A DNA stretch of 64,000 bases from Aplysia californica (taxonomy: Eukaryota), in NCBI RefSeq assembly GCF_000002075.1, contig NW_004797271.1, forward strand, positions 2,817,757 through 2,881,756, given 5' to 3'. The position numbers were made by a program, and so were the translations under genes. Every line of letters begins with the position of its first letter. The first letter of the stretch is position 1. Shown one piece after another: positions 1-64,000 of the stretch. The notes beneath the pieces were generated by a model that ran no database searches, was not told where the DNA came from, and saw nothing but the letters and a program-made list of their open reading frames with translations.

Positions 1-23021: not shown

Positions 23022-24735
23022 CAGAGCTGTTAAAGTACTTTTAAAAAAGTACTTAACTACAAATTTAAGTACAATCTAAAAAATGTACTGAAGTACGGCT
23101 AGCCTCTTCCATAATCAATTGAAACTGAAACTGTGTTCTCAATGTGTATCTAACAATTTTTATTCTAAATATGATGGCTAGACTGACCATTATAAAAAAA
23201 AAAGGCCTACTGAATTGTAAATATACATTTTTAGTGTGCAGTACCTAAAGTATTTGTATTTGAGACAAAACCAGGTGCCTTAATGACAGTGCATGTATTT
23301 TAAACCTCCTGTTTTCTAATGTTAATAGGGAATAAGATAAGTACGGCTAGACTGGCAATCTAGCCGTACTTAAATACGGGTAGACAGCCAGGCTAGCCGT
23401 ACTTAAGGACGGCTAGACTGTCAGGCTAACCGTACCTTTAATATTGATGGCTGAATTGTAAATGAAATTTTTAGTTTGCAATGCCTAAAGTATTTGTATT
23501 TCAGACAAAACCAAAAGGTGCCTTACTGACATGCATGTATTTGAGCCTGAATAATTGCTAGATCTAGATCTAATGAGACCTGTGTACTTAACAGGCTTGA
23601 GTCGATAGGGCCAAACCTAGATCTAAGTACGGCTAGACTGGCAGTCTAGCCGTACTTAAGTACGGCTAGCCACTTCGATTGATTATAGTGGTCTGACAGA
23701 TTTTGGTCACACTGCGTGTAGTCCACGTCGCCAACGGCAAACCAAAATACAATAGTTTCCTAGAGTCTAGTAAGTGTAGTGTTTGGTGTAACCAAAGATT
23801 CTCTACTGCAGTAGTCTCCGCCTAAGATCCCAGTGCTCGGAAGCAAGGAAAATATGGGATCTTAGCCAACGAAGCCAAGGAAAAATCTACAGTGACCCAT
23901 GAACTGACGTTACCCCTGGGTGGATTTATGACATGTGGCAAGCAAAGAGTGGTCAACCTTGATTACCAATCACAGTGGCATGAGGCATGCCATAAATAAT
24001 ATTATATATACACACTCATTAGCCTATCGTGAGTCTTGAGATCTTTATTTACGTTTATCCAGTTGCCCCTCCCCTTTACCTGTCCAACAATTTTAGCTTT
24101 CCATCTCTGATTGAGTCCCCCCCCCCCCCCCCCAACCTCCTTTGTCATTACGCACCATTACGATGTGACCACACTGATTAAAATTCAGGCTGTCTCGCAA
24201 ATTCTGGAAACACTGCTTTCAATAATGGTCAGGGAAGAGTTCACAGTTTGATGTGATCCCGTCTGGAGCGAACATGTAGGCCCTACCCACCCAGGGAGTG
24301 ATGTAAGCTTAGGTGGTGAGGTTAGATGCGAGTGTGATGTTTGGGAAAAAGAAACGCATCGGTCAGTTCACACCTTGGTGTGATCCCGTCTGGAGCAATC
24401 ACTGTACCGTTTCAAGGAGTTTTACAACGCTTGTGATCACATTCACGATAGTGGCTGATCTTTGAGGCGACGGCCGTTCTTTGATCTCAACTTTTAACTC
24501 TTGGCGGTTGATCGGGTTTTTGTTCCGTAAATTATGATCAGAAATGCCTGCACTTACCCTTTCATTAAGCTACCAAAGTACTCAAAATGTACTTAAAAAG
24601 TACTCAAAAGTACTTTTATAAAAAGTATCGGAGTACAGTAAAAGTACTGGTTTAAAAAATGTACCGGAGTACAGTAAAAGTACCGAACGTAAGTACAAGT
24701 ACCGGAGTACTTTTACTCCGTTACTACCAGCTCTG
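23022..24735. mobile_element. Non-autonomous hAT transposon (1.7 kb)
   Basis: 8-bp TSD GATATAAC (23014-23021 and 24736-24743), TIR CAGAGCTG/CAGCTCTG, dense subterminal AAGTAC repeats. Confidence 0.9.
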
Positions 24736-27219
24736 GATATAACTTCTTCCCCATCCCACACAGCAAACCATTACACGGATGTACTAAAAGCTCAATGTCT
24801 TGAGATTTATTCTGCGTTAGAATGGTTAGTTTCTTTGCCTTAGTTTTTGTTCTAGACAAGTGTTTGTAGAGTACCCAATTTGTCCTATTTTAGTTACAAA
24901 GTTATGAATAAATGATTGTTATTTTAAAAAATGCACGACAGATCTCTCCAAATTTTGTGTTAAACTGACTACGAATATCATGTCTTTTACCATGAGAAAT
25001 CTTAAATCTGCGGTAGTAGTAATAGTCAAGTTATAAGAGAAGAAAGATGCACATCTGCATATTTTAACTAAAGACGATCAGCGTTAGCTCTTATTTTACT
25101 ATTAAACAAGAGAAAGTTACTCTGCGTTTGTTCATGAATCATGCTGTGTCTGTGGCAGCCTGCATACAACTAAAAAGATATAATATAAGCGATTTAAAAA
25201 ACCACAAAACCGTGTAAATACATGGGTAGAGATAAACTTCTAGTATGGAATAAAAATAATGACAGCTAAAACATTCATTCTTAGTTTTTGTGTAGGAAAT
25301 ATGCGCGGACACAATTATGAATGTAAAGAAATCAGTCACATTGTCAGTTATTGCAAATGGTCATAGAAACGTAAAAAAAAGCTGGAAAAGTCTGGTGCTG
25401 ATTCAGTGTCCCTGGAAAACTAGAAATTATTCTTATAACCCAATTACGAGAAGTCATCCTTATTATTCAGTCAACTTACAAAACCTAGACTTAGCGTTTT
25501 AAGAAAAGTAAGCAATTTCTGGAGTGTAACAGATACTGTTCGTGTATTAGATCTACGTTGAAGATATATTCTAGCACTAAAATCGATTTGTACTTTTCAT
25601 TGAGAAACTTCATGATAACTTTTATAAACTTTCAAGAAAATATGCGAATATTCATGATTATATTAGACACATAAAGTTGTATTTGGAGGAATTACTTCGT
25701 AGCGAATTGTGTGCCCGATGGATACAATTGCAAAATTACAGCCTTCTATAATAAGCGCAGATACCATCTTTTCTGAGTATCTGCACTAATGTTATGTCGT
25801 TCATATTCCAAAAGTTCGACAGATTTTGACGATGCGTTTTTTTTATATTGATTTTATTTAATTCACGCTAGTCCCAAAAAAATTACAATTTAGCATTGCT
25901 GACTCCAGCGTGTCTAACGAAATAACCAGACAAGTTACAACGTCCGTTCTTTTTTTAGTCTCAAGAGCAGAAATGCGTGCTTTGGGTGCACTAAATGAGA
26001 ATTACCATAAATACAAGGATACACCTTAAATTGTACGTTGAAAAGTACCAAAAATTAAGTCGGCCCAGACAGAGCGGCGACAGGGAGCTGACCCCCGTGA
26101 CCCCGACGTGATAAGGCGCCCAGCGGGGAACCCCCCGCGGCAACTAAAATTCCACTGCCGGTGCGCCGTGGTTAGAATATTCAGATACTTCAGTTGTGGT
26201 TGGGGCAACGTTCCCGGACTATACTTCATTTGAAAATACCTTCAAAAGGTACTGCGAGAAAAAAGAGTGATCGACCTTGGCAGTAACCTATTTTGCATTT
26301 ATTTAGTCACCCAGCAAAAACTAAAATCCTTCGTTCACACCTTACACACACGCTGACACACACACACACATGCACACTCACTCACACACACGCTGACAGA
26401 CACACACACATATGCACACTCACTCACACACACATGACACACACACACACACGGGCCACTCCATTCGCTTATTTTATCAACAAATCTCGAGAACGGAAAC
26501 TGTTCGGAGAAATAGAGTTCAAGTTTATTTTCCTGAACGTTCGGAGAAATAGAGCCGGCCAAACAAAATGGCGACCCGCGTAATTCGGCTCGATTCGAAA
26601 AGTGAAATAGCTATAGCATCTTTGTAGATGATCAAATTAGCTTACTTTTGTGCTATGACGTAATTTTTTCTTTGCTTTTATCCATTTGATCATCTACACC
26701 GATAGAAAGCATTCCGAAATTAGGAAAAACAGGTCTTGTTTCACACCGGGTGAGAATAGCCAACGGAGGCAAGTCTCACCCGTGGTGAGAGGTCGATCGT
26801 ATTTTTATTCTCACCCTGGGTGAGGATAGCCACTTCCGAGAATATACTGGCTTAATCTAGTGATGATTTTGCATAGCGTGCGGTTTGCACCAGGGCAGTT
26901 TCCAAGCTCCTTCCCCTTATAGATCTAGTTCTACTCCTTTTGCAGCTTAGCGTCTTATTGAGTCCAATCTCTTGTAAAATGTGCTTAATGTCTTGTGCCT
27001 TCAAAACTTTATAAGAAACAATCCAGATCTAAACTGTCGATCATTTGCACTGCGTCATTGAACTTTGTTTGAACTTGTTTTCGTAGTCTATCCAAATTGA
27101 CTTAGGCCTACTCTTAGTCTTCTTCTTCTCAATTTATGTTGTGTATAGTATCAGAATCAATCTGTGCGGAAGAAGGGTGCTGCACAATCACAGACAACCG
27201 AACCGAACAGTTCTGGGAA

Positions 27220-27411
27220 TCCCTCAGTGACGTCAAACAAGATGGCTGTTACTATAAATATATGCCTATGCCGTTTAGTTGTCGTTCTCTAATTATCCGC
27301 TTGTGAGAATAGCCTATATCTCGCTATTCTCACCCCCCTATCCCCTAGTAGGCCTATAGCACAGACACACACCCACAGAACAGCACAGAGAATAAGTTTT
27401 AAGTTGTAGAG
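27220..27411 (+). promoter_or_regulatory. Candidate SHPRH promoter and first non-coding exon
   Basis: CRE palindrome TGACGTCA 27228-27235, YY1-like AAGATGGC just after, strong donor AG|GTAAGT at 27411/27412; the first coding exon has an acceptor at 30781, so an upstream exon is required. Alternative promoter near 29800 (CCAAT, ACTTCCG). Confidence 0.4.
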
Positions 27412-28047
27412 GTAAGTTTCAGGTTTAGTTTATTTAATGGGCTAGGTGAAGGCCATTTCACACCATGAATAGTTAACAACAGTGAAAAAAAACCCACTCA
27501 CACAAAAAAAGAAAACAGCAACAACCGAGCTAGATCTAGATCTATGGTTTATGGAAGGACGAAATGTCAAGAGCAACGCATATATGGATGCCTACGGGTC
27601 CTCGCAATTATAGATCTAGATTAGATCTAGCCTTAATTTTTAAAACTTTTTAAAGAACATGGCTCGACTCATGCTCACACTGGGGTGGGGGTGAGAATAG
27701 CGGATCATGAGTTATTCTATTGGTGGCCTTTAGATTTTAGTTATAGATTCTAATCTAGACTAGTTTTAGTTTTATAGCCTTCTCAAATCGCACAATGGAC
27801 GGTATTCCACAAGTGACAAATTAAAGTTGAATCTAAAAGGTTGGGCACCGAAGTTGAAAGCAAGAATTAGATCTAGATGTAGGTCAAGACTAACAAGAGC
27901 ATCCTAGCATACTCATTCTTCTTGGAGGTTAGTAGGCCTATTTACTATAACTGGGCATCTTCATAACTGCAGGCTGTAATAATGAAATGACAATGTCAAT
28001 GCAGTTTGTATTACAATGTTTATTGTTACTGTTTTCTTTTATGGCCA

Positions 28048-29890
28048 GCTCTATTCAGACTTGAATCCGATTAGATTTTTTATCTATTCGGACTCGAGTC
28101 CAAATATATGGGTTTTATCTATTGAGACTTGGGTCCGAAAAAAATGTTTTATTTATTCAGACTCGGCTTCTAGGGTAGGTTGGGGCAACTTCGACCGATT
28201 TTTACAATTGGCGAATAGTAGCCGACTTCACTAGGCTCCTCTCGGTGCTCAGGAATACCTGGATGCACTAGTGGGAATTAAATTATAAAATGGTGTTTCT
28301 CGATCCTTCGTCAGGTTCCGTTTTAATGCAGGGGTCCCTAATATTCGATACCTGACTTTTTTTGTGATTATACCTCACTTGGTTCAACTTTGACCGGGGT
28401 AGGTTCAAATTCGACCGGCAGTTGGACCAACTTCGACGACCTTGGTGCAATTTCGACCGAGAGTCCATCTAAGCTAGCCTACACCGTTTTGTAGCCTAGG
28501 CTATGGGTGGTACCCTTGTGTTTTGGTCGCAGTATGCCACTCACTCGCAAGGACATCACCCAAACTAAACGTGACATGCAAATGAACCCAAAGGCAAGCC
28601 TAATGTACGAAACACGCTGGCGCAGATACACTCCCAGAAAGACCCCACTCATTGACCATTCACAGGAAAATGCTTAGCCTAGCCTACAGGGAAGCAGCTA
28701 AGGCTCAACACACAGAAGATATATATATTAACAGGCTACACTTAATATCAAAAGCATACACTTTGCAAAACACTATCATGTCCTTTTCCTCGAACCTGTG
28801 GCTGGTGACAGCTCTGCTCGAAGGCTTCTTCAGCGTTGCCACTTGAGGGGGGGAAGTAAACAGCTTCCCCAAAGCCGGGTCAACAGCAACCCCATCATCA
28901 GACTCGGAAATGCCTACCTCGAGCATTATTTAAAAATATAAGATTAAAAACATTCTGAACTTTGCTTCCCACGTTTCCCTAGCTGTAAAATGAATGCACT
29001 CTCTTATCTGAAATTTTCAGACAGATTCGTAAAGTATTAATCAAGATATTGCCTTTAATATGAGGTGTGAAGTTAAAAAATAATGTCTCGTTGGTCGTCA
29101 AAGATAGGCGGCTCCATGGGGATGACACAGTCTTCTTGAGGAACAACCTGTATCATATGTCAGAGGTGGTATCTCCATCATTACTTCCACCACCATTTGT
29201 CTTTCCACAGGTTTAACTTCATTTTGCTGTGTGTTAGAGTTTTTCTGTAGCCTTATTATTTATTTTATAAAAATCACATCGCACAAAACTGACAGCCGTG
29301 GCCTCTTCCCCCAGCAAGCGAGAGTGCATGATCACACAGTTTCATTGTCGACATAATTAACTTTGCCCCTGGCAAGGTCAACTCAACTTGGTTGTTCTGT
29401 TCATACTAATGATGCAGGAGGGGCCAGTACAGTTTAGATTGATCTAGTAACTGGATATTAAAGCTCATGTCTCGATTGCTATCATTATAATTGAAAAATA
29501 TTTCATAAATGCTGGAAATATTTAAGAACAAGGCTCGGAAGTCAAAAAGGACATCATGCTGGACTCAATCAAAGATCGTACATAACAAGATAGCTCACTC
29601 CTCTCTTTGAGCCAATTAAAAAAGTGTCCTCAAAATTCGCTGGGGCCCTCGTAAAAAAAAGTGCGGACTTTCCGATAAATAAGAGTTACCCTACTTGTGT
29701 GAAAAACAATAAAAGTGAAACCAACAAACTGTGCTATTCCTATTCTTCTTCTGGAGAAACGAAAGAGAACTTCAAAACAAAGACTGCAGCGCCATCTGAT
29801 CCAATGCGCGGACTTCCGCACACACTTTTTTGGCTGAGTGAACAATCTTGTTATTTATGATCTTTGACTCTATTCAGAGTCCGAATATAA
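28048..29890. mobile_element. Possible decayed DNA transposon with TATTCRGAC/GTCCGAATA subterminal repeats
   Basis: Four TATT(C/G)RGACT motifs at 28050-28165 and an inverted or direct partner at 29866-29890; termini and TSD not resolved. Confidence 0.35.
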
Positions 29891-30844
29891 TTTTTGTCTA
29901 TTTGGACTGTCACTTCGGTCTTTTATAGCATGATTTTTTACTAACAATGCAGGGTATTTCCTTTTCTGTATGTTTCTTAGGCATAGTGTTGTTGAAGTTT
30001 GGCTCCCATGGCTTTCTATAGTAGAAACAAAAATGATCTCAGTCCCAAATTGACTTTTCAGTCTGGCCCTGGGAACTTTGTTATTCAAAGTTATTCAAGT
30101 TATTGGATTTTGATCAAGAGTCAATTGTGTATTCAACTATCTAGTTCGTCTAGTGATAGTGCTGACTGTGGCTTTTTTATTTTGATGGCATTAGAGGCTA
30201 TATCCAAATGTCATAACACATTTACATGAAAGCTTTTACTCAATCACAAGATACAACCTTCAATTATGAACAAGCAGCTGAAAAAAATTGTGATGACAGA
30301 TAATTTTTAGAGATATTTTTTTCTTTTATTGTAATCTTTTTTCCCCCCAAGTTACTCTCAACCCATTCAGTTTGAAACTCAGCACATTGGAAAATGCATA
30401 GCATTGTAAAGGTATTCACTCTATTTTTGTGGACTCAAGGTTCAAACTTACAGTTTAGCACTGGCAGGCAAATAGGTGTAACCAAATTGCAAAAGGGTCA
30501 GTACTTCCTGCAGAGCAACATAAGCCTCTAAAAATAAGTGAGATTTGGCTGAGTTGACAAAGCATCATTGACTTTGACTTAGTTGTGCTTATATCACTTT
30601 AATCAAAGAGTGGATATAAAAGAATACATTAACTTATTACATGACATGCTTTTCAAAGTTAACACAGTGGGTCATTGTCTTTACTAAATTATGAACCAAT
30701 AGAATAGTTCTAAAAATGGAATAGAAAGTCAATAGGAAAATTATTTTATTATATTTAGAATTTTCATGTTTTATTTTTCAGACTGCTGTTGCGTGCTTTT
30801 GAGGACGCTTTGACATCTGCTTCTCTGAAAGAAATTCAAAAGCC

Positions 30845-33800
30845 ATGGGAAAACGAAAACAGAGGGCTCCGCAGCATGCAGGAGTAACGAAAAGGCAGCA
30901 GTTAACGTGGAACCTCTCGGGCCAGGCGAGTGGCTCAGGGTCTGACTCGTTCATTAATGACCACACGCTTAGAAATGAAAACTTGAATCAGTCAGGACTG
31001 TCACCTGAATGTGGCCTCAGTGCATCGCCCCAGAGTGGGGAGGGCAGCTCAGGGAGCCACACACCCGTCCATGCCTTATGCGTTGATGCTTTCTACCAGA
31101 ATCTTGCTTCTTGTCATTCAACGGTCACCTTGCATTGTTCAGACTCAACGAAAGTACAGGATGTAAAGAACAAAACAGAGCTGTTAGAATTTGGAACATT
31201 CAAAATTTCTTTGGTAGCTCACCCGAAACTGACTCCTTTACCAGAACAATTGCCTGACTTCAAGGAGTGCTGGCTGTACCTGGCAAATGAAGATAAACCC
31301 AGCATGCTCTATTTCGAGACTGAAGACAACAATGAAAATGTTGATCAGCCAAGGAAAACGAAATCAAGACAGTCAAAGTTTGGTGTGTTTTGGTTTGTGA
31401 AATTGAATGTCCCAGTTCAAGTACTGTCAAGCCTAAGGGGGAAGTCTTTTTTGGTAAGAAAACCTAACAAATTATGTTCTTTCGATTCCTTTTGTTAGTC
31501 GTGACTGTCTCTCTCCTTGTTTGAGAAACTGTTGCGGTATAATTTTATATGCCATCTGATAGTATCATTTCATCCCTCCCTAAAAGTTTGTTCCTGTTTC
31601 ATGATGACTCTAAAAGTGTCGGTATTATAATGCTTCTAAGGCTAGCAGTTACCTTCGGCTCCTTTACTGTTCGTCTAAGATGTGCTTCTGTAGATTAATT
31701 TATTAACCGCATTGACGATAACGAAAATTTAGTTTTTGTGAAGCACAGTTGAATACAGTGTGTGGTAGAAGGGGGAGGGGGGGCAGGTTAGATGAGGGAT
31801 CTTCATCTTTTATAGATGTTTTTCCTGCAACTCCTTTCTTTTTACAATGATTACTGTCAAATTGATACTTTTATTATCTTTTTAACATCAGTAAGTGAAA
31901 AACTCCTCAGTTGCTATGTGACCCGTTTGACACCCATGAGAAGGAGCTGAAAGTTACCATCTATGGTTGTGAGAGTATTGTTCTGAAGCTGTCCCATCCC
32001 AGTGAAGTCATTCGGATCAAGGTGGTACAGGTCGCAATCCAGAAATTGATGGAGTTCTACTTTGACATTTCTTTGCCCTATGGTGAGTTATTTTAATGTG
32101 AATTTTTCTTCTTTTTCATTGGATGGCAAATGGGACCCTCCTGCTTTGACATACATGCATGACATAACTCACTTACCCCTCCTTTCATTAAATTCTGACT
32201 CCCCTGGACAATACTTGGTATGTATGCATGATGATTCCCCATCCTCCCTCGGTGGTACATGACTCACCCCCATCCCACCCTGCACCCCACCCCACCCAAC
32301 CCCACATACGTACAAATTCCACACCCCCACCCAGTTCGCATACACATGACAGTCTCTTTCCCTTCTTGTTGATATGCATGAGCCCAGTACTGTACCAATC
32401 TATTTTTCTGAAATATCAATTCCTTGTTTCACTTGTACTGATGTAAGGTCTGAGAGTTGTTTCTGTTTCTTCTGAGGCTTGACTGATGGGTAGGGTAATA
32501 TGTAGTATATCTTTTTGTTATCATCGCAGCAGAAAAAAATGTTTAAGTAGTTCATCTTTAATTTTTATTTTAGAGTGCTTTAACTTTTTATCTCCTGATA
32601 GGGTATTCCCACTACACTGGAGCCTTGTTTTTGGTACAAAATGTGAGAATGACCTGCAAGTGATTAAATTGGTCATTAAATCAAAACAAATGAGCCTATT
32701 TTGGTAGTTCTTCATTTAATGAAAGAACCTACAGTACAGTAAGAAAGACCTGTTTTCAGCAATTACAGAAATGTAATATATTGTTGTTGTCATGGTAACG
32801 GAATGTGTCAGTGGATCACCAGCACAGCGGTTCCAACTGCAAGCTGCTGCTGGGAGTGGGTTACTGGAGATTAGAAGTTAACTTTAATGAATTTATTTAT
32901 TGAGAAATCTGGACAGACATCATAGTTCAAATAACCTGTACTCTCGTGTATGGCAGGTTTGCGTTGGACATGTTCCACCTTTAGTTTTTGTTGATTTTGC
33001 GGAAGGAAAGAAATATGTTTTAGCAATCTATCTTTTGTTTTGATTTTAGCGTTTAGCGTTCTTTAAGTGCAAAGAATCTGCTCATAGCCAAATGACTTGT
33101 ACTTTTGAGTTAAGCATATTTTAGTTTTACATGCTCTGCTGTACTTTGAGAACAAATATCGATTTGATATTCTTTTTTATATAAGAAAAAAACCCATCAT
33201 GTCACATTTTACGTTTTAAAAATCTCACTGAAAATCCGAATAAAAAAAATAAAATTGAATAACATAGTATTGCTATTGGGAGTTTTAAAAAAAAGTAGAA
33301 AATTTTTAAGTTGGTCAATGATTGTAGTTGCTATCTAATGGCACCTGGCCAGTATGGCATTAGGAAAACATGACGACTTCAAGTTGGAGCACGATCACTT
33401 AGATTTGTTTATGTTTGCGCTTGCCATGACATATCATATGTTAGTTAATCTCTGTATTTAGTTACTGTATAGTCATATGAACTTTCTTCGTAAGGTATGC
33501 AAACACCTTATTGCTTCTGAAATTGTAGTAGCTTTTTTCATAAACAATTATAGGTAACACCCGTACGTTTCCTTTTTTTATCTTCCACGTGTTTCCAGAT
33601 TATGAAAAACGAGTGAGGACGACTGGCCATGACTTCTTCCATCTGTATGAAAGCGTCATGTTCATCCACAAAGCTCAACTGGACCAAGACCAGGCATGGG
33701 AAAAGGAAGTTGCTGAGATTAGTCACGACTGTCTTAAACCTAAGCTGCGGCATTACCAAAAGCAAAGTGTGGCCTGGATGTTGAGGCAGGAGAAGAGAAA

Positions 33801-35066
33801 CTATGATAACAGAGAGCAGCAGACGTTGCAAGGTTTGTGAAGTTGTAGTTGTTCCTGTATTTATCATTTTCACAAGATGTCCTTGAAGTGAATAGCATGG
33901 CCTAAGAATTGGAGTATAAATAGAAACATTAGATGGAGAAAGAAAGCTATTGTCACAAACCATCAGTTTAAACCTTAGGCCCTTTTTTAATACATTTTTA
34001 CGGCAATTAATTTTGTAAGAAAAGACAAAATATTTGTAGCTGTCAACAGTATCAACTCATTGTGTGTTTGTTTGCCGTTTATTTTCTTTTTTTTTTTCGA
34101 TTTTAGAGTCTTTTGAATTTGTTTGTAACATGCAATGGTTGTTAGTCTCATATTGTCCCTTAAGAAACTCCTTTTGTATGAAGCACATGCTTTTTGAAAG
34201 TGGGCTTATTGAATATATCGGTTGTTTGTTTTTTTTTGCTATCTTTTTTACTGTGCAGCTATAAATGTTTCTTGTAGTATCCTTGAAAGAAAAATTACAA
34301 TGTAGCTCTTTTTGATTTATGATATGATTGAACTTTTTGTTATTACCGATGTCTTGTTTTTTTGCTCAGATTTACACCCCTTGTATTGTGAAGTGCAGTT
34401 TCGGAATGGTGCACAACTGTACTACAATCGACATGGAGGCAGGTAAAGACAAGGGTTTACTTGGTCACACGACGGCAAGAAAAAAATCGTGCATTAAGAT
34501 CTTTCGAGGATAATTTAGAAGAATTTCTCTCTGGTCAGGGTCAGTTTTGTTGTTCTTTGTGGCATTTCTTTTTAATCTGATTGTTAATTTTTTTTCATAA
34601 ATGGTATGGGAGCTTCAAATCCTTAAATGTTTTTTTTGCTTGCTTTATGCCACAAGAAGGCTCAATAAAAAAGTTTTTCTACTCTTAATATATTTTGAAA
34701 TTAGGGGTTATAGCAAACATTGTTCTTGGTAATGCTGTCATTCAATATGGTTGACATAAATCAGTGACCTAATATTCCATTTTGGTCAAACATCTCATGC
34801 ATATATCTTGTGTTCATTCAAACGCTTTCACTTTTCTGTGATGCGTCCAAGATGTGTTAGAATTTCAACGAAAACCTCAGCAGCGTCATATGTATTTCTG
34901 GTGTTGGCTCGGTAACCACAGTGCAAATCCATTTTGGGGCAGTCTGACTGTATGTTTTCACACAGGCTGTTCATTCTGTTCAATTGTTTTAAGTTATAAA
35001 TGATGTAAGTATGTGGGCAGATGCACAGAGATAGAGATAGATAGAGAGAGAGATAGAGAGAGAGAT

Positions 35067-35120
<54 letters not shown>

Positions 35121-37978
35121 CTTCTGTTTGTTTCCTGCTGGGTGCCTTTTCATTTTTGGGATAACAGCTGTTCACTGTGTCCTGTTTGTGTACATAAATG
35201 AGTTTGACACGAAAAGATTAGCACACACGCAAAAAGTATATGCTGTATAAAAAAAATAACTTTTCATTTATATCACAATCTCTGTATCAGTCTTAAACTA
35301 ATTTATGTTGTGTTTCATGTTTCCTTTTTTTTTTCTCTTTTGCTGCTGTAGTTTGATTAAAGATCGTCCGAAAGCTATTCCACTACTTCCTGGAGGTATT
35401 CTGGCAGATGAAATGGGTCTAGGCAAGACAGTGGAAGTTCTTTGTTGCATGTTGCTCCATCCTCGGCAAGACTTGGAACCTCTGCAGGCTTTACCCGTTC
35501 TCGCAGACTCTGAAACATATTCTACGGTCCCTTCGCCTGATGTTGATAAGCTGAATGGTGCAAAGGATGGATCTGAAATGCCGAAAGATGAGCTGGTATT
35601 GAATGGTGTCAAAGATGCAGTGAAAATTGCTCAAGAGAACTCTGACTGTGTAGACCAAAGTGAGGCTCACTTAAGTGGGGATAAATTATTAGGGAAAGAT
35701 GAGTATTTATTGCCAAGTTGTTCTTACAATGCTCAAGACGTGGAGACTAGTGACGATTTATTTGCTCAGTCCCTCTGTGTTGGTCTGAAGAGTTGTGAGT
35801 CGGTGAAAGAGTGCTCAGACATGGACAAGGAATCGGTGCCAGGCAGTAATGATAATGGGTACTCTCACAGTGTTGTCTCAGACTCTCTGAAATCAGGAAC
35901 AGTAAAAATGGAAGTGCCACTTAATATTTTGTCCACATCAGAACACATTGGGGAAATTCAGTTTCATGTCAAAGAAAGTTTAGATTTGTGTGGAGAGTCA
36001 GACATGGACACAGATAGTGGGGCCCACACAAAACCTGGTTCAGTTCCTGACGGGAATGAACTGAAGCAAACTCTTGACGATGCAAATGGCTGTGGTGTTT
36101 CTGACAGTCTGACACTGGCTGAGAACAAAGCTCAGATTTCATTACTGGACGGATCTAGAATTGTAACAACTGTCCCATCATCTTTGTCATCCGCTGAAGG
36201 CTCTGGTGCACATTCCTCTGCCGCTACTTCGGCTGAACAGGACAATACATTACAGTCTTCACAAAGAACTTCAGAAGGCAGCTGCAGCAGTGGTAAGAAA
36301 AGAGCCCACCGCAAATCAAGAGGGTATGTGGAATATGTGCCTGTGTCAAGTGAGGATACAAGCTATTTTAACACGAAGCCGGCAGCAAGAAAGCAGTTCT
36401 TTGAGTGCAACTGTGGCCAGTTGGAGAACGAAGCAGAGACTTCCCGCAGAGGACTGCACACTGTCTCGTGTCTTCAGTGCGGCATGTCGCAGCATGCAGA
36501 GTGCATGAACTATGACCTCACAGATCCTCTCCGTGGGGACTATCTGTGTCCTCATTGCCATGCTCTTTCAGTGAGTATTAGGATTTGCGCTTTAAAAAGC
36601 ATAGTCTTAAGAAATGATGTAGATGGTGGGCGGGAACAACAGGGTTGTTCCTTTTTATGCTTCTTATAAAATACTGTGTATTCTATACTTTATACTGTCT
36701 CTAGTCTTACTGTGTCATTCAGAGCAATCCAGGGCCTTAAAAAGCAAGATTTTAGTGGAAAGAGAAGGATTGGGTTTTTTTCTCTGGTTTTAGAAATCTA
36801 TGTTGAAGAAGTGCAGGTTGTATAAATAATGGATACTTATTGTAGAAAGGTTATAATATTTTTGGTGCCATCAGTTCCCAACTACCTGGTTTAAGTGATA
36901 CAAATATAGTACATACTGCAAATCACAAATTTTGATACATAGTTCTTTGTTGATGTCTTCCTCAGAGTACCATCAAGTCAGGAGCAACACTGATCATCTC
37001 CCCATACTCGATCTGCCACCAGTGGATTGAGGAAATCCGTAAACACATCAAAGAATGCAGCATTAAAGTCTTTGTTAGTTGAAGTTTTTATTGTTGTAGC
37101 ATTCATCCTTTAACGAACTAGAATTGAAAAGATATAGGAGCATTGAAAACAGTCATTTGATTACTAGGTATTTAAATTATAACAAAAACTGGGTCTTATG
37201 GTTGCTATGTTAATGTGAAGTTGATGACTAAACAAACAGGCTGCAGCAACTTTGGAACTGAAGTTTTTCAGAAGCTGTTTTACTTTGTGATTTGTACAAA
37301 TGAATTCAAAACTGGTCTAAAGATGGGTCATGGGAATTTTGTTTCTTTCATTTTTTTCAACGGTTACTTTTAATTGTCTTGCTTTATATGTCTAACACTG
37401 TCACTTGAAAAAAGATGCTATGACTGCATTAAGAATAGACGGCTGAAGTTTTGTGAGAGAAGTATGCATTTATTTCTATATGTTGAGGTTTCTTTGTGAA
37501 TGATAAGAGAAATTTTTTTTTACATTTGTGTGCCTCCTGCTGGACCTGATTTGCTCATTTTACAAGCGAAGCTTTTTGCTTAGTGTAGAATGAAGAAGAA
37601 GGACAGAGGAAGGAAAGACGACAGAGATGATACACACACATGAACATCACACAGAAAAGAAAATCCAGTTCTTTGCTTCGTTCTCAGATCTACACAGGGG
37701 TATCTAAGCTCGGCTACACCCAGCCTCAAACACTGGCTCAGCAGGACATTGTCATCACAACTTATGACGTACTCAGGAAGGAAGTAGACTATGCTAATTT
37801 ACCACACACCAACAGTAAGTTTTTATTGGTATAGAATCAACATGTCTTAGTGTCAGGTTTGATCTGTTGATAGATGTGAATAAAAATAATATCAAATCTG
37901 CTGTTACTTGTCCCGAGGCAACTGCCTGTGCATACACATCTCCCCCCCCCCCCCTCCCCCCCCAGGAGGACTAGATAA

Positions 37979-38016
<38 letters not shown>

Positions 38017-41000
38017 AATTTAGATCTCCCCCCCCCCCCCCCCCCCTGCATTTTTAAAAGATAATAATGACATTGTCTTAAAGGACCACCTGTCAAAGAT
38101 GACAACTTTTCTCCAGGACAATGGGTGGTCTTCTTGGACAACTTCAATTGTTTATTTTTTCTTGTTGGAGACTCCGAATGCGATGTAGGTGTAAGGGTCC
38201 TTCACTTTCTTTCTTTTGCTTCTTCTGCAGATCATCATCAATATCAGGCGTACAAGTTTTTTTGCACAGTAGACTTTGATTGTAAATGATTTACAACCCT
38301 ACTGTTACAGTTAAGATATTTAGAAAGTGGGCTGGTATGACACTGCCTATCGGGGCCCAACCAAAACTAGCAGAGAGATGGAGGTAGGCCTATTCAATAA
38401 AAATATGTCTGCCCAGCGAGGGAATGAAACTTGCATCTTTTGCAAGCTAGGAAAATAGCCTTACCTTCAAACCATAGCTGACAGTGAGGTTACCTCCCTG
38501 TTTTGGAATGCAAAATGTTTAACAGACAGATACCATTGTCGGAACTGAGAGACTGCACAAAGTTCTGAAGCTTGTGATGCTTTTTTTCCTTTTCATTTGT
38601 TTGTCCTACTCCTCCCTCTTGTTTTAATCTTTGTAACTGATTCATCAAGTACAGTCAAACCTGCTCTTAAGTCTAAAGGGCACTTTTATTAGACAAACCT
38701 GTACAAATAGCCACTTCCATTTTCATCCATTTCATATTTTTTTTACACTGTGTACGATGGTCACCTGTCTAAGAAGGCTAATTTTGTCCTCGACCCTGGG
38801 GGACCGTCTTTGACAGATTCGACTGTAGTTGGCTAGCTTGAAATTTTTCTTTGTGTTTTTCAGGTGAGTCAGGCAGGCGTTTTCGCCACCCTAAACGCTT
38901 CTTAGCAACACCATCTCCCATGGTAGCTGTAGAGTGGTGGAGAGTAAGTTGTCTTTTTTTTTGCATTAGTCCTAGTTCCTAAGGAACCAAAGTTTTTTTA
39001 GATTTGCCATTTAAGTCTGCTGTTATTTGAACTGTTCAATTGTTAATCTGTTGTGCAGTAAATGGCAGTTTTTTTGGAAAATACCACATATTTTTTTTTC
39101 TGTAAATCAATTGAAGTATATTCTTTGAAAGCGTATGAAAGCTGAGAGAGCTTTCTGTTTACACCACTTTTTGAACTACAGTCGTACCTGCTCTAATGGC
39201 CACCTATTTAAGACAATCGTCTGTATAAATGACTACCCCCCCCCCCCCCCCCCCCCACAGACTTTCAAAAAAATATTATGATGACACTGCAAAATGTCCA
39301 CCCGGAACTATTAAAATACGTCCATTTGTTTTGATTTAATGACCAATTTGGTGACATGTATGTCTCAGAGGTTTTGTACCAAAAGAGGGTCCCGGCATGG
39401 CAGGGAAAACCCTTCTCTGGAGATAAAGAGTTAAGCTGGTTCAGGATTGATTTGATTGAAGTTTATCACCTGTCTAGATGCAGAATATATAATTTTGAAG
39501 ACTGAGTGTGTGACAACATCCTGCCAGAACATTAGGTGGAAAAAAATATGTTCAGAAAAGAAGGACGTAGCTCTGTCTTATTTAAATATATTGGTACTCA
39601 GTGTTCCACGTCCAAGGTGGGTGTGTATCCAGATATGCTGCAGTGGCCAACTCAGTGTTGTGTAAAAGCTGTATTTTAAAAATAGTTTTCACAATTTGTT
39701 CTGTCTGTCTTAAATGAAAATTCAAATGTTCCACTTGATATAATGTTCTCTGTCTCTAATTGTTATAGCCTGACCTATTTAGACAGGTGTAGTGTAGAAG
39801 ATCTAGGACATGTTTTTTTTTCTAGGTACTATGAGTATTGAGCTCTTTTGTTTGCTACATTTTTTTGCCTCTCGCCTGCCCTCAGATTTGCCTTGATGAA
39901 GCTCAAATGGTAGAGTGTGTAACCACAAAGGTATGTAGATGTCAGTAACTTGGCTTTTCTGCATGTTTTTGTCATTGTTATATGACTGTACTGTAAGAAG
40001 ACGAATGTGCCAGGAAGATAAGCAAATAATACTCCATTCATGATCTGTTCATAGAAAGTTTTGCTTTCCATCATATATTGAAATGGCTTTATTCAATGCT
40101 TACTTGACGTAGTCCCATCAGTATTCAGGAAAATCTGCATCCTGACAAAGTGGGTGTTTGGTGGGAACCCTAGTGTGGTTTGTTCCTTCATTCCTGTTAA
40201 ATTTCTATCTTTGTTATCTCTCCTCCTTTTTTCTTGTGTTTGTTACTCAGTTGTAACGCATCCTATCTTTGGCTTTTATTTGATCTAATTGTTTTGTAAA
40301 TGTGCTGTAAATCTTTTACTAAAACAATACAAATTTTGACAAAGGGTTTTGACAGATAGTAGCTCAAACTGCAGTCTATAATTCCTACATATAGTTTTTT
40401 CATGCATCATGCTCTCTTCTTTCAAACCAGACTGCAGAGATGGCTCTGCGCCTGAAGGCAGTGAACAGATGGTGTGTGACTGGAACGCCACTCATGCGGA
40501 GTGTGGAAGGTTTGTATCCAAGTATTAGTGGTAATGTAACACATAAAGTGTGCACTCTGTGCAATATTTGAAAAGTTTTCGGGTTTCTGCTATCTGTTTT
40601 TTTTTTCTTCTAATCACAAATAGAGCATTTTGAAATTGGAGAACTGGCACTCATATGACATCATTGTGTTGCAAGTGCCATACTTTTACTAAAACAAAAA
40701 CGAAGTTGGAGTACTTGGTTCAGGGGCTCCAGTAAGGAACAAGAAAAGATTTTGATGATGGTGGAAACGATACACCATAGAAAATCGTAATGCAGTCAAA
40801 CCTGCTCTTGTGGTCCAAGACAATCAGCTTTACAAATGACACCCCCCTCCCCCCCACCCTTGCCCTTAACTTTACAAGTCTGCAAAACCCAACAATATTC
40901 AATCTCTGTTAAAAGACACCTCAGAATGTTTTGAATCTGTAAAAGCATGGATGATTGAAAATAAATTGAAATTAAATGATGACAAAACAGAAATCATGCC

Positions 41001-44000
41001 ATGCTCAACCAGCTCAAAGATAAATGCTCTTGATGTAGAATGTCTCTCCATTGGCAAAGGTACTGTCGCTTTTTCAAACAAAGCAAAAAATCTAGGAGTT
41101 TACTTAGACAAAGACTTGTCCATGGAGACCCAACTTAACCATCTATTTAAAATTTCATACTTAGAAATGAGAAGAATTGCACACATAAGGAAATTTCTTA
41201 TCACTGATGCCACCAAAAAACTAGTGTTTGCCTTCATTTTGTCACGCATTGATTATTGCAATTCACTGTTCGCTGGCCTACCTGAAGAAAAAATTGCATA
41301 ACTCCAAGGCATTCAAAACAATGCTGCCAGACTAGTATTAAAGCAATCAAAACGCCATCATGTGACTCCCCTACTTAAAGAGCTACATTGGCTTCCACTG
41401 AAAGCAAAAATTGAATATAAGTTAGCCCTACTATGCTTCAAAGGTCAAACTAACCAGTCTCCCACATACATTCAAGAACTCATTGTACCATACACACCAT
41501 CACGTGAACTAAGATCCAGTGGCTCTAGACTAATTTCAACACCTCGTGTGTCACTGAAGAAATATGGTGAGAGAGCTTGTTCTTTTTCTGGGCCAACAGT
41601 TTGGAACACTCTCCCTCATGATTTGAGAAGTGAAATAAAACTTTATACCTTCGAAAGGGGACTCAAAACACATCTACTTAAGAAGTATTTTAATTAATGG
41701 ACAGTACCTTTGCCTTTTTGTATGAGCATTTTTTATTGTCTGAAAGAATGTTGCTGTCAAAAAGTGCGCACATGATGAATTTGTATGGTGTTAGTATGAA
41801 TGCGTTTTTAATCTCCTATGTACGCCTTGGGCCCATGTTGTGGGGAAAGGCGGGATACAAATGCTCTTATTATTATTATTAATCTATAATGACTCTACGA
41901 AATGTCCAGGTGTCTAAGACAACTAATTGTTCAGTCTCTATATCCATAAAAAATAGAAAGAGCCATTGATATATTTGGAGTAAATTTATTTTCTTTGAAT
42001 TTTGTAATAATAAATAGTCTTTGTCTAGTGCATACCCCTCCTTGACAGCAAGCTCTATGCACTTTAAACTATATTATTACCCCAAGGGACCATTTAATAC
42101 TCAGAATCGTTCTCGGCTTCCCGGGAATCATACAGAGCAAGCAGCCGATTAATGGCTCAAACGCTAACAGACTGATAAGGGGGGGGTTGGTTTGTTGGCA
42201 CCAACAACTCGCCATTCACCAGAGCCGTGTCAGTGAAAACAGGGATCACCACGGGCAGGTACGGTTGGCTGGATTGGGAGAAGCTGTTTGAGACGCTGAG
42301 GCATTTCTCAATATTTAAATGAGACCCATCACCAGTCCTTGATCCCTGTGGTTGAGGGGGAAAAATGCCCATTTTTCAATACAACATGACTATTATTGTG
42401 TTGATGTGCTTAGTTTTACTCAAAGAAACAAACAAAATCGTTAAGCATGCATCTCTGCTTGCGGGTAGTTGGCTCCTTCTTTCCTATCAAACATCTATTG
42501 TCCCGATCTCTCCTCCTTTTTATTTGTTTGTTACTCTCTTGTAACACCTAATCTTCAGCGCTTCTGTGACTTTATTGTGCTGCAAGTGCCGTAAAATTCT
42601 TACTAAAACTAAAACGTCTTTTCGTCTGTTCCCTCAGACATCTATGGCCTGCTGCTGTTCCTGGGCATGGACCCTCTGCTGGTTCAACAGTGGTTTAAAC
42701 TGCTGGTCTGGGAACCTTTCTGCCACGGCTTCTCCGCACCCATGCACCATGCCCTGTCCCAGGTGCTTTGGCGCACGGCCAAGAAGGATGTTATTGATCA
42801 GGTGACAGAGTCTGTGTGAAATATGAGGCACCGTGGTGAAATTAGGTGCTCGTCGAAATGATGAAATCGAAGAAACAGGCATTTTTCCATCACTTTGGCA
42901 ATTTTTATCGAATTTTAGTTTTCTGACTCATTTCTATTTGAATTTTACTTAAAAACGTTGATTAAAGGCACCAAATATGTAATTTTTTCAGTTTTCGAGT
43001 ACTTTCAAAGTTACCAAACTTTGGTAGGCATTTTTTCACTAATTTTGCTACTGAAACCAGGCAACCTCCTACCTCCTTCAATCGCAAATGTCTCAACTTC
43101 TTTTCAAGATAGATGTGTAATTTTTTCTCATTGAAAGCGAGGCAAATGAACAAGCTTTCAGATGATACCAATAAATCCACATGCCCAGAAAAATGACGAG
43201 CGCCTGATTCCACTGTGTCGTGAACCATATTGTTTTGTTCCGTACGTCTTTGGGAGCGTAGAGGATACCACTTTGTTGTTCTATTTATTTATTCTACCTC
43301 TTGGCAGTATTAATATTAGGTGTGAGAGAAGCCTTTAGTAGAATAAAGGTAGGTTTTTCTTTTTAGGCAGCCTTCTTTTATTTTTAGAAATTGGTTTTAT
43401 TGTGGTAGAGCTTTCAGCTCTCTCTCTCAGGCTAATGTGTATGACATTGTGAAATATTCTGCAAAAAAGATATTGGATTATGGAGCAATATGTATTCTGT
43501 GTTGTTCCCCGTATGTCGTAGAAAATATTTGGTAAAGTGGTCAATGTGTGAATGAAATGTAATGTTTTTAATGTGTAAAATGAATTGCTTTGTGGTTTTG
43601 TGTTGTCATCATGACCTTACTTTTAACACATGACCTTGAGGGGATGTTTTTTGGTATTGGCAGATTGACCTACCAGCCCAGTCTGAGGAAGTGAACTGGC
43701 TGACCTTTTCCCCAGTGGAGGAGCATTTCTACAGAAGGCAGTATGAGATCTATGAGCGGAATGCTTACATTGTGAGTTGTTAGTGTACGTTTTACGGCAC
43801 TTGCAACTCAGTTTGGTCAAATAAGTGTCCGTAATTAGAGGTGTTTACATACAAAGTCAAGAAAAAGAAGAGATAATGATGACAGATGTTACACATAATG
43901 AGTTTTGTGGCTCTTTGGAAGTGAGGCTTGTGCACACGGTTTATAATATTTAGACAGTGCAAGTTTTAAATTGTTTTTTTTTTTAAATGTTGAAAAGCAA

Positions 44001-47000
44001 GAGATGGATCTTTTTTGTTTAGTTTTGTTTTTGAAGCCTTTGATGAATCAATGTTTTTTCCTGAGTTGGAAGAATTATGGGAAGGGATGAGGGATTGAAG
44101 AGGGTGTAATTAAATGTAATGTTTTTAATATATGAAATAAAGTGCTTTTTTGTTTTAGAAAGTTATGTTTTAAAAATTGTTGGTACTTATAAATCAGATT
44201 ACTGGCATTGTGTTAAATCATTTTTTTTACTTTATTCATCTACATATTTAAGATGTTGATATGATTCTATCTTGTGCTAGTTTATTTTTTGAATGTAAAT
44301 CTGTGTGAAGGCTAAGAAAAGTTTGACTCTTATTTGCTTTATTTTTAGCATCGCAGAAAGGTTCAAAACAATCAGGACCCTAACACAAAACTCCATGCTC
44401 TGGATCGCAAAACGATGAATGAGGTAAGTAGGCTCAAGTCAGATCATTCACTCCCCACCAAAATATTTCACAATAGAGTTGAGGAGAGGGATTGTATGTC
44501 AAAGATAACTAGATTATGGCGTTGATTATTGTATGACTTACTTTTCCAATGCTAAAACTCGAAATATTGTGGGGGGGTTTTCGTGGTGTAAAATGTTCAT
44601 TTCACTGTTGTTGGGATGTTCTCATTTTCCTTATTTAAACCAACATGTCACTTTCCGTCTGTATCGGATTTTCTTTCATGAAGACTCAACTTTTGGTCAG
44701 TCAGCTTCTAAAATTGTCAAGGGTACTTAAAGCATGTCAAAAGAATTTGTCAAAGAGAATAACATTTTGTTTCAGTTGTTGAGTCCTCTGTTCCGCTTGA
44801 GACAAGCCTGCTGTCACCCACAGATTGTGAGAGGAGAGTTCCTCCCTCTGAATAGAAAGTAAGTTCAACTGCTTTTTCTTAAATCACTGGCTCCCCAAGC
44901 TGCTGTCATGATTGAAGGATTTTTTTTATCACCTTGCTTTATCATGTTTGCAATAGTGATTACTGAGTTTGAGTAGGCAATATTTTTTAAAGACATCTCA
45001 TGTAGAGACGTTTGTGACTCAAACTTATTTAAAAAAAGGTTGCATATTGATAGTGACTGTTGAAAAGTGGTCAACTTCGAGTTACATAAGACGAAAACGA
45101 TCTGTCACTTTTATTATTCAATAAAATGTGAAATTTTTATTGTAAAGCTCTCTAGCTTTGAGGATGAAATTGCATATACACATGATGTAGAGCATTATAT
45201 TCTGTGAATAGACTGATGAAAAATGCCATTTGTAAGTCTCAGATTATGTCGGTTTTTGCTTTAAAGTCAAAGATATTCATGGTTATCAAAGTTTGATTAC
45301 TAGTCTTTTCTCTGTAGTTTCAGAATACTTACAAATTGATCTTACAATACAAATGTTCAAAATGATTTTTAATGGATGATGTAACTATATTTAGTTTATG
45401 TACTGAGTATACAATTCAAAGTTTTATTCTGTCACTTTCTCACCTTTGAAAAGTTTTCAAAAGAGAAGAAAAGGGGCAAATTGGGGTCATAGGAATTTTG
45501 AAGTAAATGACTCTTTCAACACTGAAGTTACTTAAGAGTCAGGTTATCCAATGTAATGTTTATCTCTAATGGGACTGAGCCAAGTTGGCGGAGAGCCCAA
45601 AAAAGCCAAGTTCAAGAATGTCTTTAAAATAATTGAAAAAAAAAAGATACTTTTCTTTGAAGTCCAGCATGATGTGAATGGAGCTCACTTTGTTTTTGCT
45701 CTGTCTTTGTCTTGATGTTTTAGGTGATATACACTGACCTAAAAAGTCTCAATAAGCTTATATTGCCCATCTCTGAGATAAGTGATCCCGCTCTGACTTA
45801 AAAGATTGATGATTTGACAATTGGATTCTTTTCTTTTTTCCAGAATGATGACCATGGAGAAAGTTCTGGAGCACATGACCAAGAAAGTGAAGACAGAGTG
45901 CGAGGAGGCTCATCGGCAGATTGTGGCTTCTCTCAACGGTCTCGCAGGACTGGCCATTTTGAGGGGGAAGGTCAGTATTTTCAGTTGCTGTTCTACAGAC
46001 ATGTTTTGATCACTGTAATTTACTGGGTTGTTTTCCATCCTTTTAGGTGCTGTTTAGGTTGTTCCATAAGGTGTTCCTTCTAGCACCTGATATGAAGGTG
46101 ATGTGCTGCCAGTGGTACTTGTAATACTTTTGGATGTAGAGAACTTGTATATCAAGCCTTTCTCTTTATTCAGGTCGCATTATTTGTGCAGTCTTGTGGG
46201 AATGGCATCTCTAATTATAAACTGGTGAATTTTGCTTATTGATCATGAATATTGACCTTCAAGCTGGTCTTTCTTGCGCTTTGTTTGGCTTTTCACCTTT
46301 AAAAATAAATCCCAAATTGTTTGCCTCCTTTGACATTTAGAGACAAGTTTCTTTGACGGTTACTGTAAAATTTTCGCAATTATGCTACATCGAAAATATT
46401 TTTCTCCTTTCACCAATAGGAATATGCTAATATCTCTGTTTGAAATGTTATGTAATACAAATATCAGAATAAATGTAGTAAAATCTCTTGGATGTTTTTT
46501 GGAGATCTACTGTGAGTTATGTTTCTCTTTATTTGTCATACTGGTCTCTGCTTTGGAGTGGTCTTTCAAAAAAATACCCGCATTTTGTTCTGGCATGTGG
46601 GGTAACATTACCAATTTTTACTGATAAATGACAAGTTTTGATTGATAACTGGATAAATTTTGAATGACATACTTGATAACTTGACAAATTTTTATTGATA
46701 TTGTGACAAATTTTGATTTGATATTTTGATTTGATTTGGGGGAAAATTTTGATTGATAACTGGACAATTGTGGCCTCCAGTTGCTGGATGCGGTGGACAA
46801 GTACCGGGAGGTGTTGCGGTCAGTGGAGGAGCACAAGGAGCGTTTCCGCACCGACGACCTGCAGCAGTTGCACGCCATGCACAACCTGGCCTGGGTGCTG
46901 GACTCGAAGCCAGAGGGACTAGCTCCCACCATGAGGGACGCCTCGCTGAAAGAACAGGTAGGTCTTTCTCTCGTTCTTCTGCTTCTTTTTTGGGGGTTTT

Positions 47001-47265
47001 TCTACACTGACTGGGTGAGTTCATTTTGTTTAGGTATGTCTTTCGCTTGTTCTTCTGTGTCTTTGGCTATTTTTATGTTTGCTTTCTCTTGCTGATATGT
47101 GTGTCGGTTCCTCTTTTTTTCTTCCTTCTCTGTCTTATTCTGTCTCTCTCAGATTCTTCCGCGTTTCTATCTCTTACTTTTTACTGTCTGTCAGTCTCTA
47201 TTTCTCCCTCTCCCTCTTTCCTCTCCCTCTCCCTCTTTCCTCTCCCTCTCCCCTCCCTCGCCCTC

Positions 47266-47340
<75 letters not shown>

Positions 47341-50300
47341 TGGATTAGTTAGGTGAAGCATGTTGCCAGAAAGAACCTTGAATTAAAATTAAACTCAAAA
47401 GTCTTTCTTCCCACCCCCTTATTCCAATATTTTACTCTAGATTATTTTGCACATATCATGTATAGTTAAAATCTAGGCTAGCGGCCGCCTGTCCAAGACA
47501 GTCGCCTGTCCAAACAACCACCTCCTACTTCCCTCTTTGTGTTTATTTTCACATTGTAATGAGACTGTCCAAGACGTTGACCTGTTGAGTACAACCACAT
47601 TTCTCCTCGATAGTGGGTGGTCGGTTGTCTTGAACAATTTTGACTGTAATTTTGTCTTTCTACTGGGATGAAAGATCCCACACAGCCCTCGTTACCTCTG
47701 TCAGGCAGACTCGGGATCAAATCATTTCGCTTCCTTTTTGCTCTATATATTGTGTAGACAGGGATGTGAAACGTTTACAGTGAACCTTGTTTATGTGCAC
47801 AGTGCCGGGAACTGAAGGACAAGTACATGAACAAAGCGACGGCGAACATCGGTGCAAGCAGAGAGGCTCTTGACAGTTCGCAGGCCAACATTACCGAGGT
47901 CAACCAAAAGGTGAGAGGAATGCCGTCTTTTCTGGTCGAGTTTTGTGAAGGAAATGAAAGTGTGCGCACTGGGTACATTTTTGTGTTGTCTTGCTGACAA
48001 AGCTCTTTTTTTTTACTTATTACAGTACAGGCTGTAATGAGAGATTGAGGACGATTCTAAGTCTATCTTGTAATGATCTAGGAGTTAGAAGTTAGTGAGC
48101 TTAGGCTCATAATAATGTCTAGCGTGTGTTGGTGATATGGTGTTCTGGTGCATGATTACTAGGTTTGTCCTCGAGCAAGACACAGTAACTTTAGCTGAAA
48201 GTCAGTTGGCCCTGACAGGCAGGGTGGAAGCCAGCCTCCTAAATGATTAAAAAAATTTTCAAGGGGGGCCTTTTGGTCCAACCTCTGAAAACAGGTCTGA
48301 GGGGATAAAGGTTCTGGGAAAGACAAGAACATTTCAACCCCTCTCATTTTTGAATCGCATACTTTTTTGTGTTGACCAAGCATGTTAGTCAATTGCACTC
48401 TGTTTGCAGACTTACTTTGGAATGTGTCTTGAATATTTTTACAATGGAAATGAAACTTTTAAATGCTCAAAATGTAGCAAACTCTTCCTCGCCAGAATTG
48501 GTCTCATTGACTGTAGCAGAAGCTACAAATTATCTTAATTCTTAATTCTTCTATATTATTACTTATGAAATATACTCCTCTGTAGATGCTTTGGTCATTG
48601 TGAGACACTAACAGACAATTATAGTTATTCTGCAAGGATGAAGAACAGTTTTTTTTTTTTTTAAAACATATATTTTATTTTGTTTTATGACTTTTTCCAC
48701 AATTGTCGTTCCTTTTGCAAAATTTGTAATGCTGCTTCATCTAAATTTGGCAAAGTAAAAAATCCATGTTTGTCCTCTGTACAGCTTCAGGGTCTTGATG
48801 GTGACTGGTGGGCAGATGTGGTGGAGATGACAGTGCAGAGAGGCATTGACCCCGATCTCATGGATAAGGTCAAGGACGATCTTCTAAAGACATCCTCCAC
48901 AGAAGGCACAATTGCCGACTCGTAAGCACTTGATACTTTGCTTTGCATTTTGATTAGCAATAGCGTGCTTGTAAAATTGTCTGTATTGATGTAATATTAC
49001 ACAATGTGTGAGGTAGATGTAACCTCTGAATTGTTTTATACATGCACTGTATTTGCCGTTGAAGCCAAAATACTTGTTCACATGGCAGTCGAAATTGTCT
49101 AAGATGGCCACCTATTGTCGAGGACAAAAGACTGGTGGGTGGTCCTGACAGTGTCGTTATGATATTTTCAAAAAAAAAGAAGGGAAGTAGTTGTTTCTAA
49201 TGGCAGTTGTGGTAGATTGGTTAGACCTCTATTTATTTCGTGTGTGTGTGTGTGCCTGGAGAAAGGTCCCAGTTGTCGGAATTTTTAGATATTGAAATAA
49301 GGGCATATTCTTGTTGTAAATTCAATGCTGAACATGCTGATTAAAAAATGTTCTGTCTTGAATAGTTTTAAAGATATGCTACATTTTGTATCACAGGGTG
49401 TAAAAGCAAAGTTTGGAGAAAAACCCAATTACTAGCATATCTTTAACCTTTGGTGAAGTACATGTTGACAAAATAATTATAACTTTTTTCAATATGTTAT
49501 TAAGAAATGGTTACACATGTGTTTCTGATGGAAAATTTTTTTTGATTAGGTACAACTTTGGGCCATTTCACCATGTTGCTCAAAAATAGCTTTGCCGACA
49601 ACTGGGACCTTTCTCCAGGCACACACATTCATTTATTTATTTTTCTCTAATGAGAGTCAATGTTGTTTGACTCTTTTTATAGCTTCACCAACACAGACGG
49701 CCTCATGTACGTTGTGGACTCGCACCTGCAAGCCTTGATCAAGGCCCGCAGCACGCTCACCTCTGCTCTGGAGAAACTCGTGGAGAATACCTCAGCCCTC
49801 CTTGTGCAAACTGCTGCAACTTGCTGCCTGAGACCCGTGGAGGAAATCCTCAAGTCGTGAGTTGTCTGTTGTTGAGGGTTAGGTTTTACCTCTTATTTTA
49901 ATTTGATTTTTTAAAGTTACAAATTGATAGTGACACTGAGACACAATTGACTGGCATTGTAAAGGACATACTGACTTGTGTCTTTCCAGCTGCTTCATTA
50001 ATCAAGCTGTCTTTTCTCACTTGAATTTTGTAGACACTTTTGCAAAATAGATATGTGGATTGTTGGAGACCAATACTGGTAGGTCCTCCTTTTTTCTTCT
50101 TCTGTTCCAGTCTCTATTTTACGCTTTCCCAACGCTAAATGACTGTTAATGTGTTGACATGCTTCTCTTTTCTTGAACAAAAAATAGCAAATAAATACGT
50201 TTTATGAGAAATTTATGCTAGTGGAAGTTTGTATCTTAGTAAGGGGATATATATTTTTCTTTTGACAATGAATATAAATGAAGGCATCAGGTATGTGGCT

Positions 50301-53300
50301 TAGAAATGAAGTATACAAATGAGGAAAGAACGCTTTGAATTCTATGATGTACATTATCCAAGGGTAAAATCATTCATTTAATTTGTCTTCTGACTATGGA
50401 GTACTTGCCTTGATGTACACACTTGCAAGCGATTAGAGGGAGAAGGGAGAGAGGGACATTACTGTGTATTCATACAGAAAACTGTTTGGGTTCAAATTCT
50501 TATCAGGTTGAGTTGCAAGGGGTTGTTCTACATAAAAGTGTTTTACAGTGACTCTTTGAAGACAACTGAAATCTCTGGGCAGTGTTTTAGTTACCCTCTA
50601 AGTACAGCTCACTATCTGGAAAGTATTAGTTGAAGTATTAGAAGTGGGTGGTTGTCAGGTGCTCTGGTGTGATTTGCTCCTTCTTTCTTATCAAACATCT
50701 ATCGTCTTTATCTCCCCTCCTTCTTTTTTGTGTTTGTTACTCCCTTGTAACACCTCTGATCTTCCACACTTATATGACTTGATTGTGTTGCAAATGCCGT
50801 AAAACTCTTACAAAAAAAAAGAAGTATTAGAAAGATTTTTGCATGCTATGAAATTCTTATGTTTTCAGGTGTCCCTTTTGTAAAGTGGATGAACAGTTCA
50901 ACGAGTACGAGTCTAAGCTGTTTTTGTTTGTTGAGAGGTATGTGGTGGTCAGAGTTTAGTTCCTTTTCTTTCTGTAGAAAAAAAATGAAAATGTGACAGT
51001 GAAGGCTATGTATTGCAGTGAGAGAAATGAGCTGCATTAGGAGTCACGGTGCATGCATAAGAATGGGTGTAAATGGTCTTCGGAATTTAATAGTGGCTTA
51101 TATTTTTATATTTGAATTTTTGTTGTTGTTTCAATTTTTCAGGAGAGAGAAATAAAAACTTTGATGTTTTACACATACACATGGGATCTACATTTTATAC
51201 ATTTTCTTGCTTTTTTTCAAAATTAAGAATTTAAATTTTGACAAAATATGTCTTGAGCACATACAACCGATACCATAGATAAGAAACTACAATTTAAAAA
51301 AAAATGAAATTTTGAATTTAGTGCATTTGAACATCTTACTGACGTGAAGTTTTATAAGGAGGGGAAAACAGATTGACCTAGTTTTATTTGTGTTTGCCTA
51401 GAGGTGTGACGGTGACAGGCGATGACAACAGTATGGCATACCAAGTGAGCACCAAGCGTCAGGGTACCTGGGCCGACAGCGAGGTGGAGAAAGCCCTCAA
51501 GAGCATCCTTTCCTTCTACAAGCTAAACTTTGGTGAGTCTCCCGAATAACGAGTGTTGTGGCGTCTGTAGTCTAGTGGTAAGCCTTGCTACGGACTTGTA
51601 ATCGTAAGGTTGGGGGTTCAGGGGTTGAGCCTCAGGTCGGAGGTTGTGTCCATGGGAAAGGCATAAATTTTCCTCTCTTTACCCTGATGGGAATTAGTAC
51701 CTGACTATAGACAGTAAAAGATCTTGTCAGTACATTAGTGTTTTAACGCCTATGAAATGGCAGCTTGCACTGTATGCTTCTCAGGAATTTGAGATTGTTT
51801 CTGAATGCCATCAGGTCTGCTGGGATAATAATTAAGACTGTATAGGGCATAGAGCTCATTTATTATTATTATCATCCATCTCCTATATTTAGTCTTCTTC
51901 TACAGGTTTTTTGGAAGATTTTTCTTGGAAAAAACTGGTCTTGTCTTGAATCTAACTTGTTCACACTGATGAGCTGACTGATTGGCTTGGCATTTTCCTT
52001 GTCATAACAATGAGCCGTATCATTAATTTTTGGCAATTGCCAAAAACAGGTATCTTTTACTGGTAGTTCTTTCATTAGATGAAAAACTATCAAAATAGGT
52101 TCATTTATTTTGATTTAATGACCAATTTAGTGAGGTATATGTCACTTTTAGGTCCCATACCCAAAGAAAGCCCTGGCATAGTGGGGAAAACCTTCTCCTG
52201 AGATAAAGAGTCAATTCTGAATAGTGCCATTTGAGACTTCTATTTTATAAATATGTGGTAAAAATGTAAGGTGTTTATAAAATTCCCATTATTATTATCA
52301 TGTGTACTGTTGTCTATCTCAGAGCCTGATGGTGATATTACTGAGGCAGCGTCTATACAGATCAAATACTTGGACACCCTGAAAAAAGAATTCAAGGTAA
52401 AAGATGATGTGAAAATGTTATAAGTCTGTTATGGTAATTCTGTGAAATTGCCTTGTCAGGAAGGAGAATTTCCTCTTCATCAATGTGTAATTGAACAAAT
52501 ATAAGCAAGTCAAGATGCTACGGAATCAAGAATTGAGGATGAATTTGGTTATTTTGAGTTTATGGTTATTTTGAGAATTTATTTTGAGATTTTGATACTT
52601 TTTGTTTATAAATGTTTTATTTCATTCTAGTTTAATTGAACATTTTTGAAAATAAAAAGTTGATAAACTCCATCAATCTTTGGCTTCATAGTCACTGAAA
52701 CTATGGATGATATAAAATATTGTGCTTCAGCATTTTCTTTCTGCAGTGACAGTGATAATTTGATATATTATATCAAGTGAGAATTGGCCTTGCTATAGAA
52801 TTTTTGTATTTTATACTGGGCGTCTTCATTAAAAAATTACTAGTTGTGAAAACATCATACCAGATGGAGCCATACTTGGTTTTCTACAACAGCTGTCATG
52901 TGATATGAAGACAAGAAGGGAAGAACCACAGATATTCTCTTTTGAAGTAACAGGAGAAATTGAACTTTTGTCTTTGAAAATTTGTGTACTTCCTTCTCAC
53001 TGCTTTCTTTGAAATGGCTATTTCTGTTGTCTTCTGCTGTATCCCCACCCCCACCCCCACCCCCGTCACAATATTTTAAGGATAGGTAGCCAAGACCCAC
53101 AGTAGAATCCAAGTGGCAAAACCTGAGAAAATGAAAAAAGAAAATCGGACATCAGTGCTCATGATTATCAGTTATGTTAATGTGTTGTCTTGTGTGTATT
53201 TAGCACCTGCGTGCCATGTGGCTGGCCCACCGGGAGCAAGTGTCGGCCATTGACGAACTGGAGATGGCCACGGAACGTCTGAGACTCCGCAAGAACTTTG

Positions 53301-56300
53301 AGCCAGAGGCAGCTACCAAGATCCTTAATGTTATTGAAGAAAGAGAGGTCAGCATCATAGGTTTTAGATCTTCCTTTTTCCCAACTTTTTACAGTTGTTA
53401 TTTAATCTGTAACTATAAACCTTAAATGAATGCACTGTTGAAAAGATATTTTCTTAAATAAGAATTAGTATGGAATTTACAACAGAGAATGGATAATATC
53501 AAGAACAGGAATGTTGAAAGTCATAATCTGTGCAGTAAACTTTCATAGTGACTTTTAGGAAGGAATAAGGTTTGTAACAGTCGCACAAAGCAAATAAAAG
53601 ATATGTTGGGACAATGTGTCTTCATGGTTTTTGGAATGCTAAAGATAGAATTGTTTGTCTCCAGATGACACAACATGAACTGAAGTGCTCCTCTGATGAA
53701 ATTGTCAGCCGAGATGAACTAAGGAAAAAACTCGGGCAGCTTGTCTACCTCACAAATTTGGCCTCTCAGGTACATTTTTTCTTTGTCTAATTCTCTGCTG
53801 TGTGTGTGTTGGGGGGGGGGGGGGACAATACTTCCCTATCTTAACATCATGTTGATGCTGTAATGTTACATGTTATAGTAAGATGAAACAGTCTTTTCTT
53901 TGTTGGTTCAGAAGTTGTATCAAATCTACAACTGTCAATGGAAAGCAAGTAGGCCTACCTTTTTGTTGCTTCGCTCTGGTGGTCTCTTTTCCCCCCCAGC
54001 CCCAATTGTCCAGTGTCATGTTGCTGAGTTTCTTTATTTTTGTGATGAGCTAGGAACAGACTCCTTTTTTCCCCGGACATGTTGATTTGGAAATTGCTTG
54101 TAATTGTGTTTTTCTTTATTTTCCATAGAATGAGGCAGGCAAAGACCACAACATTGACGGTTGCCCTATTTGCCAGTGTGAGCTGGGTCTGGAGGTAAGT
54201 GCTCTGAGAGACAAGTATTTTGTGTACATTAGATGAGCTGGGTTACAGTGACATGAAATATCATGTATAAGATACCTAAATTTCAGTACAAGCTATTTAT
54301 CAATACAAAGTATTCAGCCATTGTCAGGGGTGCGAAAGTAAAATAATTTTGTATATNNNNNNNNNNNNNNNNNNNNNNNNNNNNNNNNNNNNNNNNNNNN
54401 NNNNNNNNNNNNNNNNNNNNNNNNNNNNNNNNNNNNNNNNNNNNNNNNNNNNNNNNNNNNNNNNNNNNNNNNNNNNNNNNNNNNNNNNNNNNNNNNNNNN
54501 NNNNNNNNNNNNNNNNNNNNNNNNNNNNNNNNNNNNNNNAATTTTTCTTTGTGTAGATCAACAATGAAATGTCGCTTATCTTACCTTATTTCAAGGAATG
54601 GCCTAGATGTTTGACTTGGATAGCAAACAGCATGATTATTAGAAAGAAATTGGATGTGTTAAGAGTACCTATCAAAGCCCATCAAATTCTAAACACGTAT
54701 AATGTTTTGTCAGTTGTTTCTGTATTAACCGATGTTCCTCTCACATTTACCCCCCAGTGGAGTGTACTCATGTGCGGTCACTGTTACTGCCTCCGCTGCA
54801 TCCGGGCTCTGATTGACCGCAACTTGATTGGTGGCAACATCCAGGACAAGCGACTCAAGTGTCCGGTGTGCCGCAGCTGGACACCTGTGCGGGAGATCTC
54901 GTACGTCACTACCAAAAAGACAGAGAAAGTCAATGTGAAGGTGAGATGATGTTCCCGCTGAGGGCTGGGAGCTTTTCTTTTTTTTTCAGAATATAGGAAT
55001 AGATTCTCTTTATCGAGAATGGTCTGTACCTGTGTGAAATTTTGGGTGGCCTATTATTATTATCTCACAACAAACAAAACTATGATGATGGTGACTTGTA
55101 TTTGAATTCCTGCAAGAATGCTTGTACACACAGACTTCTTTAATGGTACTTTTTTAACCTTCTCAGACTGTACTTCTGACATTCTTTCCCTATTTTGATT
55201 TTCTGATCTTACCATGTCTTGCACCTGCTTTACTTGTCATTTTGCCATAGCATAAAAAGTGCAGGTCTTCTGAAGTCGGTTTGCAGAGAAGTGCAGAAGT
55301 GCAAACAGTGTCTGATATGTGGTTTTGATTTGAGTCTGTTACTTTTATCACATCGTGTCATGGCGTGAAATAAATCTCTCTATTACTACAATTTGCTCAC
55401 CTCAGGATCACCTCTCTTGCCTGGATTGTTTTGTTCCTTTTTCCAGTATCCTCTTCTGGACCATGACTGTCAGTCCTGAACTTGGCTATTTCTACTCTAA
55501 GGGCTATATTAGTTAGTTATGCAGTCTGCCAGTCTCTAGTTCTGGTTTTGATTGCAGTATGTTTAAGAATGTGGTCCTGGGCTATGTTTTTGGATTACAC
55601 ATTTTGTATTCCTGCTAGCTCTCCTGTCATAGAGTTTCGTTGTAAATCTGAATTGAATCGCAGATTATTTGTTCATTTCTCCTCTTTGTTTTACACAGGG
55701 GAGCCACTCGACAAAAGTGCAAGCGGTTATTGAGTGTCTCATAAAGATCAAGGATGCCACCCCAAATGCTAAGTCCTTGGTGTTCTCTGCGGTAAGAATG
55801 CCTGGGAGTACATAAGATATGCTGTGATAAATGTCTCCATAACATGATGGAATCAGGGGCTGGTCAATTTTTGGGGCATTTGAAGTTATTGGTATAATCT
55901 TAAACTAGTTCATTTCTCTTGCTTTTGATGAAAACAAAATGCCCATCTTACCTGAATAGAAATTGAGATATTTGCAATTGAGGGTGGTGGGGGTTGCCTG
56001 GTAGAATTAGCAAAAAAATAACTGCCAAAGTTAGCTCACTTCCAAAACTTGAGAGTCTATCGAAACTGCAAATACGTTTTTTTTTGTACCTTTGATTAAT
56101 GTTTTTCTGTAAAATCCATGCAGAAATCTGTTTTTAAACGGACGTACGAGGTGTTGAAACCCAAAGAAAGTTATATTAAAATTGTCCAACAGGCGGAAAA
56201 ATGTTCGTTTCTTTCATTTCACTATTTTGACGAGCACATGATTTCACAACAATGCTACCATACATACTTTATGTTTCTCCATTGTTTGATTGAAATTTTT

Positions 56301-59300
56301 TTTGTCTCCCAGATATTAATTTGTAACGCTGATTTCTAAAAGGGTCTTTTCATTTTGTCTGACCGAACGATTCTCATCAAGTTGGCACGGATATAGTCAC
56401 ACATTAAATGTGTCACTTCATGATAATTGATTTTACATTTTATACTCTCTGAAAAATTTTTCAGTCAACATGTCATGAGTTAGCAGGTGTAGCATGATTG
56501 TTAGTATTATACAGTCTGCCTTTGACTTTCTTCGGTTGATTTACATGAAGCTGTTTAACATGAAATACTTGTTCTGGTGAAAAGATTTCAAATACTTGTT
56601 TAAAAAAAATGTCTCTCAGTATTCTATACATTGCAGCTTCTCTTATTATAGAATCTGCTTAAAACGAAGAAATTTTCTGGTCTCATTAGGTTCATGTTGT
56701 CAGGGTTTTATTGCAGTTTCTTTTCATGTGACAGGTAAACAGTGTTTTGAAAAGGAATGAATGGTTTCATGCCGAAAGCTTTTTCATTCATTCCCAATTT
56801 TATAATAGCGGGTTCTGCTAACGCATTTCTTGACTCCACTCTTTGTGTTCCCAGTGGGTAAGTGTTCTGGACATCCTGGCTGCCGCTCTGGCTGAGAACA
56901 ACATCATGTACAAGTCCCTCCACGATCCCAACTCTTTTCAGGTCTGTTTTCTCATAAGACAAAATTTGTTTGCGGTCAACCCAATAACGTGTTTATAAGC
57001 TGCATTTGCTATCTAAAGTATAATGTTGTTTCCATAAAAATTGTTCACTCTCTGACGAAAATTGCAATGACTTTTATGTTGTTGAGCTGGTATGGTATGA
57101 TTACTGTAAGCAGTCAATTAAGGCCTTCCGCGGGTCTAGGAGGGGGGCGAAAAATCGTCCAAATCATGAAAATATCGATATTGGAGCTATTATCATTTCT
57201 GACAGGAAAATAATCCCTCTAACGATTCCACTAGGTCTTAAATTGGAAAAATGGCTAGAAAGTGCCAAAAAAATGCTTTTGAGGAGGTGGGGGTCTGACC
57301 AAAGTTGCTTCAAAAAATGCAAAACGGGTTGAAAACCTCCATAGCAACTGGCTTTTCCACGCTTCCAAACCCCACAATCCGCATATCGACACAATCGGCA
57401 TTTCAAGGCCCGATCGAATGTTTTATCGATACTAGGCTACGAATTACCCAGCCCGAGTAATAAGCTCCCGAAATGAACATGTATTCTTTATTTTCATTGG
57501 CTGGTTTGGGGGCGTCGGCTAAATGCGCATCGGTGATTGGTCGAGGCGTCGGTAATCGTAGCAACTTCAATCCCATAACACCCCGCGAGGACGCGAGGCG
57601 GCGAATTTGATCGGCCATTTTTGTCTGTACTGGAGATGCTCATTCAACTGCGGTCAGCAAAACAACGTTCTCAAAGCTATTTTTTTATATCAAGACGTGA
57701 CAACATCTTTTCAGGTGAGTAAATATATGAGTCTATCCATACATTATATGATTTATTGATCAATTCTTGAATTTTGTTGAGAATTTCTTCCCACAAGTTG
57801 ATGATTATCGACAACAAAGATAATCAGAGAATGGCTTTTGTTTACATGTGGTCTTTGCTCTACCTCGCGGAATATCGAAGTCCTAATGTCAAAATACCAC
57901 TTCTGATAATGATATATGCCAATGTAGATCTTAATTTTATCTGTCTAATACCTAGTTTCCCCATTTGTGTTTCTCCTATTGCCTCAGTTTGTCCACTTCT
58001 TGTCTTGTCTCCCAGACTCGATCTTCTCTCTGCCTTTCAATTCAACAATTGTGAGTTGAGCACTTCATGTGAGTGTGTTATCGTATTTATGCATTGTTGA
58101 GTCTTGTGTGCGCTTTGCACGTAGACTAGATTAGATCTAGATCTAGAATTCCAATTAGAGATTATACTGTGGGCTTTATTATTTCTCCATGAAATAAGGT
58201 GATGTTTGTGCTGTAGTTCGGAAGAGTGGAAATTACTATAGTATAAAAATTTAGTGGTGGGCAGGTTAGATTCTCCATCCATAGTAGATCTAGATCTAGA
58301 ATCTAAATTCAGAGTGATTTCTTACTGAGAGACCACCCAAGCATTGTGATGTTAGGTATTGTATGCAATGACTATCTTGGAATATGTATCAAGATAGGGA
58401 ATTGGCATAAAGCGTTGCGGGAAGAATTCCATAACGAGCTACCACTATGAAACAGTGTAGAAGTGATGGTTAGGGGTTGGGGTACGGGTAGGGTTAGGGG
58501 TTGGGTAAGGGTTAGGTCTCTCCTGTATTGTATTTGTTGGGGTAGTCGCGCGTTATGGAAGTTGCTGAGCAACTGTATGTTGATTTTGATATTATTATAC
58601 TTACGAAGATGTATTTTCTATTTCCTTCTCAGCCCATTGTCCGCTATGCCTGCCACAAAGTCTCATTCAAGAAGTGAGAGCAAACGTGGTCGAACTTCTA
58701 AAAGCCGAAAGGAGGCTTTGAAAAAGGCACGAGCAGCAAGACAGATTGAGAAAGTTCAAGATGAGTCGAGTGCTGAGTTTCAAGTTGCGCCACCAGCTGT
58801 GTCAACATCTGGGTCTCCGCCACCTTCGTCTTCGTCTTCGTCCTCATCAGTACCTGAAGCAGCCCCGTCTCTTCCTGTACCAAGCACTCCACTCTCTGCG
58901 TCATCACGCAAGCTGGCCTATAACGCTGAAAGACACAGTGCTTCTTCTGAGTTTCTGGGCTCCACTGTTGTTGAGCTGGCAACGCTGAGACCCTTGTTTG
59001 AGAATTTACTCTGCCCCCAGTGCACGACAGCTTCGTTGAAACTGACCTGTGATTCGAAGAAGACATCCGGACTAGCAGTATTCCTGGAGATTTACTGCAC
59101 AACCTGTGAGCAAGCCGTCGCTATGAACTACACCTCCGGTAAGACTGACAAAGTGTTCACTGTGAATCGCCGTGTCATTGTGTCCTCGTTGGTGAATGGA
59201 AGTGGTTATGCTGGCCTGGCAAAGTTTTGTGAAGCCATGGATATGCCTACTGTCCACCACAAGACTTACCTAAATCACCAGAAGAAAATTCATCAGCAGT

Positions 59301-62300
59301 CAGTGGCCAGCTCAGATAAAATTCTTTTGGATACTCGTGATGCTATCGCTAGAGCATATCCGGAGCAGGAAGGAAATGGTGTCCTGGACATTGACGTTTC
59401 CTATGATGGCAGTTGGCACACTCGGGGACACACTTCGAATTCAGGAGTCGGCTGCGTCATAGAAAACCGAACTGGCCTCGTCGTTGATTTTCAAGTGTTG
59501 AGCAAACACTGCCACAAGTGTAAGGCGGTCGGGGCACACCTGGAAGGGGAGGCGTATGAGCGATTTTGGGCTGCTCACAAGGATGAGTGTGACCGCAATC
59601 ACACTGGCTCGTCCGGCAGTATGGAGCAGAAAGCGGCTGTCATGTTGTGGCAGAGGTCAGAAGAGAGGGGCTTCCGTTACCGGAGTGTGGTCTGCGATGG
59701 AGATACCAACACGATCAAGCAGATCAATGAAGTCAAGCCATATGCCGACGTCACAGTTGAAAAGAAAGAGTGCGTGAACCACGTCGCCAAGCGCCTTGGA
59801 ACGGCTCTTCGAAAGCTTGTAGAGGACAAGAAAAAGGTGAAGGTTACCCTTGGGGGGCATGGAAAGGGCAAGCTGACTCAGGCCAAGATTGGGAAGCTCC
59901 AGAAGTATTACATCAGAGCTGTTCGTTCACACAGCACTGTGGCTGAGATGAAGACGGCAATCTGGGCTTCATTTTACCATTGCTCATCGACAAACACCAA
60001 GCCACGTCACGACGATTGCCCTAAAGGTACACAATCCTGGTGTTTTTTCCAGAAGGCAAGGGCCAAGGGGTTGCCGCACCCTGACCATGACAAGCACATG
60101 TCGACGTTTATTAGTGAGTTTGTTGCGGAGCACATGATTCCTGTCTACACCCGCCTGACTGATGACGAGCTGTTGTCCAGATGCACAGGTGGAAATACTC
60201 AGAACGCCAATGAAAGTGTTCACTCTGTCATCTGGGCGCGGTGTCCCAAGCATGTTTTCGTTGGCCGACAGAGGTTGGAAATTGCAGTGGGACTTGGAGT
60301 GGGTGAGTTCAACCAAGGCGCTCGGGCAACACACTACTTTCTCCAAGAACTTGGACTCACCATTGGCGTCAATACCAGAAAGTGTGGTGGCCAGAGAGAC
60401 TCTATTCGGAAACGGAAGGCAGAAAAGGCTAACGAAAGTGTTGCGAAGAGAAGGAGGGACATCAGGAGAACAGCGCAACTTCGGGAGGAACAGCGGCTTA
60501 TTGAAGCAGAAGGTGGAGAGCAGTACTCTGCTGGCGGTTTCTAAATTGGATTATGTTTTCAACAGTGAGTACCAAAATGCATGTAGTGTGAAGTCATTTT
60601 ATGTTGCTTGTTGTTGTTTTTTTTGTTAATCTAACAGTGAATGGATGTACTCTACTAATTTGCATGATTGGAGTATCAAATTTTCCTGTGATGTTCAATT
60701 TTTTGCATTTTTGTACTTTTTCCTCGTTTTCTCAGCTCGTGCTTTTTCTTGGGGGGTGGGTTTACAAAGAAGGCCATTTCACAGAAACCAGTTGTCAGAT
60801 TGTCTTGCAATTTGGCACACACTTTCACAAGTGCCATGGCTATGCTCTGATAACAGGATTTGATAGTTACTTAATTTTTGTATGAGTTACATTGCTGTTT
60901 TTGGGGGGAAAAATTTGAAAAAGGTGTGAATGCTGAAACGACTAGCAGAGCACTTACTTCGACCACCACTGTCAGAAAAATAATGAATCTACAGTAAAAC
61001 CCTGTTATACATACATGCCACAGGGTATTATCCATGCACACATGCAGTTTTGTGAAGTTTCAACAAAGGATAGTGGAGATATTATCTTCTTTGTTATGTA
61101 ATGATTTTGATACCCGAGACCCCTAAATGATCCAGTAAAGAGTCAAAAAGAAAACAACTGTGGTAAAACTGTACCAAAATGTCAAAATTAACCCCTTGTT
61201 AACCTTCTATGATGCCTCAAATCCTTTAAATGCAGGTAATTAATCAAATCACTCTCAATGTAGCTTCCCCCCTTAACTTGTTCTGTTTGTTGTGTGCCAA
61301 GTTTTGTATATATAATTTATATGAAATTGTTTATCATCATTGTCCCTCCTCCCCCCCCCCCCCCCAAAAAAAAAGAAATATCTTTGTTTAATATTGCATT
61401 ACATGAGTTGAAGTGAAAGGAATGTATTAATATCTTTTGTTGTTTTTTTAAAATGTAGGCTATATCTCCAACTAAAGTGTTTTATTTATAATGATTTACA
61501 GAAGAATCTGTCGGCCTTCAAGTCTGAGGATGCGGTGCAGGTGTTGCTGCTTCCCCTGCACAGCGGTGCCAACGGGCTCAACCTGGTGGAGGCCTCCAAC
61601 GTGCTGCTGGTGGAGCCCGGCCTCAGCCTGGAGGAGGAGGCGCAGGCCATCTCACGGGTCTACAGGATTGGTCAGACCAGGTGTGCTGGTGTTTCTCTTT
61701 GTTGCCTCTCTGTTCACTTGTTATCTTGTCTACCCCCCCGGGGCGGTGCCACTGACTGAAGTGTCTTTAGGCCATTCCCAAAGGGGGGACATTTCTCATT
61801 CTAATGCATAGATGTAGAATTGTAAATGGGCTGATCCAACAATGTCATGCTCATAACTCTGCCTGAACTACAACAGGGAACTGTTGCTTTTTCTTTCCTA
61901 ATCCTTACTATCATCATTTTCCTCTACTTCTTTTGTATGTTTGTCACATTCTTGTGACCCGCTCTTTCCGGGGTGCCTTGATAGTCGAAGCAGACTTTTG
62001 TGCTGTTGAAGCTAGAGAGGTGAGCAGAGTAGATCTGATTCTCTGTAAGGATTTCTCTGTTGACATCCACCCCTTGGCGCTCATATGACCTTATGCAGTT
62101 GCGAGCACCGTAAAACCTCTACTAAAACTAACTAAACTCTTGTCTGGTCTGTTCCTCGCTGCGTTTGTGAGTGTCGGTCAAAGTGTCATGCAGTGGGTGG
62201 TTGGCAGGTACTCTGGTGTGGTTTGCTCCTTCTTTACCATCAAACGTCTGTCGTCCTTATCTCTTCTTTTTTTGTATGTTTGTGACTCTCCTGTAATACC

Positions 62301-64000
62301 TCTAATCTTGGACACTTATGTTATCTTATTGTGTTACAAGTGCCATAAAACTCTTACTAAAACTAAAAGTAGTGTTGTGTAGCTGTGCTGTGTCCATTAT
62401 TTGTTCACCTGGGTATTGTCATCAGTCATTATCTGCTGAGAGCCAGTTTGCAGAGGGCCAACTACCCAACCCAGTAAAAGCAGTCAGTTACAGAAACACG
62501 GACAAACACGGCTTTTTATTTTTCGATCTTGGGGGATGGAGGAGCTTCTGCATTAGCAGGAACTATGTAAAAAAAAGTGGGAAGACATGGAATAACTTCA
62601 AGAGGGTAGCCCAGGATAGAGAAAGGTGGAAAGTGTTTATTCATGGCCCATACCCTGGTGCAGGGTGAGAAAGGCAATGATGATGAGGATTACTATCTAC
62701 ATTCTTGAATGAGTAGGGTGTTAATTTGTGTAATGAAGCCAAGTTTTCAAATATGGTTCGTCCGTCTTTCTTTATGAAGCCAAGGTGTGCGTTGTGGTAG
62801 ATTCTCAAACTCTCAACTATAAGGTCATGGGTTTGATGTTATGTGAACTTTACAAAAATTATTTATACTTCCGCATGGAGGGAATATGTACCCAGCTAAA
62901 ATAACAGTGAAAGATCTTCTAAGTCTGTTAGTGTTTAGTACGTATAATTGGCTGCTTGCATTGTATGCTTCCCAGGAAGCCAAGAAGGTTTCTGAGTGTT
63001 CTATGGTCTGCTGGGGTAGTAATTGTTTCAAAGTGCATAGAGAAAGCTGTATAGCGTGGATATCAATTATTATTGTTATCATCATTATTATTGTTGTCAA
63101 TGCGACAGTGGCAAACTTTTCTCTTCCAAAATTGATCTCATCGTCTCAGCAGAAGCCACAAGTCATCTTATCCTTTAATCCTTCTATTTCACTTGAGAAA
63201 TATTCTGTGGATGTGCTGGTCATTGTCAGACATAGAAGGGCCAGTTGTTATTATTGTAATAAGACGTCAATGTTTTGTAATAGTGCTTTTACTGTACTCT
63301 GATTTTGTATCACTTTTATTACAAATACCATGCTTTCTGTAGACAAGTGACTTGTTGTTCAGGTTGATGTAATGAAATCTTTTTTTTACTACCCCCACCT
63401 TGCCCTTGCAGGCAGACAAAGATCCACCGTTTCTTGGTGCGGGGCACAATAGAAGAGAGGATCTTCCACATGGTGAAGACACTGCGTAATTCCAAGTCTG
63501 GGCTGAGAGACGAGGAGGAAGGTGTAGAACTCACAGTCGGTCACATCTCCTCCCTGCTTCAACAACCCAGTCCTGATGAAGACGACAGTGATGAAAATGA
63601 CGATATAGTCCTTCCTGGAAGCTCAAGTTCTGGTGCTCAGTCAAGTGGTGCAGTAAGTGGCAGTGTGGGTGATGCTGGTGCTGGCGGAGTAGTGGGGAAT
63701 GGTGTAGCAGACGTGAGTGAGGCAGGACCTAGTGGGACGAGGAGGAGCCCCCATGCTGGTGGTGACAGCTCTCACTTGACTGGTGGAGAAAACATGGAGA
63801 TGGAGCTGCAACAGAACAGTGGCTCTGCTAGTGAAAGTGGTCATAGTGTGGGTGTAAGCTCTGGTGCTGGATCTTCTGTGCGTGCCACTGAAAGTTCAGA
63901 AATTGTGCCAGGTGATGCTTGTGTTAACACTGACGTCGAGAATGTGAGTGCAGTGACAGAAAATATCAATGGGGATGTTGTTAGTCCTGCTGCTGAAAGT
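30845..64000 (+). CDS. SHPRH: E3 ubiquitin-protein ligase SHPRH (SNF2 ATPase, PHD, RING, helicase C); 3' end beyond window
   Basis: Phase-consistent GT-AG exons: 30845-31453, 31911-32082, 33599-33832, 34370-34442, 35352-36570, 36966-37073, 37688-37814, 38864-38943, 39886-39930, 40431-40509, 42638-42801, 43664-43771, 44349-44423, 44776-44858, 45844-45970, 46781-46957, 47803-47910, 48785-48921, 49683-49856, 50869-50937, 51402-51532, 52323-52396, 53204-53347, 53665-53769, 54129-54194, 54758-54940, 55699-55791, 56855-56941, 61502-61680, 63412->64000. Motifs LRHYQ, GGILADEMGLGKT, PHD, VEWWRICLDEAQ, WCVTGTP, LRQACCHPQ, RING CPIC..CGHCYCLRC..CPVC, GSHSTKV, LLLPLHSGANGLNL, QAISRVYRIGQ. Confidence 0.96.
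35352..36570 (+). CDS. SHPRH: SHPRH large exon: Walker A, acidic low-complexity insert, PHD finger
   Basis: GGILADEMGLGKTVE ... FFECNCG...CLQCGMSQHAECM...YLCPHC. Confidence 0.95.
38652..38825. mobile_element. Tc1/mariner-pogo-type MITE (family with relics at ~17190, ~39180, ~40792, ~47460-47647, ~49085)
   Basis: TA|CAGTCAAACCTG ... CAGATTCGACTG|TA. Confidence 0.7.
40900..41881 (+). mobile_element. 5'-truncated L2/CR1-group LINE (RT C-terminus, 3'UTR, (TAT)n tail) in SHPRH intron
   Basis: WMIENKLKLNDDKTE, SRIDYCNSLFAGLP, IQNNAARLV, HVTPLLKELHWLP, GPTVWNTLP; single in-frame TAA at 41299-41301; ends cttattattattatt. Confidence 0.92.
46620..46768. repeat. Imperfect AT-rich minisatellite (ttgattgataactggataaattt-like units)
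   Basis: Several degenerate ~24-bp units abutting the SHPRH acceptor at 46780. Confidence 0.6.
49248..49627. mobile_element. MITE with perfect ~32-bp TIRs
   Basis: gtgtgtgcctggagaaaggtcccagttgtcgg / ccgacaactgggacctttctccaggcacacac. Confidence 0.85.
50643..50820 (+). repeat. High-copy ~180-bp retroposon 3' end with (CTAAAA)n/poly-A tail
   Basis: Homologous copies at ~40150-40325, ~42460-42614, ~62190-62368, plus reverse fragments at ~1085-1265 and ~43790. Confidence 0.75.
51557..51875 (+). mobile_element. tRNA-derived SINE with conserved central domain and L2-like (TAT)n tail
   Basis: A-box tagtctagtgg, B-box-like ggttcag, gttgtgtccatgggaaaggca core, ctgtatgcttctcagga segment shared with ~62920-63050 (+) and ~42050-42175 (-). 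Confidence 0.75.
54758..54940 (+). CDS. SHPRH: SHPRH RING finger, second half
   Basis: WSVLMCGHCYCLRC...CPVCR; first half (CPIC) is in exon 54129-54194. Confidence 0.95.
57490..57720 (+). promoter_or_regulatory. Internal promoter and non-coding first exon of the transposon
   Basis: Two inverted CCAAT boxes (ATTGG ~57496, ~57536), YY1-like CGGCCATTTT ~57612, donor CAG|GTGAGT at 57714/57715 pairing with acceptor ttccttctcAG at 58632. Confidence 0.6.
58414..58573. mobile_element. Small TIR element with telomere-like core, copy 2 (inside the transposon's 5'-UTR intron)
   Basis: gttgcgggaagaattccataacgagctaccac / gtagtcgcgcgttatggaagttgctgagcaac around GGGTTAGGG repeats; homologous to 19197-19375. 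Confidence 0.65.
58646..60544 (+). CDS. Intact DDE transposase, 632 aa
   Basis: ATG 13 nt after the splice acceptor; basic NLS-like N-terminus, CPQC..CTTC Zn ribbon, candidate catalytic D (SYDGSWHTRGH), D (VCDGD), ECVNH, E (TQNANES), C-terminal YSAGGF; no stops or frameshifts. Confidence 0.9.
   Translation: MPATKSHSRSESKRGRTSKSRKEALKKARAARQIEKVQDESSAEFQVAPPAVSTSGSPPPSSSSSSSSVPEAAPSLPVPSTPLSASSRKLAYNAERHSASSEFLGSTVVELATLRPLFENLLCPQCTTASLKLTCDSKKTSGLAVFLEIYCTTCEQAVAMNYTSGKTDKVFTVNRRVIVSSLVNGSGYAGLAKFCEAMDMPTVHHKTYLNHQKKIHQQSVASSDKILLDTRDAIARAYPEQEGNGVLDIDVSYDGSWHTRGHTSNSGVGCVIENRTGLVVDFQVLSKHCHKCKAVGAHLEGEAYERFWAAHKDECDRNHTGSSGSMEQKAAVMLWQRSEERGFRYRSVVCDGDTNTIKQINEVKPYADVTVEKKECVNHVAKRLGTALRKLVEDKKKVKVTLGGHGKGKLTQAKIGKLQKYYIRAVRSHSTVAEMKTAIWASFYHCSSTNTKPRHDDCPKGTQSWCFFQKARAKGLPHPDHDKHMSTFISEFVAEHMIPVYTRLTDDELLSRCTGGNTQNANESVHSVIWARCPKHVFVGRQRLEIAVGLGVGEFNQGARATHYFLQELGLTIGVNTRKCGGQRDSIRKRKAEKANESVAKRRRDIRRTAQLREEQRLIEAEGGEQYSAGGF
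62560..62690 (+). mobile_element. RTE LINE 3' end fragment
   Basis: GKTWNNFKRVAQDRERWKVFIHGPYP* followed by a (GAT)n tail. Confidence 0.7.

Follow-up and report, generated by a model that had tools for sequence, protein, structure and literature searches.

A low-copy Kolobok transposon with dissimilar ends in an intron of the Aplysia californica SHPRH gene

RESULTS

An intact single-gene transposon lies within SHPRH

The window analysed here is a stretch of 64,000 nucleotides of the A. californica genome (contig NW_004797271.1). Its forward strand carries SHPRH, recognized by Pfam matches in five of 49 reading frames (SHPRH_helical-1st, E 3.9e-18; SHPRH_helical-2nd; SNF2; Helicase_C). An intron of this gene contains a 4,151-bp element, flanked by two TTAA sites, whose transposase gene reads in the same direction as SHPRH, as the original prediction had stated (Table 1). 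Contigs were available from DNA runs of two other individuals (X1 and X7) and from a run bearing a second organism label (X17, organism B). For the upstream SHPRH exon, the X17 depth of 3.69 equals 85 bp at a contig depth of 8.73; for the downstream exon, X17 contig 16 covers positions 61499-61681 and continues elsewhere on both sides.

Table 1. Features of the element and its surroundings (positions in the window)
Feature	Position	Strand	Basis
Upstream coding exon of SHPRH (5' limit approximate)	56857..56941	+	Open frame ending CAG/GT
Left target-site TTAA	57118..57121	+	Window sequence; X17 contig 9 alignment begins exactly at 57118
Kolobok transposon, GG..CC ends	57122..61272	+	Uniqueness of TTAAGG and CCTTAA; depth vs flanks
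Left end: GG, seven variable nt, CGGG at 10-13, two GAAAA..TCG boxes (28-36, 47-56)	57122..57177	+	Clade comparison
CpG-rich putative promoter and predicted non-coding first exon	57422..57714	+	CpG o/e 1.39; ATTGG motifs
Predicted 5'-UTR intron with high-copy repeats nested in it	57715..58632	+	GTGAGT donor; polypyrimidine-CAG acceptor
Nested high-copy repeat: hairpin arms, GGTTAGG-like tandem units	58410..58570	.	Internal copy, arms, depth
Transposase, 632 aa	58646..60544	+	Pfam; 28-sequence alignment; structure model
Right end: GG followed by a G-rich run and CTAC at 10-13; fits lineage-wide terminal consensus	61253..61272	-	Profile
Right target-site TTAA	61273..61276	+	Window sequence; leftover letters of flank contigs; probable joint
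Downstream SHPRH exon encoding Helicase_C	61502..61681	+	PF00271, E 3.4e-5

The transposase ORF is uninterrupted and matches PF20700 (E 2.8e-65), the only Pfam family to pass the cut-off in the element's protein; the intact single ORF of the original prediction was thus recovered. A longer reading of 692 aa from the ATG at 58466 was rejected, as it begins inside the nested repeat and the N-termini of homologues align with the methionine at 58646. Invariant among 28 aligned sequences were the catalytic residues D254, D351 and E523, a C4 finger (C123/C126/C151/C154), a CCHC finger (C289/C292/H311/C315), C376xxH379 and a further finger (H455/C458/C466). The window copy has isoleucine at position 423, where three sequencing runs give threonine. 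The predicted structure (pLDDT 84) has an RNase H-type transposase fold. A sequence search of the PDB found no relative of the transposase and none of the SHPRH exon. Apart from the transposase no second ORF was found: both remaining ATG frames of at least 100 aa overlap it.

The features predicted upstream of the ORF fared less well. The promoter motifs proved weak, consisting of two reverse CCAAT boxes (ATTGG at 57496 and 57536, among nine ATTGG in the element) in a CpG-rich stretch. A spliced 5'-UTR had also been proposed; splice signals exist, but splicing was not seen, the joint between the donor at 57715 and the CAG ending at 58632 being absent among the joints listed and the X17 contigs running unspliced across both sites. 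Were the SHPRH donor at 56941 to splice to 58633, the SHPRH reading frame would terminate 14 codons later. CpGs are retained in the element as a whole (o/e 0.69, vs 0.40 for positions 30001-57000 of the gene body), but not in its last 728 bp (0.21). The nested repeat reaches a depth of 38,000, has arms at 58427-58445 and 58542-58560, and has a 67% copy at 19197-19368; it is also found in other copies of the family, X1 contig 2 running from 58432 into the ORF. In one poly(A) library the depth over the transposase ORF was 0-0.2, the flanking SHPRH exons being uncovered there too.

The insertion site is most likely empty in two other individuals

A flank contig from X1 (contig 1, 999 nt, depth 56) aligns with the window up to position 57117 and continues with 100 letters from outside the element; one from X7 (contig 17, 1,342 nt, depth 36) stops at the same position and continues with 104. 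The distance from 61273 to the end of a poly-C/poly-A tract is 102 bases, and the leftover letters match those bases. Both contigs part from the window immediately ahead of the left TTAA, which makes an empty site most likely in the two individuals; the empty-site joint itself, like the right ends of other copies, lies outside the joints and loose ends listed. Empty, the intron would measure 405 bp. The empty allele sought after the original prediction is thus apparently present in two of two other individuals.

Contigs of the element stood at 3.7x and 3.4x the flank depth; their divergence from the window was 0.2% and 0.5%, below the 1.5% and 0.9% of the flank alleles. The family is thus low-copy, at about 3.5x the flank depth, with several copies per genome, and the description of the insertion as young is supported. 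The polymorphism indicates recent mobility of the element, not present mobility. The depth in the bin 61225-61425 was above that predicted for a clean stop at 61272. X17 contig 9 enters the element at its left TTAA after 87 foreign letters, i.e. from another flank, and presumably represents a separate insertion with the same left end. The idea that the element reached organism B by horizontal transfer was rejected (divergence of 1.2% in the element and 2 of 183 in the SHPRH exon).

The two ends of the element do not mirror each other

Upstream of the transposase ORF there is a single TTAAGG within 3.5 kb, and downstream a single CCTTAA within 3 kb; from the contigs, we infer that the right end of the element lies at 61272. 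The TTAA flanks and GG..CC ends claimed originally are present at these sites. The two ends agree at four of 15 positions, and beyond the GG at two of 13, which is the level of chance (P = 0.89 for at least two). A comparison of 56950-57300 with 61050-61480 found no inverted repeat of nine or more exact bases, nor was a 9-bp direct repeat detected at the element's ends, which therefore show neither normal terminal inverted repeats (TIRs) nor a 9-bp target-site duplication (TSD). No second copy of either end occurs within the window at up to three mismatches. Alternative TIR pairs at other TTAA sites were rejected, the best of 221 pairs (9/15) being A/T-rich and without GG ends. Subterminal direct repeats between the left and right 330 bp were also rejected (z 3.3; 2/100 shuffles; one of 40 tests, with a similar result in the relative L011).

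A TTAA target and an unequal left and right subterminal layout are also features of piggyBac, which has CC..GG-type ends with true TIRs. Among the matches listed, none linked the transposase to piggyBac by sequence or fold.

Relatives keep the signals found at each end

From 28 loci with both motifs, 19 families of relatives were retained after dropping duplicates (L004, L048, L052, L071, L072 and L077), one locus with a truncated right end (L034) and two with unsupported ends (L026 and L064). Good TIRs, with at least 12/15 matches, persist in fifteen of the 19 families, and one other reaches 6/15; the Aplysia element is the extreme of TIR loss among them. In 8 of 12 families listed, copies part between TTAA and GG or between CC and TTAA, and in two more this holds with one copy at a variant tetramer. 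Five sequences from loci of the lineage were tested; among them, four full transposases match PF20700 and are bounded by TTAA and GG..CC ends. The snail relatives, which include Physella and Biomphalaria families, are 99%-identical genes on several contigs. No relative was found in viral contigs; those in prokaryote genomes were five short contigs in metagenome-assembled genomes, likely host contamination, and were excluded from the end analysis.

The right end ranks within the top 23 of 5,274 sites starting with GG when scored with a profile of the right ends of the 19 relatives, and its positions 3-9 rank in the top 1.8%. The left subterminal box aligns with that of L002 (z 5.2, the best of 12 comparisons). 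CGG at positions 10-12 of the left end was found in six of seven clade-mates (6/9 if L026 and L024, whose ends are uncertain, are counted) and in none of the 12 other families. The motif at positions 10-13 was noticed after the fact and in related, non-independent families; the clade holding them has no more than 92/91 support. Within this clade, matches between the ends at positions 3-9 range from 7/7 to 1/7. Taken literally, the statement that the element has essentially no TIRs is right, but both ends match signals that relatives retain.

The element belongs to the Kolobok superfamily

Mutator elements generate variable TSDs of about 9 bp and have long TIRs, and neither was found here. Judged by its sequence, the element belongs to the Kolobok superfamily, not to Mutator; the original prediction had likewise spoken against Mutator. 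The superfamily is defined by TSD, termini and transposase (papers on Kolobok, including the available parts of PMC9587614). The element has a TTAA on both sides, 5'-RR..YY-3' termini (GG at 57122 and, at the probable right end, CC at 61271-61272) and a DDD/E transposase carrying C/DxxH and, between the second D and E, a zinc finger. By eye, its motifs match those of Kolobok-3_Aplcal, -3_DeSi, -1_LHu, -24_HMa and -1_AdSt in the alignment of PMC9587614 (Data S5; the curated sequences stand outside our tree), with about 25 of 45 residues around the first D identical to Kolobok-3_Aplcal. With the single-transposase lineage of Data S5 it shares TTAA, RR..YY ends, D-D-E with C/DxxH, the CCHC finger described after the first D and a second finger before the E. 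It differs from these Repbase families as a distinct family with no TIR beyond GG, although their own ends may be equally asymmetric; such ends may also appear in the figures of PMC9587614 or elsewhere in Repbase.

The absence of KolX, the second ORF of Kolobok0, is real, no separate ORF of at least 100 aa being present. It is not the anomaly that it had been taken for, since Kolobok lineages encoding only a transposase appear in the available parts of PMC9587614, and most relatives found here have a single ORF. The 450/660-bp terminal direct repeats and His-Me nuclease of KolobokP were not found, nor, in Pfam and ORF scans, the DEDDh exonuclease, lambda-exonuclease or RecQ domain of KolobokD/E/H; KolobokP shares with the element the superfamily, occurrence in molluscs, a length of about 4 kb and the CCHC finger, and asymmetric use of its ends is mentioned in those parts of PMC9587614. 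Xenopus XKol/Kol0 (PMC6004289) shares TTAA, purine-purine ends, imperfect TIRs (about 11/16 matches, our count from its Table 5) and recent amplification; it differs in its AG ends, THAP-type transposase, length (6.8-13.9 kb), KolX in the Kol0 group and recognizable inverted ends. Short TIRs, usual in Kolobok if variable in quality, are the feature that the element lacks, and it was therefore filed as a variant within the known superfamily.

DISCUSSION

We consider, at roughly three chances in four, that the locus holds a low-copy, single-gene Kolobok, likely a recent insertion into TTAA, whose ends are likely read as two different signals at fixed positions. The sequence, the contigs and the relatives all bear out a single-ORF, TTAA-specific transposon with asymmetric ends. 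Since the ends do not mirror each other, the transposase likely reads left and right by different short signals. In the mechanism that we propose, a transposase dimer or higher oligomer would recognize the box at positions 10-13 (CGGG on the left, CTAC on the right) plus the A-rich subterminal boxes, cut at the GG adjoining TTAA and integrate into TTAA, moving by cut-and-paste as assumed for the superfamily. Positions 3-9 would serve as a spacer whose length is fixed but whose sequence is free, so that symmetry could drift away without loss of mobility. Against this, the profile shows these positions not to be free at the right end, and the 15 of 19 relatives that keep them symmetric suggest some constraint there. 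Drawn from sequence comparison, this recognition-and-spacer scheme has about an even chance of being right.

Two alternatives are equally doubtful. In the first, a Kolobok sub-clade would have dropped its TIRs, and the non-equivalent ends GG-N7-CGG and GG-N7-CTA would act as donor and recipient in IS256-like copy-out, paste-in: one end, bound tightly and nicked, would attack beside the other, and the resulting circle of abutted ends would be integrated precisely at TTAA by the single enzyme, with no need for matching ends. By analogy this is conceivable, as the IS256-family transposase of ISCth4 (PDB 6XGW, 6XGX and 6XG8), which shows donor/recipient asymmetry and bipartite end binding, is the closest structure to the transposase model (Foldseek E 1.3e-4; Z 12.2, rmsd 5.4, 266 aligned). 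The available part of PMC7780238 describes the recipient end's weak binding and the integration of junctions with one short TIR, and that of PMC9587614 likens KolobokP excision footprints to IS3/IS256. However, ISCth4 is bacterial, about 11% identical and has TIRs, and Hermes, a cut-and-paste enzyme, is nearly tied with it (Z 11.1, rmsd 4.2, 247 aligned), and a fold in common does not reveal the pathway; moreover, the copy number is low and no circle junction occurs among the joints listed. If true, the family would illustrate that a live DDE transposon in an animal can do without end symmetry.

In the second, the asymmetry would be accidental, the left end having been captured in one founder from a sibling Kolobok family, or having eroded, and the element still moving, at low efficiency, through a permissive transposase. 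Scored with the relatives' left- and right-end profiles, the right end fits both (top 0.2% and 0.4%) while the left end fits poorly (top 3.9% over positions 3-20), and relative to L002 and L028 the left subterminal box is displaced inward by about 29 bp. Against this, L002, L025 and L028, distant in the tree, have the same pairing of left CGG with right CTA, and in organism B the left end aligns from the TTAA. Two other possibilities are very improbable: a Mutator/MULE element with ends or a 9-bp duplication elsewhere, despite the PF20700 name 'Mutator-like transposase' and the IS256-family fold, as the lineage's transposases lie between TTAA and GG..CC ends and the motifs match curated Kolobok families; and a domesticated single-copy gene, despite a 90% protein cluster of one member, given the depth, the apparently empty site and the multicopy relatives.

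We found no paper on end recognition by a Kolobok transposase or on a Kolobok activity assay, and no literature link between PF20700 and Kolobok; 'Kolobok-Hydra' receives only passing mention in the literature listed, and Dada was set aside as a TIR-less precedent, the paper checked having no passage on TIRs. This work also shows that, in this lineage, the proteins which Pfam labels 'Mutator-like' (PF20700) are transposases of Kolobok type. The family is young and intact with ends that differ nearly everywhere, and its relatives range from perfect to no TIRs; together they form a natural series suited to mapping the bases that a DDE transposase needs. The family also offers a direct test of cut-and-paste versus copy-out in a eukaryote and, more speculatively, the element could add a TTAA-specific vector for molluscs.

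The element and its coding content

The 4,151-bp element appears to be a genuine and young insertion from a single-ORF Kolobok lineage that is already known; in a graded series of terminal inverted repeat (TIR) loss it occupies the far end. Its host gene, SHPRH, was recognized by matches of five of the 49 candidate frames to SHPRH helical, SNF2 or Helicase_C models, on the same strand as the element, in agreement with the sense orientation originally predicted. The SHPRH intron (56942-61501) would measure 405 bp without the element. The predicted uninterrupted transposase was also found. A 692-aa reading from an upstream ATG was rejected; its start lies inside a nested repeat, and the homologues begin at the second methionine. 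With 51-52% identity, proteins of the freshwater snails Physella and Biomphalaria are the best homologues, making a gastropod the probable host; one homologue, P0006, carries the name 'NADP-cytochrome b5 reductase' in its source. CpGs were expected to be retained within a CpG-depleted gene body, and this held for the element overall (observed/expected 0.69; gene body upstream, 0.40), with its last 728 bp as an exception (0.21).

Main features of the element (window positions)
Feature	Position	Ends	Basis
Kolobok element, 4,151 bp	57122-61272	5' GG, 3' CC	sequence
Flanking TTAA, left and right	57118-57121 and 61273-61276		sequence
Transposase ORF, uninterrupted, 632 aa	58646-60544		Pfam PF20700, E 2.8e-65

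Asymmetric ends with putative fixed signals

The TTAA-flanked ends have the same base at 4 of 15 positions, and at 2 of 13 (chance level) beyond the GG, bearing out the claim that inverted repeats are essentially lacking. Neither an inverted repeat of nine exact bases nor the 9-bp duplication named as a refutation was present at these ends. Both ends were available for 19 relative families, left from 28 loci after removal of six duplicates, one truncated and two unsupported. Matches among the terminal 15 bases numbered at least 12 in 15 families, 11 in two, eight in L016 and six in L002. In L002 the ends are 22 and 14 bases away from the ends of the contig, like those of the TIR-bearing L011; loss of end symmetry thus recurs. 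Both L002 (23-3939) and L016 (126-3830) have long open transposase frames, and the right box of L016 is apparently shifted by 2 bp.

Counting inward from each terminal GG, with the right end read as reverse complement, the right end carries CTAC at positions 10-13; when 5,274 GG-start sites were scored with a profile built from the relatives' right ends, it placed within the first 23. The left end carries CGG at 10-12, as do six of seven clade-mates (clade support 92/91) and none of 12 other families (background 0.4%). The corresponding Fisher p of 0.0003 was calculated after the fact on related families, and the count becomes six of nine with two uncertain ends. The left-CGG/right-CTA pairing is common to L002, L025 and L028. 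According to PMC6004289, Xenopus Kolobok TIRs are imperfect, matching at ∼11 of 16 positions by our count. Literature searches, Repbase not covered, returned no publication on a TIR-less Kolobok.

Superfamily placement

Kolobok is defined by TTAA duplications and RR..YY ends in PMC9587614 (Kojima and Bao), and the transposase residues described there were all invariant in a 28-sequence alignment. The closest curated rows by eye, in the part of its Data S5 available, were Kolobok-3_Aplcal, -3_DeSi, -1_LHu, -24_HMa and -1_AdSt. The analysis drew on the 80 top-ranking of 172 metagenome relatives. Copies parted at TTAA|GG or CC|TTAA in eight of the 12 multi-copy families displayed; a further two showed the same pattern, one copy of each having a variant tetramer, and the remaining two were uninformative. 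Because of these joints, and because all four relative transposases tested match PF20700, sequence comparison indicates that the 'Mutator-like' PF20700 lineage is Kolobok. In many relatives the 3-4 kb contain one long ORF; a single ORF is thus normal, and the lack of the second ORF (KolX) is not the anomaly first supposed. Mutator identity is ruled out by the TTAA target duplication, although the lineage is labelled 'Mutator-like' throughout. Domestication as a single conserved copy, the other refutation named, is unlikely, given a multicopy, apparently polymorphic family and snail relatives that are found as 99%-identical genes on several contigs.

Several relatives showed further peculiarities. 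Among the copies in L034/L037 and L036/L042, one end may have ATAA or TTAG in place of TTAA, and a single copy is cut short in its right TIR. A 256-aa ORF upstream of the L021 transposase (L021:255-1022), with no Pfam match above cut-off, may be an accessory gene or a split N-terminus. L081-L085, found in two bacterial MAGs on short contigs, are Kolobok transposases of the animal type and probably reflect contamination from the host.

Insertion age, copy number and expression

Four of 24 listed sequencing runs were compared with 56200-62200, with joints placed at the leftmost fit and depth taken as a rough measure of copy number. X1 and X7, two different samples, each gave a single left-flank contig aligning up to 57117, the base preceding TTAA, with a leftover of 100 and 104 letters, respectively, that did not enter the element; 61273 lies 102 nt from the contig breakpoint at the end of a poly-C/poly-A tract. 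Given the leftmost-fit joints, the simplest reading is that both individuals carry an empty site with one TTAA. Divergence from the window was 0.2% and 0.5% for element contigs, and 1.5% and 0.9% for flank alleles, in keeping with the young insertion proposed. The depth of the element contigs, 3.7 and 3.4 times that of the flank, suggests roughly 2-4 family copies per haploid set; a second, more diverged subfamily (∼91%) was also found. A contig from X17, a run labelled as a second organism, is 99% identical and begins to align precisely at 57118, preceded by 87 foreign letters; this suggests a second insertion sharing the left end. The right end probably lies at 61272, because of the TTAA, the leftover length, the only CCTTAA within 3 kb and the fit to the relatives' ends; depth in the bin holding it exceeds the prediction for a clean stop.

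Neither X21, a poly(A) run with depth 0-0.2 across the ORF and none on the two SHPRH exons, nor X17, where SHPRH contigs were spliced and element contigs unspliced, showed transposase expression. The proposed spliced 5'-UTR was not confirmed, and both the leader and the promoter of the element are purely predicted. The few X21 reads at 60600-61000 fall on the element's 3' region only (seven at 60793, carrying the family variant), and X17 coverage ends at 60905. A transcript may end in this region; no AATAAA is present.

Other repeats in the window

A high-copy repeat (depth to 38,000) occupies 19197-19368 and 58410-58570, the latter nested in the element's predicted intron. It has hairpin arms and GGTTAGG-like units in tandem, and resembles non-autonomous Helentron/DINE elements. 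Another nested family is represented by two repeats that contain TAGATCTAGATCTAG at a spacing of 153 bp (58132-58156 and 58285-58309; depth ∼4,700 at 58306). SINE-like repeat(s) at 61734-62131 are extremely abundant, with depth adding up to millions, poly-A loose ends at 62116-62131 and a large number of poly(A) RNA reads. Four copies of a 430-bp repeat are 68-73% alike (8133-8571, 14183-14629, 42821-43213 and 55845-56250); the second has 36-nt terminal inverted arms at 94%, and the repeat is MITE-like. Young direct and inverted copies, 80-95% alike, cluster at 17817-22744, adjoining assembly gaps.

Proposed end recognition and possible consequences for SHPRH

The transposase model (pLDDT 84) matched ISCth4, a bacterial IS256-family transposase (Z 12.2, rmsd 5.4, 266 aligned), and Hermes (Z 11.1, rmsd 4.2, 247 aligned), as well as P element transposase in Foldseek. 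In the most likely mechanism, to which we give a probability of about 50%, the transposase would cut at the GG beside TTAA, each end would be gripped through a box lying one helical turn inward together with A-rich subterminal boxes, and bases 3-9 would be left as spacer. Against a spacer, bases 3-9 are symmetric in 15 of the 19 relatives. A bolder proposal is that the element may use a donor/recipient pathway like that of ISCth4, whose recipient end is weakly bound (PMC7780238); in PMC9587614, KolobokP excision footprints are likened to those of IS3/IS256. The fold cannot decide on such a pathway. As a third option, the left end might be chimeric or eroded. For the host gene, splicing of the SHPRH donor to the element's predicted acceptor at 58632 would lead to a stop after 14 codons.
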